Source of the DNA: Escherichia coli
GTDB taxonomy: Bacteria > Pseudomonadota > Gammaproteobacteria > Enterobacterales > Enterobacteriaceae
DNA: 64,000 nt
Strand: one strand, 5' to 3'
Assembly: GCF_003019035.1 (NCBI RefSeq)
Contig: NZ_CP027447.1
Part shown: piece after piece, positions 1 to 64,000 of the stretch
Position numbering within the stretch: the first letter of the stretch is position 1
How the letters are laid out: each line of letters begins with the position of its first letter
Made by a program: the position numbers and the translations under genes
Notes under the pieces: generated by a model
Databases searched by the model: none
What the model was told of the DNA's origin: nothing
Seen by the model: only the letters and a program-made list of their open reading frames with translations

Positions 1-415
1 ATACCTCCCCCGTACGGTCCAAAATTTGAATACCAACATTTTGGGCAGAGCCTGCCGCTGAACTCTGCAGCGCTAACGTATCGTCATTACTGGTGACAGT
101 AGTACCCAGGAATGCAACAGCTGCATTACTGGAAACATTGGTATCACAATCATTCAACTTGATATTGAAGCCAACGGCAGAGCTGAGGTCACCCGCTTTA
201 GCCAGGCGAGAAGAACGGACCTGACCCAGCTCAACCGTTTGGTTCATTGATTCTGAATCAATCGCACAAGCGGCATTTACCACTTCACCTTTAAAATGAA
301 TAACACCGCCATTAACAGTGGTCGTTACTGATTCATCACCCTCGGCTGCGCTTACCGCAGCAGACGACATCGCCAACACAGAAACGACAATCATACCGAC
401 ATGTTTGAGTTTCAT
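1..415 (-). CDS. Type 1 (FimA-family) fimbrial major subunit, partial; start codon at 413-415, 3' end runs off the window
   Basis: Reverse-strand translation [55 protein letters not shown]... has a signal peptide and the Cys-containing fimbrial subunit pattern; open frame to position 1. Confidence 0.7.
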
Positions 416-848
416 AATTCTCCAAAATTTATATTTAAGTAGCTGAATAAAGAAAGTTAACAATCAAGTCATTCTGTTATTGCTTATAAAACAAGAATCA
501 TTCTTGATGGGATATTGCCCTGAGAATATAGTTTCCGGGGTTATTACATTTCACGAAGAACGATAATATCTTTAAATTACAAGGACACCTAATCACAACA
601 AGTTTATTGCAGCACTTGTTGTAGAGAGTATTTGCAAAGACATTTTATGTCGCTAAATAACATGACAATTTCATTATGCATGTTATTTATAAACCGTGAC
701 TAAACAGAATATTATTGCGAACAAGGGAAGTGTCAGGAAAGGTCAAGAGCGACCAATGGCTTATATGGCTATAAATCATTAGCTATAGTTAATGTTTGCC
801 TGGTGTAACTAACACGGAATTGCTCTAAACAGATAAGTGCAGGGTTTA

Positions 849-1103
849 TTAAAGCTGACCGACAGACTTTCTTAACCTGGTAATATCTCTCTTAGGTGAC
901 TCTCCAAACATCCGCGAATATTCCCGACAGAAATGGGATAAGCTTTCGTAACCGACAACATAGGCTGCAGTGGTGACATCGTAATGTTCATTCAGCATCA
1001 GTCGCCTGACTTCATTGAGGCGTAGCCATTTCTGATACCGGAGTGGACTCATTCCCGCAAGCTGTCTGAAGTGTTGATGGAAAGAGGGGGTGTTCATTTG
1101 CAC
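849..1103 (-). pseudogene. yneL: AraC-family regulator C-terminal HTH fragment (yneL-like)
   Basis: 84-aa ORF carries only the second AraC-type HTH (…SPLRYQKWLRLNEVRRLMLNEHYDVTTAAYVVGYESLSHFCREYSRMFGESP); no full-length frame upstream. Confidence 0.55.
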
Positions 1104-1383
1104 GCGGTTTGCCAGCCTGACTCTTCAACGCAGGGAAGATGCGGCAAACGGCAAACCTGCATACCAGCCAGCCTATATCCGGTATGCACAGGCCAATCAT
1201 GAAAGAGGAGAGGCTTTATGTTCTGGAACCCTGAAGTAATAACGACGACCGAAAAATCGCTTCGCATCACTCAAATTACATTTAACATAATATACATTAT
1301 GCGCACCAACATAAACCAAGGGAGAATCCAGTCGTTGGCGGTCATGATTGTCCTGCTCATTAACAACGGCCAAACCCCATATC

Positions 1384-2706
1384 TTACTTAATACCGTATT
1401 CTCGGCTTAACCGACGGTGCAACCTTAACACATTGGTTTCAACTGCCGTCACCACGTTCTCCGGAAAATCTGTCGGTAATGAAGTCTTCACATGATCCAG
1501 TGCTGCCGGAATCATTCTGGCAAAGTCACTCAGGATTTCATGCATCTGCACTTGCGGAAATTTCAGCACCTTTGCTGTCGCCAGAAAATGTCGCGGATAA
1601 ATTTTATCGATTGCCGTTTTTTTGCCTTTGGATGCGTTAAGCCCCATTGCCAGTTTGAGATCGCTGATGTGTATTCCTGCGCCACCCAATACCGGAAATG
1701 CTGAAATGATGTCGTAAAATGGCGTGAGTCGATAACTGCCGCCAGCCTGAATAAATACGGAGAAGTTTTTTGCATGGCCATCCGTTGCGCCAATCAACCA
1801 CTGGAAGACCTGGAATTTCATAAAATCATAACGATCTTTCAGCGCCTCGCTGGACCCCATCAAAAAAGCCATGATCCGCGCGATGCCTGGGCCTCCATCT
1901 GATTCATATTTCACCGATGAAGGTAAACCAAATGTCTGACACATATCCTCCTGTGGCAAGCGAAGTAAAACCGTTCGCTCAGTATTCCAACGCCTGTCAA
2001 AACGTTCGACCGCTAACGCGCGCACATTTCCCGCTTTAATGATTTCTGCGTCCGGCACATTCAACCCAAGTTCTTTCGCCAGCAGCAGACAGTAATACTC
2101 ATTATCAACGCTTTGGCTGAGATCGAGCGTCGCATTGGGCTGCCTGATTTCGCCAATCGGTAATTTAATGATGTGCGTCGTCGGCGTTATTCCTTTCGGA
2201 ATGCACCAGTCATTGCCTATTCTGAGCAGTGCTGTCTTCTCCTGTGCGCCAGCAACCGAGATGCGAAAGTCATTTTCTTCTCTAATCATGCCTAGCGGGA
2301 TATCTGCTTTATAAGCCGTTAATACTTCTTCAAGTCTGGCTTCAGTAAGCTTTTCCCATGCCATTATCGGACGCGTTACGGTTTCGTCTTCGGGTATTAA
2401 CGTCACAGCACCAACGCTGTCTCGCCCTATTTCTGACAATAAATCAAACGGTTGTCTGGATTTAGCATGATAACGTTTAACGATCCGGTCACGTACAATC
2501 GGGCTATCGGGTAGCAGGTTATCGAAGAAGTTAAATACAGCATCAGAGGTGATATTCCCCCTCTGCAATGGCAGCGAAAGTGATAACGGTCTGGCATAAC
2601 GGTTGGCTAACCACTCCGGTGCATACTTAAAGGTGTGCGCGCCGTTGGCTAACTTCGTTAACTCGCCTACCCGCTGGTTGTTCATCCAGGTGACAAGTTT
2701 AGGCAT
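1384..2706 (-). CDS. hipA: HipA serine/threonine kinase toxin (440 aa from MPKLVTWMNNQRVGE)
   Basis: Full-length match to HipA; the 459-aa track ORF is an upstream extension overlapping hipB; true ATG overlaps the hipB stop by 1 nt. Confidence 0.95.
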   Translation of the reverse strand: MPKLVTWMNNQRVGELTKLANGAHTFKYAPEWLANRYARPLSLSLPLQRGNITSDAVFNFFDNLLPDSPIVRDRIVKRYHAKSRQPFDLLSEIGRDSVGAVTLIPEDETVTRPIMAWEKLTEARLEEVLTAYKADIPLGMIREENDFRISVAGAQEKTALLRIGNDWCIPKGITPTTHIIKLPIGEIRQPNATLDLSQSVDNEYYCLLLAKELGLNVPDAEIIKAGNVRALAVERFDRRWNTERTVLLRLPQEDMCQTFGLPSSVKYESDGGPGIARIMAFLMGSSEALKDRYDFMKFQVFQWLIGATDGHAKNFSVFIQAGGSYRLTPFYDIISAFPVLGGAGIHISDLKLAMGLNASKGKKTAIDKIYPRHFLATAKVLKFPQVQMHEILSDFARMIPAALDHVKTSLPTDFPENVVTAVETNVLRLHRRLSREYGIK

Positions 2707-2972
2707 TACCACTCCAGATCTTGCTGTTCTGTTGATTCTGGCGAGGCATTTTTCGTGTCGCATAGCGTCATTGAGAGTTCAAGCGACTGTAAAATCTTAA
2801 AAAATGTCGTGAGCGTGGTATTGTCAGGGTTGTTTTCGAAATTGGAAATTGTCGCCTGCTTAATACCGATTTTTTTCGCCAGCTCGCTCTGCGTCCAGCC
2901 ATTTTGCTGACGAACCAGTTTCATTGCATTCGCTAATTGCGTTGGGTTATAGATCTTCTGAAAGCTCATCAT
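2706..2972 (-). CDS. hipB: HipB antitoxin, Xre-type HTH repressor (88 aa from MMSFQK)
   Basis: Sequence recognised as HipB; position immediately upstream of and overlapping hipA. Confidence 0.9.
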   Translation of the reverse strand: MMSFQKIYNPTQLANAMKLVRQQNGWTQSELAKKIGIKQATISNFENNPDNTTLTTFFKILQSLELSMTLCDTKNASPESTEQQDLEW

Positions 2973-2993
2973 GTCATACGTCCACAGCATATT

Positions 2994-3107
2994 TATCCGC
3001 TCAAGGGGATATTATCAGTTTTATCCTTTAGTGGGGATAAAGTCAATCAGGAAACACATCTTATCCGCTCTACGGGATAAACACTGTGATATCCGCGATC
3101 GCGGATA
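2994..3107. promoter_or_regulatory. hipBA promoter-operator region with four TATCC-N8-GGATA HipB operators
   Basis: Palindromes read directly at 2994-3011, 3022-3039, 3062-3079 and 3090-3107. Confidence 0.85.
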
Positions 3108-3146
3108 AAAAGGAGGATTTAAAAGTCGTTTGAAGTCGGCAATATT

Positions 3147-3175
3147 AAGCCGCATGCATCTTCGACATGCGGCTT
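3147..3175 (-). terminator. Candidate terminator hairpin downstream of the autotransporter gene
   Basis: 10-bp perfect stem AAGCCGCATG / CATGCGGCTT; trailing U-tract on the minus strand is weak. Confidence 0.35.
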
Positions 3176-3182
3176 ATACGGT

Positions 3183-6100
3183 TTACCAGCTATATTTCAC
3201 ACCCAGCATGCCCTGAGTATCGCTATAGCCTTTATCACCTAGTTGCACACCGACATTCCCCCACAGGCTAAGGTTGTTATTTACTTTCGCCTCAACCCCG
3301 GTACGTACTTCACCGAGATTACGCGCACCATCACGGCTTACGTTTTGACCATTCATCTTCACGGCGTAGACTTTGCTGTTGTTGATCCAGTTCGCTTCAA
3401 TGTAAGGCTGGAACTCACGCTGTTTACCATTGTCACGCTGGTGATGACTGTTCTGGTAGGTTTTCACCCCAAGTCGTGTTTGCACGTTTCCGTCTCCTTC
3501 CGTTTCAATGCGTGTTCCGTCTTTCCGGGTATGGTCAGAATCTTTCACACCCATCCAGGTGATTTGTACCTGTGGCTGGACGTACCAGGTATTCAGCGTC
3601 CCTTCGCTGCCGCTAAATGTTCCCGCTTCAAAGGTATACCCACCCTCAACAGAGGCCGTCACACCGCGAGAATCATAGTCGTCAGCAGAACGGTTATCGG
3701 AACTGACGCTGTTATCAAACCAGTTATACAGCGCCCAGCTGTCAACATAAGCGCCGGTCTTATTCGCATCGTTCTGATACCAGGTCGCGTACAGTCCTGC
3801 GCTGTAACCGCTGATGCGCCCATCCGATTTATAACCCACATGATTACTCTGAGTATTACTGTGCTGATTGGCATAGCCTGCCATCACGCCGAGATGCCAG
3901 CGATCCTGCGCGTTGCTACTCCACTGCGCCAAATCGCCGCCTAGCTGCAATACATAGCGGTTAGCCTGAGTATTTAGCTGACCATCACCGGTCCTGAAAC
4001 GTTCGTGCCCTCCGACATGACGCATCCATATACTGGTTGCCGAATCCTGAACTCGCAGTGAATCTGTATACTGCGGCTCACCCAGACGGTCGTGTAAGCG
4101 ATGGCTAAACAGCGAGTTGGCTGCGGCAATGTTGCTGATATAGCTTCCGGCCTCCGGGCGATAAACTGATGGGCCTTCCGGATCCACAACAGGGGGATTA
4201 TTGATGGGATCGGGTGTATCCGCTGGCGTTACGCCGTCCCATTTACTGGTCAGATACCAGTTTTTCTCGTCATTCCCCTTCCCTTTAGCCAGCGTGTAGA
4301 CGTAAGCCCCAGCTTCGACAGTTCCGGTGGTCAGCGCGAAGTTACCTGCAGAATTACCGCCAACCTCAATGAGTTCAATACCGTTGACCGTTTGTGCACC
4401 GACGCCGCCAATGTTATTAACCCGAACGCGGGTATTGCCCTGCGTATCACCTTTTACGTTCATTTTATCCGTGGGGGAATTATCGCTACCCAGCGTCGCG
4501 TTGAACGTCATCAGGCCATTGTTTCCGGTATAGTTACCGTTAACGGTCAGTACATTCCCCGGTTTCCCCCCTTCGCTGTTCATTTGAACCGTGCCACCAT
4601 TCTCCAGGTTACCGCCGACAGTGGTTTTAGCGACACGCAGTGTCCCCCCAGGCATAACGTTCACATCACCTGCAGTGGTGACATTTCCCGACATCACACC
4701 GCTGTTATGGATATTAATGTGCTGACTTGCCATATTAATGGCAGAGTCGGAACCGAAAGCAATTTCACCACCCACGATATCCGTCGTACCCTGGTACGCC
4801 GCGGAATCGTTGTTAAGAGTCAGGATCCCGGACCCCAGTTTTGTCACACCGCCGCTACCGGTGATACTGTGCGTCATCGCCCAGCTACGCTCAGTGGAGA
4901 TGGTGAGCAGGCCATTATTGATAACGGAAGCATCACCCAGGTTTTTCTGCTCGTTGACGCTGAGCGCGCTGCCTGTATCAATGTTGAATTGCCCCACAAA
5001 GCGGCTATTATCGCCATCCAGCTCTACGTCTGTCCTGGCGGTTGCGCTCACGATACCCTTCCCGCTTATGCTATTACGCAGTTCGCCGGTCACGTTTTTT
5101 AGCGTTAACAGACCGTCATTGGCAATATTTCCTCTGCCTAACCCCTGCGTATTATCGAGGCTGACTTCCGCATTTGGGCTAACGCTGGTTAACGCATTGT
5201 AGCGTGCATTAAGCCCCTCGATAGCCAGCGTTCCCCCTGTAACATTCAGGTTTCCGCCACCTGTCAGTTCACCCTGACTGATCCCACCTTTATTCACCGT
5301 CAGCGACCCTTCTTTGAACAAAACAGTCGAACCCATCTGCCCGGTGAATGTCTCTACCGTCTGCGTCGATCCATTAAGATCGACGATGGCCGCGTTGCTG
5401 ATGTTCAGTTCCCGGGTGTTGCCCAGCGCGCCATCCGCATCGGTACGTAATGTCCCCATCTGAACGTAGGTTGCCCCCTGATAGTCGTTCTGACCGTTGG
5501 AAAGCGAAACCTGTCGCACCGTATTGATTGCCAGATCCCCTTCACCACCGATTTTTGCCGACATATCGGCCGTTGCGCCATAGGCTCCGCCATGTTCGGC
5601 TAATGTCAGCTTTTGCCCACCATGGATGTTCAGCGCTTTCAGCCCATAGTTAACGTACAAACCATCACCTGGTGCGGTCGTGAGGCGGAATCCATAATCA
5701 CCCTCGGCGACCACCGTTCCGTTTTGCGCAATGTGTAACGTTTTGTCCGCTTCCACCTCGTCGCCCTGTAAATCACGTAACGTTAATGAGCCACCCGACC
5801 CAATAACCGTTTGCGCCTTCACCAGTTGAACGCCGACATGGTTATCATCGTGTTCCAGCAAATTGAGCGTCGTCAGAGGGTTATTCGCCATGGGATCATT
5901 CCACGGTTTAGGCACGTCGATAAGCACGTCGCCCGTCCCGTTTACCTGATAGTTACGGCCTTTCCAGGTGTAGTCACCCGCGCCGACAGCCAGCGTATCG
6001 ACGCTGATATATCCCTCCGCAAGCGTCGCAGCAGGTATATCCGTATCGAAAGTGAGCGTACCGCCATTCATGGCTAGTCCACCAATGGATTGCTCTCCCA

Positions 6101-8603
6101 CGTTTACCGATGTGGTATTTTCACTGTCAGACTGAAGCATCGCGTGAGTAAGCGCAGCGGTGTTGTCGCGTTCCAGTGTGAAGGTACTGTCTTTCAGTTG
6201 GACAACACCGGCGAATTCAGTTCCTGTTGCATGGGTAAAGCCAAACATTTTGTCGGAGGATGACAGCTGCACTCGCATCAAGCCATCGCCTTTGAGCGCA
6301 TTGGTCAGCGTGTAATCTCCTGCGCTGTTCGTTGATGCGAGAATGTCGAGCGTACCGGGGCTTGCAATGGTGACTTCACTCGAACCCATGCCCGTTACCC
6401 CATCTGCCGTATGTGACGCAATGGTCAGGAGGCCGTCATTGACCAGCGTTTTACCGCTATAAGTATTCCCTGCATTGAACACCGTATGGCCTGCATCATG
6501 TATCACTTTTCCGTCTTTATCGTCACCCGTAATCAGCATATCGACCTGGTAGCCGGCATCACTGTTATTGGTATGATTAAAGACAAAAACACCTTCGCCA
6601 GAACCAAACTCTACTTTCGTCGCGTTGGCGATAAACCCGGCATCTGCCGCCGCCTCACCGTGAGCAGCACCAATGTTTAGCGTTCCTACAGCAGGTTCAA
6701 AAAGACCTAAGTAAACTTCGCCACCTTCGACATTCAGCGTGCCGTTATTCGTCAGGGTTAACGTACCCGTACCAGACGTCCCTACATTCATATTGAATGT
6801 TTCAAGAAGAGAGTTCTGCCCATCCACCCGCACGTCGCCCTTACTTTTGTCATTCAGAGCTATCTGTGTATCACGCGCTTTAACTATACCTCCGGTGGTA
6901 ATATTCAGTTCACCCGTACCTAATACACCGACCTGTAGCAATTGGGCGTTAGTAGATGACGTTTTTAAATTCCAGAGACTATCCGTTGAAATATTAACTA
7001 TCCCCTTACCGGAGGCATTTCCTCCGATAAATCCATAGCCCGTTGAATTAAGGGTGGCACCATTACTGACATTTACGATGCCGCTACCAAAATTACCGAC
7101 ATTGATACCTACAGTATCGAACGATGATGTCGCATCCATCAGGTTCAGTGTGCCGATACCGCTTGCTTTATCGCCCAAAAAAGTAATATTTTGCGATACG
7201 AACTTACCGCCATCGCTGATATTGAGGTTTCCGACGCCCGCAACACCAATGGTGGTGTAGACATTCTTATTGACCTCCCATATCCCCCCCGTGGTGATGC
7301 TAACCTTCCCGACGCCGGTTTCTCCATAACCGAGTGAACTTCCTCCGTTGCTGACAACAAGCCCCTCATTACTGATATTCATTTCGCCGTGGCCGTCATA
7401 ACCAAGATTAGTTCCGAGATTAGTGATAACGGAGTTCTTATCCTTAACAGTAATGTTGCCTGTGCCTGTTTCTTTCATCCCCGCAGTGATAATTCCCGAA
7501 TCTACTTTGCCTTCACTAGAGACATTAAGTTCACCGTCGCCAGCATCACCGATATAGATATAGCGGAAAGCTTCGCCCGTTCCGAGGAAATTCCAATGCC
7601 CTTTATCGGTCACGTTGACGACACCGTGGGAACCGTCCTGAACGCCCACCAATGAATATTCTTTGTTATTAATCAGTCCATTATTGGAAATATTGACTTT
7701 GCCATTACCGAAATATCCATTATAGAGTCTGCGTACCGTGATGACAGAGTCTTGATCCTGCACATTCAGGGTTCCGATACCGGTGGCATTGCCTCCGATA
7801 ATCGTATTTTCAGCCGTAATTAGCCCACCCTCGCGAATAGTCGCTTCCCCAGTTCCTTGATTACCAATTTGAAATTCAATTGAGGAATCGTTATTTTTTA
7901 TTAGCCACTCACCGCCCTTTTCAACGACAACCTTACCATTACTGTTCGCTTGATATCCTACAGTGGCGACTATTGAACTCGTGACGTAACCCTTATCCGT
8001 AATATTTAATGAGCCCGTACCGTAACTCCCTATTTCGAATAATTCGGTCGTCAGAACCGAGTCCTCTCCCTCAACATTAACCGTCCCGACGCCTCCTGTC
8101 GAAGAACCTATCCTTAAATATCCTCCGTCAACGTGACCCTTCTGTTTAATATTCAGCGTCCCCGTTCCGGATTGACCCACATTTAAAGGCCTTGCATTAT
8201 TTCCGCTATCATACAATCGCCAGGTCCCACCCAAAACATTAACGGTGCCCTCCGAGTCCTCATTAGCGCCAATGACGCTGGTAGTAATAGTGGTTAAGGA
8301 AGCATTACCGCCAGCCAAAATATTAAGCACTCCAGTGCCATACCAGCCAACCAGGTAGGCATCATAAGCAACATCAGTATCAATATTGGTAATCTGACCA
8401 TTATCAACTTCCAGACTCGCACCAGACGCTGAACCGCTTAGTGCCAGCAAAACACCCAGCGTCAATCTACTGAGTTTCGTTGTCAGTCCAGAGGATTTAC
8501 GCAAATTAACCGTCGATGTTTTACCTACCCTGCGAGTTAATTCAGAGCAGGCCTGAAATACCTGTAGAGTGCAATTCCATATCACGCGATAGATTCTATT
8601 CAT
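3183..8603 (-). CDS. AIDA-I-type autotransporter adhesin, 1806 aa, intact (YdeK/YneO-family locus)
   Basis: N-terminal extended signal peptide (MNRIYRVIWN...), long Gly/Thr/Asn-rich beta-helix passenger repeats, C-terminal beta-barrel ending ...LGVKYSW. Confidence 0.85.
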   Translation of the reverse strand: MNRIYRVIWNCTLQVFQACSELTRRVGKTSTVNLRKSSGLTTKLSRLTLGVLLALSGSASGASLEVDNGQITNIDTDVAYDAYLVGWYGTGVLNILAGGNASLTTITTSVIGANEDSEGTVNVLGGTWRLYDSGNNARPLNVGQSGTGTLNIKQKGHVDGGYLRIGSSTGGVGTVNVEGEDSVLTTELFEIGSYGTGSLNITDKGYVTSSIVATVGYQANSNGKVVVEKGGEWLIKNNDSSIEFQIGNQGTGEATIREGGLITAENTIIGGNATGIGTLNVQDQDSVITVRRLYNGYFGNGKVNISNNGLINNKEYSLVGVQDGSHGVVNVTDKGHWNFLGTGEAFRYIYIGDAGDGELNVSSEGKVDSGIITAGMKETGTGNITVKDKNSVITNLGTNLGYDGHGEMNISNEGLVVSNGGSSLGYGETGVGKVSITTGGIWEVNKNVYTTIGVAGVGNLNISDGGKFVSQNITFLGDKASGIGTLNLMDATSSFDTVGINVGNFGSGIVNVSNGATLNSTGYGFIGGNASGKGIVNISTDSLWNLKTSSTNAQLLQVGVLGTGELNITTGGIVKARDTQIALNDKSKGDVRVDGQNSLLETFNMNVGTSGTGTLTLTNNGTLNVEGGEVYLGLFEPAVGTLNIGAAHGEAAADAGFIANATKVEFGSGEGVFVFNHTNNSDAGYQVDMLITGDDKDGKVIHDAGHTVFNAGNTYSGKTLVNDGLLTIASHTADGVTGMGSSEVTIASPGTLDILASTNSAGDYTLTNALKGDGLMRVQLSSSDKMFGFTHATGTEFAGVVQLKDSTFTLERDNTAALTHAMLQSDSENTTSVNVGEQSIGGLAMNGGTLTFDTDIPAATLAEGYISVDTLAVGAGDYTWKGRNYQVNGTGDVLIDVPKPWNDPMANNPLTTLNLLEHDDNHVGVQLVKAQTVIGSGGSLTLRDLQGDEVEADKTLHIAQNGTVVAEGDYGFRLTTAPGDGLYVNYGLKALNIHGGQKLTLAEHGGAYGATADMSAKIGGEGDLAINTVRQVSLSNGQNDYQGATYVQMGTLRTDADGALGNTRELNISNAAIVDLNGSTQTVETFTGQMGSTVLFKEGSLTVNKGGISQGELTGGGNLNVTGGTLAIEGLNARYNALTSVSPNAEVSLDNTQGLGRGNIANDGLLTLKNVTGELRNSISGKGIVSATARTDVELDGDNSRFVGQFNIDTGSALSVNEQKNLGDASVINNGLLTISTERSWAMTHSITGSGGVTKLGSGILTLNNDSAAYQGTTDIVGGEIAFGSDSAINMASQHINIHNSGVMSGNVTTAGDVNVMPGGTLRVAKTTVGGNLENGGTVQMNSEGGKPGNVLTVNGNYTGNNGLMTFNATLGSDNSPTDKMNVKGDTQGNTRVRVNNIGGVGAQTVNGIELIEVGGNSAGNFALTTGTVEAGAYVYTLAKGKGNDEKNWYLTSKWDGVTPADTPDPINNPPVVDPEGPSVYRPEAGSYISNIAAANSLFSHRLHDRLGEPQYTDSLRVQDSATSIWMRHVGGHERFRTGDGQLNTQANRYVLQLGGDLAQWSSNAQDRWHLGVMAGYANQHSNTQSNHVGYKSDGRISGYSAGLYATWYQNDANKTGAYVDSWALYNWFDNSVSSDNRSADDYDSRGVTASVEGGYTFEAGTFSGSEGTLNTWYVQPQVQITWMGVKDSDHTRKDGTRIETEGDGNVQTRLGVKTYQNSHHQRDNGKQREFQPYIEANWINNSKVYAVKMNGQNVSRDGARNLGEVRTGVEAKVNNNLSLWGNVGVQLGDKGYSDTQGMLGVKYSW

Positions 8604-9087
8604 ATAAACGCTCCATATACAAACAATACAGCCACGAAAGAGATGAGTCGCCAGACATTAAAAATGAAACTTATTAAATTGTCAGAGGTCTGTATTGAGT
8701 GTTAGTTGGAGATGGGAAGGTGTCAATTTGGCTAATTTGCTAATGCTTTCGAATTGATAGATTAAAAATTGCATAGTTCTTATTTTATTTAAAAATGAAC
8801 TATGAGTTATTGTTGCTTAATAAGAAAAATGTTTCTTTCAATAAGAAAATTACCATCATCATATTTAACAAAGAATAGCACCAATTGCTAAAAAAGAACT
8901 CTATTAAAACTCTTTTTCATTCATTTATGCTTTTAGGAATATTCGCTATAAAATAAGGGTTATGCTTAATGCTTTAAGAAAAATAGCAATTTCCCCTTGA
9001 ATATAGTACTGGCGATGGAACGATGAATCTGCAAGCTGGCATTTAACAAGCCAGTTCTAAAAGAAGGGAAATAAGAATAACTATACT

Positions 9088-9123
9088 CAAAAACTAACAG
9101 CCACGGTCATCATGATGTGGCTG
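9088..9123 (-). terminator. Rho-independent terminator of lsrK
   Basis: Stem CAGCCAC/GTGGCTG at 9098-9123 followed on the minus strand by UUAGUUUUUGAG. Confidence 0.5.
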
Positions 9124-9132
9124 TCAATGAAA

Positions 9133-10725
9133 CTATAACCCAGGCGCTTTCCATAACGACGTCGTCAGTCCATGATCAACCAGCCCCAGCTGATCCTGAT
9201 AAACTGCCTGCCACTTATCGCGTGAATCCTGATAAAGTTCATGCTTTTCTGGGTCTGGTGTGTGCGTCCGTTCCCAGCGAACCAGGCGTTCTCCGGTTTC
9301 TGCCATTGATGAAAAAATTCCGGCACCGACGCCAGCTGCAATGGCACATCCTAATGCAGTGGCTTCTTTGACCACCGGAATATTGACGGGTAATCCCGAG
9401 ACATCAGCGAGAATTTGACTCCATAATTTCCCTTTTGAACCTCCGCCTGCAAAGACCAGAGCGGTGGGATGAATATTCGAAAAATCAGCAATTTGCTGCA
9501 AGTTACACGCTGATACAATCGCCGCATTTTCTTCCAGCGCACGGAACAATGTCGCTTTGTTACATTTATCCGGGTCAATGGACAAGTTAATAAAGGAAGG
9601 CGCAGCGTGATACCAGGTTTTAAAGCGCATTCTGTCGGAGAATATCGGCATTACGCCCCACGACCCAGGCGGCACCCGACTGGCCATCTCTTCAAGCAGC
9701 GTATAGGTGTCGATGCCTAAACGTTCGGCAATCAGTTTTTCTTCGGCACAGAAAGCATCGCGGAACCAGCGCATGGTGAGTCCGGTAAAAAAGCTTATAG
9801 ATTCAGCTTGTACCATGCCAGGAATAACATGGGGATTAACGCGCACGTTCATTTCTGGGTCTGTCACCGGCGCGGCTAAGTTTACAACTTGCTGCCAGAA
9901 TGTACCGCCAAGAACCGCGGTTTGTGCCGGACGGACAACGCCTAACCCCAGGCAACCAAGCTGCACGTCACCTCCTCCAACGACCACCGGAGTGCCCGCC
10001 TTCAGACCGCAGAGTTCCGCCGCTTGTGAACTTACCACGCCCAGCAATGTGCCGGTTTCTTTGACAGGAGAAAGAATATCGGCCCGCAGTCCGGCCATAT
10101 CCAGCAATGCAGGTTTCCAGTCACGGGTGGTTAGATCAAGAAGTCCCGTGGTGCCAGCGTTAGAGGGATCCACCGCCAGTTCGCCGCTGAGCATATAGGC
10201 CAGCCAGTCGCTGATCATGGTGATGGTCGACGCCTGTCGGTAGATATCGGAACGATGGTGCGCCAGCCAAAGTAATCTGGGGATGGCGCTTAAAGCCAGC
10301 GTTTGCCCGGTCGCTCGATAAACTTTGTTTTCAAAGGTATTGTTGTGCAGTTCTTTAAGTTCGCTAACTTCGCGCGCCGCTCTGGCATCCACATTGGCGC
10401 AGGCCCAGATCGGTGTTCCATCATTGTTATATAAAACAATGCCTTCACGCATCGAACATGCCGAAACGGCAGCGATATACTCCGGGGCTATGCCGGCGTT
10501 GTGCAGCGCCTGGCGCATACACTCACACGCCAGTTGCCAGTTTTTGTTGAGATCAAATTCCATAGAACCAGGAACGTCCGGTACTGCCAGGTGCCGCCAC
10601 TCCGCCTGTCCCACGGCTATTTGATTGCCTTCCAGGTCGAATATCACAGCCCGAATACTTCCGGTACCTGCATCCAGCGCCATCAGGTAATACTTTGATT
10701 CTGAAGGGGTAAAGAGTCGAGCCAT
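9133..10725 (-). CDS. lsrK: Autoinducer-2 kinase LsrK (530 aa)
   Basis: FGGY sugar-kinase family sequence recognised as LsrK; divergent from lsrA operon together with lsrR. Confidence 0.95.
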
Positions 10726-10803
10726 TAGATTATCCTCGGCTTATGCGTTCTGTCTGTTCCTCTATACGTTCTCCATCATTCCCGGTAATAAGGTCATGCA
10801 AAT

Positions 10804-11757
10804 TTAACTACGTAAAATCGCCGCTGCTGTATCCTGATCGGTAACCAGTGCGTTGATATAACCGCCTTTCATTGCAGCGGCAATGGCTTCGGCTTTATTT
10901 TCTCCCCCTGCCACGCCAACCCGGACGGGTATGGTCTTCAGCGCGCTTAAAGGTAAGCCAATCAGTTCGTTATGTATTTTAATATCCGTGACAACGTCAC
11001 CTTTTGCATCAAAAAAGTAGCCTAAAATGTCGCCAACCGCCCCTTTTCGACCAATCATTAACTGTTCGCCCTGGCTGATATAGCCGGAGCGAATGATTGT
11101 TGCGTCGTCTTGTTGACTCACAGCCCCAATGCCGACAATCGCTACATCCGCTGCTTGCGCGGCTAGCAGAACATCTTTGACGCAATTTTCATTTTTTAGC
11201 GTACGGGCAATGTCAGCGGAGGATGCCCGCAACGGAGCCGGAATAATATTCACACTGCACGCCGCGTTAAGCTGCCCGATACCCGTCATATAAGAACCGA
11301 CTCCACCGGAGAGCGTGACCAGGCGAATTTGCTGTGACGAAATAAAACCACTTAAGCGTTGCAGCGTATTCATGGTTGCCTCGCCAAAACCAATCGCCAG
11401 CATCTGTTGTGGTTGAAGTAAACTCATCAACATATGCGCCGCGCCTATACCTAGTCGCCCGCCGACATCAGCATCCGCAAGCCCTGGGATCACCCGGACA
11501 TGTTGCAGCGAAAACTGACGACGTAATTGTGTTTCATATTCCAGACAGCCTTCAAAGCGAGAATTAATCTGTACGCGAATAATGCCGGATTGATGCCCTT
11601 TCTCCAGTAATCGCGACACTTTCAAACGGGTCAGGCCGAGACGATCGCTGATCTCACTCTGGGTCAGCCCGTCGTGGTAGTAAAACCACGCAATCCGCGC
11701 GACCTGTTCTTCTTCACACATTCCCTGTTCTGAAATTACCGAATCGTTGATTGTCAT
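10804..11757 (-). CDS. lsrR: LsrR transcriptional repressor (SorC family, 317 aa)
   Basis: N-terminal HTH plus sugar-phosphate binding domain; position upstream of lsrK, divergent from lsrA. Confidence 0.95.
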
Positions 11758-12005
11758 AATTCATTCTTCACTTTGAACATACTTAAATCTTTAATGCAAT
11801 TGTTCAGTTCTTGCGCATTTATATCTGTGATGGCAACCACAGTTTGACTCTATGAGCATGAACAAACGCAACCGTGAAAATCAAAATAGCATAAATTGTG
11901 ATCTATTCGTCGGAAATATGTGCAATGTCCACCTAAGGTTATGAACAAATTAAAAACAGAAATACATTTGTTCAAAACTCACCTGCAAAACTGAACGGGG
12001 GAAAT
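11758..12005. promoter_or_regulatory. Divergent lsrR / lsrACDBFG promoter region with candidate CRP site
   Basis: AT-rich 248-bp intergenic region; CRP-like palindrome TGTGATGGCAACCACA at 11826-11841; weaker TGTGA half-site at 11897. Confidence 0.55.
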
Positions 12006-13541
12006 ATGCAAACGAGTGATACCCGCGCGTTACCGCTACTTTGCGCCCGCTCGGTTTATAAACAGTATTCAGGAGTTAATGTCCTGAAAGGCATCGATTT
12101 TACGTTGCATCAGGGGGAGGTCCACGCCCTGCTCGGCGGCAATGGTGCCGGTAAATCGACGTTAATGAAGATTATTGCCGGTATTACCCCTGCTGATAGC
12201 GGTACGCTGGAGATTGGGGGCAACAACTACGTCAGATTAACGCCAGTTCATGCTCATCAGCTGGGCATTTATCTCGTTCCCCAGGAACCGCTGCTTTTTC
12301 CAAGCCTGTCGATAAAAGAAAACATCCTGTTTGGTCTGGCAAAAAAACAGCTCTCCATACAGAAAATGAATAACTTGCTGGCGGCGCTGGGCTGCCAGTT
12401 TGATCTGCATAGTCTGGCAGGATCGCTGGATGTCGCCGATCGCCAAATGGTGGAAATCCTCCGCGGGCTGATGCGCGATTCGCGAATTCTGATCCTCGAT
12501 GAACCTACCGCCTCGCTTACTCCCGCCGAAACCGAACGTTTGTTTATTCGCTTGCGGGAGCTGCTTGCTACTGGCGTGGGTATTGTTTTTATCTCGCATA
12601 AGCTGCCGGAAATTCGCCAGATTGCCGACCGAATTAGCGTGATGCGCGACGGAACCATCGCCTTAAGCGGCAAAACCAGCGAACTGTCTACCGACGACAT
12701 TATTCAGGCCATTACGCCAGCGCTACGGGAAAAATCGCTCTCTGCCAGCCAAAAATTATGGCTGGAATTACCTGGCAACCGCCCACAACATGCCGCGGGA
12801 ACGCCGGTGCTGACACTGGAAAATCTGACCGGCGAAGGTTTCAGGAATGTCAGCCTGACGCTCAATGCCGGAGAAATTCTGGGCCTGGCTGGGCTGGTGG
12901 GAGCCGGACGCACAGAACTGGCCGAGACGCTCTATGGTCTGCGTACTTTGCGTGGCGGACGCATTATGCTGAATGGTAAAGAGATCAATAGATTATCCAC
13001 CGGAGAACGTTTACTGCGCGGTCTGGTTTATCTGCCGGAAGATCGCCAGTCATCCGGACTTAATCTCGATGCTTCACTGGCGTGGAACGTCTGCGCCCTT
13101 ACTCATAACCTTCGTGGATTCTGGGCGAAAACCGCGAAAGATAATGCCACCCTGGAACGATATCGTCGGGCGCTGAATATTAAATTTAACCAACCGGAAC
13201 AAGCTGCGCGGACCTTATCCGGCGGCAACCAGCAAAAAATCCTGATTGCCAAATGCCTGGAAGCCTCGCCGCAAGTATTGATTGTCGATGAGCCGACGCG
13301 CGGCGTGGATGTCTCGGCGCGTAATGATATCTACCAACTGTTGCGCAGCATCGCCGCACAGAATGTGGCTGTGCTGCTTATCTCCTCTGATCTCGAAGAG
13401 ATCGAACTGATGGCAGATCGCGTGTATGTGATGCATCAGGGCGAAATTGCCCACTCTGCACTGACCGGGCGCGATATTAATGTCGAGACCATTATGCGCG
13501 TTGCCTTCGGCGATAGTCAGCGTCAGGAGGCGTCATGCTGA
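12006..13541 (+). CDS. lsrA: AI-2 ABC transporter ATP-binding protein LsrA (511 aa)
   Basis: Two ABC cassettes with Walker A motifs GGNGAGKST and AGLVGAGRT. Confidence 0.95.
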
Positions 13542-14563
13542 AATTTATTCAGAACAACCGTGAAATCACGGCACTGCTGGCGGTGGTGCTGCTGTTTGTA
13601 TTACCCGGTTTTCTCGACCGTCAGTATTTAAGTGTGCAAACGCTGACCATGGTTTATAGCAGCGCGCAAATCCTGATCCTGCTGGCAATGGGCGCGACGC
13701 TGGTAATGCTTACGCGCAATATTGATGTTTCAGTGGGTTCGATTACCGGAATGTGCGCGGTGCTGTTGGGGATGTTACTGAACGCGGGGTATTCACTACC
13801 TGTTGCTTGTGTCGCGACTTTACTGCTTGGTTTGCTCGCGGGATTTTTCAACGGTGTCCTGGTCGCGTGGCTAAAGATCCCTGCCATTGTTGCCACCCTT
13901 GGCACGTTAGGGTTGTACAGAGGCATCATGTTGCTGTGGACTGGCGGTAAATGGATTGAGGGATTACCCGCCGAACTGAAACAACTCTCCGCCCCGCTGC
14001 TGTTTGGCGTTTCCGCGATTGGTTGGTTGACGATAATTCTGGTGGCATTTATGGCCTGGCTGCTGGCAAAGACGGCGTTTGGACGCAGTTTTTATGTCAC
14101 GGGCGATAATTTACAGGGCGCTCGTCAACTGGGCGTTCGTACGGAAGCCATTCGCATTGTGGCATTTTCGTTGAACGGCTGCATGGCGGCACTGGCGGGA
14201 ATTGTGTTTGCTTCGCAGATTGGTTTTATCCCCAACCAGACCGGTACCGGGCTGGAGATGAAAGCAATTGCAGCCTGCGTGCTGGGCGGCATTAGTTTGC
14301 TCGGCGGTTCCGGCGCGATCATCGGTGCGGTACTCGGTGCATGGTTCCTGACGCAGATCGATAGTGTACTGGTGCTGTTGCGCATTCCGGCATGGTGGAA
14401 TGATTTTATCGCGGGCATGGTTCTGCTGGCGGTGCTGGTGTTTGATGGACGCCTGCGTTGTGCGCTGGAACGTAATCTGCGGCGGCAAAAATATGCCCGC
14501 TTTATGATGCCACCGCCATCCGTTAAACCCGCTTCGTCAGGTAAAAAACGGGAGGCCGCGTAA
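13535..14563 (+). CDS. lsrC: AI-2 ABC transporter permease LsrC
   Basis: Polytopic permease; 7-nt overlap with the lsrA stop. Confidence 0.95.
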
Positions 14564-15555
14564 TGCGTATTCGCTACGGTTGGGAACTGGCTCTTGCCGC
14601 ACTGCTCGTTATTGAGATTGTTGCATTTGGTGCAATTAACCCGCGGATGTTAGATCTCAATATGTTGCTGTTCAGCACCAGTGACTTTATCTGCATTGGC
14701 ATTGTCGCCCTACCGCTGACGATGGTGATTGTCAGTGGTGGGATCGATATTTCGTTTGGTTCGACCATCGGCCTCTGCGCCATTGCATTGGGCGTACTGT
14801 TTCAAAGTGGTGTGCCGATGCCGCTGGCGATTCTTCTGACCTTACTGCTCGGCGCATTGTGCGGGTTGATCAACGCCGGATTAATTATCTATACCAAAGT
14901 TAACCCGCTGGTGATTACGCTTGGCACGCTGTATCTGTTTGCCGGAAGCGCCCTGCTGCTTTCCGGGATGGCCGGAGCGACGGGGTACGAAGGTATTGGT
15001 GGATTCCCGATGGCGTTTACAGATTTCGCTAACCTGGATGTGCTGGGACTCCCCGTTCCGCTGATTATCTTCCTGATATGTCTCCTCGTTTTCTGGCTCT
15101 GGCTGCATAAAACCCATGCCGGACGTAACGTGTTTTTAATTGGGCAAAGCCCGCGTGTGGCGGTTTATAGCGCGATTCCAGTTAACCGCACCTTGTGTGC
15201 GCTCTATGCCATGACGGGGCTGGCGTCTGCGGTCGCCGCTGTGCTGCTGGTATCGTATTTTGGTTCAGCACGTTCCGATCTCGGTGCGTCGTTTCTGATG
15301 CCCGCCATCACCGCCGTAGTGCTCGGCGGTGCCAATATTTATGGTGGTTCTGGTTCCATTATCGGCACCGCCATTGCGGTTTTATTAGTGGGATATTTGC
15401 AACAAGGTTTGCAAATGGCAGGAGTGCCAAATCAGGTGTCCAGCGCCCTTTCCGGTGCGCTACTTATCGTCGTTGTCGTAGGTCGTTCCGTTAGCCTGCA
15501 TCGCCAGCAAATTAAAGAGTGGCTGGCGCGTCGGGCCAATAACCCATTGCCATAA
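14563..15555 (+). CDS. lsrD: AI-2 ABC transporter permease LsrD
   Basis: Polytopic permease; start overlaps the lsrC stop. Confidence 0.95.
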
Positions 15556-15566
15556 AGGATATCTTC

Positions 15567-16589
15567 ATGACACTTCATCGCTTTAAGAAAATCGCCTTAA
15601 TTAGCGCGCTTGGCATTGCCGTAATCTCTATGAATGTGCAGGCGGCAGAGCGTATTGCATTTATTCCCAAACTGGTTGGCGTAGGATTTTTTACCAGCGG
15701 TGGCAACGGCGCACAACAAGCTGGTAAAGAGCTGGGCGTTGATGTGACCTACGACGGGCCGACAGAACCCAGTGTTTCTGGTCAGGTACAGTTGATTAAT
15801 AACTTCGTCAATCAGGGTTATAACGCCATTATCGTTTCTGCGGTTTCGCCTGATGGCTTGTGTCCGGCACTGAAACGCGCCATGCAACGTGGTGTGAGAG
15901 TGCTGACCTGGGACTCTGATACTAAACCGGAGTGCCGCTCTTACTACATTAATCAGGGAACGCCCGCCCAGTTGGGAGGTATGTTGGTGGATATGGCGGC
16001 GCGTCAGGTGAATAAAGACAAAGCCAAAGTCGCGTTTTTCTACTCAAGCCCCACCGTTACGGACCAAAACCAGTGGGTGAAAGAAGCGAAAGCGAAAATC
16101 GCCAAAGAGCATCCAGGCTGGGAAATTGTCACTACGCAGTTTGGCTATAACGATGCCACTAAATCATTACAAACCGCAGAAGGAATATTAAAAGCGTATA
16201 GCGATCTCGACGCTATTATCGCCCCCGATGCCAATGCCCTGCCCGCTGCCGCACAAGCCGCAGAAAACCTGAAAAATGACAAAGTTGCGATTGTCGGATT
16301 CAGTACGCCAAACGTGATGCGTCCATATGTGGAACGCGGCACGGTGAAAGAATTTGGCCTGTGGGATGTGGTTCAGCAAGGCAAAATATCAGTTTATGTC
16401 GCGGATGCATTATTGAAAAAAGGATCAATGAAAACGGGCGACAAGCTGGATATTCAGGGCGTAGGTCAGGTGGAAGTCTCGCCAAACAGCGTTCAGGGCT
16501 ATGACTACGAAGCGGATGGTAATGGCATCGTACTGTTACCGGAGCGCGTGATATTCAACAAAGAGAATATCGGCAAATACGATTTCTGA
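15567..16589 (+). CDS. lsrB: AI-2 periplasmic binding protein LsrB
   Basis: Signal peptide [26 protein letters not shown] followed by periplasmic sugar-binding fold. Confidence 0.95.
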
Positions 16590-16615
16590 TGTGCATTACT
16601 TAACCGGAGTACGTT

Positions 16616-17491
16616 ATGGCAGATTTAGACGATATTAAAGATGGTAAAGATTTTCGTACCGATCAACCGCAACAAAATATCCCTTTTACCCTGAAAGGTT
16701 GCGGTGCACTGGATTGGGGAATGCAGTCACGCTTATCGCGGATATTTAATCCGAAAACGGGTAAAACCGTGATGCTGGCCTTTGATCATGGTTATTTTCA
16801 GGGGCCGACTACCGGACTTGAACGCATTGATATAAATATCGCCCCGCTGTTTGAACATGCCGATGTATTAATGTGTACGCGCGGCATTTTGCGCAGCGTA
16901 GTCCCCCCTGCGACCAATAAGCCGGTGGTACTGCGGGCGTCAGGTGCGAACTCTATTCTGGCGGAATTAAGTAATGAAGCCGTGGCGTTATCGATGGATG
17001 ACGCCGTGCGCCTGAACAGTTGCGCGGTGGCGGCGCAGGTTTATATCGGCAGCGAATATGAACATCAGTCGATCAAAAATATTATTCAGCTGGTCGATGC
17101 CGGAATGAAAGCGGGAATGCCGACCATGGCCGTGACTGGTGTGGGCAAAGATATGGTGCGCGATCAGCGTTATTTCTCGCTCGCGACTCGAATCGCCGCT
17201 GAAATGGGGGCGCAGATTATCAAAACTTATTATGTCGATAAAGGTTTTGAACGGATTGTTGCCGGATGTCCGGTACCCATTGTTATTGCTGGCGGTAAAA
17301 AGTTACCGGAGCGCGAGGCGCTGGAAATGTGCTGGCAGGCTATCGATCAGGGCGCTTCTGGTGTGGATATGGGGCGTAATATTTTCCAGTCTGACCATCC
17401 GGTGGCGATGATGAAAGCCGTACAGGCGGTGGTACACCATAACGAAACGGCTGATCGGGCATATGAACTCTATCTGAGTGAAAAACAGTAA
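16616..17491 (+). CDS. lsrF: LsrF, 3-hydroxy-5-phosphonooxypentane-2,4-dione thiolase (aldolase-like)
   Basis: Class I aldolase-like sequence in lsr operon context. Confidence 0.95.
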
Positions 17492-17514
17492 CTGCGGATT
17501 TAAGGAGAAGAATT

Positions 17515-17805
17515 ATGCACGTCACACTGGTTGAAATTAACGTTCATGAAGACAAGGTTGACGAGTTTATCGAAGTTTTTCGCCAGAACCACCTGGGCTC
17601 GGTACAGGAAGAAGGCAATTTGCGCTTCGATGTCTTACAGGACCCGGAAGTGAATTCGCGCTTTTATATCTACGAAGCTTATAAAGATGAAGACGCAGTG
17701 GCGTTCCATAAAACCACGCCCCACTACAAAACCTGTGTCGCAAAACTGGAAGCTTTAATGACCGGGCCGCGTAAAAAACGTCTGTTCAATGGATTGATGC
17801 CGTGA
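17515..17805 (+). CDS. lsrG: LsrG, phospho-AI-2 isomerase (96 aa)
   Basis: Small ABM-monooxygenase-like protein at the operon end. Confidence 0.9.
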
Positions 17806-17861
17806 GGCGAATTTATCAGTTTTATCTACACTAGGGGTAACGCGCTGACGGGAGTAAAAAT

Positions 17862-18620
17862 ATGTCTGACTGGAACCCCTCTTTATATCTGCACTTTGCC
17901 GCTGAACGATCGCGTCCGGCGATGGAGCTGCTTGCCAGAGTGCCGCTGGAGAATATCGAATACGTTGCCGATCTTGGCTGTGGCCCAGGTAACAGCACCG
18001 CACTGCTGCATCAACGTTGGCCTGCGGCCAGGATAACAGGCATCGACTCGTCTCCGGCGATGATTGCTGAAGCGCGCAGTGCTTTGCCAGACTGCCAGTT
18101 CGTGGAAGCAGACATCCGCAACTGGCAACCGGAACAGGCACTCGATCTGATTTTTGCTAATGCCTCACTGCAATGGCTGCCCGACCACTACGAATTGTTC
18201 CCTCATCTGGTTTCTTTACTTAATTCGCATGGTGTGTTGGCAGTACAGATGCCAGATAACTGGCTAGAGCCAACCCATGTGCTCATGCGCGAAGTCGCCT
18301 GGGAACAAAATTATCCGGATCGCGGGCGTGAGCCGCTGGCTGGCGTTCATGCTTACTACGATATTTTGAGCGAAGCCGGATGTGAGGTCGATATCTGGCG
18401 AACCACTTACTATCACCAGATGCCGTCGCACCAGGCGATTATCGATTGGGTGACCGCCACTGGATTACGTCCGTGGTTACAGGATCTGACCGAGAGCGAA
18501 CAGCAGCATTTTCTTACGCGCTACCATCAGATGCTGGAAGAGCAGTATCCACTGCAAGAGAACGGAGAGATACTGCTGGCATTTCCGCGTCTGTTTATTG
18601 TTGCCCGCCGTACGGAGTAA
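17862..18620 (+). CDS. tam: Trans-aconitate 2-methyltransferase
   Basis: SAM-binding motif [12 protein letters not shown]; position after lsrG. Confidence 0.9.
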
Positions 18621-18623
18621 TTA

Positions 18624-19538
18624 TCACGTCAGCTGGTAATGGCGATCGGGAAGAATTTTCGCTGGAATTTCTGCTTCATCGTTCATCTGTAACAGGTCAA
18701 TTTCAATAGCGTTGCAGATGGCATCCAGCGGTAAGTCATTGTTTTCAGTACCGAAGGGATCTTCCAGTTCTTCCGCCAGACAATCCAGCGAAATAAAAGT
18801 GTAGGAAATCAGCACAGAGATAAAAGGCGTCATGTAATGCAGGTCCACGACCAGCGCAAACGGCAGCATGATACAAAACAGATAAACGGTACGATGCAAA
18901 ATCAGGGTGTAGGCAAAGGGAATTGGCGTATAGGCAATGCGCTCGCAGCCTGCCAGAACCGCTGAAATATCATTAAGCCGATCGTTGAGGCTAATAAACA
19001 GGATATCTGAAAGCTGCCCATTGCGGCGCTGAACCGCCAACCACTCCCCCATTATTAACAAGATGCGGTTAGCTGGAGAGTTCGAAGCCAGTACACGCTG
19101 AAGATCTTCCGTCTTGAGATAATGAGCCAGCACTTCCGCCTGTGGCTGTTTGCGTAATGTCATGCGCAAACAGTGGGCGAAGGCGATTTGCAGCCGGGCA
19201 AACTCCCTTACACTTGCCGAATCCGGTAATGTCGTTTTTACCTCGCGCAGTAACGACCGCGAGGCAATCATCAACTGCCCCCAAAGTTTTCGCGCTTCAA
19301 CGTAACGGGCGTAACCGGCATTATTACGAAAACCAAGAAAAATGGCGATGGCGACACCGAGAATGCTGAACGGTGCGAGGGTGAATTTAATGCCCAAATG
19401 CGTGTACCAGGGCAGCATGAAAATAACAGCGATCGAAAAGAGAAAATTGAGTAGTAAGCGCGAGGATATCTTGGATAATACTGAACCGTGCCAGACAAAA
19501 ATACGGCGCAGCCAGTGTTGTTGTGGACGAACAATCAT
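18624..19538 (-). CDS. yneE: Bestrophin-like membrane protein YneE (304 aa from MIVRPQQHW; the 321-aa track ORF is an extension)
   Basis: UPF0187/bestrophin-family membrane protein; convergent with tam, 3-nt gap between stops. Confidence 0.85.
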   Translation of the reverse strand: MIVRPQQHWLRRIFVWHGSVLSKISSRLLLNFLFSIAVIFMLPWYTHLGIKFTLAPFSILGVAIAIFLGFRNNAGYARYVEARKLWGQLMIASRSLLREVKTTLPDSASVREFARLQIAFAHCLRMTLRKQPQAEVLAHYLKTEDLQRVLASNSPANRILLIMGEWLAVQRRNGQLSDILFISLNDRLNDISAVLAGCERIAYTPIPFAYTLILHRTVYLFCIMLPFALVVDLHYMTPFISVLISYTFISLDCLAEELEDPFGTENNDLPLDAICNAIEIDLLQMNDEAEIPAKILPDRHYQLT

Positions 19539-19697
19539 GGTTATCTTCAGGCGTGGAAAAGTCGCCCTATTAAACGTGATTACGATCACATTCTCAAGAC
19601 ACTACTTACAAATTACCTACAAGCTTACAACATTAACAGGTGCTGCATGTAGCACCTGTTAATGATAAAGGCACATAGGATGTTGTAACTAATATAG

Positions 19698-19727
19698 TGA
19701 AATAAGAAACCCGGTCGAAACCGGGTT
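19698..19727 (-). terminator. Rho-independent terminator of uxaB
   Basis: Stem AACCCGG/CCGGGTT with loop TCGAAA at 19708-19727, followed on the minus strand by UUCUUAUUUC. Confidence 0.5.
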
Positions 19728-19734
19728 CAGAGTA

Positions 19735-21186
19735 TTAGCACAACGGACGTACAGCTTCGCGCATTCCTTTTTCGAGAATCGCATCCAGGTCATTAGCCAC
19801 CTGCTCGACCAGACCAGGCACTTGCGTCAGGTCCTGCTCCCAGTGGTCTTTTTCAGCCAACACAATAGCAACCAGTTCCTGGGTGCCGATAACACGGTCA
19901 CGATGCTGGCTCCAGAGTTGCTGATAACGTTCCAGCCAGTGGGCATCGTCCTGTACCGGATATGTTTCTCCATTACGCTCACCGCGATAAAACGCAATCA
20001 ATGCCGCTAATGCGAAAGTAAGGCGCGCCGGAAGTGTGCCGTTTGCCTTCTGCCCTGCCAGCAGCTGCGGCAGGATACGGGTGCGGAACTTGGTCATACC
20101 GTTAAGCGCGATAGACAGCAGCTGATGCTTAATGTACGGATTACGGAAACGTCCGGTGACTGCACTGGCGAAAGATTCCAGTTCATCACGAGGCAAATCC
20201 AGTACCGGAATAATCTCTTCGTAGATGGCTTTTTCAACGAATGCACAAATTTCAGCATCGTTCATCGCTTCACCTACGGTATCCAGCCCTGCCTGGAACG
20301 CCACCGGCACCAGCGCGGTGTGCGCACCGTTGAGGATTGCCACTTTGCGTTCTTTATACGGTTTAATATCGTCAACAATCAGCACGTTGAGCGGATATTT
20401 GTCCAGACGCAGTTCAGTCGCTAAGGATTTCGGCCCCTGAATCACAAACAGGTAAAAGTGTTCAGCGGTGTCGAGGAAACCATCGTGATAACCCAGTTCT
20501 TCTTCCAGTTTAGCCACTTCATCACGCGGATAGCCGGTAACGATACGGTCCACCAGCGTAGAACAGAAGCTGTTAGCCTGATCCAGCCATTGAATAAATG
20601 CTTCTGGCAGTGCCCACTCTTGCGCATAGCGCAGCACCAGTTCACGCAACGCGTCGCCATTGTAGTCGATCAACTCACACGGGATGATGATCCAACCTTT
20701 ATCCAGCGCACCGTTGAAATGGCTAAAACGTTCGAACAGCAGACGGGTCAGTTTTGCCGGATAACTTACCGCTGGCGCGTCATCGAATTTATCGCCCGCA
20801 TGGTAGCTGATACCCGCTTCGGTGGTGTTAGAGAAAACAAAGCGCATTTCCGGGTTGTGCGCCAGTTTCAGGAATTCATCGTATTCACTGTAGACGCTGA
20901 TTTCACGATTAACAGAGCGAATCAGACGTGCGTCGCTGACCGCTTCCCCCTTCTCGTTCAGACCACGGATAATGGTGGTGTACAGACCATCCTGCGTGCT
21001 CAGTGACGGCGGGAATGAAGTTTCAATCGGACGAACAACGACCACGCCAGAATTCAGATCGGTGTGCTCATTCAGGAGATCGATTTGCCAGTCAACAAAG
21101 GCGCGCAGGAAGTTACCTTCACCAAACTGAATGATACGTTCTGGATACTGTGCACCGGGAAAATCGCGACGATTTAGTGTTTTCAC
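19735..21186 (-). CDS. uxaB: Altronate oxidoreductase (tagaturonate reductase)
   Basis: Mannitol dehydrogenase family, 483 aa, recognised as UxaB. Confidence 0.95.
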
Positions 21187-21213
21187 AATGGGTTCCCTTC
21201 TGATTAGTCATAC

Positions 21214-21240
21214 AACCTGTTTGAATTGGTACGACAGGTT
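21214..21240. promoter_or_regulatory. Candidate ExuR/UxuR operator in the uxaB promoter
   Basis: Inverted repeat AACCTGT-N13-ACAGGTT about 30-55 bp upstream of the uxaB start; assignment to ExuR is inferred from the gene's known regulation. Confidence 0.3.
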
Positions 21241-21413
21241 AGCAAACTTTAATACGCCGAACCCCTGTTTTGATCAACTCCTGATGATTAATGAGCAGTT
21301 TTATGAGAAAAGTGTGGCGCGGATCATGGTTTAATCGAGGAACTACGCCTTTTATTCGCTCAATAAAGTGGTAGAACACATTCCATTTAAATCGCTGTGA
21401 ATGAATAAAGATG

Positions 21414-22832
21414 TCAGACAACTTCCTCACCGTAACGCATAGTGCTGGTACGGTTGCGCCCATCTTTCTTCGAGCGATACAGACATGTATCGGCTTCGAC
21501 CATCAATTTATTAAAGTCATCGGTCAGCGTTCGGTACGATGCGCAACCACTACCGACGCCAATACTTACCGTGAGATAAAGCGTTTTTTGTTGCCAGGTG
21601 AACGGTTGCAGTTCAACGCCTTTACGGATTTTTTCCGCCATTAGCAGACCATCGACAGGATTCACCGATGGCACTGCAACAGCAAATTCCTCGCCGCCCA
21701 TTCGCGCCACCAGCCCCTTATCACCGACAATCTTCTGAATATGCTGGGCAAACACGCTTAACACTTTATCGCCACATTCATGTCCATAGTTATCGTTAAT
21801 GCTTTTGAAATAGTCGATATCAAGCAGCATGACAGTCAGATGTTGTGTCTGTTTCAGCGATGGACTTTTCAGCGCCTCATAAAGACCGGACCGTGAGTAA
21901 ACCTGAGTCAGAAAATCAAAGTCGGCTCGCAGCGCAACTTGCTTCATTAGCGAATTGATCGCTGCCACGCTAAAAGAAACCATAATTGGGCATATCGCCA
22001 TCGTGGCAATACCGAGACGTGCGGAGAACATTTGCGGAATGGAGAACGGCGAACCGACCGAGATATCAATCACCGAATTTGCCACCATTACGATTTCCAC
22101 CGCACCGGTGACAAAGGTCAACAGACATGTTACCTGCGGCGTATAGCGCACTGCACACCAGATTAATGCAGGCAGCGGGAACGCCAGACTCCCCGCTCCG
22201 CCAATGACTACCGAGGCAATAACCGACACAATAAGCGCGATAGCGGGCATCATCTGTTCTGCTTTAAAGCGCGGCAGCACTCCAGGAATTGCCAACGTCA
22301 GCATACAAGGCACGATCAACACGCCCGTTGAGAATTGCTCACTGAACCAGTCGGCAAGCAAAGGCCAGAAATCCAGACTATCAATACTGACCGAACCAAT
22401 CGCCCCGACAATAGCGCATAATAATGCGGCAATCAGACAGTAATTAAATAGCCGTAAGGCACTTACTGGCTCGTACTTATTTTTCCCCAGACGCTTATCC
22501 CGCGCGACCAGTAAGGCGACGGTAACAATAAACATCATATTGGAGAAATTGATAGCCAGTGAAACCAGCCCCCATTCGGTGGTTATGGCATCATAAACCA
22601 GCATCGCCACATAACTGATCGCATAGTAATGCAGTCGATTAAGCCAGACATAGCGGGCAAACACCCCCGCCATTACGCCATTCAGCGGCCAGAAAAGAGA
22701 AAGTTCGTGAACCAGCCGTAACTCTGCACCAATAAAATAGAACAGCGTGGTTAGCGCAAAAATAGCGATGCTATTACGTAGCAGATGACCTTCCTGGAAC
22801 AAACGGAAAGTTGAAATGGGCTGTACATGCAT
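21414..22832 (-). CDS. dgcF: Membrane-anchored diguanylate cyclase (GGDEF) YneF/DgcF
   Basis: N-terminal multi-TM domain then GGDEF domain with GGEEF active-site motif (…ARMGGEEFAV…); N-terminal start not certain. Confidence 0.8.
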   Translation of the reverse strand: MHVQPISTFRLFQEGHLLRNSIAIFALTTLFYFIGAELRLVHELSLFWPLNGVMAGVFARYVWLNRLHYYAISYVAMLVYDAITTEWGLVSLAINFSNMMFIVTVALLVARDKRLGKNKYEPVSALRLFNYCLIAALLCAIVGAIGSVSIDSLDFWPLLADWFSEQFSTGVLIVPCMLTLAIPGVLPRFKAEQMMPAIALIVSVIASVVIGGAGSLAFPLPALIWCAVRYTPQVTCLLTFVTGAVEIVMVANSVIDISVGSPFSIPQMFSARLGIATMAICPIMVSFSVAAINSLMKQVALRADFDFLTQVYSRSGLYEALKSPSLKQTQHLTVMLLDIDYFKSINDNYGHECGDKVLSVFAQHIQKIVGDKGLVARMGGEEFAVAVPSVNPVDGLLMAEKIRKGVELQPFTWQQKTLYLTVSIGVGSGCASYRTLTDDFNKLMVEADTCLYRSKKDGRNRTSTMRYGEEVV

Positions 22833-22970
22833 TAATTATCTGTCCATACAATTGCGGGTGGCAATTATCTCAACGTAATAAGTAAATTCTTATAAAGGAT
22901 AGCATGTTCGCTGACAGCGGCGGCAAATAAAGATACCTAATGAATGCCATTTTATCGATTTCCGTAATTA

Positions 22971-23330
22971 TCATGGCTGATTCATCTGTATAACCAGCCA
23001 GTGATAGATTACCGTCACAATATAACGTTGTTGCTCCTCACTTAACGCTTCCCCCTGAGGAATGTTATGCCACTTAGCCAGACAACCGCGACAACAGGTC
23101 GCGGTGGCGTGTTGAGCGATAAAAACCGGATGCCCGCGCATGGGGGTTTGCTTACCGTCGTTAGCCGGTAATGCCGGAGCAAGACGTTTAGCGACAAAAT
23201 CTGCCGCATGTTGTTCAATGACTGGCGCGCCTTTCTCCAGACAATACTGACGCTCTTTCACACCCAAACGAAAGCGAGAGCGAAATTTTGAACGGGATAA
23301 ACGCGCGAAGAGTGGATCGAGAGACTGCAT
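22971..23330 (-). CDS. yneG: YneG, DUF4186-family protein (119 aa)
   Basis: Conserved small protein; start overlaps the glsB stop. Confidence 0.75.
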   Translation of the reverse strand: MQSLDPLFARLSRSKFRSRFRLGVKERQYCLEKGAPVIEQHAADFVAKRLAPALPANDGKQTPMRGHPVFIAQHATATCCRGCLAKWHNIPQGEALSEEQQRYIVTVIYHWLVIQMNQP

Positions 23331-37490: not shown

Positions 37491-38390
37491 TTAGCCTCTA
37501 ACCTTTACCGCTTTACGCCACCGCAAGCCAAATACATTGATATACAGCCCGGTCATAATGAGCACCGCACCGAAAAATTGTAGACCCGTTAAGCGTTCAT
37601 CCAACAATAGTGCCGCACTTGCCAGTCCTACTACGGGCACCAGTAACGATAACGGTGCAACCCGCCAGGTTTCATAGCGTCCCAGTAACGTCCCCCAGAT
37701 CCCATAACCAACAATTGTCGCCACAAACGCCAGATACATCAGAGACAAGATGGTGGTCATATCGATAGTAACCAGACTGTGAATCATGGTTGCGGAACCA
37801 TCGAGAATCAGCGAGGCAACAAAGAAGGGAATGATTGGGATTAATGCACTCCAGATTACCAGCGACATCACCGCCGGACGCGTTGCGTGCGACATGATCT
37901 TTTTATTGAAGATGTTGCCACACGCCCAACTAAATGCTGCCGCCAGGGTCAACATAAAGCCGAGCATCGCCACATGCTGACCGTTCAGACTATCTTCGAT
38001 TAACACCAGTACGCCAAAAATCGCTAAGGCGATCCCCGCCAATTGTTTGCCATGCAGTCGCTCACCGAAAGTAAACGCTCCAAGCACGATAGTAAAAAAC
38101 GCCTGTGCCTGTAACACCAGCGAAGCCAGTCCAGCAGGCATACCGAAGTTAATGGCACAAAAAAGAAAAGCAAACTGCGCAAAACTGATGGTTAATCCAT
38201 ACCCCAGCAGCAAATTCAGTGGTACTTTCGGTCGTGCGACAAAAAAGATAGCCGGAAAAGCAACCAGCATAAAGCGCAAACCGGCCAACATCAGCGGTGG
38301 CATGTTATGAAGCCCCACTTTGATGACCACAAAATTTAGCCCCCATACGACCACTACCAGTAGCGCCAACACCCCATCTTTTCGCGACAT
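37491..38390 (-). CDS. eamA: O-acetylserine/cysteine exporter EamA (YdeD), 299 aa from MSRKDG
   Basis: DMT-superfamily 10-TM transporter; the track ORF is a 7-codon upstream extension. Confidence 0.9.
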   Translation of the reverse strand: MSRKDGVLALLVVVVWGLNFVVIKVGLHNMPPLMLAGLRFMLVAFPAIFFVARPKVPLNLLLGYGLTISFAQFAFLFCAINFGMPAGLASLVLQAQAFFTIVLGAFTFGERLHGKQLAGIALAIFGVLVLIEDSLNGQHVAMLGFMLTLAAAFSWACGNIFNKKIMSHATRPAVMSLVIWSALIPIIPFFVASLILDGSATMIHSLVTIDMTTILSLMYLAFVATIVGYGIWGTLLGRYETWRVAPLSLLVPVVGLASAALLLDERLTGLQFFGAVLIMTGLYINVFGLRWRKAVKVRG

Positions 38391-38584
38391 TCTACCGCCT
38401 CTGAATTTCATCTTTTGTAAGCAATCAACTTAGCTGAATTTACGTTTCTTTAACAGTTGATTCGTTAGTCGCCGATTACGACGGCATTAATGCGCAAATA
38501 AGTCGCTATACTTCGGATTTTTGCCATGCTATTTCTTTACATCTCTAAAACAAAACATAACGAAACGCACTGCCGGACAGACAA

Positions 38585-39772
38585 ATGAACTTATCCCTAC
38601 GACGCTCTACCAGCGCCCTTCTTGCCTCGTCGTTGTTATTAACCATCGGACGCGGCGCTACGCTGCCGTTTATGACCATTTACTTGAGTCGCCAGTACAG
38701 CCTGAGTGTCGATCTAATCGGTTATGCGATGACAATTGCGCTCACTATTGGCGTCGTTTTTAGCCTCGGTTTTGGTATCCTGGCGGATAAGTTCGACAAG
38801 AAACGCTATATGTTACTGGCAATTACCGCCTTCGCTAGCGGTTTTATTGCCATTCCTTTAGTGAATAACGTGACGCTGGTGGTGCTCTTTTTTGCCCTTA
38901 TTAACTGCGCCTACTCCGTTTTTGCTACCGTGCTGAAAGCCTGGTTTGCCGACAATCTTTCCTCCACCAGCAAAACGAAAATCTTCTCAATCAACTACAC
39001 CATGCTCAACATTGGCTGGACCATCGGTCCGCCGCTCGGCACGCTGTTGGTGATGCAGAGCATCAATCTGCCCTTTTGGCTGGCAGCTATCTGTTCCGCG
39101 TTTCCCATGCTTTTCATTCAAATTTGGGTAAAGCGCAGCGAGAAAATCATCGCCACGGAAACAGGCAGTGCCTGGTCGCCGAAAGTTTTATTACAAGATA
39201 AAGCACTGTTGTGGTTTACCTGCTCTGGTTTTCTGGCTTCCTTTGTTAGCGGCGCATTTGCTTCATGCATTTCACAATATGTGATGGTGATTGCTGATGG
39301 GGATTTTGCCGAAAAGGTGGTCGCGGTTGTTCTTCCGGTGAATGCCGCCATGGTAGTTACGTTGCAATATTCCGTGGGCCGCCGCCTTAACCCGGCTAAC
39401 ATCCGCGCGCTGATGACAGCAGGCACCCTCTGTTTCGTCATCGGTCTGGTTGGTTTTATTTTTTCCGGCAACAGCCTGCTAATGTGGGGTATGTCAGCTG
39501 CGGTATTTACTGTCGGTGAAATCATTTATGCGCCGGGCGAGTATATGTTGATTGACCATATTGCGCCGCCAGGAATGAAAGCCAGCTATTTTTCCGCCCA
39601 GTCTTTAGGCTGGCTTGGTGCTGCGATTAACCCATTAGTGAGTGGCATAGTACTTACCAGTCTGCCGCCTTTCTCGCTGTTTATCATCTTAGCGTTGGTG
39701 ATCGTTGCTGCGTGGGTGCTGATGTTAAAAGGAATTCGTGCAAGACCGTGGGGGCAGCCCGCGCTTTGTTGA
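38585..39772 (+). CDS. ydeE: MFS transporter YdeE
   Basis: 12-TM major facilitator, 395 aa. Confidence 0.9.
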   Translation: MNLSLRRSTSALLASSLLLTIGRGATLPFMTIYLSRQYSLSVDLIGYAMTIALTIGVVFSLGFGILADKFDKKRYMLLAITAFASGFIAIPLVNNVTLVVLFFALINCAYSVFATVLKAWFADNLSSTSKTKIFSINYTMLNIGWTIGPPLGTLLVMQSINLPFWLAAICSAFPMLFIQIWVKRSEKIIATETGSAWSPKVLLQDKALLWFTCSGFLASFVSGAFASCISQYVMVIADGDFAEKVVAVVLPVNAAMVVTLQYSVGRRLNPANIRALMTAGTLCFVIGLVGFIFSGNSLLMWGMSAAVFTVGEIIYAPGEYMLIDHIAPPGMKASYFSAQSLGWLGAAINPLVSGIVLTSLPPFSLFIILALVIVAAWVLMLKGIRARPWGQPALC

Positions 39773-39898
39773 TTTAAGTCGAACACAATAAAAATTTAAT
39801 TCAGCCTTCGTTTAGGTTACCTCTGCTAATATCTTTCTCATTGAGATGAAAATTAAGGTAAGCGAGGAAACACACCACACCATAAACGGAGGCAAATA

Positions 39899-39994
39899 AT
39901 GCTGGGTAATATGAATGTTTTTATGGCCGTACTGGGAATAATTTTATTTTCTGGGTTTCTGGCCGCGTATTTCAGCCACAAATGGGATGACTAA
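39899..39994 (+). CDS. mgtS: Small membrane protein MgtS (YneM), 31 aa
   Basis: Read by hand below the track cutoff: MLGNMNVFMAVLGIILFSGFLAAYFSHKWDD with stop at 39992-39994; Shine-Dalgarno GGAGG upstream. Confidence 0.85.
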   Translation: MLGNMNVFMAVLGIILFSGFLAAYFSHKWDD

Positions 39995-40021
39995 TGAACG
40001 GAGATAATCCCTCACCTAACC

Positions 40022-40060
40022 GGCCCCTTGTTACAGTTGTGTACAAGGGGCCTGATTTTT
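40022..40060 (+). terminator. Rho-independent terminator of mgtS
   Basis: 10-bp perfect stem GGCCCCTTGT / ACAAGGGGCC followed by TGATTTTTA. Confidence 0.7.
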
Positions 40061-40067
40061 ATGACGG

Positions 40068-40172
40068 CGAAAAAAAACCGCCAGTAAACCGGCGGTGAAT
40101 GCTTGCATGGATAGATTTGTGTTTTGCTTTTACGCTAACAGGCATTTTCCTGCACTGATAACGGATCGTTGA
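40068..40172 (-). ncRNA. mgrR: Putative PhoP-dependent sRNA MgrR (boundaries approximate)
   Basis: Minus-strand promoter with PhoP box at 40202-40218 and minus-strand intrinsic terminator at 40068-40096 (CCGCC stem plus 7-8 U); about 100 nt with no ORF; position between mgtS and dgcZ. Confidence 0.45.
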
Positions 40173-40201
40173 CACAGTAGCATCAGTTTTCTCAATGAAT
40201 G

Positions 40202-40218
40202 TTAAACGGAGCTTAAAC
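40202..40218 (-). promoter_or_regulatory. PhoP box (direct repeat GTTTAA-N5-GTTTAA) for the putative mgrR promoter
   Basis: Perfect hexamer direct repeat with 11-bp periodicity on the minus strand; overlaps the dgcZ stop codon. Confidence 0.45.
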
Positions 40219-41103
40219 TCGGTGAATCACGTTTTGTTCGTCAATAAACATACAGCGATTTCTTCCGGTTTGCTTACCCTCATACATTGCCCGGTCCGCT
40301 CTTCCAATGACCACATCCAGAGGCTCTTCAGGAAATGCGCGACTCACACCAGCAGTCACGGTAATGTTGATATGCCCTTCAGAATGTGTGATGGCATGGT
40401 TATCGACTAACTGGCAAATTCTGACACCTGCACGACATGCTTCTTCATCATTAGCCGCTTTGACAATAATGATAAATTCTTCGCCACCGTAGCGATAAAC
40501 CGTTTCGTAATCGCGCGTCCAACTGGCTAAGTAAGTTGCCAGGGTGCGTAATACTACATCGCCGATAAAATGCCCGTAGGTATCATTAACCAATTTAAAT
40601 CGGTCAATATCCAACAACATTAAATAAAGATTCAGAGGATCAGCGTTGCGTAACTGATGATCAAAGGATTCATCAAGAACCCGACGCCCCGGCAATCCCG
40701 TCAGAACATCCATATTGCTACGGATCGTCAGCAAATAAATTTTGTAATCGGTTAATGCCGCAGTAAAAGAAAGCAACCCTTCCTGAAAAGCGTCGAAATG
40801 CGCGTCCTGCCAGTGATTTTCAACAATAGCCAGCATTAATTCCCGACCACAGTTATGCATATGTTGATGGGCAGAATCCATTAGCCGAACGTAAGGTAAT
40901 TCATCGTTATCGAGTGGCCCCAGATGATCAATCCACCGACCAAACTGGCACAGTCCATAAGAATGGTTATCCGTTATTTCTGGCTTACTGGCATCTCTCG
41001 CGACCACGCTGTGAAACATACTTACCAGCCACTGGTAGTGGGCATCGATAGCCTTATTGAGATTTAACAAGATGGCATCAATTTCCGTTGTCTTCTTGAT
41101 CAT
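40213..41103 (-). CDS. dgcZ: Zinc-regulated diguanylate cyclase DgcZ (YdeH), 296 aa from MIKKTTE
   Basis: CZB zinc-binding domain plus GGDEF domain with GGEEF motif (…YRYGGEEFII…). Confidence 0.9.
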   Translation of the reverse strand: MIKKTTEIDAILLNLNKAIDAHYQWLVSMFHSVVARDASKPEITDNHSYGLCQFGRWIDHLGPLDNDELPYVRLMDSAHQHMHNCGRELMLAIVENHWQDAHFDAFQEGLLSFTAALTDYKIYLLTIRSNMDVLTGLPGRRVLDESFDHQLRNADPLNLYLMLLDIDRFKLVNDTYGHFIGDVVLRTLATYLASWTRDYETVYRYGGEEFIIIVKAANDEEACRAGVRICQLVDNHAITHSEGHINITVTAGVSRAFPEEPLDVVIGRADRAMYEGKQTGRNRCMFIDEQNVIHRV

Positions 41104-41357
41104 TGCCACTCCTTTTTCACAGTTCCTTGTGCGCGCTATTCTAACGGGAGAAAAGCAAAATTACGTCAATATTTTCATAGAAATCCGAAGTTATGAGTCA
41201 TCTCTGAGATAACATTGTGATTTGAAACAAAATCAGCAGATAAAAAAGTGTTTAATTCTGTAAATTAACCCTGCATTATCGCAATTAAAAGGATGACAAA
41301 TAACATAACCCAATAACCTAATGGCCCCGTAGTTCAGGCCATCAGGCTAATTTATTT

Positions 41358-41750
41358 TTATTTCTGCAAATGAGTGACCCGAACGACGGCCGGAGCGCTT
41401 TTCTTATCCAGACTTCCGCTAATGTTGATCATCTGGTCCGGCTGAACTTCTCGTCCATCAAAGACTGCCGCAGGAATAACAACATTAATTTCACCGCTCT
41501 TATCGCGAAAAACGTAACGGTCTTCTCCTTTGTGAGAAATCAAATTACCGCGCAGTGAAACCGAAGCGCCATCATGCATGGTTTTTGCGAAATCAACGGT
41601 CATTTTTTTTGCATCATCGGTTCCGCGATAGCCATCTTCTATTGCATGAGGCGGCGGTGGCGCTGCATCCTGTTTTAATCCGCCCTGGTCATCTGCCAAC
41701 GCATAAGGCATGACAAGAAAACTTGCTAATACAATGGCCTGAAATTTCAT
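41358..41750 (-). CDS. ydeI: Periplasmic OB-fold stress protein YdeI (BOF/YgiW family)
   Basis: Signal peptide [19 protein letters not shown]; 130 aa. Confidence 0.85.
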
Positions 41751-41993
41751 ACTGACTCCTTAATTGCGTTTGGTTTGACTTATAAAGTCTGGTTGCTATT
41801 TTTATAATTGCCAAATAAGAATACTGCCAATTGTTATAAGGCATTTAAAATCAGGCTACTAACTGTCAAATATTCAGAGAATTTAACTCACTAAGGTTAA
41901 GAAGAAGATTAAAGAGTCTTAAACATATTTCAGAACAATCAGATTTATAAATTTGAAAATTATTATAACGGAAGAGTATACAAAAAAAGTAAT

Positions 41994-42071
41994 TTTGCTG
42001 GCGACTGCGAAACGGCATTCGCATTAGCGGTGAAGTTTGCCCTCGCCCAACTGCTGCAATTACTGCTATAA
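41994..42071 (+). pseudogene. ydeJ: 3' remnant of a CinA-family gene (ydeJ-like), about 26 codons
   Basis: In-frame tail …AGDCETAFALAVKFALAQLLQLLL* resembles the C-terminus of CinA/PncC-family proteins; no start codon or upstream homology, only AT-rich sequence precedes it. Confidence 0.35.
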
Positions 42072-42115
42072 CGAGGCTGGTCTGGCGATAAATCCAGGCC
42101 AGCCATTGGTGGTGT

Positions 42116-44161
42116 TTATACGTTCAAGCCACGATGTTGCAGCATCGGCATAATCTGAGGTGCCTTACCGCGCCATTGTCGATACAGGCGTTCCAGATCT
42201 TCGCTGTTACCTCTGGAAAGAATCGCCTCGCGAAAACGCAGCCCATTTTCACGCGTTAATCCGCCCTGCTCAACAAACCACTGATAACCATCATCGGCCA
42301 ACATTTGCGTCCACAGATAAGCGTAATAACCCGCGGCATATCCGCCACCAAAAATATGGGCGAAATAACTGCTGCGATAGCGTGGCGGTATAGCGGGAAG
42401 ATCCATATTTTCCGCCACCAGCGCCCGCAATTCGAAATCATCGACATCCTGCATTGCTTCGTTTTCTTCCAGGCAATGCCAGCGCATATCGAGAAGTGCG
42501 GCGCTAAGCAGTTCGCTCATCTCATACCCTTTATTGAACAGGCTGGCATTACGCATTTTCTGTTGCAGTTCGTCAGGCATCGCTGCCCCGCTCTGATAAT
42601 GCCGGGCGTAGCGAGCGAATACCTGCGGATGCGTTGCCCAGTGTTCGTTGATTTGCGACGGAAATTCGACAAAATCACGCGGCGTGTTGGTGCCGGAAAG
42701 CGTGGCATAACGCTGGCAGGCAAACAGGCCGTGCAGCGTATGACCAAATTCATGGAATAAGGTTATTACATCATCCCAGAGTAACAACGCAGGCTCCCCA
42801 GCAGCGGGTTTCTGATAATTGCAGACGTTATAAATTACCGGGTGCGTTTCATTCAGCGTTGATTGCTCAACAAAATTGCCCATCCATGCGCCGCCGCTTT
42901 TTGAATCACGGGCGAAGAAATCACCGTAAAATAACGCCAGCCCCACGCCATTATGATCAAAAATTTCCCACACCCGAACGTCAGGATGGTAGACAGGAAT
43001 ATCAAAACGTTCGACAAACTTAATACCGAAGAGCTGATTCGCGGTCCAGAATACACCTTCATTCAACACCGTGTTTAATTCAAAATATGGCTTGAGCTGC
43101 GACTCATCGAGATCGAATTTCTCACGTCTTACCTGCTCGGCATAAAATGCCCAGTCCCACGGCTGCGCGCTAAACCCGCCCTGCTGCTTATCGATAACCG
43201 CCTGTATGGAGGCTAATTCATCGCTTGCACGTTGACGCGCCGCTGGAACAATTTCCCGCATAAAGTTGAGTGCTGCTTCAGGTGTTTTTGCCATCTGATC
43301 GGCGATTTTCCATGCGGCATAATGAGGAAAACCAAGTAATGTTGCCTGTTGTGCACGGATCTCCACCAGACGTTGAATGATAGCGCGGGTATCATTGGCA
43401 TCATTTTTTTCCGCTCGCGTCCAGCCCGCAATAAACAGTTTTTCACGCGTCGCACGATCGCGCAGTTCAGCAAGCGCTGGTTGCTGGGTGGTATTCAGCA
43501 GCGGAATCAGCCATTTGTTATCCAGACCTTTCTCGCGAGCCGCCTCTGCCGCCAGCGCAATCTCTTGCTCACTCATTCCTGCCAGCTGCGCGATATCGTT
43601 CACAACCAGACCGCCGGATTTATTTGCTGCCAGTAACCGCTGGTTAAACTGGCTGGTCAGGGTCGCAGCTTCTGTATTCAGTACTTTTAATTTTGCTTTA
43701 TCAGCTTGCTTAAGTTTGGCTCCGGCAAGGACAAAACGTTGATGAATCACCTCCACCAGGCGGATGGATTCACTATCAAGCCCCAGGGATTCACGGCGCT
43801 GCCAGACAGCATCTACCCGCGCGAATAATTCCCCGTTCAGATAGATATCATTCGCAAGTTCCGCCAGTTCAGCGGAAAACTGTTCATCAAGACGCTGTAA
43901 TTCATCATTGGTATGCGCCGCAGTCATCGCAAAAAAGACGCTGGTAACGCGGGTAAGTAATTCTCCGCTTTGTTCCAGTGCCAGAATAGTATTGTTGAAA
44001 TCAGGCGTTTGCGGGTTAAGCGCGATGGCAGTAATTTCTGCCCGCTTTTGCAGCATTCCCTCATCGAATGCCGGGCGATAGTGATGATTGGCAATTTGAT
44101 CAAAATGGGGAGCCAGATACGGCAGTGTGCTTTGCACAAGGAAAGGATTCATTGTTGTCAT
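42116..44161 (-). CDS. dcp: Dipeptidyl carboxypeptidase II (M3 metallopeptidase), 681 aa from MTTMNPF
   Basis: HEFGH zinc-binding motif (…TLFHEFGHTLHG…); the track ORF is a 22-codon upstream extension. Confidence 0.9.
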   Translation of the reverse strand: MTTMNPFLVQSTLPYLAPHFDQIANHHYRPAFDEGMLQKRAEITAIALNPQTPDFNNTILALEQSGELLTRVTSVFFAMTAAHTNDELQRLDEQFSAELAELANDIYLNGELFARVDAVWQRRESLGLDSESIRLVEVIHQRFVLAGAKLKQADKAKLKVLNTEAATLTSQFNQRLLAANKSGGLVVNDIAQLAGMSEQEIALAAEAAREKGLDNKWLIPLLNTTQQPALAELRDRATREKLFIAGWTRAEKNDANDTRAIIQRLVEIRAQQATLLGFPHYAAWKIADQMAKTPEAALNFMREIVPAARQRASDELASIQAVIDKQQGGFSAQPWDWAFYAEQVRREKFDLDESQLKPYFELNTVLNEGVFWTANQLFGIKFVERFDIPVYHPDVRVWEIFDHNGVGLALFYGDFFARDSKSGGAWMGNFVEQSTLNETHPVIYNVCNYQKPAAGEPALLLWDDVITLFHEFGHTLHGLFACQRYATLSGTNTPRDFVEFPSQINEHWATHPQVFARYARHYQSGAAMPDELQQKMRNASLFNKGYEMSELLSAALLDMRWHCLEENEAMQDVDDFELRALVAENMDLPAIPPRYRSSYFAHIFGGGYAAGYYAYLWTQMLADDGYQWFVEQGGLTRENGLRFREAILSRGNSEDLERLYRQWRGKAPQIMPMLQHRGLNV

Positions 44162-44297
44162 TTTCTTCTCCTGAACGCGAGGTGTTCCATAGCGTAGGCT
44201 TACTGATAACGGAGTGCAATCTTGCAAACCAGTATTACCCGCTCTTAAGCATCACGTGCTATGTTATTGACACACAAAAGCGTTGAGGAACAGTGAG

Positions 44298-45044
44298 ATG
44301 ATCGTTTTAGTAACTGGAGCAACGGCAGGTTTTGGTGAATGCATTACTCGTCGTTTTATTCAACAAGGGCATAAAGTTATCGCCACTGGCCGTCGCCAGG
44401 AGCGGTTGCAGGAGTTAAAAGACGAACTGGGAGATAATCTGTATATCGCCCAACTGGACGTTCGCAACCGCGCCGCTATTGAAGAGATGCTGGCCTCGCT
44501 CCCTGCCGAGTGGAGTAATATTGATATCCTGGTAAACAATGCCGGCCTGGCGTTGGGCATGGAGCCTGCGCATAAAGCCAGCATTGAAGACTGGGAAACG
44601 ATGATTGATACCAACAACAAAGGCCTGGTATATATGACGCGCGCCGTCTTACCGGGTATGGTTGAACGTAATCATGGTCATATTATTAACATTGGCTCAA
44701 CGGCAGGTAGCTGGCCGTATGCCGGTGGTAACGTTTACGGTGCGACGAAAGCGTTTGTTCGTCAGTTTAGCCTGAATCTGCGTACGGACCTGCATGGTAC
44801 GGCGGTGCGCGTCACCGACATCGAACCGGGTCTGGTGGGTGGCACCGAGTTTTCCAATGTCCGCTTTAAAGGCGATGACGGTAAAGCGGAAAAAACCTAT
44901 CAAAATACCGTTGCATTGACGCCAGAAGATGTCAGCGAAGCCGTCTGGTGGGTGTCAACGCTGCCTGCTCACGTCAATATCAATACCCTGGAAATGATGC
45001 CGGTTACCCAAAGCTATGCCGGACTGAATGTCCACCGTCAGTAA
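44298..45044 (+). CDS. ydfG: NADP-dependent 3-hydroxy acid dehydrogenase YdfG (SDR family), 248 aa from MIVLVTG
   Basis: SDR cofactor motif TGATAGFG and YxxxK active site. Confidence 0.9.
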   Translation: MIVLVTGATAGFGECITRRFIQQGHKVIATGRRQERLQELKDELGDNLYIAQLDVRNRAAIEEMLASLPAEWSNIDILVNNAGLALGMEPAHKASIEDWETMIDTNNKGLVYMTRAVLPGMVERNHGHIINIGSTAGSWPYAGGNVYGATKAFVRQFSLNLRTDLHGTAVRVTDIEPGLVGGTEFSNVRFKGDDGKAEKTYQNTVALTPEDVSEAVWWVSTLPAHVNINTLEMMPVTQSYAGLNVHRQ

Positions 45045-45052
45045 TTTTTATA

Positions 45053-45080
45053 CCCGGCGTAACTGCCGGGTTATTGCTTG
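45053..45080 (+). terminator. Rho-independent terminator of ydfG
   Basis: Stem CCCGGC/GCCGGG with loop GTAACT followed by TTATTGCTTG. Confidence 0.6.
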
Positions 45081-45132
45081 TCACAAAAAAGTGGTAGACT
45101 CATGCAGTTAACTCACTCACAAGCAAGAACGA

Positions 45133-45819
45133 ATGACCGTCGAAACGCAACTTAATCCCACACAGCCTGTCAATCAGCAGATTTATCGTATTCTTCGTCG
45201 CGACATTGTCCATTGCCTGATTGCTCCAGGCACACCGTTGTCGGAAAAAGAAGTTTCTGTTCGTTTCAATGTGTCACGCCAGCCAGTTCGTGAAGCCTTT
45301 ATTAAACTGGCGGAAAACGGCCTGATTCAAATTCGTCCGCAGCGTGGCAGCTACGTCAACAAAATTTCCATGGCCCAGGTGCGCAACGGCAGTTTTATCC
45401 GTCAGGCCATTGAGTGTGCGGTGGCGCGTCGGGCGGCGAGCATGATTACCGAAAGCCAGTGCTACCAACTGGAACAAAATCTTCACCAGCAACGCATTGC
45501 CATTGAGCGCAAGCAACTGGATGATTTTTTTGAACTTGATGACAACTTCCATCAACTCCTGACGCAGATTGCCGACTGTCAACTGGCGTGGGATACCATT
45601 GAGAACCTGAAAGCGACCGTTGATCGCGTGCGCTATATGAGTTTCGACCACGTTTCTCCACCAGAAATGCTGTTACGCCAGCATCTTGAGATTTTCTCTG
45701 CCCTGCAAAAACGTGATGGCGATGCGGTAGAACGTGCAATGACGCAACATTTGCAGGAAATCAGCGAATCCGTGCGCCAGATCCGCCAGGAAAACAGCGA
45801 CTGGTTTAGCGAAGAGTAA
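45133..45819 (+). CDS. rspR: GntR/FadR-family regulator RspR (YdfH)
   Basis: N-terminal GntR HTH plus FCD domain, 228 aa. Confidence 0.9.
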
Positions 45820-45901
45820 TTCATTTCCTCTCATCCCATCCGGGGTGAGAGTCTATTCGCCCCGCCTTATGGCTCATGCATGCATCAAAAAAGATGTGAG
45901 C

Positions 45902-45915
45902 TTGATCAAAAACAA
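45902..45915 (+). promoter_or_regulatory. Candidate FNR site upstream of ydfZ
   Basis: TTGAT-CAAA-AACAA (9 of 10 to the TTGAT-N4-ATCAA consensus), centred about 89 bp upstream of the ydfZ ATG. Confidence 0.3.
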
Positions 45916-45996
45916 AAAATATTTCACTCGACAGGAGTATTTATATTGCGCCCGTTACGTGGGCTTCGACTGTAAATCAGAAAGGAGAAAACACCT

Positions 45997-46200
45997 ATGA
46001 CGACCTACGATCGTAACCGTAACGCAATCACCACTGGCAGCCGTGTTATGGTTAGCGGCACCGGTCACACTGGCAAGATCCTGTCGATTGATACTGAAGG
46101 TCTGACCGCTGAGCAAATCCGCCGCGGAAAAACCGTAGTTGTTGAAGGTTGTGAAGAGAAACTGGCACCTCTGGACCTGATTCGTCTCGGCATGAACTAA
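45997..46200 (+). CDS. ydfZ: YdfZ (67 aa)
   Basis: Small conserved protein [29 protein letters not shown]…; the overlapping 90-aa minus-strand ORF is treated as spurious. Confidence 0.85.
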
Positions 46201-46207
46201 GCGTGTG

Positions 46208-46237
46208 AATGCCGCCGATGGCGGCATTGCTTTTTTT
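46208..46237 (+). terminator. Rho-independent terminator of ydfZ
   Basis: Stem AATGCCGCC/GGCGGCATT followed by GCTTTTTTT. Confidence 0.65.
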
Positions 46238-47696
46238 ACTTCACGGAATATTTCGCCACGGTCGCTTTCGCACCATGCGCTAATAAAGACAAGTACGCTT
46301 CCGTCACTTTTGCAGTAAACAAGCTATTGTCTGGCAAATCATCACCAAAGATCGCCTTAATCGCCAGCAATGACTGGACGCGCGCTTTCCCTTCGGCACT
46401 ACTTTGTACAGCCTTCTGAATAACAGGTAACAGTGGGTCACTGATTTCTATCGGATTTCCCTGTTCATCAACACCACCGACATAACGCATCCAACCTGCG
46501 ACGCCCAGCGCCAGCAGATCGAACTTGCTGTCATGCGCCAGATGCCAGCGAACAGAATCCAACATCCGCTGTGGCAATTTCTGGCTGCCATCCATCGCAA
46601 TCTGCCAGGTTCGATGACGTAGCGCCGGGTTGCTATAGCGTTCAATTAATCGGTTAGCGTAATCTTGCAAATCAACGCCCTGCACTTTCAGCGTCGGCGC
46701 TTGTTCCTGCAACATCAAGGCATACGCTGCATGACGATAATGTTCATCTTCCATGCAGTCATTAATGTGCTGATATCCGGCAAGATAACCCAGATACGCC
46801 AGGAATGAATGACTGCCGTTGAGCATGCGCAACTTCATCTCTTCATAAGGCAGCACATCACTAACCAGTTCGGCTCCCGCTTTTTCCCATTCCGGACGTC
46901 CGGCAACAAAGTTATCTTCTATTACCCACTGGCGGAAAGGTTCACAGGCAACGCCAGCAGGATCGCGCACACCGGTAAGTTGTTCGATTTTCGCCAGCGT
47001 ATCCTCTGTCACTGCGGGCACAATACGGTCCACCATTGTTGATGGGAAAGTCACGTTTTCTTCGATCCATTGTGCCAGTTTTACATCAACAGCTTGCGCG
47101 TAGGAAGTGACAACGTCACGCATAACATGACCGTTTTCTGGCATGTTGTCACATGACATGACGGTAAATGCGGGAAGTCCTGCCGCTTTACGGCGAGCCA
47201 GCGCCTCAACAATCACCCCTGTTGCAGTTTTCGGCTGGTGGGGATTTTGTAAGTCGGCAACGACCATCGGGTGATCGAGCATTAACTGTCCGGTCGCCGG
47301 AGAGTGGAAATACCCTTTTTCGGTGATTGTCAGAGAGACAATCGCGATTTGCGGTTCACACATCGCAGCCAACACGGTTTCTAAGCCATCAATCTGTACG
47401 TGCAAGGCTTTTTTAACGACGCCAACGACGCGAGCCGTCCACGCATCGGCCGACATTTCCGCAACGGTATAAAGATTATCTTGCTGTTGTAAATCGGCAA
47501 TTTGCTGTTCGCCGCCGATTAAATTGACCTCATAATATCCCCAGTCACTGAAATGTTCCGTAGCAAGAATATCGGCATACACACCCTGATGCGCACGGTG
47601 AAATGCACCAAAGCCTAAATGAACAATTCTTGGGGCCAGGTTATTACGATCATAAACAGGGAGCGTCGCTTTTGCTGATAACAAATTATTTCCCAT
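46236..47696 (-). CDS. ydfI: Mannitol-dehydrogenase-family oxidoreductase YdfI
   Basis: Same fold family as UxaB/UxuB; 486 aa. Confidence 0.9.
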
Positions 47697-47784
47697 AACA
47701 ATTCCTTAAATATAAATATGGCAAGCTACATGTTTTGTTATATGAATAAAAATCCCCTCTCCGGTAAGAGAAGGGATGGAGGAT

Positions 47785-49068
47785 TTAAAGACTTCTGGAA
47801 GGTTGCGCAGCTCTGACAACATGCGGTTGATCTTCCGCAGCGTCTTCCAGCGCACTTAAATCACGGTCTTTCACTTCTGGCATTTTCAGCGCAGAAATTA
47901 AACCAATCACTGAATATGCCATGATCATAATTGCGATCGGATACCAGGATTCCGTCATGGTGCAGAAAATACCCGCCAGGATAGGACCAAAACCGGAAGC
48001 GATAAGACCACCAATTTCTTTAGAAATGGCCATCCGGGTAAAGCGGTTTTTACAGCCGAACATTTCTGCCATGGTAATGTTTTCCAGAGCAAATAATCCA
48101 AGCACCGCACAGTTATGAATCACAATCAGTGCAACCATAATGGTGCTCGGGGCATAGCTTTTATCTACGATGATAGAAAGCATTGGCCATGCCAGCACAA
48201 TCGCAGAGGTATTCATAATAATATACGGGATCCGGCGACCAATTTTATCGGATAACCAACCAAGGAACGGAATGGTCATAAAGCCGAGAATCGAACTGAT
48301 CATCAATGCATCTGTTGGAATTGCTTTGTTAAACAATAACGTCTGCACTAAATAGCCTGCAAGGAAAGTCTGAATTAAACCTGAGTTACCAGCCTGACCA
48401 AAACGCAGCCCTGTTGCCAGCCAGAAGGATTTGCTCTGGAACATGCTACCAGCAGGTGCAGGTTTTGCTGTAGGTTGGTTGCTGTCGTTAACCTTCTCAA
48501 AGACCGGGCTTTCTTTCAGATTCATACGCAACCAGATAGCAAAGACCATCACGACAACGCTCGCCAGGAACGGTATACGCCATCCCCACGCCAACAGTTC
48601 CTCTTTACTGAGAATGAAGAACATAAAGGCCCAGATTGCCGTTGCGCTCAAGGTTCCGCAGTTAGTCCCCATAGCAACAAATGAGGAGATAATTCCGCGC
48701 TTACCTTTTGGCGCATATTCCGCCAGCATCGTACCGGCACCGGAAATTTCCGCGCCTGCCCCCAGCCCCTGAATAATACGCAGCGTCACCAGCAAAATTG
48801 GCGCAAACACACCAATTTGTGCATAGGTCGGCAGCACACCAATTAAGGTGGTACAGATCCCCATCATGGTGATGGTAATAAAGAGCACTTTTTTACGCCC
48901 TATTCTGTCGCCCATTTTGCCGAAAATAAATGCTCCGACAATACGTGCCACATAACCTGCACCATAGGTTCCCATTGCCAGAATTAACGCCATTGCCGTT
49001 GACGATTCAGGAAAAAATATTTCATGAAAAACTAACGCTGCGCCGAGCGAATATAACTGGAAATCCAT
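47785..49068 (-). pseudogene. ydfJ: MFS metabolite:H+ symporter YdfJ, 5'-truncated at the prophage junction
   Basis: The 427-aa ORF begins inside what aligns to TM1 of ProP/ShiA-family transporters (MDFQLYSLGAALVF… matches the …MEWFDFGVYGF… region), so the N-terminal tail and part of TM1 are missing; prophage genes start immediately upstream. Confidence 0.7.
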
Positions 49069-49853
49069 AATTCACAGGTGTTTTTTCCCATCCTGTGGTT
49101 TCCTTGGCGTTTTCTAGGTTTTTTCAGATAGTTGCATTTTTTAAAAAGCATCCTAAGTTCGATCTCAGTGTCTATCTGGGGCCTATTTCTGTCCCATATA
49201 TGCCCCAAAAAAACTCCCCAACAGATAAGTAGTTTTTTCATGGATTTATGCGTAAAATCAAGAACGGCTGGAAATCATTCAATACTCACACTATCGAAAA
49301 ATTTACCAGCCAACCGCAGCACGTTCTTGCATAAGGCGTGTCTGCGGTTTTTCAACTATTCAGATACATCACTCCCATCACATTCATTCCTCCGCATCAA
49401 AGGCATATAGGCTATATCACCTTGATATTTTTCTTTTTCAGATAAAAACTGTTATCTATGTATACTTTTAAACCCAATCCGTGTAGAGTCTCTGCATAAG
49501 ATAGTTTGCAGTTGCCGCTTCAGCTTGCGCCATAAACCGCCTGATTTTTGCTGCCACCTGTTAGCATTCCTGTATACCTGAAACGACAATGTTTATCTAC
49601 GAACTTTAAGAACACCCAAGATAAAAATTGTCAACTATATCATATATAACACATTACTAATTCGAGGCTATATGAACAGCATACTGATAATCACTTCTCT
49701 CCTTATCATATTCAGCATTTTTAGTCATGCCCTAATAAAATTAGGGATTGGCATATCCAATAACCCAGACAAAACCGATGTATAAGTCAACATATCCTGA
49801 ATCAGACATACAATATCGCAATGAAAATCAATAATATTTTAAGGAATATCTTC

Positions 49854-50087
49854 ATGAAATCAAAAGACACCCTAAAGTGGTTCCCTGCGCAGCTTCCTGA
49901 AGTAAGAATTATCCTAGGGGATGCTGTAGTGGAAGTAGCAAAACAGGGAAGACCTATCAATACCAGAACATTGCTTGATTACATTGAAGGAAACATAAAG
50001 AAAAAATCATGGCTGGATAACAAAGAATTATTACAAACAGCGATATCAGTTCTTAAAGACAACCAAAATTTAAATGGTAAAATGTAA
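49854..50087 (+). CDS. ydfK: Prophage small protein YdfK (77 aa from MKSKDTLKWF)
   Basis: Start chosen at the ATG with AAGGA Shine-Dalgarno (49854) rather than the track ATG at 49821; recognised as YdfK/YnaE family. Confidence 0.75.
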   Translation: MKSKDTLKWFPAQLPEVRIILGDAVVEVAKQGRPINTRTLLDYIEGNIKKKSWLDNKELLQTAISVLKDNQNLNGKM

Positions 50088-50403
50088 TATAATAAACTTA
50101 CTTTTTTATCATTTTTCCACTTTAACAACATTTTGCTCCACTTTTCCACGACCAAACAACTTGAAATCTGGTTAAAATAACACGCAACACTATTCTTCTT
50201 CCTTGAGTCCGCCCGGAACTCGAAAAACAAACCGAGTTAAAGCCATTTCTCACAAAACCGATTTTGGGTCTCACCAAAATTACGGGGTTGCATACGCATT
50301 CGTTTATTTTCGAACGTGTACATACAAATATGCACAAAAATAATCAAAATTATTTTCTGAGATGCATTATGATATGAACACCAATTTCGTATAGAGTCTC
50401 ACT

Positions 50404-50994
50404 ATGTCTCGAATTTTTGCTTACTGTCGGATATCAACGCTGGATCAGACCATCGAAAATCAACGCCGGGAAATCGAAAGTGCAGGTTTTAAAATCAAAC
50501 CTCAGCAAATAATCGAAGAACACATTAGCGGCTCAGCAGCAACCAGTGAGCGTCCTGGTTTTAACCGGTTGCTTGCTCGCCTGAAATGTGGTGATCAATT
50601 GATTGTGACAAAACTGGATCGCCTTGGTTGTAATGCAATGGATATCAGGAAAACAGTGGAACAACTGACCGAAACAGGTATCAGAGTGCATTGCTTAGCA
50701 TTGGGGGGCATTGACCTGACCAGTCCAACAGGAAAAATGATGATGCACGTAATTTCAGCAGTCGCTGAATTTGAACGAGACCTTTTACTTGAACGCACTC
50801 ATTCCGGGATAGTAAGAGCCCGCGGCGCAGGGAAACGTTTTGGTCGACCACCTGTGTTAAATGAAGAACAGAAACAGGTGGTATTCGAACGAATTAAGTC
50901 AGGTGTAAGTATAAGTGCCATTGCCCGGGAATTCAAAACCTCGCGGCAAACCATTTTAAGAGCCAAAGCAAAACTTCAGACACCTGATATATAA
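50404..50994 (+). CDS. pin: Serine recombinase, Pin/Gin/Hin-family DNA invertase (196 aa)
   Basis: N-terminal resolvase catalytic domain (…[10 protein letters not shown]…) and C-terminal HTH; convergent with the tail-fibre genes. Confidence 0.9.
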
Positions 50995-51091
50995 AAAATA
51001 ATCTCGGTGTGAGATGCTTTACGTCTTCCAAGCCCCCTTCCTTGCCGTAAATGGAAAGATACATCTAATTATAGAATTTATATGTTTTACC

Positions 51092-51208
51092 CTACGGCAG
51101 TGCTGGCCATTCAATATCCTGTGCAGTTGACGTATCAACACGGTTCAGCAATACCCGATACTTTTTCCATGCTTCCAGCAACGAGGTTTCTTCCTCCGTT
51201 GCATATAC
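51092..51208 (-). pseudogene. tfa: 3' remnant of a tail-fibre assembly gene (tfa), about 38 codons
   Basis: Frame encodes …[38 protein letters not shown], matching the conserved Tfa C-terminus; homology stops abruptly upstream. Confidence 0.6.
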
Positions 51209-51221
51209 AGCCCACCTTTTT

Positions 51222-51515
51222 TCACCCACGATTAACCAACAGCCAGACCAGCAGACACGCCACCACCGGCACAGCAAAATCCATCAGGCTTGCCACATCC
51301 CACGCGCGCGGATCAAAACCGCCCCACCACGGCATATTCATTCGCTTGCCATGCCCGAACATTTCAATCCAGCGATATTCTGCCTGGGTATGTTCACGCG
51401 CAATGAAGAACGTACAACCGGCTATCGCTCCGTAAGCCCAGTTTCCGGTAAAAAGACCAACCAGTATCTGCGCAGCCACAGCACAAAGTGCATGAAGTAA
51501 GGGGCTTATATCCAT
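51222..51515 (-). CDS. Hypothetical small membrane protein (97 aa, two predicted TM segments)
   Basis: Hydrophobic stretches [28 protein letters not shown] and [15 protein letters not shown]; no lipobox; lies where the tfa body is expected. Confidence 0.5.
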
Positions 51516-51527
51516 TATTTCCTCCTT

Positions 51528-51806
51528 TCAGCTCCATTCCCGAAGCGGTGTTTCCAGCTCCACGACATAATCAGAGAATACAGAAACATCAAACAAGTCA
51601 TCAAGAATGCGAATGTTGACAAAATAACCGTTATTCCGGATACAGACAGGTTCTCCCTCTTCAGTTACCCCTGTTTCTGTGTAGGTGAAACCAATTTCAT
51701 CGACTAACAGTTTATTCTGGAGGTCTTCATCTTCCTCCCAGTCAAGAGATGACAGGAAGGATTTAAACTCTCTGTTACCAGGAAATTTCAAAGTTAAATC
51801 TTTCAT
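51528..51806 (-). CDS. Hypothetical small acidic protein (92 aa); possible fibre chaperone or moron product
   Basis: ORF immediately downstream of, and 4-nt overlapping, stf; Asp/Glu-rich; no resemblance to Tfa that I can see. Confidence 0.5.
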   Translation of the reverse strand: MKDLTLKFPGNREFKSFLSSLDWEEDEDLQNKLLVDEIGFTYTETGVTEEGEPVCIRNNGYFVNIRILDDLFDVSVFSDYVVELETPLREWS

Positions 51807-53833
51807 ACTGCCTCCTTGATTTGCCTGTCATTTAATTCTTTAAACCAGACTCTGAAATTTCTGATGTGTCCAAACAAATGACGCGTTCCTGCTGCGGTCT
51901 GCCCACCAAACCGGTACGATGTTGCTGTAACTCCAAATATTTTACCATTAAGGTTTGTTGTATAATTACCATTGCATATTGCATTTACTGATAAATCAGA
52001 TTTAGCTCTCACACCCACAATGAACCTTTCTCCATCTGAGGAAATTTGTGGCTGAACCATTCCTACGTTGGCGCTTATCTTTCCTGTTGAAACAAACCCC
52101 AGCGATAAATAATTATCATCAATACTGTGCCCTCCAACATCAAATATCCTTGGCGCAACATTGGGCGGTGTACTCCAGTTCCTCCTTACTTCGCACAATA
52201 CTGTAAAAGGCCGTGTTGACAGGTTATTCGCCGAGGGGATAGTAACCACATCACTTGCGCGTGTTGTTGGCATTGTAGTTACAATAAATGACGATGCCGT
52301 ATTGCCCAGTTCAATTTGCGGCGTCGTCATGGTTAATGTTGAGTCATCATAGAATGGCTCATTACTTATTTTATTTGTCATATAAAAAGCACAGTTAACG
52401 GTATCAATGTCCGTATTAGCTGTATAAGTGGCCTCATAGTAGGTCCACTCGCCCTGTTGTTCAGCTTTGGCTGTTATAAGGGATGTATTACCGCTTACTG
52501 TTGCGATCCGGGTATCCAGATCAAGATAAGAGTCAGCAGAGAATGTATCTGTTCCACCAATAATAACTGAAACTCTTAACCTGCATCGTGCTTTAGCGCC
52601 TTTAACCCGGCACGAAAAAGTGAAACATTCACCACTTGCCAGCGGGAATCTGTCTGCTGCAACCACACCATGCACAGTATAGCCACCTGTTGTTCCCACT
52701 ATACTTTCCGTGGGTGTCACCGTGGCATAATTGAACCCCTGTTTATCAGTGCCAAATGTTTTATTCAGTGCGGAATGAACAGTCCATGAGTCTGGTTTAT
52801 TTGAGTTCCTCAGATAATTTGTCCTCTGTCCTTCAATCAATAAGCCATCGCGCTCAAATCGCGGTTCGTCAACTTCAGCAAGCTTGAGTTGGCCGGACTT
52901 ATTAATATACGTTGCTGTTGAAGCACGTTTAAACTTAACAATCTTGTCGCCTGGCATTGTTATTTCATCGTCACCAATAACAATCTTTTTATAAGATGGC
53001 GAAAAACCCGTAATCATATCCAGCGAATCGTTAAACGGTATCCACACATCAGGCAGCGGCGGCACTATATTCGCATAGGGCTCTGCAGTCACTTCCGCTG
53101 CGGCTTCTGCGCGGTCTGCCGCCTTTTCAGCTCGTGTCGCTGCCGACAGAGCCTCATCCTTTTTCTGCCCGGCCTTTGTTGCGTCTGCTGCGGCCTCCCG
53201 CGCTTTTGTGGTGGCGACTCCGGCATTTTCAGCGGCTGACTCTGCATTACGGCGGGAAGCCTCTTCACTGTCTGCGGAGGCTTCTTCTGACGCACGGGCA
53301 TTTGTCTCTGAACGTTCTGCCGCTGTTGCTGCGTTTTGTGCGGCTGTTTTTGAAGAAGCTGCCGCTTTCGCGCTGTTACCTGCATTCGTCTCTGATGTTT
53401 TCGCCGCGTTCCTGGACGATGCCGCTGCTGTTTCTGATTTCTTTGCTGCCGCTGCGCTCTGAGAGGCGGCTTCAGCGTTGCGTGCTGCTTCTTCCACCAT
53501 TGCCTCAAAACGACGCAATGCCTCCGGCATGACATCATCTTCCGTCATGGCACCGAGAAAATCATTCAGCGTACCAGGTCTGGAACCTTCATAGACGGTA
53601 ATGGTTCCGGCATGTGAAGGCGGAAAACCTTCAACCAGCAGGGTGACGCTGTACTGGCCATACTCGACATCCATGCTGTAACGCCCGGCTTCATCCGGAT
53701 TTTCAGAGGCTACCGTGTTCACCAGTACCGTGGTGCTGTTACGCTTTGCCTTCAGTTGAATAGTGCAGTTCTGTATTGGTTTTCCCGCACCATCTTTCAG
53801 CACACCTGAGATTTTTACTGCTGCCATATCCAC
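51803..53833 (-). CDS. stf: Side tail fibre protein Stf (676 aa) with lambda-type N-terminus and lectin-like C-terminal domain
   Basis: N-terminus MDMAAVKISGVLKDGAGKPIQNCTIQLKAKRN… matches lambda Stf; Ala-rich coiled segment; C-terminus …HLFGHIRNFRVWFKELNDRQIKEAV resembles the terminal strand of Laminin-G/concanavalin-like domains. Confidence 0.85.
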   Translation of the reverse strand: MDMAAVKISGVLKDGAGKPIQNCTIQLKAKRNSTTVLVNTVASENPDEAGRYSMDVEYGQYSVTLLVEGFPPSHAGTITVYEGSRPGTLNDFLGAMTEDDVMPEALRRFEAMVEEAARNAEAASQSAAAAKKSETAAASSRNAAKTSETNAGNSAKAAASSKTAAQNAATAAERSETNARASEEASADSEEASRRNAESAAENAGVATTKAREAAADATKAGQKKDEALSAATRAEKAADRAEAAAEVTAEPYANIVPPLPDVWIPFNDSLDMITGFSPSYKKIVIGDDEITMPGDKIVKFKRASTATYINKSGQLKLAEVDEPRFERDGLLIEGQRTNYLRNSNKPDSWTVHSALNKTFGTDKQGFNYATVTPTESIVGTTGGYTVHGVVAADRFPLASGECFTFSCRVKGAKARCRLRVSVIIGGTDTFSADSYLDLDTRIATVSGNTSLITAKAEQQGEWTYYEATYTANTDIDTVNCAFYMTNKISNEPFYDDSTLTMTTPQIELGNTASSFIVTTMPTTRASDVVTIPSANNLSTRPFTVLCEVRRNWSTPPNVAPRIFDVGGHSIDDNYLSLGFVSTGKISANVGMVQPQISSDGERFIVGVRAKSDLSVNAICNGNYTTNLNGKIFGVTATSYRFGGQTAAGTRHLFGHIRNFRVWFKELNDRQIKEAV

Positions 53834-53891
53834 TCCACAAAAAAGCCCGCCTGAACCGGCGGGCTGTCATAACACTGTGTTACCTGGCTAA

Positions 53892-54491
53892 TCAGAATTT
53901 ATAACCGACACCCACGATGAAACCGTCAGTGCGCCAGTCACCACTGCCGGAACCTTCATAAGCAAGGTCAATGGCCACGGATTCGGTCGGGTTAAACTGC
54001 ACGCCAGCCCCCCACGCCAGAGACGTGTTGCTGTGGCGACCGTCATCACTTCCGGTCAGCACATCGTGCGTTTTCCCCTTGTTGTCAGTTACGCGGAGAT
54101 AATCCCCGGAGAAGGTCGACACACGGCTGTAAGCCATACCCGCCATCGCATACGCGCTGAACCATTCATTCACGCGCACAGACGGCCCCGCCATCACGCT
54201 GAACCAGCGGTTACGCACGGAATCTTCATGCCAGCGGGTATCGCTGTAATGCGTTTTTTGCTCATCTTTGGCATTGGCATAACTGAATGACGTCACCAGC
54301 CCCAGCGTGTCCGTAAACTCATAACGGTATTTCACGTTAATCCCGTTCAGATCATCGCTGCCGGGAACGTTCGTCGAGGCATGAAGATACCCCGCGCTCA
54401 GCGTGGACTGATGTTCAGACGCCCATGCAGGCGCACCGGATACGGCCAGACAAATGGCTACGGACAAAATGGCGGCATAAAGTTTACGCAT
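53892..54491 (-). CDS. lom: Lom outer-membrane protein (Ail/PagC/Lom family)
   Basis: Signal peptide plus 8-strand beta-barrel family sequence ending …GFIVGVGYKF. Confidence 0.9.
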   Translation of the reverse strand: MRKLYAAILSVAICLAVSGAPAWASEHQSTLSAGYLHASTNVPGSDDLNGINVKYRYEFTDTLGLVTSFSYANAKDEQKTHYSDTRWHEDSVRNRWFSVMAGPSVRVNEWFSAYAMAGMAYSRVSTFSGDYLRVTDNKGKTHDVLTGSDDGRHSNTSLAWGAGVQFNPTESVAIDLAYEGSGSGDWRTDGFIVGVGYKF

Positions 54492-54557
54492 AATTACCTC
54501 TCGCTTTTCTGCAATAAAAAAGGCGTCATTTCTGACGCCCGTTATGGGTTATAAAAT

Positions 54558-57500
54558 TCAGCTGATACTGATGCCTGCGGTGGCTTTCTTCATCACCACA
54601 ACCAGCAAATCGCTGATACTTGCTGTGGGATACCAGTCATTTACCAGCCATGCTGACACCGAAAACTCCAGCGTCATGTGGCCGTGACCAGCTGGCATAT
54701 CAATAACGCCACTGTAAATCAGCGTATTATCCAGCGCGGTACGGTTATAAATTTCAGCACCGTTTTTCCGCACTATCAGACGGCATGAGGAGTAAATATC
54801 AGTATGCTCTCTCTCATGTTTAGCACCGCTGAATGCCACCGCCGGAATAACAATCTGCCGGTCAAACGGCTGATCGTCATAAATCCTGACGGTAATGGTC
54901 CCTGATGGCCACCGCTCCGGTGCCCGGGAGTCCCGCGGGAAAGCCTTACCCACTGTTTTGACAATATCGCCTTCAATCTGGTTGGCTGACAGTTTCCCTT
55001 TAATCTGACAGTTCTCATTTATCGTAACGTTGTTGAGCGTCCCGGCGTTCGCATTCACACTGCCACTGATATCCGCATTTTTCGCCGTCAGTCGCCCGTC
55101 CGGTGTCAGGGAAAATGCCGGAGGATTACCGCCGCTGGTAATGGTGGGAGCCGTCAGATATTTCAGGAACACGTCATTCATGAATATCTGATCGCCCTGA
55201 CCAACAAACATCGGCTTTGTGTTGCCATTCGCAGGATTAATCATCGCAATCCTGTCTGCCGCCAGCAGCACCTGACTCTGCATGCCGTCGGGGGTGTTCT
55301 CAATACCGGCACCGATACCCGCAATATAAAGGCGTCCGTCCTGCATCTGCTGCAGCTTCACTGCCCACATGCTGTTCAGGTTATTATTTGTATCAACCTG
55401 AACCTTCTGTATCTGCTGGATCGCTGCACTCTGGTCTTCCAGTTTCTTATTGACGGTCTGTGTTATTTCATTGCTGACATCCGTTATGGACGTCCTGATT
55501 TCAGTCAGGTCAGGCGCAAGCTGACCGTTATCAATCTGCGTCCACAGCTCCTGAGCCAGATGGGTTTTCCCTATCTCGCCTTTGAAAAAATCCAGATAGC
55601 CGGATGCATCATCACTCGGCTGACCAACAGCCTCCACGAATGCCGATTTGCCAACGGTGTTCACACTGCGAACATAAAAATAATAATCATGGCCCGGTTT
55701 GATATTGATACTGGCGGCTATCCAGTACAGCGCCGTACCAAGATAACGCGCGCTGGTTTCAACCTGCCTGATATCAGCAATCCGTTTTTCCGAGAACCAG
55801 AACTCAAACTGTACCGTCGGATCATAAACCGCAAGATGCGGCGTGGCGGTTATCTGAAAATAGCCCGGCGTCAGCTCAATCCGCGACGGCGCTGCCGGTG
55901 CGGCAATCCGGAACGATACCGACGCCGGATCGCCCTGCTGCCCCCACGCATTTACTGCCCGGACTGTCAGCCTGTAGTTCCCCAGAGCCAGTTGTGTGAA
56001 GCGGTAAGTGGTTTCCGTCGTCCGGGCCGTGCTGACCAGCCGCTCACTGCCGTCATCCGCTGCCACGGTCAGGCGAAGCAGGAAGCTCACGCCCTTCACC
56101 ACCTTCGGTGTGTCCCATCGCGCCAGCACCTGATATTCCCCGCTGTCTGCAGTGACTTCTGCGGTCAGGTGCTGCACTGCTGGCGGCGTGACACCATTCA
56201 CCGTGCCGCTCTGGTCACCGTCAAAGTGCGCCCCGTTATCCACGATGGCTTCTTTCTCCGGTACATGCTGCACGGCAGTGATGGCATACGTACCGTCATC
56301 GTTCTCACGGATACTCACACAGCGGAACAGACGCTGGCGCAGCGTCGGCAGCTTCAGCCCCCATACGCTGTATTCAGCAACACCGTCAGGAACACGGCTC
56401 ACTTTTACCTTCACGCCGTCGGTGACGGACTGAACCTCCACGCTGACCGGATTGCCACTTCCGTCAACCAGGCTTATCAGCGTGGTACCGGAGGATGGCA
56501 GCGTGATTTCACGGTCGAGCGTCAGCGTCCGGGTCTGGCTGTTCACCGCCAGCACGCGACCACCGATGCTGATACCGGCATAGTCATCATCACAGATTTC
56601 AATGACATCGCCCGGTACATGGCGAAGCCCTTCTGCGCCCACGCTGAAGTCCACGGTCTGCGTTTCCAGCAGTTCCGTTTTAATCAGCCACAGCCCGGCG
56701 CGGTGCGCCTGCCCCCGGCTGGTACAGCCAAAAGCATCCATCTTCGTGACGTTACGACCGTAACGGGCAATGGCCTGCGTGTCCTCCACAAGCTCTGTTG
56801 CCGTTTCCCAGCCGTTATCCGGGTCAATCCAGTTCACTTCAACGGCATTATGGCGGTCCTTCAGGGCGCTGAAGCTGTAGCGGAACGGCGCGCCATCATC
56901 CGGCATCACCACATTACTGCGGTTATAGGTCCACACCTTATCCGACGGTCGGTCCTGCACGAACGTCAGCGTCTGCCCGTTCCATACCGGCATACAGCGC
57001 ATCGCCGAGCAGAAATCACTGAGCACATCCCACGCCTTGCGCTGTGTGGTCAGGTACGCATTACAGGTAATGCGCGGCTCCGTGCCGCCAAAGCCGTCCG
57101 GCACCGACTGGTCGCAGTACTGGCCGATGACATACAGCGCCCATTTATCCACATCCGCCGCACCAAGACGTTTCCCCATGCCGTAGCGCGGATGGGTCAG
57201 CATATCCCACAGACACCAGGCCATGTTGTTGCTGTATGCTGGCTTAAACGTTCCGTCCCAGATACCGCTGTATTGCCGCGTCAGCGGGTTATAGTTCGAC
57301 GGCACCTGCAGAATACGCCCGCGCAGATGATAATTACGGCTCACCTGCTGGCTGCCGAACTGCTCCGAGTCCACCTGCACGCCGACCAGTGCCGTGTTCG
57401 GGTAGCACTGTTTCACATCGATGATTTCGGTGTATGACGACCAGAGCGTTTTGTTCTGCAGCTGGTCTGTAGTGCTGTCCGGCGTCATCCTGCGCATCCG

Positions 57501-58034
57501 GATACTGAACGGGCGCGGCGGCAGGTTACCCACCACCACCGAGGCCAGATACTGTGAGGTGGTTTTGCCTTTAATGGTGATGTCTTTTTCCGTCACCCAG
57601 CCACCGTTACGTTGTATCTGAACCAGCAGGCGGACTTCCGACGGATTCCGGTCACCCTTTGAGGTGGTTTCCACCAGTGCCTGCACACCAAAGGTAAAGC
57701 GCAGACGGTCGATATTTGCAGACGTGATGGTGCGGGTTATCGGCGTGTCGTATTTCACTTCCGTACCCAGCACCGTCTCGGAGCCGGAGGATTCAAAACC
57801 CTCCGGCGGTGTCTGCTCCTGCTCACCGGCCCGGAACACCACCGTGACACCGGCGATGTTGGTATTCCCTTCGCTATCCAGCACCGGCGTACTGTTCAGC
57901 AGCACGCTTTTTAATCCATCCACCGGACCTTCAATCGGCCCTTCGCTGATGGCATCGATCACACTCAGTAACTGCGTGGATTTCAGGTTGTCCTTCGCTT
58001 CGCGCGGGGTATGCCCCTTACTGCTGCCTTTACC
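54558..58034 (-). CDS. J: Tail tip host-specificity protein J (start at [15 protein letters not shown])
   Basis: N-terminal ~850 aa match lambda J as I recall it; C-terminal ~300 aa diverge; the track ORF extends 16 codons upstream. Confidence 0.9.
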
Positions 58035-58097
58035 CATTCCTAACGCTCCATAAACGACAAAACCGCCCGGAGGCGGTTTCACATAAAATATTTTGCA

Positions 58098-64000: not shown

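What the first reader, a model, noticed from the sequence alone, without database searches (positions are those of the whole stretch)
49854..50087. ydfK sits on the pin side of the prophage end, mirroring the ynaE/pinR arrangement
A 77-aa YdfK/YnaE-family protein lies between the chromosomal junction and pin, preceded by a long AT-rich untranslated region. The track ATG at 49821 lacks a ribosome-binding site while the ATG at 49854 has AAGGA 9 nt upstream, so the shorter protein is the likely product. The recurrent pairing of this small gene with a Pin-family invertase at prophage ends is unexplained.
Basis: partly seen in the sequence, partly recalled or inferred. Interest (0 to 1): 0.2.

Follow-up and report, generated by a model that had tools for sequence, protein, structure and literature searches.

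The report
Known prophage cold-shock gene ydfK
This is ydfK, an already catalogued cold-induced small gene at the end of an E. coli prophage. Its neighbouring recombinase gene travels with it because both sit in one inherited 1.9-kb block, not because the two work together.

Summary
The ORF at 49854-50087 is real. It is the known Qin-prophage cold-shock gene ydfK, 100% identical to K-12 YdfK. The short start is right and already adopted: RefSeq lists 77 aa, and published top-down masses (8772.78 Da for YdfK, 8745.75 Da for YnaE) equal my computed 77-aa masses (the 88-aa form would be 10129.6 Da). ATGAAATC is invariant across the family, and the upstream ATG is absent in the Salmonella orthologue.

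The "untranslated" leader is not empty. It holds the 37-aa gene ynfT, a terminator-like hairpin and a candidate promoter.

The ydfK-pin pairing is explained. Rac and Qin share one ~1.9-kb block (hairpin, ynfT, ydfK, pin, tfa 3' end) at ~99% identity. In viable phages (Tritos, 2H10) it lies between int/attP and the tail-fibre genes, the position of lambda's b region. About 96% of ydfK-bearing E. coli genomes have ydfK next to pin. None of 43 Salmonella or more distant IMG/VR loci do, nor do plasmid or chromosomal homologues.

The parts
47785..49068 (-). ydfJ, the host MFS transporter gene truncated by prophage insertion (chromosomal flank)
   Evidence: RefSeq annotation of the near-identical strain GF131 and of K-12; ORF.
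49060..49075 (.). Chromosome/prophage junction (attR crossover region), overlapping the ydfJ start codon
   Evidence: The K-12 'cryptic prophage Qin' feature starts at the equivalent of window 49060. Phage Tritos becomes identical to the window from about 49061-49073 onward and carries its integrase gene upstream of that point.
49312..49354 (+). GC-rich hairpin followed by UUUUU (terminator-like). It is the first element shared by Qin, Rac and phage 2H10, and lies just downstream of int/attP in the phage map, the position of lambda's tI/sib.
   Evidence: Fold dG -20.7 kcal/mol, z -4.19, with 0 of 200 shuffles folding as well. Rac/Qin homology starts at about 49308 and 2H10 homology at about 49255. 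The weak Rfam CssrB hit covers only this hairpin. The simple terminator scan missed it. Function is inferred.
49437..49466 (+). Candidate sigma-70 promoter TTCAGA-18-TATACT. Its spacer is the palindrome AGATAAAAACTGTTATCT (49440-49457). Predicted TSS is about 49473, giving a ynfT-ydfK bicistronic mRNA.
   Evidence: Consensus scan, 9 of 12 matches. Published gSELEX RNA polymerase peaks lie 323-457 nt upstream of the old ATG at both ydfK and ynaE, which maps to window about 49364-49498 (PMC5493296; my coordinate conversion). Related half-sites at 49585-49598 and 49619-49632. No TSS data were available, so this is inferred.
49672..49785 (+). ynfT, a 37-aa hydrophobic small protein (YnaM/YnfT family)
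   Evidence: Pfam PF23676 at E 6.5e-28; NCBIfam NF041477; RefSeq annotation. The identical sORF is listed, and YnaM named among the detected small proteins, in PMC6001520. It sits upstream of ydfK in the 7 E. coli IMG/VR loci that include upstream flank, and in diverged form in Salmonella.
49821..49853 (+). 5' leader containing the formerly annotated but unused in-frame ATG. It overlaps a published predicted Fur-site cluster.
   Evidence: No Shine-Dalgarno sequence. The ATG is absent in the Salmonella orthologue. The 88-aa mass of 10129.6 Da does not fit the measured mass. A 17.1-bit Fur cluster is centred at old-ATG+8 (PMC2189734).
49841..49845 (+). Shine-Dalgarno sequence AAGGA of ydfK
   Evidence: Read from the sequence. 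Homologues have GAGGA, GAGA or AGGAG at the same place.
49854..50087 (+). ydfK, a 77-aa cold-shock-induced small protein (YdfK/YnaE family, PF27475, phrog_2718)
   Evidence: 100% identical to K-12 YdfK. Also. Intact mass in PMC5594050.
50317..50344 (+). pinQ promoter candidate TGTACA-16-AATAAT
   Evidence: Consensus scan. The same hexamers are listed for pinQ and pinR in the RpoD gSELEX study (PMC3946193).
50404..50994 (+). pinQ, a 196-aa small serine recombinase (Resolvase plus HTH_7 domains)
   Evidence: Pfam PF00239 at 2.5e-36 and PF02796 at 3.8e-11; phrog_125 DNA invertase; 38% identity to PinE; closest solved structure is Gin.
51092..51202 (-). 3' remnant of the tail-fibre assembly gene tfa. 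This is the end of the conserved block: the window diverges from K-12 Rac/Qin at 51202.
   Evidence: RefSeq marks it 'incomplete, missing N-terminus'. Alignment breakpoint. A 31-45-aa Tfa C-terminal match follows pin in IMG/VR loci.

Best explanation
The feature is ydfK of a Qin-type lambdoid prophage inserted in ydfJ. Translation starts at ATG 49854 and gives a 77-aa protein. This is shown by published intact-mass spectrometry, family-wide conservation and current RefSeq.

ydfK is the second gene of a small accessory unit, ynfT-ydfK. The unit is probably transcribed from a promoter near 49437-49466 (inferred). It lies in the att-proximal accessory region of the phage genome, between int/attP and the tail-fibre genes. 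This is the position of lambda's b region, where accessory genes expressed from the prophage ('morons') accumulate.

pinQ sits next to ydfK because it lies on the same mosaic block: hairpin terminator, ynfT, ydfK, pin, tfa 3' end, window about 49308-51202. Rac, Qin and live phages such as Tritos and 2H10 share this block at 98-100% identity. The pairing is therefore common descent and recombinational exchange of one module, not independent convergence or a functional partnership. This is shown for the family at large: every lineage below about 90% identity lacks pin.

For the protein itself, I infer that YdfK is a cold-induced small helical protein of the YmgB/AriR fold. It would act, like YmgB, by binding and modulating a host regulatory protein rather than as an enzyme, an RNA chaperone of the Csp type, or a recombination factor.
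For: Identity and start codon:
- Annotated as ydfK, with ynfT upstream and pinQ downstream, in thousands of RefSeq genomes.
- Computed monoisotopic masses of the 77-aa forms are 8772.80 Da (YdfK) and 8745.75 Da (YnaE). Measured values are 8772.78 and 8745.75 Da (PMC5594050).
- phrog_2718 matches 1-77 of 77 positions.
- The ATGAAATC start is invariant and the upstream ATG is lost in Salmonella.

Cold induction (literature): both proteins appear after refrigeration. YdfK is recovered at 16 C only (PMC10654059). It is co-regulated with csp genes (PMC7430671, PMC8824477, PMC12890032).

One shared block:
- The window/Qin/Rac alignment is about 99% identical from about 49308 to 51202, including intergenic DNA.
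- ynfT+ydfK occur in 2786 of 5426 complete E. coli genomes, and ydfK is contiguous with pin in 2681.

Position: phages Tritos and 2H10 have xis/int, then (ynfT) ydfK, then pin, then convergent tfa and stf.

No obligatory coupling to pin:
- Among 55 IMG/VR loci, 12 of 12 E. coli-type loci have pin, against 0 of 15 Salmonella-type and 0 of 28 distant loci.
- Other contexts without pin: a Salmonella myovirus, a Pantoea-type prophage end, Limnobaculum between the lysis and terminase genes, plasmids beside a GH94 gene, an E. coli prophage at smpB with dinI, and the Brenneria and Raoultella chromosomes.
- Pin alleles of 83-84% identity sit beside ydfK at 97-99% identity.

Fold:
- AlphaFold models have pLDDT 76.6 and 78.8.
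- Foldseek gives probability 1.00 and target-normalised TM 0.84 for 2oxl, and 0.21 or less for all other hits.
- hhalign gives probability 58%, E 1e-4, in the same register, against 0.6-1.3% for reversed-sequence controls.
- BLASTP of P0101 against AriR gives 39% identity over 28 aa, E 0.001.
- YmgB acts by direct binding to SpoT and on the Rcs relay (PMC10704370, PMC11709261).
Against: - No transcript-end data were available, so the promoter, the bicistronic ynfT-ydfK mRNA and the role of the hairpin are inferred. A second promoter-like site (TCAACA-16-TACAAT, 49787-49814) could give a short monocistronic ydfK mRNA.
- No terminator was found between ydfK and pinQ. Read-through co-transcription is therefore possible, and a regulatory link within E. 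coli cannot be excluded.
- The YmgB relationship rests on predicted models built from shallow alignments (17-18 sequences).
- The Pfam YmgB model does not match YdfK (best family member E 0.16). A profile search of PDB sequences does not find 2oxl. hhalign probability is only 55-58%.
- YmgB R74, which is needed for SpoT binding, appears to align with a conserved Gln in YdfK (my manual alignment). The target, if any, is therefore unlikely to be bound in the same way.
- No phenotype of ydfK or ynaE is known.
Confidence: 0.62

Rival explanations
1. YdfK and PinQ form a functional pair. YdfK would be an accessory or directionality factor, or a temperature-dependent regulator, of the serine recombinase, so that recombination near the tail-fibre genes responds to cold.
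For: - Adjacency is almost fixed in E. coli, about 96% of ydfK-bearing genomes, and holds in 12 of 12 E. coli-type viral contigs.
- The genes share a strand and are 316 bp apart, with no recognisable terminator between them.
- The substrate of PinQ is unknown.
Against: - The adjacency is confined to one clade of 97-100% identity and a single conserved DNA block.
- The 87-88% Salmonella orthologues and all more distant homologues lack any adjacent PinQ-type gene.
- pinQ has its own promoter-like site, which binds RNA polymerase in vitro.
- Pin alleles of 83-84% identity sit next to ydfK at 97-99% identity, so the two genes have separate histories.
- The predicted fold matches a signalling connector, not any known recombination accessory protein.
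Confidence: 0.06
2. YdfK is a small DNA-binding transcriptional regulator or nucleoid-associated modulator (Hha-like) that alters transcription of host or prophage genes in the cold.
For: - Several database records call it a 'predicted DNA-binding transcriptional regulator'.
- It is a small, basic, all-helical protein.
- From my own recollection, not checked here: YmgB was originally compared with Hha when its structure was solved (Lee et al. 2007, cited).
Against: - No helix-turn-helix or other DNA-binding Pfam or NCBIfam family matches.
- The database names are automatic predictions without experiments.
- The closest characterised relative, YmgB, is now shown to act by protein-protein contacts.
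Confidence: 0.15
3. YdfK is a cold-shock 'chaperone' acting on RNA or the RNA degradosome, as a functional analogue of Csp proteins.
For: - It is co-regulated with cspA, cspB, cspG and cspI at mRNA and protein level.
- It is pulled down with NudC at 16 C, together with CsdA (PMC10654059).
- Homologues neighbour cold-shock-domain genes in Salmonella and Brenneria.
Against: - There is no cold-shock (OB-fold) domain. The predicted fold is a three-helix bundle with no RNA-binding family match.
- The pull-down may simply reflect abundance at 16 C.
- The leader has no cspA-type thermosensor or cold box.
Confidence: 0.12

Closest known systems
E. coli K-12 ydfK (b1544, Qin) and ynaE (b1375, Rac), the YdfK/YnaE family (PF27475, phrog_2718)
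   Same: The window protein is 100% identical to K-12 YdfK and differs from YnaE only at K51T. Upstream ynfT/ynaM, downstream pinQ/pinR and the convergent tfa are the same.
   Different: In this strain the block joins a different tail-fibre module beyond 51202: a 676-aa fibre plus two small ORFs in place of tfaQ/stfQ. PinQ here has Arg3, as PinR does.
YmgB/AriR (PDB 2OXL; Pfam PF10798), with paralogues YcgZ and YmgA. These are small connector proteins of the low-temperature and blue-light-induced ycgZ-ymgABC operon.
   Same: - The predicted three-helix core superposes on 59-60 of the 62 residues of 2OXL at 1.5-1.6 A rmsd.
- A shared motif, L-G-x-A-V/L-x6-G-x3-N/S-x-K/R-x-L, aligns in the same register.
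- Both are expressed at low temperature.
- Both families occur as tandem small paralogues.
   Different: - Sequence similarity is below Pfam thresholds.
- YdfK has its own conserved N-terminal motif, TLxW(F/Y)PxQL.
- YdfK is carried on phages and plasmids, whereas ymgB is not annotated within a prophage in K-12.
- No Rcs or SpoT effect has been tested for YdfK.
Accessory genes ('morons') of the lambda b region, between the tail-fibre genes and attP
   Same: In viable phages the block lies between int/attP and the convergent tfa/stf genes. It is AT-rich, has its own promoter-like sites and is expressed from the prophage.
   Different: The content is unrelated to lambda's ea47, ea31 and ea59 genes (my own knowledge). 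No downstream terminator was found.
Din-family DNA invertases (Pin of e14, Gin, Cin, Hin) with their invertible tail-fibre segments
   Same: PinQ has the Resolvase and HTH_7 domains and the N-terminal catalytic Ser motif. Its closest solved structure is Gin. It lies next to tail-fibre genes.
   Different: PinQ is only 38% identical to PinE. It is convergent with tfa rather than following an inverted tfa'/stf' set as in e14. The e14-type crossover repeats (21 nt, 95% complementary) have no counterpart in the window, Rac, 2H10 or Tritos.

Membership tests
YdfK/YnaE family (PF27475 / phrog_2718) | Full-length sequence match to the family profile | tested here: met
   phrog_2718 at E 1.8e-47, positions 1-77 of 77. 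Precomputed PF27475 on all 90%-identity homologue clusters. 100% identity to K-12 YdfK.
YdfK/YnaE family (PF27475 / phrog_2718) | 77-aa product starting MKS..., with the conserved N-terminal motif TLxW(F/Y)PxQL | tested here: met
   Protein alignments; DNA alignment of start regions; published intact mass equals the computed 77-aa mass.
YdfK/YnaE family (PF27475 / phrog_2718) | Induction by cold | not testable with these tools
   Literature on the identical K-12 and BL21 protein only.
YmgB/AriR family (Pfam PF10798) | Match to the Pfam YmgB model at its gathering score (22.3 bits) | tested here: not met
   No hit for YdfK. The best family member, P0101, scores 12.3 bits, E 0.16. A profile search against PDB sequences does not retrieve 2oxl.
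YmgB/AriR family (Pfam PF10798) | Three-helix fold of PDB 2OXL | tested here: met
YmgB/AriR family (Pfam PF10798) | Profile-profile sequence homology | tested here: inconclusive
   hhalign probability 55-58%, E about 1e-4, over 30 columns. Reversed-sequence controls give 0.6-1.3%.
YmgB/AriR family (Pfam PF10798) | Acts as a connector on the Rcs phosphorelay or on SpoT | not testable with these tools
   Known for YmgB. Nothing is known for YdfK.
Din-type DNA invertase system (for the neighbour PinQ) | Small serine recombinase with Resolvase catalytic domain and C-terminal HTH | tested here: met
   PF00239 at 2.5e-36 and PF02796 at 3.8e-11.
Din-type DNA invertase system (for the neighbour PinQ) | Pair of inverted crossover sites flanking an invertible segment | tested here: not met
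   The e14 control gives a 21-nt pair at 95% complementarity. No comparable pair exists in the window, Rac, 2H10 or Tritos; the best are 70-80% complementary and chance-like.
Din-type DNA invertase system (for the neighbour PinQ) | Close sequence relationship to Pin, Gin, Cin and Hin | tested here: inconclusive
   38% identity to PinE. Gin scores E 1e-29, only moderately better than gamma-delta resolvase at 1e-22.
cspA-type cold-shock mRNA leader | Rfam cspA thermoregulator structure or cold-box motif in the 5' UTR | tested here: not met
   No Rfam hit at E up to 1. No cold-box match within 49400-49860 at up to 2 mismatches. Leader fold z -0.57.
Anti-phage defence systems (PADLOC) | Match to a known defence-protein model | tested here: not met
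   No hit for YdfK, YnfT or the two small ORFs. PinQ has only a marginal HTH match.

The most novel reading that the evidence does not exclude
The YdfK/YnaE family is a previously unrecognised branch of the YmgB/AriR/YcgZ connector-protein superfamily, carried on mobile elements. Temperate phages and plasmids of Enterobacterales would carry a cold-induced small protein that binds a host signalling protein (of the RcsC/RcsD or SpoT type) and so rewires envelope-stress, biofilm or stringent responses at low temperature. It would belong to a wider set of cold-related accessory genes on these elements (cspB/F/I, gnsB, ynfN, ynfQ/R, ynfU).
Probability: 0.3. Interest if true: 0.45.

Novelty: already known. 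Interest (0 to 1): 0.15.

Why it matters
As submitted, the finding adds little. The gene, its 77-aa start, its cold induction and its Rac twin are all on record, and the pairing with pin reduces to one shared mosaic block.

Two things are worth keeping:
1. A caution: adjacency that recurs within one species can be a single module copied by recombination. It should be tested in divergent homologues before a functional link is proposed.
2. A testable lead for a protein with no known function: YdfK is predicted to share the fold of YmgB/AriR, a small protein that controls the Rcs relay and SpoT by direct binding and is itself expressed at low temperature. If confirmed, about half of E. coli strains carry a phage-borne cold-specific regulator of host signalling.

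Tried and rejected
- cspA-like RNA thermosensor in the ydfK leader: no Rfam hit, no cold box, no excess structure. Rejected.
- Rfam CssrB sRNA at 49315-49452 on the minus strand (25 bits against a gathering score of 76, E 0.018). Only the terminal hairpin matches, and it reads better as a + strand terminator. Rejected as an sRNA.
- Invertible segment for PinQ: searched for inverted repeats in the window, Rac, 2H10 and Tritos, with e14 as a positive control. Nothing convincing was found.
- Direct repeat ACCCAATCCGTGTAGAGTCTC / ACCAATTTCGTATAGAGTCTC (49472 and 50380), considered as possible recombinase sites flanking ynfT-ydfK. My estimate is that about one such 13-mer pair with one mismatch is expected by chance in 2 kb. 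Not pursued.
- Intrinsic terminator after ydfK: none found.
- Defence-system reading: no PADLOC matches.
- Sequence-only link to solved structures: a profile search against PDB sequences found nothing relevant.
- One literature search was wasted because 'ynaM' matched 'ynamide' chemistry papers.
- Pfam scans of neighbours of distant homologues (a 137-aa Salmonella ORF and others) gave nothing.

Full report
**What is there**

The window is E. coli DNA. The segment 49000-51100 is 99.7-99.9% identical to thousands of RefSeq chromosomes. There it is annotated ydfJ (truncated), ynfT, ydfK, pinQ and a tail-fibre assembly gene. K-12 MG1655 has the same order at the left end of cryptic prophage Qin. 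It has the mirror image at the right end of Rac: stfR, tfaR, then pinR, ynaE and ynaM on the opposite strand, then the prophage end.

The ORF at 49854-50087 encodes a protein 100% identical to K-12 YdfK. It differs from YnaE at one residue, K51T.

**Start codon**

- AAGGA lies at 49841-49845, with an 8-nt spacer to ATG 49854.
- No Shine-Dalgarno sequence precedes ATG 49821.

The conclusion is right, but it is not new. RefSeq already lists 77 aa for both YdfK and YnaE.

Direct experimental evidence exists. A top-down mass-spectrometry study reported intact masses of 8772.78 Da (YdfK) and 8745.75 Da (YnaE) (PMC5594050). I computed 8772.80 and 8745.75 Da for the 77-aa forms with the initiator Met retained. 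The 88-aa form of YdfK would be 10129.57 Da.

Comparative evidence agrees.
- The PHROG family profile has 77 positions, matched 1-77.
- ATGAAATC is invariant in homologues down to 53% identity, each preceded by a Shine-Dalgarno-like GAGG or AGGA.
- The upstream ATG is absent in the Salmonella orthologue.

The stretch around 49821 was earlier predicted to be a Fur-site cluster (PMC2189734).

**The "long untranslated region"**

Between the junction and ydfK lie four features.
1. About 240 bp are specific to this attachment site. Phage Tritos carries its integrase gene immediately upstream and becomes identical to the window from about 49061-49073 onward. This places the junction at the ydfJ start codon, as in the K-12 annotation.
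2. A 13-bp-stem hairpin followed by UUUUU lies at 49312-49354 (dG -20.7 kcal/mol, z -4.2). It is the first element shared by Qin, Rac and phage 2H10. In the circular phage map it lies just downstream of int/attP on the int-sense strand. That is the position of lambda's tI/sib (my own knowledge). A terminator role is inferred, not shown.
3. A promoter-like site TTCAGA-18-TATACT lies at 49437-49466. Its spacer is the palindrome AGATAAAAACTGTTATCT, with related half-sites at 49585-49632. Published gSELEX peaks for several RNA polymerase holoenzymes lie 323-457 nt upstream of the old ATG at both ydfK and ynaE (PMC5493296). By my coordinate conversion this is window about 49364-49498, on top of this site.
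4. ynfT (49672-49785, 37 aa, hydrophobic) matches Pfam YnaM at E 6.5e-28 and NCBIfam NF041477. The identical sORF is listed, and YnaM is named among the detected small proteins, in PMC6001520.

The most economical reading is a ynfT-ydfK bicistronic mRNA. This is inferred. A second promoter-like site at 49787-49814 is not conserved in Salmonella.

The leader shows no cspA-type thermosensor, no cold box and no excess structure.

**Why ydfK sits beside pin**

Aligning the window with K-12 Qin and Rac shows about 99% identity from about 49308 to 51202. This covers the hairpin, ynfT, ydfK, both intergenic regions, pin and the last 110 nt of tfa. Rac is unrelated to the left of this block, and the window is unrelated to K-12 on its right. 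The two K-12 "pairings" are therefore two copies of one mosaic block, not independent events.

In viable phages the block lies between xis/int and the convergent tail-fibre genes (Tritos and 2H10). This is the att-proximal accessory region.

Within E. coli the block is very stable.
- ynfT+ydfK is present in 2786 of 5426 complete genomes.
- A query spanning ydfK through pin is at least 80% covered in 2681 of them.

Outside this clade the pairing disappears. I surveyed 55 IMG/VR loci.

| Group | Identity to YdfK | Loci | With adjacent pin | Typical context |
|---|---|---|---|---|
| E. coli type | 97-100% | 12 | 12 | pin 320-380 bp downstream, then convergent tfa |
| Salmonella type | 87-88% | 15 | 0 | ynaM-ydfK; a convergent tail-fibre assembly gene of a myovirus tail downstream in 14 of 15, from about 120 bp to about 1.1 kb away |
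| Distant | 51-65% | 28 | 0 | most have a divergent ynfU upstream |

Additional contexts also lack pin.
- Enterobacter and E. coli plasmids, next to a giant GH94 gene.
- A Limnobaculum prophage, between the lysis cassette and terminase.
- A Pantoea-type prophage end.
- An E. coli prophage at smpB with dinI.
- The Brenneria goodwinii chromosome, divergent from a cold-shock-domain gene and beside a lipid A acyltransferase-family gene.
- Tandem chromosomal paralogues in Raoultella.

Pin alleles of 83-84% identity sit next to ydfK at 97-99% identity, so the two genes have separable histories.

The recurrent feature is therefore position, in accessory-gene slots of temperate elements and especially between att and the tail-fibre genes. 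The recurrent companions are other small genes (ynaM, ynfU, dinI, csp).

**The neighbour PinQ**

PinQ is an intact small serine recombinase. It is only 38% identical to the true Pin of e14. It is closest to Gin among solved structures, but not far from gamma-delta resolvase.

Its layout, convergent with tfa, differs from the e14 layout. The e14 crossover repeats are easily found. No comparable inverted pair exists in the window, Rac, 2H10 or Tritos. Calling PinQ a "Pin-family invertase" is not established, and its substrate is unknown.

**What YdfK may do**

The family is very small. A profile search found 30 representatives among 1.84 billion proteins, all from Enterobacterales. It matches no Pfam model in the local copy, no NCBIfam model and no defence model.

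Structural evidence points to YmgB/AriR.
- An AlphaFold model (pLDDT 76.6) is a three-helix bundle behind a conserved N-terminal peptide.
- Foldseek agrees, with probability 1.00 for 2oxl and 0.21 or less for all other hits.

Sequence evidence is weaker but consistent.
- hhalign aligns YdfK 14-43 with AriR 27-56 at probability 58%, E 1e-4. Reversed-sequence controls give 0.6-1.3%.
- BLASTP of P0101 against AriR gives 39% identity over 28 residues in the same register.
- The Pfam YmgB model itself does not reach threshold, and a profile search of PDB sequences misses 2oxl.

I therefore treat this as a probable remote relationship, not as membership.

YmgB works by protein-protein contacts. [quoted passage not shown] Its operon is induced at low temperature (PMC3509220 abstract, and my own knowledge).

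YdfK is made in the cold. I therefore infer that it is a cold-induced, phage-borne binder of a host regulatory protein. I found no paper in the held library that links YdfK with YmgB. I put this mechanistic reading at roughly one in three.

**Verdict**

- The ORF, its start and the Rac/Qin symmetry are real and already known.
- The "untranslated" leader contains a gene.
- The pairing with pin is explained by one shared block in the phage's att-proximal accessory region, and it is not a property of the family.
- Interest is low. The only forward-looking item is the YmgB-like fold prediction.

Noticed in passing
window 51202-53833 (- strand): The window departs from K-12 Rac/Qin exactly inside tfa, at 51202. 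Beyond that point it carries a different tail-fibre module: a 97-aa ORF (phrog_1443), a 92-aa ORF (phrog_1361) and a 676-aa fibre with the phage_tail_N domain. The conserved 3' end of tfa looks like a recombination joint for swapping fibre modules.
   Followed up: partly
window 51126-51200 (- strand): Rfam IS009 matches at 72.6 bits, E 6.7e-16, over model positions 125-199. The hit was cut by the end of my search range and is below the gathering score of 117 for that reason. It lies in the conserved tfa 3' remnant.
   Followed up: no
window 49440-49457, 49585-49598, 49619-49632: There are three copies of an AGATAAA(A)A(C/T)TGT motif. One is a perfect-armed palindrome (AGATAA-N6-TTATCT) inside the spacer of the candidate ynfT-ydfK promoter. 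Two form a 14-nt inverted pair 20 nt apart upstream of ynfT. They look like operators for an unidentified regulator.
   Followed up: partly
window 50404-50994 (pinQ); literature: Several resequencing papers report recurrent 'mutations' K51T in YdfK and Q3R/R3Q in PinQ/PinR (PMC11297538, PMC12844343). K51T is the single residue that distinguishes YdfK from YnaE. The Q3/R3 reports run in opposite directions in PinQ and PinR, as expected of a paralogue difference. They are most likely read mis-mapping or gene conversion between Rac and Qin, not selected mutations. The window's PinQ has Arg3.
   Followed up: partly
L084-L086, 5334-6231 (Brenneria goodwinii chromosome): A 41%-identical YdfK homologue lies outside any prophage. 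It is divergently arranged with a cold-shock-domain gene and sits beside a lipid A acyltransferase-family gene. From my own knowledge, the E. coli member of that family, LpxP, is cold-induced. This hints at an ancestral cold-related chromosomal locus.
   Followed up: no
L011 5143-6234; L087 4557-5237: The family occurs as paired paralogues. In Salmonella a 70-aa copy and a 77-aa copy lie in one gene string with ynaM. In Raoultella there are tandem 77-aa and 78-aa copies. This resembles the tandem ycgZ-ymgA-ariR arrangement.
   Followed up: no
L052-L076 (IMG/VR), L004-L007, L015-L018: Homologues of 58-62% identity are nearly always preceded by a divergent ynfU (zinc-ribbon-like small protein). 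On plasmids they abut a 2860-aa GH94 (cyclic beta-1,2-glucan synthase-like) gene, and gnsB-like and DUF892 genes lie nearby.
   Followed up: no
window 50088-50403: The 316-bp ydfK-pinQ spacer has no recognisable terminator. A small hairpin at about 50203-50222 is followed by A-rich rather than U-rich sequence, so read-through from ydfK into pinQ is possible.
   Followed up: partly

What the first reader, a model, noticed from the sequence alone, without database searches (positions are those of the whole stretch)
50404..51100. Pin invertase without an obvious invertible tail-fibre segment
A complete Pin/Gin/Hin-family serine invertase lies convergent to the fibre genes, but the expected content of an invertible segment (two oppositely oriented fibre C-termini and tfa genes) is absent: everything fibre-related is on one strand and tfa is reduced to a remnant. 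I could not find a convincing 26-bp gix/hix-like crossover site by eye in 50100-51250 or at the constant/variable boundary of stf. Pin may be an orphan, or it may act on degenerate or distant sites.
Basis: partly seen in the sequence, partly recalled or inferred. Interest (0 to 1): 0.45.

Follow-up and report, generated by a model that had tools for sequence, protein, structure and literature searches.

The report
pinQ: orphaned transposon resolvase, not fibre invertase
The "Pin invertase" is the known E. coli prophage gene pinQ, and it has no invertible tail-fibre segment because it is the leftover resolvase gene of a decayed Tn3-family transposon, not a Gin/Hin/Pin-type fibre invertase.

Summary
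The sequence facts hold. A complete 196-aa serine recombinase (50404-50994, +) lies convergent to the fibre genes. Only a 3' tfa remnant is left (51092-51202). No gix/pix-like site exists anywhere in the 64 kb: the best match is 13 of 18 specified positions, the same as shuffles, while real pix sites score 17.

The premise that a fibre segment is "expected" is wrong. The gene is pinQ of the Qin-site lambdoid prophage. It is 38% identical to PinE and scores 106 bits against Gin, where PinE scores 312.

Its nearest relatives (73-84% aa) are tnpR genes of Tn3-family transposons on enterobacterial plasmids and chromosomes. In 33 loci these carry a conserved three-subsite res (28, 34 and about 25 bp) just upstream. 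The window keeps that res in the same register, but four of five half-sites score below the family minimum. It also keeps a degenerate terminal inverted repeat right after the stop codon. No tnpA is left.

The catalytic arginine (Tn3 R71) is Cys76 in the PinQ/PinR lineage only. Active lambdoid phages carry the same arrangement, and 23 related loci show no inversion.

A 2025 paper reports that overproduced PinQ inverts the e14 P segment in trans. The strain matching the window has such a segment with pinE. Direct catalysis by PinQ has not been shown.

The parts
50290..50317 (+). Relic of res subsite I, the 28-bp crossover site of the ancestral Tn3-family transposon. It is degenerate.
   Evidence: It sits in the same register as the family site I (-114 to -87 from the ATG). 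Half-site PWM scores are -1.0 and 7.4 bits, against family medians of 14.7 and 18.0 and minima of 9.4 and 9.6.
50330..50363 (+). Relic of res subsite II (34 bp). It is degenerate.
   Evidence: Half-site scores are 6.0 and 1.5 bits, against family medians of 15.1 and 13.7. It aligns with the plasmid and transposon copies.
50370..50394 (+). res subsite III, next to the gene and overlapping the family's conserved TATAAT box. Only its right half-site (50382-50394) is still family-like.
   Evidence: CTATACGAAATTG scores 13.8 bits, against a family median of 15.7. The family TATAAT reads TATGAT here.
50404..50994 (+). pinQ: a 196-aa small serine recombinase of a TnpR-type clade, with Cys76 in place of the catalytic Arg (Tn3 R71).
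51001..51037 (-). Degenerate terminal inverted repeat (tnpR-side end) of the ancestral transposon.
   Evidence: Homology to plasmid pECOED at 82% runs through the stop codon to about 51033. This is the best match in the whole window to the family IR GGGGTCCGCTTGGAAAACGG...ACGCTAAG, with score 15 against a mean of 6.2 and sd of 1.4; the second-best match scores 13. Intact IRs lie at the same place after tnpR in L026 and L027.
51092..51202 (-). 3' remnant of the tail-fibre assembly gene tfa, a scar of module exchange.
   Evidence: RefSeq annotates it as a pseudogene. It matches PHROG tail-fibre-assembly families over the C-terminus only. The 99% identity to phage Turner ends at 51202.
51203..53433 (-). 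Swapped-in fibre-tip cassette: orf97 (51222-51515), orf92 (51528-51806) and the C-terminal part of stf (gene 51803-53833).
   Evidence: This stretch has no homology to Turner, and homology resumes at 53434. The stf protein matches the GTA_spike_fiber domain and PHROG 1419; orf92 and orf97 match PHROGs 1361 and 1443 of unknown function.
49672..50087 (+). ynfT and ydfK, the prophage-end genes upstream of pinQ. They are context and not part of the transposon relic.
   Evidence: Annotation is. No tnpA remnant is found upstream of pinQ or anywhere in the window.

Best explanation
Position 50404-50994 is pinQ, and it is the surviving tnpR (resolvase) gene of a Tn3-family transposon. That transposon once inserted just beyond tfa in a lambdoid phage and then lost its transposase.

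What the sequence shows:
- The relic spans about 50290-51037: a decayed three-subsite res, then tnpR, then a decayed terminal inverted repeat.
- Relatives with intact copies have the canonical Tn3 layout tnpA <- res(I,II,III) -> tnpR.
- The crossover subsite I and subsite II are degenerate here, and the catalytic arginine is Cys.

What I infer:
- The protein was never a tail-fibre invertase, so no invertible segment is missing.
- It probably no longer carries out efficient cis recombination.
- It probably still binds DNA, at least at the intact subsite III half-site at its own promoter. The gene persists under relaxed purifying selection as a passenger or accessory gene at the prophage end.
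- Any inversion it promotes, such as the reported effect on the e14 P segment, would be in trans and has not been shown to be direct.
For: (1) Family placement. PinQ is 38% identical to PinE. It scores 106 bits against Gin, where PinE scores 312.

(2) Relatives. More than 1,800 plasmids carry homologues, mostly at 60-85% identity. The relatives at 73-79% identity have a 994-1033-aa Tn3-family transposase directly adjacent; NF033527 scores 616-1217 bits against a cutoff of 500. Of 80 genome loci, 18 have a Tn3 transposase within 5 kb. Only one has any Tfa homology, and that is the E. coli copy of this same locus. The 3.7-kb tnpA-res-tnpR unit is present at 80% coverage or more on 244 plasmids. 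The apparently lone plasmid copies also lie between transposon IRs, with a truncated or IS-interrupted tnpA.

(3) Conserved res. In 33 loci from alpha-, beta- and gamma-proteobacteria, half-sites nTGTmCGAAAnnn sit at fixed positions and form subsites of 28, 34 and about 25 bp, with subsite III next to the gene. This is the published Tn3 layout (PMC7157771).

(4) The window. The same register is kept but the sites are decayed. A relic IR follows the stop codon. There is no tnpA and no second res-like dyad in 64 kb.

(5) Catalysis. Cys76 aligns with gamma-delta/Tn3 R71. Cys occurs in 5 of 117 protein clusters, all of them PinQ/PinR. R71A and R71K abolish Tn3 resolvase recombination and cut cleavage about 1000-fold (PMC2794168).

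(6) Selection. dN/dS is 0.39 within the Cys lineage and 0.17 against the plasmid tnpR. Segregating changes include R73H at the second catalytic Arg.

(7) Conservation of the arrangement. Active phages have the same pinQ and the same relic, and there is no inversion in 23 loci.
Against: PMC12529663 reports that overproduced PinQ raises e14 P-segment inversion from about 30% to 88%, and that deleting pinQ lowers it. That implies some activity despite Cys76.

The ORF is intact in all 16 alleles examined, and dN/dS stays below 1, so the protein is not a dead pseudogene.

By raw score PinQ is slightly closer to Gin (106 bits) than to gamma-delta resolvase (84 bits). The 'resolvase' assignment therefore rests on context (tnpA, res, IR) and not on a phylogeny.

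The PWM anchor used a seed motif for the subsite III right half, which is a mild circularity for that class. The IR relic alone is only modestly above background.
Confidence: 0.72

Rival explanations
1. PinQ is a working trans-acting invertase. Its substrate is the P segment of the e14-type prophage elsewhere in the chromosome, and flipping it makes a chimeric fibre protein that blocks phage T2 adsorption (Kirigo et al. 2025). This is compatible with a transposon origin.
For: PMC12529663 reports that PinQ overproduction shifts P inversion from 30% to 88%. T2 survivors carry the inverted segment, and the effect needs stfP, stfE and e14. K-12 PinQ differs from the window protein at only 4 residues. 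Strain GF131, which is 100% identical to the window over 4.4 kb, has a complete e14-like prophage at icd with pinE and a segment of about 1.9 kb flanked by pix sites.
Against: The same paper states that the pinE mutant, with pinQ and pinR intact, is locked in one orientation. It reports no in vitro assay, no catalytic-serine mutant and no test of PinQ in a pinE-null strain. PinQ carries Cys at the catalytic Arg. Its recognition helix (SRQTILRAK) matches the TnpR clade and not the Din helix (VSTLYKR). The pix half-sites score at most 0.3 bits with the clade's half-site PWM, where cognate sites score 14-18.
Confidence: 0.22
2. PinQ is still a functional resolvase acting on its own diverged res, for example resolving phage or prophage dimers. 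On this view the site changes reflect co-evolution and not decay.
For: The ORF is intact. The subsite III half-site and the promoter box are retained. The register of all three subsites is preserved. The module is conserved in active phages.
Against: The DNA-binding helix is nearly unchanged from the clade, while four of five half-sites fall below the family minimum. The catalytic Arg is lost. Constraint is relaxed and some alleles carry further catalytic-site substitutions. No partner res exists in the window.
Confidence: 0.08
3. This is an orphaned Din-family fibre invertase whose invertible segment (second fibre tip, second tfa and crossover sites) was deleted when the fibre cassette was replaced.
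For: The gene sits next to fibre genes and a truncated tfa. The fibre-tip cassette has clearly been exchanged.
Against: Identity to PinE is 38%. Phages with an intact tfa and stf (Turner, K-12 Qin) have the same convergent pinQ and still no inverted fibre genes. The pinQ 3' end, not its 5' end, faces the fibres, which is the reverse of e14. No Din-type site is present. The flanks are transposon res and IR relics.
Confidence: 0.03

Closest known systems
PinQ (b1545, Qin) and PinR (Rac) of E. coli K-12
   Same: It is the same gene at the same chromosomal site (ydfJ'-ynfT-ydfK-pinQ-tfa). The protein differs at 4 of 196 residues. The upstream relic res differs at a single base over the 125 bp compared, the downstream relic IR is identical, and Cys76 is present in both.
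   Different: Here the prophage is far more complete, with J, lom and a full stf. The tfa-stf tip has been replaced by another cassette, leaving only the tfa 3' end.
TnpR resolvases of Tn3-family transposons, in particular the ~3.7-3.8 kb tnpA-res-tnpR element common on enterobacterial plasmids. From memory this may be Tn5403-like; that name was not tested.
   Same: Protein identity is 73-84%. The DNA-binding helix is the same. The upstream three-subsite res is homologous and in the same register, and a homologous terminal IR follows the stop codon.
   Different: There is no tnpA. Subsites I and II are degenerate, the IR is degenerate, and the catalytic Arg is replaced by Cys. The gene sits in a phage genome and not in a transposon.
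Din-family DNA invertases: Gin (Mu), Cin (P1), Hin (Salmonella), PinE (e14)
   Same: They share the small serine recombinase fold (Resolvase + HTH_7). The gene is phage-borne, lies next to tail-fibre genes and carries the historical name 'Pin'.
   Different: Identity is only 36-38%, whereas PinE scores 312 bits against Gin. There are no 26-bp crossover sites and no inverted fibre gene pair. The gene is in the opposite orientation relative to the fibres, and its recognition helix differs.
Tn3 / gamma-delta resolvase with its res site
   Same: The res architecture is the same: 28, 34 and about 25 bp subsites with subsite III next to tnpR, and half-sites of the TGTCCGAAA type. The catalytic residues can be aligned.
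   Different: Protein identity is only about a third (84 bits). Subsite spacing differs somewhat: the centres of subsites I and II are about 43 bp apart here.

Membership tests
Din-family DNA invertases (Gin/Cin/Hin/PinE) | High mutual sequence identity among members and a shared DNA-binding helix (..STLYK/R..) | tested here: not met
   PinQ-PinE identity is 38%. PinQ scores 106 bits against Gin, where PinE scores 312. The PinQ helix is SRQTILRAK.
Din-family DNA invertases (Gin/Cin/Hin/PinE) | Two 26-bp crossover sites (12-2-12, TTNTCNNAAACC-type half-sites) in inverted orientation flanking a segment next to the gene | tested here: not met
   There are 0 matches at up to 3 mismatches. The window maximum is 13 of 18 positions, equal to shuffles, while real pix sites score 17 of 18. 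No significant inverted repeats were found.
Din-family DNA invertases (Gin/Cin/Hin/PinE) | Invertible segment carrying alternative fibre tips and tfa genes in opposite orientation | tested here: not met
   All fibre genes are on the minus strand. The same holds in phage Turner and K-12 Qin. All 23 related loci are collinear.
Din-family DNA invertases (Gin/Cin/Hin/PinE) | Fis-dependent recombinational enhancer within the 5' part of the invertase gene | not tested
   The Fis consensus is too degenerate for a meaningful sequence test. It would need an in vitro assay.
Din-family DNA invertases (Gin/Cin/Hin/PinE) | Cross-complementation: inverts G, C, H or P segments | not testable with these tools
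   PMC12529663 reports more P-segment inversion on PinQ overproduction, but the pinE mutant is locked and no direct assay was done.
Tn3-family transposon resolvases (TnpR, serine type) | Close homologues encoded next to a Tn3-family transposase | tested here: met
   L030, L031, L032, L034 and L036 have a divergent tnpA, and L059-61 have a downstream tnpA. NF033527 scores 616-1217 bits against a cutoff of 500. In all, 18 of 80 loci have one, and 244 plasmids carry the whole unit.
Tn3-family transposon resolvases (TnpR, serine type) | Three-subsite res immediately upstream, with subsite III proximal to tnpR and crossover at subsite I | tested here: inconclusive
   It is clearly present in 33 relatives. 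In the window the register is kept, but four of five half-sites score below the family minimum, so this is a relic and not an intact res.
Tn3-family transposon resolvases (TnpR, serine type) | Lies inside a unit bounded by ~38-bp terminal inverted repeats (GGGG...ACGYTAAG) | tested here: inconclusive
   A degenerate IR lies at 51001-51037 in the right place and orientation. No second IR and no tnpA are present.
Tn3-family transposon resolvases (TnpR, serine type) | Complete catalytic set (Tn3 numbering Y6, R8, S10, D36, R68, R71) | tested here: not met
   Y7, R9, S11 and R73 are present, and E39 stands at the D36 position as in the whole clade. The R71 equivalent is Cys76. R71 mutants of Tn3 resolvase are recombination-dead.

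The most novel reading that the evidence does not exclude
Lambdoid phages have domesticated a catalytically altered transposon resolvase (Arg to Cys at the active site, own res decayed). On this reading it acts in trans: a phage-borne protein that flips or regulates the fibre switch of a different resident prophage (e14-type P segment), or binds other res-like sites. That would give the lysogen protection against other phages. It would be a resolvase-to-trans-invertase functional shift, with cross-talk between prophages.
Probability: 0.18. Interest if true: 0.55.

Novelty: already known. Interest (0 to 1): 0.3.

Why it matters
In practical terms this is ordinary. pinQ and pinR are long-annotated genes known to lack an adjacent invertible segment.

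The useful result is a correction of category. Annotation pipelines and a recent experimental paper treat PinQ as a Pin-type invertase. The sequence says it is a relic tnpR with a decayed res, a decayed transposon end and a missing catalytic arginine.

That gives a simple reason for the missing substrate. It also sharpens what must be shown before PinQ is accepted as the enzyme that inverts the e14 P segment: activity without PinE, and dependence on Ser11. Finally, it warns against inferring 'invertible fibre segment expected' from the presence of any small serine recombinase beside fibre genes.

Tried and rejected
- **gix consensus and inverted repeats:** A candidate I saw by eye at 50247 (TTCTCACAAAACCGATTTTGGGTCTC) scores 12 of 18, which is chance level.
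- **Published pix repeat:** TTGGTTTGGGAGAAGG gives one 3-mismatch hit at 6592, as expected by chance.
- **Curated families:** NCBIfam has no family above its cutoff for PinQ. PADLOC has no defence-system match for PinQ, ydfK, orf92 or orf97.
- **Erwinia phage LS-2018a:** The 60% homologue lies between terminase and portal genes. This gave no fibre context and was not pursued.
- **IMG/VR scan:** It returned only near-identical E. coli prophage ends.
- **tnpA remnant:** tblastn found none in the window.
- **Transposon IRs:** The repeat finder did not find them in L030 or L036. They were found later by an approximate pattern search.
- **Naming the transposon Tn5403:** The papers read give no sequence to compare, so the name stays an untested recollection.
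- **Sharp left breakpoint at the subsite I crossover:** Considered and dropped. Both halves of subsite I keep 7 of 13 consensus bases by my manual comparison of the consensus with the half-sites, so this is decay and not a junction.

Full report
**What is there**

The window is E. coli chromosome: dcp, ydfG, rspR, ydfZ, ydfI and a truncated ydfJ. A lambdoid prophage follows at the Qin site. Positions 49600-54000 are 100% identical to strain GF131 and 99.7% identical to E. coli B/REL606 and others.

The gene order is ynfT (49672-49785, +), ydfK (49854-50087, +) and pinQ (50404-50994, +). On the minus strand follow a tfa 3' remnant (51092-51202), orf97 (51222-51515), orf92 (51528-51806), stf (51803-53833), lom (53892-54491) and J (54558-58082).

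PinQ is a complete 196-aa small serine recombinase. Pfam matches are Resolvase 4.7e-36 and HTH_7 8.6e-11. It differs at four residues from K-12 PinQ.

**Checking the observation**

- The consensus TTATCCAAAACC-NN-GGTTTTGGATAA has no match at up to 3 mismatches in 64 kb.
- A scan of the 18 specified positions of the Din-type site peaks at 13 of 18, the same as shuffled sequence (12-14). As positive controls, the genuine pix sites of K-12 e14 and of the e14-like prophage of GF131 score 17 of 18.
- Inverted repeats in 49-55 kb are short and imperfect.
- All fibre genes are on one strand, and tfa is a C-terminal stub.

**Why tfa is a stub**

The window is 99.2% identical to the active phage Turner from 49298 to 51202, which lies inside tfa. 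It is then unrelated until 53434, inside stf. The fibre tip, with two small downstream ORFs, was therefore swapped as a cassette. The same junctions (51202-51211 and about 53475) recur in many prophages. This is ordinary fibre mosaicism and has nothing to do with an invertase.

**PinQ is not a Din-family invertase**

PinQ is 38% identical to PinE and 36-38% identical to Gin, Cin and Hin homologues in phages. Against solved structures it scores 106 bits with Gin and 84 with gamma-delta resolvase. PinE scores 312 with Gin and 112 with gamma-delta resolvase. PinQ is thus about as far from Gin as PinE is from a transposon resolvase. No NCBIfam model reaches its cutoff.

**What its relatives are**

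The protein database returns thousands of homologues. Those at 77-85% identity are largely plasmid-borne, and some sources name them 'resolvase'. More than 1,800 plasmids carry one.

A scan of one genome per species returned 80 loci at 57-98% identity from alpha-, beta- and gamma-proteobacteria.

In 33 loci with a recognisable anchor, the 120 bp upstream of the gene hold half-sites of consensus nTGTmCGAAAnnn at fixed positions. They form a 28-bp dyad (about -116 to -89), a 34-bp dyad (-76 to -43) and a third site of about 25 bp ending about 10 bp before the ATG. A TATAAT box lies between the second and third. That is the res layout of Tn3-family transposons: subsites I, II and III, with III next to tnpR and crossover in I (PMC7157771).

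The loci at 73-79% identity have a 994-1033-aa Tn3-family transposase divergently transcribed from the other side of this res. In a Methylovulum element present in three copies the transposase is co-directional downstream. NF033527 scores 616-1217 bits against a cutoff of 500.

Of the 80 loci, 18 have such a transposase within 5 kb. Only the E. coli locus has any Tfa homology. The 3.7-kb tnpA-res-tnpR unit is on at least 244 plasmids.

The E. coli plasmid copies that are 84% identical to PinQ looked like lone resolvases in the incomplete plasmid annotation. They lie between two copies of a terminal inverted repeat, GGGGTCCGCTTGGAAAACGG...ACGCTAAG, about 3.8 kb apart. Their tnpA is truncated or interrupted by an IS.

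**The relic in the window**

The DNA upstream of pinQ aligns with these elements in the same register. A half-site matrix was built from 135 family sites. With it the window scores as follows, against family medians of 14.7, 18.0, 15.1, 13.7 and 15.7 bits:

| Half-site | Window score (bits) | Family median (bits) |
|---|---|---|
| Subsite I left | -1.0 | 14.7 |
| Subsite I right | 7.4 | 18.0 |
| Subsite II left | 6.0 | 15.1 |
| Subsite II right | 1.5 | 13.7 |
| Subsite III right | 13.8 | 15.7 |

Only the gene-proximal half-site is still family-like. No other res-like dyad exists in the 64 kb.

Homology to the plasmid element continues about 40 bp past the stop codon. The best match in the whole window to the transposon's terminal repeat lies there, at 51001-51037, in the correct orientation. 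Its score is 15 against a mean of 6.2 and sd of 1.4. The 84%-identical sister lineage (L020) keeps a better copy at the same place.

There is no tnpA remnant. K-12 Qin has the same relics apart from a single base change upstream, and phage Turner has the same upstream relic. The unit 50290-51037 is therefore the tnpR end of a Tn3-family transposon that decayed in a lambdoid phage ancestor.

**The active site**

In the alignment to gamma-delta resolvase, PinQ Cys76 (LDRLGC) stands at R71. Among 117 homologue clusters where the motif is readable, 112 have Arg. The 5 with Cys are exactly the PinQ/PinR clusters.

In Tn3 resolvase, R71A and R71K abolish recombination and reduce single-strand cleavage about 1000-fold (PMC2794168).

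dN/dS is 0.39 between the two Cys-bearing lineages and 0.17-0.20 against the plasmid tnpR. Among 15 close alleles, nonsynonymous and synonymous segregating sites number 10 and 8, and they include R73H at the second catalytic arginine and P149L in the GRP motif.

The gene is under relaxed but not absent constraint. All 16 alleles, including the more distant L020, keep an open frame.

**Is there inversion anywhere nearby?**

None of 23 related prophage or phage loci shows an inverted piece relative to the window. All 32 E. coli genomes that cover the region do so in one collinear piece. The published BLAST survey likewise found inversions only in e14 (PMC12529663).

**The published trans activity**

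Kirigo et al. (NAR 2025, PMC12529663) report three things. Overproduced K-12 PinQ raises inversion of the 1797-bp e14 P segment from about 30% to 88%. T2-resistant survivors carry the inverted form. The effect requires the P segment.

The strain that matches the window has a complete e14-like prophage at icd, with pinE and a pix-flanked segment of about 1.9 kb, roughly 0.4 Mb away. I infer that the window comes from this or a near-identical strain.

The same paper notes that a pinE mutant is locked in one orientation although pinQ and pinR are intact. It describes no in vitro reaction, no serine mutant and no test in a pinE-null host.

From sequence, PinQ's recognition helix is that of the TnpR clade. 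The pix half-sites score at most 0.3 bits with that clade's matrix. The catalytic arginine is missing. Direct catalysis by PinQ is therefore possible but unproven, and an indirect effect through PinE or through selection is at least as likely.

**Verdict**

PinQ and PinR are annotated putative recombinases without an adjacent invertible segment.

The interpretation needs one correction. Nothing is missing, because the gene is an orphaned transposon resolvase and not a fibre invertase. I found no paper in the searchable library that links PinQ or PinR to TnpR or res. The re-classification may be a small new point, but it concerns a known gene and a known kind of relic.

**Caveats**
- The matrix anchor used a seed motif for one half-site class.
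- dN/dS is a simple Nei-Gojobori estimate.
- The terminal-repeat relic is convincing mainly through its position and the flanking homology.
- No phylogeny was built.

Noticed in passing
window 51203-53433 (stf C-terminal part, orf92 51528-51806, orf97 51222-51515): This is a fibre-tip cassette unrelated to the stf-tfa tip of phage Turner and K-12 Qin. The stf C-terminus matches the 'GTA head spike fibre' domain (NF048003, 3.5e-18) and PHROG 1419. Two small ORFs of unknown function follow (PHROGs 1361 and 1443; the latter looks membrane-associated) where a tfa chaperone would normally sit.
   Followed up: partly
window 51202-51211 and about 53434-53475: The same homology breakpoints inside tfa and inside stf recur across many E. 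coli prophage loci (L005-L025). They appear to be preferred recombination junctions for fibre-tip exchange.
   Followed up: partly
L027 1820-5660 and L026 556-5635 (E. coli IncI/K/FIB plasmids): The 'recombinase family protein' that looks like a lone plasmid resolvase in the plasmid gene tables lies inside a Tn3-family transposon bounded by 38-bp IRs. The element is about 3.8 kb in L027, where tnpA is truncated to 914 aa. In L026 tnpA is split by IS600. These pseudogenes are not listed in the PLSDB tables.
   Followed up: partly
L108/L109 = NZ_CP172134.1 2684427-2723030 (strain GF131): A full-length, apparently intact e14-type prophage sits at icd, with Mu-like tail genes, capsid, terminase, intE/xisE, mcrA and pinE with a pix-flanked invertible fibre segment. 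In K-12, e14 is a 15-kb remnant.
   Followed up: partly
L004 8001-8606 (Erwinia phage LS-2018a): A 60%-identical PinQ-clade recombinase with a recognisable upstream res (half-sites of the TGTACTAAA type) lies between a terminase large-subunit gene and the portal gene. This is an unusual place for a resolvase. The record has two copies.
   Followed up: no
L059, L060, L061 (Methylovulum psychrotolerans): The genome holds three copies, identical over the regions examined, of a res-tnpR-tnpA element (tnpR 63% identical to PinQ) on different contigs. This is consistent with a currently active transposon.
   Followed up: no
window 50665-50677: A single strong res-type half-site (CTGACCGAAACAG, 13.8 bits) lies inside the pinQ coding sequence (codons for LTETG). 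It has no partner half-site, so it is probably coincidental or a by-product of conserved coding sequence.
   Followed up: no
window 47785-49068: ydfJ is truncated at its 5' end by the prophage insertion (annotated as a pseudogene in GF131), as in K-12. This marks the prophage/chromosome junction about 600 bp upstream of ynfT.
   Followed up: no

What the first reader, a model, noticed from the sequence alone, without database searches (positions are those of the whole stretch)
51092..51806. Two-gene cassette of unknown function has replaced most of tfa between the tail fibre and pin
In lambdoid and Pin-type systems stf is followed by a roughly 190-codon tfa chaperone gene. Here only the last ~38 codons of tfa survive (…[36 protein letters not shown]), and the ~600 bp upstream encodes two same-strand ORFs with no Tfa similarity: a 92-aa highly acidic cytoplasmic-type protein (51528-51806) and a 97-aa protein with two hydrophobic helices (51222-51515). 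A small membrane protein paired with a small soluble partner at the fibre/b-region junction is the usual location for lysogenic-conversion or superinfection-exclusion morons; the acidic protein could alternatively be a replacement fibre chaperone for the unusual Stf C-terminus. I cannot assign either gene to a known family from sequence alone.
Basis: partly seen in the sequence, partly recalled or inferred. Interest (0 to 1): 0.65.

Follow-up and report, generated by a model that had tools for sequence, protein, structure and literature searches.

The report
Phage-21-type tail-fibre module, two uncharacterised genes
The two small genes are real, but they are the usual end of a side-tail-fibre module found in phage 21 and about a third of E. 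coli genomes: one is a partner of the fibre, the other a conserved small membrane protein of temperate phages, and neither has a known function.

Summary
On the minus strand the order is stf (51803-53833), a 92-aa acidic ORF (51528-51806), a 97-aa membrane ORF (51222-51515), then the last 36 codons of tfa (51092-51202), facing pinQ. It is not a local or unusual event.

- **Spread:** the same block occurs in phage 21 and many temperate coliphages. The 97-aa gene is in 1870 of 5426 complete E. coli genomes and this 92-aa allele in 1125.
- **tfa scar:** the break falls at TfaQ residue 156 in all 42 related loci with enough flank. Most copies have no start codon, so it is one old recombination scar.
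- **Not a pair:** in 63 of 78 related prophage loci a distal-fibre gene lies between the two genes.
- **92-aa protein (phrog_1361):** it follows, with an ATGA overlap, every fibre with this C-terminal module, including those of virulent T1-like, T5-like and Seuratvirus phages. It is most likely a fibre assembly factor or joint.
- **97-aa protein (UniProt "Ybl63", phrog_1443):** a strongly conserved three-helix membrane protein placed directly after receptor-binding genes of temperate sipho-, myo- and podoviruses. Virulent phages with the same fibre lack it, so it is most likely a lysogen-benefit envelope protein.

No family, fold or paper assigns either a function. The region is ordinary, though both genes are uncharacterised.

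The parts
51803..53833 (-). Side tail fibre Stf (676 aa from the GTG; PGAP starts two codons later). It has an N-terminal tail anchor, an Ala-rich coiled coil, a GTA-head-spike-like carbohydrate-binding region and a conserved C-terminal module ending ...RHLFGHIRNFRVWFKELNDRQIKEAV. It has no S74 intramolecular chaperone domain.
   Evidence: ORF. phrog_1419 at E=6e-298. NCBIfam GTA_spike_fiber covers aa 332-526. Pfam gives phage_tail_N at 5-134, a weak CBM_4_9 match, and no Peptidase_S74. The last ~430 aa align with the fibres of phage 21, HannyBb, KarlJaspers, VogelGryff and IrisVonRoten.
51528..51806 (-). 92-aa acidic cytoplasmic protein (phrog_1361). It is the constant downstream partner of this fibre type. 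Its start overlaps the stf stop (ATGA), and its Shine-Dalgarno AAGGAGG lies at 51811-51817.
51222..51515 (-). 97-aa three-helix membrane protein (UniProt name Ybl63, phrog_1443). It has an invariant core [26 protein letters not shown]. Its Shine-Dalgarno AAGGAGG lies at 51521-51527, directly after the 92-aa stop codon.
   Evidence: phrog_1443, E=2.4e-58. There are 577 homologues, about 60% identical out to Comamonas and Aeromonas, and 437 clusters at 50% identity, nearly all of 58-146 aa and none fused to a larger protein. AlphaFold2 gives pLDDT 95.2. Foldseek returns only uncharacterised homologues named Ybl63. dN/dS is 0-0.23.
51092..51202 (-). tfa' pseudogene scar: codons 156-191 of a 191-codon tfaQ-type gene plus the stop. 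This is the conserved C-terminal part of Tfa. It is not an expressed gene.
   Evidence: Tfa PHROGs match only the last 36 residues; same break at residue 156 in 42 of 42 loci. One search shows an in-frame TGA upstream in most copies, with an internal stop or frameshift in some.
50404..50994 (+). pinQ serine invertase, convergent with the tfa' scar. No invertible segment remains.
   Evidence: ORF. PGAP annotation as pinQ. No inverted repeats link the pin-proximal region with stf.

Best explanation
Window 51092-53833 is the distal end of a phage-21-type side-tail-fibre module that lambdoid prophages exchange as a block.

**Shown**
- The Stf has a conserved C-terminal module and no S74 auto-chaperone and no Tfa.
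- The 92-aa gene is translationally coupled to it and accompanies this fibre type in temperate and virulent phages.
- The 97-aa gene is a separate, widely spread and strongly conserved small membrane-protein gene. It sits directly behind receptor-binding-protein genes of temperate phages.
- The tfa fragment is a single old recombination scar.

**Inferred**
- The 92-aa protein is the assembly factor of this fibre, doing the job Tfa or an S74 domain does for other fibres. In phages with a distal fibre it may also help form the joint.
- The 97-aa protein is an inner-membrane protein that benefits the lysogen or the infected cell at the envelope. It would block re-infection or alter or hide the surface glycan receptors that the neighbouring fibres and tailspikes bind. 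It is not needed to build the fibre.
For: **Block identity and spread**
- Phage 21 CPT_21_22/23/24 and many temperate coliphages carry the same block.
- The 97-aa gene is in 1870 and the 92-aa allele in 1125 of 5426 complete E. coli genomes.
- An identical block sits at the Rac site of another strain.

**Scar**
- The break is at TfaQ residue 156 in 42 of 42 loci, and there is no conserved start codon.

**The 92-aa gene is tied to the fibre**
- It appears in 143 phage records, always beside a fibre gene.
- The upstream fibres share the ~430-aa C-terminal module in lambdoid, Drexlerviridae, Seuratvirus and Tequintavirus phages.
- It overlaps the stf stop as ATGA.
- Stf has no S74 domain, whereas the distal fibres and the single-chain Stf of L006, which lacks a 92-aa gene, end in one.
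- It is kept intact without a distal fibre in at least two or three diverged lineages.

**The 97-aa gene is independent and linked to temperate phages**
- It lies behind a P22-like tailspike, HP1/P2-like fibres, pectate-lyase tailspikes, a J-like tip protein and a Tfa gene.
- It overlaps the upstream gene by 4 nt in 7 of 12 contexts.
- It is absent from virulent phages with the same fibre + 92-aa module.
- One copy is chromosomal and outside any phage, in Aeromonas.
- It has 26 invariant positions, including H8, E41, E46, D68 and D79.
Against: - No experiment, family match or fold match gives a function for either protein, and no paper was found.
- The 92-aa protein could be a structural joint rather than a chaperone. 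Most loci have a distal fibre with a conserved N-terminal motif right after it.
- The 92-aa sequence does not track the variable part of the fibre's C-terminal domain. Window and phage 21 are 91% identical in the 92-aa protein but about 42% in the last third of Stf.
- For the 97-aa protein, the tight overlap with late fibre genes and the lack of a predicted promoter of its own are unusual for a gene expressed in lysogens.
- About 60% identity across bacterial classes is unusual for an exclusion protein in an arms race.
- In one distant metagenomic phage both small genes again lie together behind this fibre type, which leaves some room for a functional link between them.
Confidence: 0.6

Rival explanations
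1. The 92-aa protein is a structural part of the virion. It would be a joint or cap at the end of the proximal fibre to which the conserved N-terminus of a distal fibre docks. In the window and in phage 21, which lack a distal fibre gene, it would merely cap the fibre or be a leftover.
For: In 63 of 78 related prophage loci and in the virulent phages examined, the next gene is a short distal fibre. It has a shared N-terminal motif xIPxDIxxLK and its own S74 chaperone domain. The BASEL authors model the IrisVonRoten distal fibre as attached to the homologous proximal fibre (PMC11990801). The 92-aa sequence does not co-vary with the variable fibre tip.
Against: The gene stays intact and under purifying selection in at least two or three diverged lineages with no distal fibre gene, and the window holds no distal-fibre homologue. 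The proximal fibre would then have no chaperone at all. No structural similarity to known fibre joints was found.
Confidence: 0.3
2. One reading: the two proteins act together as a membrane-plus-soluble lysogenic-conversion or superinfection-exclusion cassette that was inserted in place of tfa.
For: They are adjacent here, 12 nt apart with coupled ribosome-binding sites. In a distant metagenomic contig, a fibre of the same type is followed by a 97-family gene and then a distant 92-like gene.
Against: Their distributions are largely independent. The 92-aa family is in virulent T1-like, T5-like and Seuratvirus phages without the membrane gene. The 97-aa family follows unrelated fibres and tailspikes without the 92-aa gene. 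A fibre gene separates them in 63 of 78 loci. Neither matches a PADLOC defence model.
Confidence: 0.08
3. The 97-aa protein is a late lytic-cycle membrane protein, a holin- or antiholin-like lysis-timing factor, rather than a lysogen-benefit gene.
For: It is co-transcribed and often translationally coupled with late fibre genes. It is a small protein with several membrane helices. In Comamonas and one metagenomic contig it is followed by two further small hydrophobic ORFs. From my own knowledge, the T4 holin gene t lies directly after tail-fibre gene 38.
Against: It has no charged C-terminal tail, ending two or three residues after helix 3. No endolysin is adjacent in the window or in most contexts. 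The neighbours in Comamonas match no lysis family. Conservation is far higher than among holins. It is absent from virulent phages with the same fibres.
Confidence: 0.1
4. Both ORFs are unexpressed debris of a disrupted tfa region.
For: They lie next to a genuine tfa pseudogene fragment.
Against: Both have strong Shine-Dalgarno sites and dN/dS well below 1, with saturated synonymous divergence between distant pairs. Both give confident AlphaFold2 folds and have hundreds of full-length homologues. They occur in functional phages such as phage 21.
Confidence: 0.02

Closest known systems
Phage 21 late-region genes CPT_21_22 (side tail fibre), CPT_21_23 (hypothetical) and CPT_21_24 (putative membrane protein), GenBank OL657228
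   Same: Gene order and overlaps are the same. The 97-aa protein is 100% identical and the 92-aa protein 91% identical. Part of the same tfa scar follows.
   Different: In phage 21 the scar is cut at the position equivalent to window 51146 by the sitABCD island instead of running on to pin. The middle, receptor-binding part of its Stf is only about 33% identical.
Tfa-type tail fibre assembly proteins (lambda Tfa, Mu U, P2 G; phrog_105/188/136)
   Same: The 92-aa gene occupies the Tfa position, directly after and coupled to the fibre gene. It is small, acidic and cytoplasmic.
Two-part lateral tail fibres of virulent siphoviruses (for example IrisVonRoten bas32_0022-0024, KarlJaspers bas06_0037-0035)
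   Same: The proximal fibre has the same C-terminal module and is followed by a homologous 91-93-aa gene at 47-51% identity.
   Different: Those phages add a distal fibre with an S74 domain and have no 97-aa membrane gene. The window lacks the distal fibre.
Receptor-linked protection genes encoded next to receptor-binding genes (T5 llp, phi80/N15 cor; O-antigen modification genes next to P22/Sf6-type tailspikes). This comparison rests on my own knowledge.
   Same: The 97-aa gene lies directly after the host-recognition genes. It is found almost only in temperate phages and is a membrane protein.
   Different: It is not a lipoprotein and has no lipobox. It has no similarity to Gtr, Oac or any defence model. 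It is far more conserved, and it is linked to many different receptor-binding proteins rather than to one receptor. Its function is untested.

Membership tests
Tfa tail fibre assembly protein (phrog_105/188/136) | Sequence match to a Tfa profile over the whole protein, about 190 aa with an N-terminal fibre-binding part | tested here: not met
   The 92-aa and 97-aa proteins hit no Tfa family in PHROGs, NCBIfam or Pfam. The tfa fragment matches only the last 36 positions of the profiles and TfaQ residues 156-191.
Tfa tail fibre assembly protein (phrog_105/188/136) | Encoded directly downstream of the fibre gene and co-expressed with it | tested here: met
   This holds for the 92-aa gene: ATGA stop/start overlap with stf and a strong Shine-Dalgarno site. 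The same arrangement is seen in all phage contexts examined.
phrog_1361 (fibre-linked 92-aa proteins, function unknown) | Full-length profile match | tested here: met
   E=4e-39 over residues 1-91 of 92. A profile search finds 365 homologues.
phrog_1443 / UniProt 'Ybl63' small membrane proteins (function unknown) | Full-length profile match and the invariant core [10 protein letters not shown]...MPWWGGFD | tested here: met
   E=2.4e-58 over residues 1-96 of 97. The alignment has 26 invariant columns. The top Foldseek hits are named Ybl63 at 94-100% identity.
Cor/Llp-type receptor-masking lipoproteins | Lipoprotein signal peptide with a lipobox cysteine | tested here: not met
   The residues before Cys11 are H-A-L. 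Leu at position -1 does not fit the lipobox, and no basic n-region precedes it (sequence).
Known inner-membrane superinfection-exclusion proteins and defence systems (T4 Imm, PADLOC models) | Sequence match to a described exclusion or defence family | tested here: not met
   No PADLOC hit at E<=1, no Pfam hit at E<=0.001 and no NCBIfam hit.
Known inner-membrane superinfection-exclusion proteins and defence systems (T4 Imm, PADLOC models) | Expression in the lysogen and a block of phage adsorption or DNA entry | not testable with these tools
   This needs transcript data and plating, adsorption and injection assays.
Holins | Small membrane protein with a charged C-terminal tail, encoded next to an endolysin | tested here: not met
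   Membrane helices are present. However, the protein ends 2-3 residues after the last helix, and its neighbours are fibre genes and pin.
Classical moron (own promoter and terminator within a late operon) | Flanking promoter and terminator | tested here: inconclusive
   The consensus scan finds no promoter-like site just upstream of either gene and no terminator after the 97-aa gene. The scan is crude, and the gene overlaps its upstream neighbour in 7 of 12 contexts.
Pin/Gin-type invertible fibre segment | Inverted crossover sites flanking alternative fibre ends next to the invertase gene | tested here: not met
   No inverted repeat links the pin-proximal DNA with stf in 50300-54600, and only one fibre end is present.

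The most novel reading that the evidence does not exclude
Two unrecognised functional classes may be present. First, the Ybl63 family would be a conserved inner-membrane effector that temperate phages of all three tail types carry behind glycan-binding fibres and tailspikes. Its invariant His/Glu/Asp/Cys residues suggest an enzyme or ion site. It could lower or alter display of surface polysaccharide receptors through a conserved inner-membrane step, or block genome entry, which would make it a new and very common kind of receptor-linked protection. Second, the 92-aa family would be a new class of tail-fibre chaperone or joint, unrelated to Tfa and to S74 domains, that serves one of the commonest lateral-fibre types of coliphages.
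Probability: 0.25. Interest if true: 0.6.

Novelty: new member of a known kind. Interest (0 to 1): 0.33.

Why it matters
For this window it matters little. The region is one more copy of a common prophage fibre module, not a fresh gene replacement.

The two families themselves have some value. The 92-aa protein accompanies a lateral-fibre type used by temperate and virulent coliphages, including phages of the BASEL collection. Anyone who grafts these fibres onto other phages or delivery particles needs to know whether this small gene must travel with them.

The 97-aa protein is in about a third of complete E. coli genomes, often in several copies, and is conserved out to Comamonas and Aeromonas. 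If it changes phage sensitivity or the cell surface, it would be a widespread and overlooked factor in phage host range.

Tried and rejected
- **Family searches:** Pfam, NCBIfam and PADLOC scans of both proteins gave nothing significant. The best Pfam hits were LUD_dom at E=0.036 and PhoR at E=0.082.
- **PDB sequence searches:** family profiles found nothing.
- **Literature:** the search for 'Ybl63' returned nothing. Searches on phage 21 and on stf-linked membrane proteins also returned nothing. The DT57C papers concern LtfC and S74-ended fibres, not this family. The SNIPE paper uses related PhiR phages but does not touch these genes.
- **Live Pin inversion system:** rejected, since there are no inverted repeats.
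- **tfa fragment as a small functional gene:** rejected. A possible GTG start overlaps the 97-aa stop codon, but most copies have an in-frame stop upstream and some are broken.
- **Distal fibre gene elsewhere in the window:** none found.
- **Hydrophobic ORFs after the family member in Comamonas and a metagenomic contig:** no family matched, so the lysis-cassette idea stays unsupported.
- **Co-folding:** the 92-aa protein could not be co-folded with the Stf trimer because the structure tool predicts single chains only.

Full report
**What is there.** The window matches the chromosome of E. coli GF131 at 100% identity. It shows a lambdoid prophage inserted in ydfJ, the Qin site. On the minus strand the order is:
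- J (54558-58082)
- lom (53892-54491)
- stf (51803-53833)
- a 92-aa ORF (51528-51806)
- a 97-aa ORF (51222-51515)
- a tfa fragment (51092-51202)

pinQ (50404-50994) lies on the plus strand, converging on the tfa fragment.

Both small ORFs have an AAGGAGG ribosome-binding site 4-5 nt before the ATG. The stf stop overlaps the 92-aa start as ATGA, and the 97-aa ribosome-binding site begins right after the 92-aa stop. The stated coordinates and sequences are therefore correct.

**The tfa fragment.** In K-12-like genomes the same chromosomal site holds pinQ facing an intact 191-codon tfaQ. The window is 99.2% identical to that DNA from pinQ up to position 51203 and unrelated beyond it. At protein level the fragment is TfaQ residues 156-191.

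I fetched 80 related prophage loci. All 38 that extend far enough downstream break at residue 156, 20-23 nt after the 97-aa stop, and so do the window, HannyBb (L003) and the potB-site prophage L005, which makes 42 counting a duplicate hit. Identity to TfaQ ranges from 78 to 97%. Most copies carry an in-frame TGA just upstream and have no start codon. One has an internal stop and two share a frameshift.

So the 61-aa ORF seen in the window is accidental, and the fragment is a scar of one old joining event. Its variable last residues suggest that later exchanges with other tfa genes took place inside it. Phage 21 keeps only part of it, up to the equivalent of window 51146, where the sitABCD island begins.

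**The block is common.**
- Phage 21 (CPT_21_22/23/24) and many temperate coliphages from infant stools and ECOR strains carry stf-92-97 in the same order.
- The 97-aa gene is found at 80% coverage or more in 1870 of 5426 complete E. coli genomes, with a median of two copies.
- This 92-aa allele is found in 1125 of them.
- An identical block sits at the Rac site of another strain.

**The 92-aa protein belongs to the fibre.** It is acidic (pI 4.08) with no hydrophobic stretch and matches phrog_1361, of unknown function.

Its genomic company is consistent:
- tblastn finds it in 143 phage records. These include virulent Drexlerviridae, Tequintavirus, Seuratvirus and Dhillonvirus phages, and the match always touches a tail fibre gene.
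- In every context I opened, it follows a fibre whose last ~430 residues align with the window's Stf, from PDVWIPFNDSLDM to RHLFGHIRNFRIWHKELTD.
- A single-chain Stf that ends in an S74 auto-chaperone domain has no such gene after it.
- The window's Stf has phage_tail_N, a GTA-head-spike-like region and a weak carbohydrate-binding match, but no S74 domain.

In the virulent phages and in 63 of 78 classifiable prophage loci, the next gene is a short distal fibre. It has the N-terminal motif xIPxDIxxLK and its own S74 domain. In the other 15 loci, as in the window and phage 21, that gene is missing, and the window has no copy elsewhere.

The arrangement without a distal fibre occurs with 92-aa proteins that are 82-100%, about 60% and 34% identical to the window's. 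All are intact, and dN/dS is 0.13-0.35.

My reading is that this is the assembly factor this fibre needs, since the fibre has neither Tfa nor an S74 domain. It may also be part of the joint to a distal fibre. The structural-joint reading remains a serious rival. The BASEL authors model the homologous IrisVonRoten fibre as a proximal fibre carrying a distal one, but they do not discuss the small gene (PMC11990801).

**The 97-aa protein is a separate, widespread gene.** It matches phrog_1443 and is named Ybl63 in UniProt, in both cases without a function. The family has these properties:
- There are 577 close homologues and 437 clusters at 50% identity. Nearly all of the 150 listed are 58-146 aa, and none is fused to a larger protein.
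- Identity is still about 60% in Comamonas, Aeromonas and Leclercia.
- There are 26 invariant positions, including H8, Q16, C34, R40, E41, E46, D68 and D79.
- The model (pLDDT 95.2) has three helices.

In 10 of 11 independent contexts outside the E. coli lambdoid group, the gene lies directly after a receptor-binding or fibre-assembly gene:
- a P22-like tailspike just before int
- HP1/P2-like fibres in Leclercia and Aeromonas
- pectate-lyase tailspikes in Salmonella and Citrobacter
- a J-like tip protein in Comamonas
- the tail fibre assembly gene of Halomonas phage phiHAP-1
- tailspike- or fibre-like genes, or unidentified truncated ORFs, on four metagenomic contigs

The exception is a chromosomal copy in Aeromonas with no phage genes nearby. 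The gene's start overlaps the upstream stop by 4 nt in 7 of 12 cases.

Virulent phages that carry the same fibre plus the 92-aa gene do not have it. Nearly all phage records with a full-length copy are temperate.

This pattern argues against a role in fibre assembly. It favours a benefit to the lysogen or infected cell at the envelope, in the manner of receptor-linked protection genes. That is an inference only. The tight coupling to late genes, the lack of a recognisable promoter of its own and the unusually high conservation all sit uneasily with a classical exclusion gene.

**Are the two a pair?** Mostly they are not, because their distributions are largely independent and a fibre gene usually separates them. 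One distant metagenomic contig does place a 97-family gene and a distant 92-like gene (29% identity, phrog_18574) together behind a fibre of the same type, in the opposite order. I cannot fully exclude a functional link.

**Verdict.** The event is old and widespread rather than local, and the two genes are catalogued but uncharacterised. The finding is ordinary as a genome feature. It has moderate residual interest because both families are common and lack a known function.

Noticed in passing
window 50404-50994 and 50300-54600: pinQ is intact (196 aa), but no inverted repeats link it to stf. The invertase appears to have no invertible fibre segment left to act on.
   Followed up: partly
L001 (phage 21) 536-3985; equivalent to window 51146: In phage 21 and most Lambda_ev-type phages, the sitABCD metal-uptake island is joined inside the tfa scar, replacing pin. 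The scar therefore serves as a junction for different cargo.
   Followed up: partly
L006 (E. coli FDAARGOS_433) 2985-5279: In this prophage the 97-aa gene is a pseudogene with an internal stop. The DNA beyond it holds a SLATT-domain gene and a reverse-transcriptase gene, a likely defence system, where pin sits in the window.
   Followed up: no
L005 (E. coli RIVM_C039629) 3933-5098: There are two separate tfa C-terminal fragments with a class I SAM-dependent methyltransferase gene between them, downstream of the same stf-92-97 block at the potB site.
   Followed up: no
L018 (metagenomic contig) 89-2756: A distant phage has the order fibre (phrog_5939/1419 type), 97-family gene, distant 92-like gene (phrog_18574), then the start of another fibre-like ORF. 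Both small families are again together, but in swapped order.
   Followed up: partly
L007 (Comamonas) 6300-7521 and L020 564-1261: The 97-family gene is followed by two further small, very hydrophobic ORFs that look related between the two loci, and in Comamonas by a 183-aa phrog_3108 protein. None matches a known family. A lysis or membrane module is possible.
   Followed up: partly
window 53844-53865 (minus strand): A strong terminator-like hairpin (8 pairs, 7 of them G-C, followed by a T run) lies between lom and stf. Expression of stf-92-97 would therefore need read-through, as under late antitermination, or a promoter inside this gap.
   Followed up: no
L023-L102 (IMG/VR prophage contigs): Many predicted prophage contigs end exactly 3 nt after the 97-aa gene. 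Automatic prophage boundary calls seem to stop at this gene.
   Followed up: no
window 51803-53833, residues 5-97 of Stf: The N-terminal ~94 residues of Stf match a solved 'Tail fiber protein' chain (PDB 9e7m, 9mgh) at E=5.8e-49. The attachment end of this fibre is therefore structurally known, whereas its distal module is not.
   Followed up: no

Follow-up and report, generated by a model that had tools for sequence, protein, structure and literature searches.

The locus analyzed here, in a window of 64,000 nucleotides of Escherichia coli DNA, raises the question of what a lambda-type side tail fiber carries at its end, and with which partner gene, when neither a lambda tip nor an intact tfa is at hand. 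Side tail fibers set the adsorption speed and strain range of lambdoid phages and of lambda-derived delivery particles. An earlier note, made from the letters of the window, described the stf gene as a chimera of anchor, rod, and tip. All three parts are found, with the tip amended to a head of two β domains.

The stf Gene and Its Surroundings

The open reading frame listing gives stf as one intact frame of 676 aa from a GTG (Table 1). In E. coli GF131, RefSeq annotates the identical gene from an ATG two codons downstream of the GTG (WP_097291164.1, 674 aa). Read from the sequence, this ATG (53827) has a GGAG Shine-Dalgarno motif 5 nt upstream; hence, it is likely the true start, giving a product of 674 aa. 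The order J-lom-stf is the late operon position expected in lambdoid phages for a lambda-type Stf. The identical prophage of GF131 extends from int to pinQ and has the full set of lambda-like head and tail genes. The gene encodes the side tail fiber of a lambdoid prophage that looks complete and occupies the Qin site. The invertase gene pinQ is intact, and the invertible stf/tfa segment is gone.

Table 1. Features of the stf region, with positions in the window
Feature	Position	Strand	Remarks
tfaQ scar	51092..51202	-	Last 36 codons of a Tfa-type assembly gene; 97% identical to TfaQ 156–191
p97	51222..51515	-	97 aa, predicted small membrane protein; phrog_1443
p92	51528..51806	-	92 aa; phrog_1361; ATG overlaps stf stop (ATGA); AGGAGG Shine-Dalgarno
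stf (side tail fiber)	51803..53833	-	Maximal ORF, 676 aa from GTG 53833; stop 51803–51805
Head domain 2, aa 528–676	51806..52252	-	Laminin_G_3/concanavalin A-like; last strand and helix conserved (aa 650–672)
Conserved neck PLPDVWIPFNDSL (aa 259–271) and head domain 1 (aa ~300–527)	52253..53068	-	GTA head-spike-fiber-type β sandwich
Ala/Glu/Ser-rich shaft, aa ~100–255 (~155 residues)	53069..53536	-	From composition; trimeric bundle inferred from Ur-lambda Stf
N-terminal collar/anchor domain, aa 5–134	53432..53821	-	Pfam phage_tail_N; aa 5–97 align with the solved Ur-lambda Stf collar
GC-rich hairpin and T-run between lom and stf	53839..53864	-	Directly upstream of the stf Shine-Dalgarno; read from sequence
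lom (context)	53892..54491	-	ORF listing and annotation
J, central tail fiber/tip attachment gene (context)	54558..58082	-	ORF listing and annotation
pinQ invertase (context)	50404..50994	+	Intact

Collar and Shaft

The match of the first ~130 residues to the N-terminus of lambda Stf, claimed in the earlier note, is borne out. Pfam PF08400 (phage_tail_N) covers aa 5–134 (E = 7.8e-67), aa 5–97 match the "tail fiber protein" of PDB 9e7m (E = 5.8e-49), and the collar is ~88% identical to residues 1–94 of the solved Ur-lambda Stf. By BLASTP, lambda orf-401 aligns to aa 5–161 with 73% identity, the mismatches lying nearly all beyond residue ~110; at the DNA level, likeness to lambda stf stops at window position 53490 (~codon 114). 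By collar domain and gene position, this is a lambda-type side tail fiber.

The low-complexity Ala/Ser/Glu/Lys segment placed at residues ~110–250 is equally real (A 38%, E 13%, S 11%, T 8%, K 7%), and the shaft of which it is part has just two prolines and three glycines. If folded as an α-helical coiled coil, this shaft would measure ~20–25 nm (computed, ~23 nm). Ur-lambda gpStf thus shares with the present protein the collar, the start of the Ala-rich shaft sequence, and the place after J and lom. It differs at the other end, as its tip is of the gp37 type, has OmpC as receptor, and depends on Tfa, whereas here a two-domain lectin-like head is followed by the small gene p92 and tfa is reduced to a scar of 36 codons.

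A Two-Domain β Head

The C-terminal ~420 residues, ending ...IRNFRVWFKELNDRQIKEAV, correspond to the region of ~400 residues noticed earlier and make up an all-β head (AF2 model: all β, pLDDT 91.7, pTM 0.87). As the earlier note had it, the tip is different from those of lambda and K-12 Qin: there is no similarity to the C-terminal half of lambda Stf (orf-314) or to StfQ. A search for what would have contradicted the lectin reading, that is, a T4 gp37-like or lambda Stf-like tip, returned nothing resembling either; Stf lacks a gp37-like distal tip of the type assembled by a Tfa (Caudo_TAP) chaperone, and the domain search gives no match to Peptidase_S74 (the pfam13884 autocleaving chaperone) at its C-terminus. 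The head comprises two β domains, D1 (~300–527) and D2 (527–676). It was aligned with homologs from a 50%-representative search; a direct homolog search gave only near-identical E. coli copies. In this alignment, D1 has conserved ends (aa 300–339 and 505–529) and a variable core, and the hypervariable cores of the head are aa 340–500 and 530–650.

D1 matches NCBIfam NF048003 (GTA_spike_fiber) over aa 332–526 with 66.8 bits (curated cutoff, 36), and the head family profile matches Rcc01080, the head-spike fiber of the gene transfer agent RcGTA (PDB 6tb9), with E = 5e-40. Judged by sequence, D1 is homologous to this capsule-binding protein, with which it shares the motifs FxRASxATY...NEPRFE...GLLIEG and QLE...SSxIPT...TRAxD. 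In experiments, Rcc01080 binds capsule-bearing cells, and does so better than capsule-less ones (PMC10218006; PMC7296036). The two proteins differ in setting, Rcc01080 being inserted as a single chain into a pentamer of the capsid, in contrast to a tail fiber that is presumably trimeric; moreover, a LamG-type second domain is not evident in Rcc01080, because the match spans just residues 43–279 of 325. Also among the closest systems are the baseplate proteins E217 gp45 and Pa193 gp46 of Pseudomonas phages and the tail fiber gp17 (PDB 8env, 9b45, 9occ); in E217 gp45, the D1-like domain belongs to a fiber-anchoring baseplate subunit of a myovirus, not to the end of a fiber.

D2 has a β-sandwich jelly-roll fold. 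Pfam PF13385 (Laminin_G_3) matches aa 527–673 weakly (i-E = 0.0026), though model positions 4–151 of 151 are covered, and the same model is found at E ≤ 1e-3 in 23 of 56 diverse homologs (best, 1.9e-11). The D2 region of the family profile matches BoNT Hcn, pentraxins, and an S-layer protein. D2 resembles the Laminin_G_3/ConA-like superfamily (CBM40, BoNT Hcn, pentraxins, laminin G) in its fold and in the C-terminal strand motif typical of that group, its sequence similarity being marginal. The Laminin-G/concanavalin-type tip proposed earlier is therefore supported at the level of the fold, and from homology and fold we infer that it binds carbohydrate.

A Small Gene Always Follows the Head

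The earlier note also stated that no cognate intact tfa lies downstream. This is correct in that only the 36-codon scar is present, but the tip is not an orphan, because it has its own conserved partner, p92. Among the best 80 tip loci, p92 lies at −3 to +11 nt from the tip stop in 79, and the 80th is cut by a contig end; p92 thus adjoins this tip in all 79 untruncated related loci. The reverse also holds, as the tip lies immediately upstream at each of the 54 p92 loci (a contig end leaves only D2 in two cases). The phages concerned are lambdoid, T1-, T5-, 9g-, rV5-, and Mu-like, and even remote tips (28–34% identity) carry p92 homologs. Hence, p92 is the invariable genomic partner of the GTA-spike/LamG head.

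No known family or fold matches p92, and it has no similarity in sequence or fold to Tfa, gp38, or other known fiber chaperones. The "putative lateral tail fiber chaperone" of phage VogelGryff was considered as a p92 homolog and rejected, as the locus table attaches this label to the next gene (388 aa). Head and p92 co-diverge moderately (r = 0.67), and heads only ~45% identical can adjoin p92 copies that are 82–91% identical; co-divergence is therefore no evidence of an allele-specific contact between them. Tentatively, p92 may represent an undescribed class of fiber accessory protein, a proposal that we consider slightly less likely than not: in siphoviruses and myoviruses alike, it is tied to the GTA-spike/LamG head by genetic linkage, and probably also by physical contact, and has no relationship to Tfa, gp38, or intramolecular chaperones. 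Its role would be that of an assembly factor dedicated to the head or of a retained subunit, and the head would be a portable glycan-reading module needing only p92 for transplantation onto any shaft. In branched fibers, p92 might be an adaptor for the distal fiber.

Distribution and Previous Annotation

The chimeric fiber is not unusual; its type is common in E. coli and already annotated, and its only fresh aspect is the small partner gene that always follows the head. The allele is present in 516 of 5426 complete E. coli genomes (~10%), where it is kept at at least 95% identity, and the head type occurs in ~28% of complete genomes when other alleles sharing only part of the query are counted. 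Tips of this kind are found on lambda-, T1-, T5-, 9g-, Dhillon-, rV5-, and Mu-type anchors. PGAP names the fiber "phage head spike fiber domain-containing protein," which is misleading, as in its prophage context the protein is a tail fiber. In phage IrisVonRoten, the head has been noted as a "galectin-like domain" (PMC11990801), and it is not used in the Eligo chimeric-STF paper.

The closest relatives are temperate infant-gut coliphages (Lambda_4B5, Lambda_2E9, Lambda_ev058, Lambda_ev066, Lambda_ev203, and 1H12; GenBank LR595863 and others), whose fibers are 98–99% identical in amino acids, with the same p92 and p97 downstream. Differences are confined to the flanking cargo and the site; in Lambda_4B5, IS4 and sitABCD lie nearby. 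A more distant case is the proximal lateral tail fiber Gp22 of IrisVonRoten (Bas32), which has a homologous C-terminal head (43% identity over 415 aa) with the p92 homolog bas32_0023 next to it, and whose head module is shared by other T5-, T1-, and 9g-like phages. Gp22 differs in having a T5-type N-terminal anchor and in that a T-shaped distal fiber, Gp24, is encoded after p92, whereas no second fiber gene follows here. LtfA of DT57C was rejected as a T5-like counterpart, its tip being a different module with a pfam13884 chaperone domain.

Function of the Fiber

Taken as a whole, the probable explanation is that of a prophage side fiber in which a lambda collar and an Ala-rich shaft present a glycan-binding, two-domain lectin-like head, with p92 as partner. 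The collar mechanism of Ur-lambda side fibers has been described (PMC12617516); by analogy, 12 collar domains would encircle the tail where gpV meets gpM and form the base of four trimeric fibers, and the shaft, again as in Ur-lambda Stf, would be a trimeric coiled coil of the length given above. Each fiber would then use its three lectin-like heads to attach to a polysaccharide of the cell surface (LPS, O-antigen, capsule, or another glycan), allowing a fast, reversible first adsorption ahead of the engagement of the terminal receptor by J. Conserved strands at the ends of the domains would provide the scaffold and the two hypervariable cores the specificity, and p92 would take the place of a Tfa-type chaperone, either by assisting assembly or as an accessory subunit on the conserved framework. 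The IrisVonRoten tip has a 95%-identical allele in T5-like phages of Salmonella and E. coli alike, and rough K-12 was the isolation host of many carriers; hence, the head may not read O-antigen in a serotype-specific way, or may not be what decides the host range. The idea that the IrisVonRoten head allele tracks O16-infecting phages was rejected, since the closest alleles are those of Salmonella and E. coli T5-like phages, JakobBernoulli not being among them, and no specificity for O16 or O-antigen is therefore claimed.

The fiber that has this head in lytic phages is a "proximal" one, to which a second, distal fiber is attached (PMC11990801), and by analogy the head may have a docking role. 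It could even be mainly a docking hub, in which the lectin-like domains, perhaps through p92 as an adaptor, carry a distal fiber as in branched T5-like lateral fibers, with receptor binding located elsewhere. A short second fiber gene does follow p92 in lytic phages and in a Mu-like prophage, the genes in this place being of S74/IMC type or Gp53-like_C in Stokescottia, IrisVonRoten, JenP2, L143, and L145; the T-shaped Gp24 is predicted to attach to the head-bearing Gp22 (BASEL 2025, PMC11990801), and E217 gp45, with its D1-like domain, anchors a tail fiber. We nevertheless consider this unlikely, because this prophage and most lambdoid loci have p97 after p92 instead of a second fiber gene, the fiber-attachment loop of E217 gp45 (76–123) is outside its D1-like region (199–392), and strongly variable head cores are easier to understand in a receptor reader than in a conserved joint. 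For their part, the authors of BASEL 2025 suggest that the domain serves in additional receptor binding (PMC11990801).

A glycan-reading head is also preferred to a head directed at an outer-membrane protein. LamG and pentraxin-type domains can bind proteins, the receptor of lambda Stf is OmpC (PMC12617516), and many carrier phages grow on rough K-12, yet a protein target is improbable given that Rcc01080, the sole homolog with a binding test, favored capsule-bearing over capsule-less cells (PMC7296036; PMC10218006), that the nearest folds are carbohydrate binders, and that the lateral fibers of the lytic carrier families are mostly assigned to glycans. We give no better prospects to a head that, instead of being a passive lectin, is an enzyme (glycanase, lyase, or esterase) degrading or modifying surface polysaccharide. 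The invariant charged residues of the head (R325, E334, Q506, E508, and R525) could form a catalytic or metal site instead of being part of the scaffold. Finally, the truncated tfa, a pinQ without its invertible segment, and the cryptic state of Qin at the same site in K-12 might suggest that stf is a nonfunctional relic in a decaying prophage. This is very improbable, as the frame is intact with good translation signals, the prophage of the identical genome GF131 has its full lambda-like gene set, temperate phages that have been isolated, among them Lambda_4B5 and Lambda_2E9, have near-identical fibers, and the allele is conserved across the 516 genomes mentioned above.

Limits of the Cassette

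The head forms a self-contained cassette of neck, two β domains, and p92, with conserved recombination flanks and a variable core. Its limits define what has to be moved together in engineering chimeric Stf proteins. In this prophage, the end of the rod, the head, p92, and p97 (window ~51204–53490) would have been acquired by recombination, with one joint within the region of the shaft and a second in tfaQ, of which the scar was left. Collinearity with K-12 Qin begins at the scar (window ≤51203). Both p92 and p97, which lie between stf and the scar and were absent from the earlier note, are intact and well signalled; p97 accompanies the tip and p92 in lambdoid prophages only.

Organization of the Fibre Locus and Cassette Replacement at Qin

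The side tail fibre gene stf, in the lambdoid prophage at the Qin site, is an uninterrupted ORF when counted from a GTG in the ORF listing of the window. In E. coli GF131, which carries an identical gene, the annotated start is an ATG two codons downstream (window 53827, with GGAG 5 nt upstream), and the 674-aa product is annotated as "prophage tail fiber N-terminal domain-containing protein". Between lom and stf, just ahead of the stf ribosome-binding site, lies a GC-rich hairpin with a run of six T's behind it, which looks like a terminator within the late operon. The spurious ORFs over the Ala-rich shaft region are a typical by-product of GC-rich repetitive coding sequence and represent no extra genes.

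Features of the fibre locus and of the rest of the window
Feature	Window position	Strand	Remark
1806-aa ORF	3183-8603	-	very long; chromosomal part of the window
Prophage at ydfJ/Qin site	~49000-64000		
pinQ, ydfK, ynfT, truncated ydfJ			in that order beyond the tfaQ remnant; this is the Qin attachment site
pinQ with adjoining tfaQ remnant	50404-51203		pinQ intact
tfaQ remnant	51092-51202		111 nt, after p97
Replacement cassette	~51204-53490		
p97	51222-51515	-	97 aa, after p92
p92	51528-51806	-	92 aa, first downstream of stf
stf	51803-53833	-	676 codons from GTG, after J and lom
Spurious ORFs	53089-53538	both, other frames	84-149 aa
Hairpin and six T's	53839-53864	-	
lom	53892-54491		precedes stf
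J	54558-58082		

DNA similarity to lambda ends at window 53490 (about codon 114), and collinearity with K-12 resumes exactly at the tfa scar (window <=51203, 98.4% identity). At the Qin locus, the cassette between these points has taken the place of the distal part of Stf and of most of tfa. Pin-type invertases normally flip an stf/tfa segment, which is lost here beside the intact pinQ. The earlier note had reported no cognate intact tfa, and this is correct for tfa itself, of which only the last 36 codons of TfaQ remain (97% identity), but the head (the last ~420 residues of the fibre) comes with a partner of its own, the 92-aa gene p92. The GF131 prophage (~46 kb from integrase to pinQ; locus L010, GF131 2234491-2278241) has a full set of lambda-like head and tail genes and is therefore a complete-looking relative of the cryptic Qin of K-12; the prophage at the ydfJ/Qin site appears to be an intact Qin relative. 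It carries the Qin cargo dicB, hokD, cspB/F/I, gnsB, and ydfK.

Anchor and Shaft

The anchor, rod, and tip proposed in the earlier note are all present. The Pfam domain phage_tail_N spans residues 5-134 (E 7.8e-67), and the PDB entry 9e7m, a "tail fiber protein", matches residues 5-97 (E 5.8e-49). By BLASTP, lambda orf-401 is 73% identical over residues 5-161, with differences almost all past residue ~110. In Ur-lambda, residues 1-94 of Stf fold into a six-stranded sheet and a helix. The collar at the gpV-gpM junction consists of twelve such domains, and each of the four trimeric fibres is tied to three of them by flexible linkers (PMC12617516). Because the collar domain of the stf product is ~88% identical to that of Ur-lambda Stf, it can safely be expected to attach to the tail in the same way. 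The low-complexity Ala/Ser/Glu/Lys rod follows at residues 110-250 (Ala 38%, Glu 13%, Ser 11%, Thr 8%, Lys 7%), with just 2 Pro and 3 Gly in residues 100-255, and the shaft would form a coiled coil about 23 nm long.

Fold and Conservation of the Head

A search among 1.84 billion representative proteins gives 1401 relatives of the head at E <= 1e-3. The AlphaFold2 model rests on 55 aligned relatives of diverse sequence (24-53% identity); it is all beta and confident (pLDDT 91.7, pTM 0.87), and the Foldseek structural search agrees with it. As the earlier note had expected, the ~420-residue tip has no similarity to the distal half of lambda Stf or to K-12 StfQ, and sequence and structure comparisons of the head found nothing resembling a T4 gp37-like or lambda-like tip. 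Sequence profiles divide it into two domains, D1 (~aa 300-527) and D2 (aa 527-676). D1 corresponds to the NCBIfam "GTA_spike_fiber" domain (score 66.8 bits, cutoff 36). With the family profile, the best-known match is not the only one: besides Rcc01080, the head spike fibre of RcGTA (E 5e-40), it detects a gp17 tail fibre from a phage, E217 gp45, and Pa193 gp46 (1e-16 to 3e-19). The ending ...GHIRNFRVWFKELNDRQIKE had been read as the last strand of a LamG_3 domain, and the alignment of D2 with Pfam Laminin_G_3 indeed runs from end to end, with a weak score for the stf product itself (i-E 0.0026); 23 of 56 homologues match this family at E <= 1e-3, the best at 1.9e-11. Over the D2 columns, the family profile also picks up BoNT/D Hcn, pentraxins, and an S-layer protein. 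The reading of architecture and fold is thus supported.

Four short stretches stand out as strongly conserved throughout the family: the neck PLPDVWIPFNDSL (aa 259-271), FKRASTATY...EPRFE..GLLIEGQRTN (aa 300-339), PQIELG..ASSF....TRASD (aa 505-529), and LFGHIRNFRVW...L.D.QI (aa 650-672). Sequence varies greatly in the cores (aa 340-500 and 530-650), the pattern of a scaffold that stays fixed while its surfaces change.

A Small Gene Paired with the Head

The p92 ATG overlaps the stf stop (ATGA) and is preceded by AGGAGG. Homologues of p92 occupy the same position after homologous heads in T5-like (Stokescottia, IrisVonRoten), T1-like (swan01), rV5-like (EdH4, 110 aa), Nonagvirus (JenP2), Seuratvirus (VogelGryff), and lambdoid phages. 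In two IMG/VR scans, D1/D2 matches lie directly upstream in all 54 p92 loci (two cut by contig ends); conversely, in 79 of the best 80 head loci a p92 homologue starts -3 to +11 nt from the head stop, the last locus being truncated. Three remote heads (28-34% identity), of which one belongs to a Mu-like baseplate operon, another comes after a siphovirus J gene, and the third is a tandem pair, are each followed by a ~100-aa p92 homologue (39.8, 24.3, and 21.6 bits) sharing LDVIG...GYHVN.R...P.R.WA motifs. On metagenomic contig L146 (2373-5246), two paralogous heads in tandem (424 and 425 aa) precede one p92 homologue, and one viral contig (IMGVR_UViG_2724679539_000001) holds two inverted copies of the head locus ~2.6 kb apart (L080 and L081). 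To our knowledge, neither the strict pairing of head and p92 across unrelated phage groups nor the replacement of a whole cassette at the Qin locus has been spelled out before, and p92 is the most useful lead.

The AF2 fold of p92 is confident, and no resemblance to known families or structures was found. Judging from position only, p92 would either act in assembly or be retained as an accessory subunit. Copies 82-91% identical can adjoin heads just ~45% identical; contact with the conserved head framework is therefore more likely, or, alternatively, the variable core alone is swapped by recombination. The next gene, p97, has a strong Shine-Dalgarno, two to three hydrophobic segments, and a match to phrog_1443. 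Most lambdoid prophage loci have it after p92, but lytic phages lack it at this position, and it may encode a lysogenic-conversion or exclusion membrane protein.

Function of the Head

Functional data for this head type come solely from the RcGTA homologue of D1, Rcc01080, which mediates capsule binding and whose fluorescent fusion bound capsule-bearing cells better than capsule-less ones (PMC7296036, PMC10218006). Given these data, the lectin/CBM fold, and the variable cores, glycan binding is the best-supported reading, by analogy; the head would then provide a reversible first contact, after which J would bind the terminal receptor. The IrisVonRoten head has been termed a "galectin-like domain" and suggested as an additional receptor-binding domain (PMC11990801). 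A lead that its allele tracks O16 infection failed, as T5-like phages of both Salmonella and E. coli share the allele at 95% identity and many of its carriers were isolated on rough K-12; O-antigen specificity is therefore not claimed.

The head may instead be a docking hub for a second, distal fibre, as lytic phages and the Mu-like locus have a second short fibre gene after p92, and the distal T-shaped fibre of IrisVonRoten is predicted to dock on the head-bearing proximal fibre (BASEL 2025, PMC11990801). However, the prophage has no second fibre gene, p92 being followed by the predicted 97-aa membrane protein. An enzymatic role is less probable, as the head's best structural neighbours are modules without catalytic activity and no GH or PL family was detected in it, although the invariant R325, E334, Q506, E508, and R525 are worth a test. 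Binding of a protein receptor is a minor alternative to glycan binding, and so is a dead relic; against the relic, the gene signals and the prophage are intact, the fibre is conserved in hundreds of genomes, and near-identical ones occur in isolated temperate phages (Lambda_4B5 and others).

Distribution

Of 5426 complete E. coli genomes, 516 carry the head and p92 allele at >=80% coverage, and 1532 show partial matches (conserved ends and p92). There are 2715 close relatives in the protein database, and among phage records 197 have a full-length head and 144 a detectable p92. PGAP already names these proteins from the two domain models, and PHROG 1419 ("tail protein") covers the head (E 6e-298). 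Hence, this is a common and already catalogued fibre type, which the earlier note read correctly. In the isolated temperate phage Lambda_4B5 (L002, LR595863), an IS4 transposase separates J from the near-identical stf, and p97 is followed by the operon of a manganese/iron transporter, sitABCD.

What the first reader, a model, noticed from the sequence alone, without database searches (positions are those of the whole stretch)
54558..58034. J host-specificity protein with a divergent C-terminal receptor-binding region
The N-terminal ~850 residues track lambda J closely, but the last ~300 residues (from about …[20 protein letters not shown]… to …ATAGISIS) differ from the lambda LamB-binding domain as I recall it. 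With the variant Stf this implies a receptor specificity distinct from lambda. The comparison is from memory and needs an alignment.
Basis: inference. Interest (0 to 1): 0.4.

Follow-up and report, generated by a model that had tools for sequence, protein, structure and literature searches.

The report
Lambda-like J tail tip, OmpC-type receptor domain
This prophage gene encodes a lambda-type tail-tip protein J whose last 150 residues are a common, already studied allele that targets the porin OmpC instead of lambda's LamB, so the finding is real but ordinary.

Summary
The gene is real. It lies on the minus strand (ATG 58037, stop 54558-54560) and encodes 1159 aa. It is annotated in RefSeq as the J gene of an intact Qin-site lambdoid prophage of E. 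coli GF131, which matches the J gene at 100%.

Residues 1-806 are 98% identical to lambda J. The divergence is in two blocks:
- A helical-shaft segment (aa 807-895) is 33% identical and about 27 aa longer.
- The receptor-binding domain (RBD, aa 1011-1159) is 43% identical.
- A conserved fibre segment lies between them (76% overall, 83-93% over aa 940-1014).

The RBD has the same fold as lambda's (Pfam PF12421). Its last 131 aa are identical to those of the plaque-forming phage PhiR55_1. They match the O157 Sakai Stx1-prophage J at 127/131. That allele matches the published "gpJ 1A2" chimera at every readable variant position. The 1A2 chimera redirects lambda from LamB to OmpC and works on 20 of 23 tested OmpC variants, but not on K-12 OmpC.

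The closest solved structure is the related A8 gpJ bound to OmpC (PDB 9wcb). DNA for this RBD occurs in about 3,360 of 5,426 complete E. coli genomes.

This is already known and of low interest.

The parts
54558..58037 (-). Complete J gene (tip attachment / host specificity protein), 1159 aa plus stop
   Evidence: ORF and translation. 100% identical to the RefSeq CDS 2270608-2274087 of E. coli GF131. Six Pfam J domains found. Start codon and RBS match lambda.
55620..58037 (-). aa 1-806: hub domains, FNIII-A and two Ig/FNIII domains; the lambda-like part
   Evidence: 790/806 identical to lambda J. DNA identity 93-99% in 150-nt windows. Pfam PF24801, PF13550, PF24421, PF24489.
55353..55619 (-). 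aa 807-895: divergent segment at the position of lambda's alpha-helical shaft, with about 27 extra residues (roughly aa 836-862)
   Evidence: 33% identity to lambda with 28 gap columns. The domain name comes from the lambda gpJ structure paper PMC11101478. PhiR55_1 is 97.5% identical and PPompW prophages 95% identical over the last 360 aa, which include this segment.
55008..55352 (-). aa 896-1010: central straight fibre (beta-prism), a conserved island between the two variable modules
   Evidence: 76% identical to lambda overall, and 83-93% in 30-aa windows over aa 940-1014. Part of Pfam PF09327, which matches aa 872-1000. Contains the stretch used as the fusion point (lambda aa 964) for the gpJ chimeras in PMC11338833.
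54561..55007 (-). aa 1011-1159: receptor-binding domain (Ig-like), 1A2/Sakai-type allele, predicted to bind OmpC
   Evidence: Pfam PF12421 over aa 1029-1159, E 3e-37. 43% identical to lambda and to the 434 J; 57-62% identical to A8. For aa 1029-1159: 131/131 identical to PhiR55_1 and 127/131 to VT1-Sakai/1A2. The AF2 model best matches PDB 9wcb/9wca (A8 gpJ with and without OmpC) and 8xck/8xcj (lambda).
53892..54491 (-). lom (Ail/Lom outer-membrane protein), immediately downstream of J as in lambda
   Evidence: Pfam PF06316, E 7e-125. RefSeq annotation.
51803..53827 (-). Side tail fibre gene stf (674 aa): lambda-like N-terminal part, unrelated distal part
   Evidence: aa 3-159 are 73% identical to lambda Stf and the rest shows no meaningful match. 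Pfam PF08400 at the N-terminus. phrog_1419 over aa 195-674.
58098..58670 (-). Tail assembly gene I, upstream of J. Gene order H-M-L-K-I-J-lom-stf as in lambda.
   Evidence: Pfam PF06805. RefSeq annotation and gene order.

Best explanation
This is the central tail-fibre and hub protein J of an apparently complete lambda-like prophage at the Qin (ydfJ) site of E. coli GF131. It is a mosaic. The hub and FNIII part is essentially lambda's. The C-terminal receptor-binding domain is the 1A2/Sakai-type allele.

Inferred by homology to lambda gpJ and to the A8 gpJ-OmpC complex: three J chains form the tail tip. The three Ig-like RBDs at the distal end insert their bottom loops into the extracellular face of a trimeric porin. 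Here that porin is OmpC rather than LamB. Binding then triggers the rearrangement of the fibre and hub that opens the tail for DNA ejection.

Shown here: the gene, its domain architecture, the mosaic boundaries, and near-identity to an experimentally characterised allele.

Inferred: that this exact allele binds OmpC, and which OmpC variants it accepts. By analogy with 1A2, it should accept most natural E. coli OmpC variants but not K-12 OmpC.
For: Identity of the gene:
- All six J domains are present, including the C-terminal RBD family PF12421.
- aa 1-806 are 98% identical to lambda J.
- The gene sits in a lambda-order tail module.

Link to the 1A2 allele:
- The RBD is 127/131 identical to the VT1-Sakai J C-terminus.
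- The published gpJ 1A2 DNA was read from the supplement of PMC11338833 and aligned allowing for frameshifts. It agrees with the window at 118 of 126 readable RBD codons.
- It agrees with VT1-Sakai at all 10 positions where VT1-Sakai differs from the window.

Receptor evidence from PMC11338833:
- The 1A2 and A8 chimeras were screened in a lamB-deleted recipient.
- In a lamB/ompC double deletion, delivery depends on the OmpC variant supplied on a plasmid.
- 1A2 gives 76-99% delivery with 20 of 23 OmpC variants, including G17 (EDL933), and about 1-2% with G1 (MG1655), G2 and G40.

Structure:
- The closest solved structures are 9wca and 9wcb, the 'A8 gpJ 713' fibre in the closed state and in the open state with OmpC G17 from EDL933.

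Function and host:
- The same 131-aa RBD is carried by PhiR55_1, a plaque-forming phage (PMC13190303). The allele therefore works in a live virion.
- The lysogen's own OmpC is not the K-12 type. It is 90% identical, with the differences in stretches that probably correspond to the surface loops. This is compatible with 1A2-like specificity.
Against: - No experiment exists for this exact allele.
- It differs from 1A2/Sakai at 4 RBD positions (I1052V, R1076K, D1134N, S1157T) and at 6 further positions in aa 993-1025. In lambda J, point mutations in this domain are known to change porin use.
- The 1A2 sequence was read from an error-laden machine-read PDF, so 4-7 codons are unreadable.
- The source-data sheet for Extended Data Fig. 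2, panel C (1A2 on EDL933 OmpC) repeats the panel B numbers (about 2% delivery). This contradicts Fig. 1b and the G17 data (98%). I take it to be a copy error in the sheet, but it is an inconsistency in the published record.
- GF131's OmpC is a third type, close to PDB 2xe2. I could not place it among the paper's 23 tested variants.
- Whether the prophage is inducible is unknown.
Confidence: 0.8

Rival explanations
1. The RBD still uses LamB, as lambda does, and the sequence divergence is neutral drift within one receptor specificity.
For: The fold and Pfam family are the same as lambda's RBD. Framework residues are conserved (FDRQI, DMPAG, KK..GIS).
Against: Identity to lambda's RBD is only 41-43%. 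The nearly identical 1A2 C-terminus works in lamB-deleted cells, needs OmpC, and fails on MG1655, which has LamB but the K-12 OmpC. Wild-type lambda J fails in the lamB/ompC double deletion complemented with OmpC.
Confidence: 0.03
2. The allele binds a porin or outer-membrane protein other than OmpC (for example OmpF). Alternatively it has a materially different OmpC-variant range from 1A2, because of its 4-10 substitutions or its A8-like stretch at aa 993-1025.
For: There are ten differences from 1A2 in the swapped segment. D1134N lies in a predicted loop of the model. A8 and 1A2 differ in which OmpC variants they accept, so allele-level changes in range do occur. The lambda gpJ structure paper notes that point mutations can retarget lambda J to OmpF.
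Against: All four substitutions in the RBD core are conservative. In the model, I1052V and R1076K lie in beta-strands. The two relatives with a known receptor in this clade, 1A2 and A8 (57-62% identical), both use OmpC.
Confidence: 0.12
3. The gene is a relic in a defective prophage and no longer serves adsorption, like the cryptic Qin prophage of K-12.
For: The prophage occupies the Qin site and carries Qin marker genes (dicB, hokD, pinQ, ydfK). A few prophage genes are annotated as pseudogenes, including a tail fibre assembly remnant.
Against: J is an uninterrupted 1159-aa ORF, whereas the VT1-Sakai J is split by a mutation. The head, tail, lysis and packaging genes are annotated as intact in lambda order. 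The same RBD works in PhiR55_1.
Confidence: 0.05

Closest known systems
gpJ 1A2 chimera (Brodel et al., Nature 2024, PMC11338833), which matches the J C-terminus of the O157:H7 Sakai Stx1 prophage VT1-Sakai (AP000400) at every readable variant position
   Same: The RBD core (aa 1029-1159) is 127/131 identical. The swapped segment (window aa about 992-1159) is about 94% identical. The C-terminal motif [17 protein letters not shown](S/T)IS is shared. The receptor shown experimentally for 1A2 is OmpC.
   Different: Ten substitutions in the swapped segment. The window protein also has a non-lambda helical-shaft segment with about 27 extra residues, whereas the chimera keeps lambda's. The VT1-Sakai J itself is disrupted by a mutation.
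J of Escherichia phage PhiR55_1 (PV340571)
   Same: 96.1% DNA identity over the whole gene. 97.5% protein identity over the last 360 aa. RBD core 131/131 identical. It has the same long helical-shaft variant and is a live phage.
   Different: Six substitutions in aa 993-1025. Its Stf and downstream genes are different. I found no receptor data for it.
A8 gpJ (PDB 9wca; 9wcb in complex with OmpC G17 of EDL933)
   Same: Same fold and same receptor class. Identical QIK...GDIVKTV stretch at aa 1011-1028 and the same C-terminal motif. Best structural match of the AF2 model.
   Different: Only 57-62% identical in the RBD, with an insertion in one loop (HENFNSNNQQSYWY). A8 also accepts K-12 OmpC, which 1A2 does not.
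Lambda J (P03749; PDB 8iyk, 8xcj, 8xck)
   Same: aa 1-806 are 98% identical. Same domain order and same RBD fold. Same gene neighbourhood.
   Different: The RBD is 41-43% identical. The helical-shaft segment is 33% identical and 27 aa shorter in lambda. Lambda's receptor is LamB.
J of phage 434 (lambda h434, OM418627), the classical OmpC-using J
   Same: Lambda-like N-terminal 806 aa (98%) and the same RBD family.
   Different: The RBD is only 41-46% identical to the window's, no closer than lambda's. The 434 type and the 1A2/A8 type are therefore separate alleles.

Membership tests
Lambda-type tip attachment protein J (central tail fibre and hub) | Domain series: FNIII-A, hub (Phage-tail_3), two Ig/FNIII domains, tail tip fibre, C-terminal Ig-like RBD | tested here: met
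   PF24801, PF13550, PF24421, PF24489, PF09327 and PF12421 all score above their curated cut-offs, in the same order as in lambda J.
Lambda-type tip attachment protein J (central tail fibre and hub) | Position in a lambda-order tail module (H-M-L-K-I-J-lom-stf) | tested here: met
   ORF map, RefSeq annotation of the identical GF131 region, and Pfam hits for I, Lom and Stf.
Lambda-type tip attachment protein J (central tail fibre and hub) | Trimeric assembly at the tail tip that opens on receptor binding | not testable with these tools
   Inferred from 98% identity of aa 1-806 to lambda J, whose structures are solved (8iyk, 8xcg).
LamB-binding RBD allele of lambda J | High identity to lambda J residues about 1001-1132 | tested here: not met
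   54/132 alignment columns identical (41%) over aa 1029-1159. The Pfam model, which scores lambda at 247 bits, scores this protein at 128 bits.
OmpC-binding gpJ RBD alleles (1A2 / A8 clade) | Near-identity to an allele with experimentally shown OmpC dependence | tested here: met
   127/131 identical to VT1-Sakai, which matches 1A2 at every readable variant position. OmpC dependence of 1A2 is reported in PMC11338833.
OmpC-binding gpJ RBD alleles (1A2 / A8 clade) | Fold match to the solved gpJ RBD-OmpC complex | tested here: met
   The AF2 model (pLDDT 77) has 9wcb_F as its top PDB hit (E 3.6e-19, TM 0.70, 66% identity), followed by 9wca. Lambda's RBD matches equally well by TM-score (0.72-0.73), so the fold alone does not separate the receptor classes.
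OmpC-binding gpJ RBD alleles (1A2 / A8 clade) | Adsorption or DNA delivery that requires OmpC, shown for this exact protein | not testable with these tools
   Needs a wet-lab assay. None was found in the literature searched.
434-type OmpC-binding J allele | High identity to the RBD of lambda h434 J | tested here: not met
   41-46% identity depending on the segment and denominator, with several indels.

The most novel reading that the evidence does not exclude
The features that set this J apart from the tested 1A2 chimera could give it a receptor range or triggering behaviour that differs from both 1A2 and A8. Those features are the helical shaft about 27 aa longer than lambda's, the A8-like stretch at aa 993-1025, and four RBD substitutions including D1134N in a predicted loop. 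One possible outcome is use of OmpC variants that 1A2 cannot use.
Probability: 0.1. Interest if true: 0.3.

Novelty: already known. Interest (0 to 1): 0.12.

Why it matters
It matters little for discovery. The exact protein is already a RefSeq entry. The RBD allele is present in roughly 60% of complete E. coli genomes, often in several copies. Its receptor class (OmpC) has been shown experimentally and used in engineered lambda delivery particles. A related allele has been solved in complex with OmpC.

The practical value is for annotation. This prophage's J can be labelled as 'OmpC-type (1A2/Sakai-like) RBD', and its host range should not be inferred from lambda's LamB dependence.

The gene also illustrates the modular structure of lambdoid J genes. 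Two exchangeable modules, the helical shaft and the RBD, are separated by a conserved recombination island.

Tried and rejected
- Translating the + strand at the given coordinates gives only stops; the gene is on the minus strand.
- The GTG at 58082 that opens the mechanical ORF was rejected as the start. The ATG at 58037 was preferred because the junction and RBS match lambda and RefSeq.
- The gpJ 1A2 protein sequence is not printed in the paper. I rebuilt it from recoded DNA in a machine-read PDF. Plain tblastn broke on the frameshifts, so I wrote a frameshift-tolerant alignment. I then used VT1-Sakai as a clean proxy.
- I tried to place the host's OmpC among the paper's 23 tested variants. 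The OmpC alignment (Supplementary Data 10) is not in the held supplement text. I can only say it is neither the K-12 nor the EDL933 type.
- Finding ompC in GF131 took five annotation calls, because the genome is rearranged relative to K-12 and the K-12 gene was needed for comparison.
- I looked for receptor data on PhiR55_1. The source paper (Brenes and Laub 2025) is not held, and the SNIPE paper gives no outer-membrane receptor for it.
- I found no paper describing PDB 9wca/9wcb.
- I searched for inverted repeats that would mark a pin-invertible tail-fibre segment next to pinQ and found none of 14 bp or more.
- I did not run the large protein-database searches. The phage, E. coli genome and PDB collections already answered the question.
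Full report
**What is at the coordinates.**
The + strand of 54558-58034 translates to a string of stops. The gene is on the minus strand. The ORF 54558-58082 contains the lambda J N-terminus [16 protein letters not shown] from the ATG at 58037, and it ends ...[10 protein letters not shown]. The 60 nt upstream, including the GGAGCG..AGGA ribosome-binding region, are nearly identical to the lambda I-J junction.

The J gene is 100% identical to E. coli GF131 (chicken meat, Switzerland; NZ_CP172134.1). There the same CDS is annotated as 'phage tail protein', WP_047664591.1.

The surrounding genes follow lambda order: tape measure (H), M, L, K, I, J, lom, stf. They belong to a prophage of about 44 kb inserted in ydfJ, the site of the cryptic Qin prophage of K-12. 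The prophage carries Qin marker genes (dicB, hokD, essD, rrrQ, pinQ, ydfK) together with a full set of lambda-like head and tail genes.

**Comparison with lambda J.**
Lambda J was taken from J02459. BLASTP gives 84% identity overall. A global alignment split by segment shows:

| Window aa | Identity to lambda J | Note |
|---|---|---|
| 1-806 | 790/806 (98.0%) | hub and FNIII part |
| 807-895 | 33% | 28 gap columns; window protein is 27 aa longer overall |
| 896-1010 | 76% | 83-93% in 30-aa windows over aa 940-1014 |
| 1011-1159 | 43% | receptor-binding domain (RBD) |
| 1029-1159 | 41% | RBD core |

DNA identity is 93-99% up to nt 2400. It then falls to 42-65%, rises to 90% for nt 2851-3000, and falls again to about 56%. 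This is a clean mosaic pattern.

The structural paper on lambda gpJ (PMC11101478) names the C-terminal domains. Using those names, the first variable block lies at the position of the alpha-helical shaft. The conserved island is the beta-prism 'central straight fibre'. The second variable block is the Ig-like RBD, whose bottom loops contact the receptor.

Pfam finds the same six J domains in the window protein and in lambda J. The RBD family PF12421 is matched end to end, at 128 bits against 247 bits for lambda.

**Which allele this is.**
The last 131 residues are 96-99% identical to J of more than 50 deposited phages. These include PhiR55_1, VT1-Sakai (the Stx1 prophage of O157:H7 Sakai), the PPompW prophages, many long-tailed Stx1a and Stx2a phages, JLK-2012, P-EibA and 2G7b. 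The next tier of hits is below 60%.

Counting on an alignment gives the following:
- PhiR55_1 is 131/131 identical in aa 1029-1159.
- VT1-Sakai is 127/131 identical, with I1052V, R1076K, D1134N and S1157T.
- Both differ from the window at six more positions in aa 993-1025.

PhiR55_1 shares the whole gene at 96.1% DNA identity. Its last 360 aa, which include the long shaft variant, are 97.5% identical. It is a plaque-forming temperate phage used in recent work (PMC13190303).

In complete E. coli genomes, the 450-nt segment encoding the RBD is found at 80% coverage or more in 3,363 of 5,426 genomes. The median is two places per genome that has any match.

**Receptor.**
The PDB sequence search returned 'A8 gpJ 713' (9wca, 9wcb) as a better match than lambda for the C-terminal part. 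A8 and 1A2 are two natural gpJ C-termini that Brodel et al. (Nature 2024, PMC11338833) fused to lambda J after residue 964. The chimeras were screened in a lamB-deleted recipient and characterised in a lamB/ompC double deletion carrying OmpC variants on a plasmid.

I read the 1A2 DNA from the paper's supplement. It is recoded and machine-read with errors. Aligned to the window protein with a frameshift-tolerant alignment, 118 of 126 readable RBD codons agree. The ten genuine differences are exactly the ten positions at which VT1-Sakai differs from the window. The 1A2 allele therefore matches the Sakai-type allele at every readable variant position.

The source data show 76-99% delivery by 1A2 for 20 of 23 OmpC variants, including G17. 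Delivery is about 1-2% for G1, G2 and G40. G1 carries the same values as the MG1655-OmpC panel. The title of PDB entry 9wcb identifies G17 as the EDL933 OmpC.

One caveat applies. The source-data sheet for Extended Data Fig. 2, panel C repeats the numbers of panel B. This contradicts Fig. 1b and the G17 data, and I read it as an error in the sheet.

An AlphaFold2 model of aa 985-1159 was built from a 6-sequence alignment (mean pLDDT 77). Its best PDB matches are:
- 9wcb ('Open state of A8 gpJ 713 central tail fiber with OmpC G17 from E. coli EDL933') and 9wca, at 66-67% identity and TM 0.70.
- Lambda 8xck and 8xcj, at 49% identity and TM 0.72-0.73.

The fold is thus shared by all alleles, and it is the sequence that assigns the receptor class. 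Against A8 the window RBD is 57-62% identical. Against the classical OmpC-using 434 J (lambda h434) it is 41-46% identical, no closer than lambda.

**Consistency check on the host.**
I located ompC in GF131. Its product is 90% identical to K-12 OmpC. The differences are clustered in a few short stretches, which by general knowledge of porin structure probably correspond to the surface loops. It is nearly identical to the clinical-isolate OmpC in PDB 2xe2, and about equally distant from the K-12 (2j1n) and EDL933 (9wcb_A) proteins. So the lysogen does not carry the one OmpC type that 1A2 is known to reject. I could not place it among the paper's tested groups, because the OmpC alignment is not held. 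This check is compatible with the inference but weak.

**Mechanism.**
Shown here: an intact J gene with lambda's hub part and an RBD of the 1A2 type.

Inferred from the lambda and A8 structures and from the chimera experiments: the trimeric RBD docks onto trimeric OmpC instead of LamB. This docking starts the rearrangement of fibre, shaft and hub that opens the tail.

The 1A2 chimera kept lambda's shaft, so the variant shaft is not needed for OmpC recognition. Its longer length is of unknown consequence.

The side fibre is also different from lambda's. Only about the first 160 residues of Stf align with lambda Stf, at 73%. The distal part belongs to another tail-fibre family, with a weak sub-threshold carbohydrate-binding-module hit. 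This suggests a surface glycan as primary receptor, but I did not pursue it.

**Verdict.**
The interpretation, a receptor distinct from LamB, is supported and can be sharpened to OmpC with about 0.8 confidence.

Nothing here is new. The protein is in RefSeq, the allele is one of the commonest J alleles in E. coli, its receptor class has been shown experimentally, and a related allele has been solved with OmpC. Interest is low.

Noticed in passing
window 49100-64000; continues beyond the window end (L002, GF131 2,235,800-2,279,000): The prophage carrying this J sits in ydfJ, the site of K-12's cryptic Qin prophage, and has the Qin marker genes (dicB, ydfD, hokD, cspB, cspI, essD, rrrQ, pinQ, ydfK). 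Unlike K-12's Qin, it also has a full lambda-like packaging, head and tail module. It looks like an undeleted relative of Qin.
   Followed up: partly
window 50404-51806: Downstream of stf there are two small ORFs of unknown function (92 aa, phrog_1361; 97 aa, phrog_1443) where lambda has tfa. A short remnant of a tail fibre assembly gene and the invertase gene pinQ follow. No inverted repeats of 14 bp or more flank the region, so the pin-invertible fibre segment appears to be lost.
   Followed up: partly
window 54960-55061 (J aa 993-1025): Micro-mosaic at the start of the RBD. At aa 993, 1011-1013 and 1025 the window protein has the A8-type residues (S, QIK, I). The RBD core that follows is 1A2/Sakai-type.
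   Followed up: yes
window 3183-8603 (-): A 1806-aa ORF, annotated in GF131 as an ECSE_1600 family autotransporter, lies next to the lsr operon.
   Followed up: no
window about 31270-37450: Between eamA and marB there is a cluster of six genes: a GntR regulator, PTS IIB, IIC and IIA components, a carbohydrate porin and a 6-phospho-beta-glucosidase. From memory, eamA and marB are adjacent in K-12, so this may be a strain-variable island. I did not check this.
   Followed up: no
outside the window: GF131 about 1,544,000-1,559,000 (L006, L007, L009) and the ompC region at 3,050,000-3,100,000 (L010): Gene order in GF131 implies a large chromosomal inversion relative to K-12, from about K-12 0.905 Mb (ybjP) to about 2.24 Mb (mdtQ side). 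One junction lies next to a truncated pentapeptide-repeat gene. K-12 coordinates are from memory. The second junction was not located.
   Followed up: partly
PMC11338833, source data for Extended Data Fig. 2, panel C (supplement file 10): The numbers given for 1A2 and A8 on EDL933 OmpC are identical to those of panel B (MG1655 OmpC). They contradict Fig. 1b and the G17 series, which show 98% delivery by 1A2. This is probably a copy error in the published sheet.
   Followed up: partly
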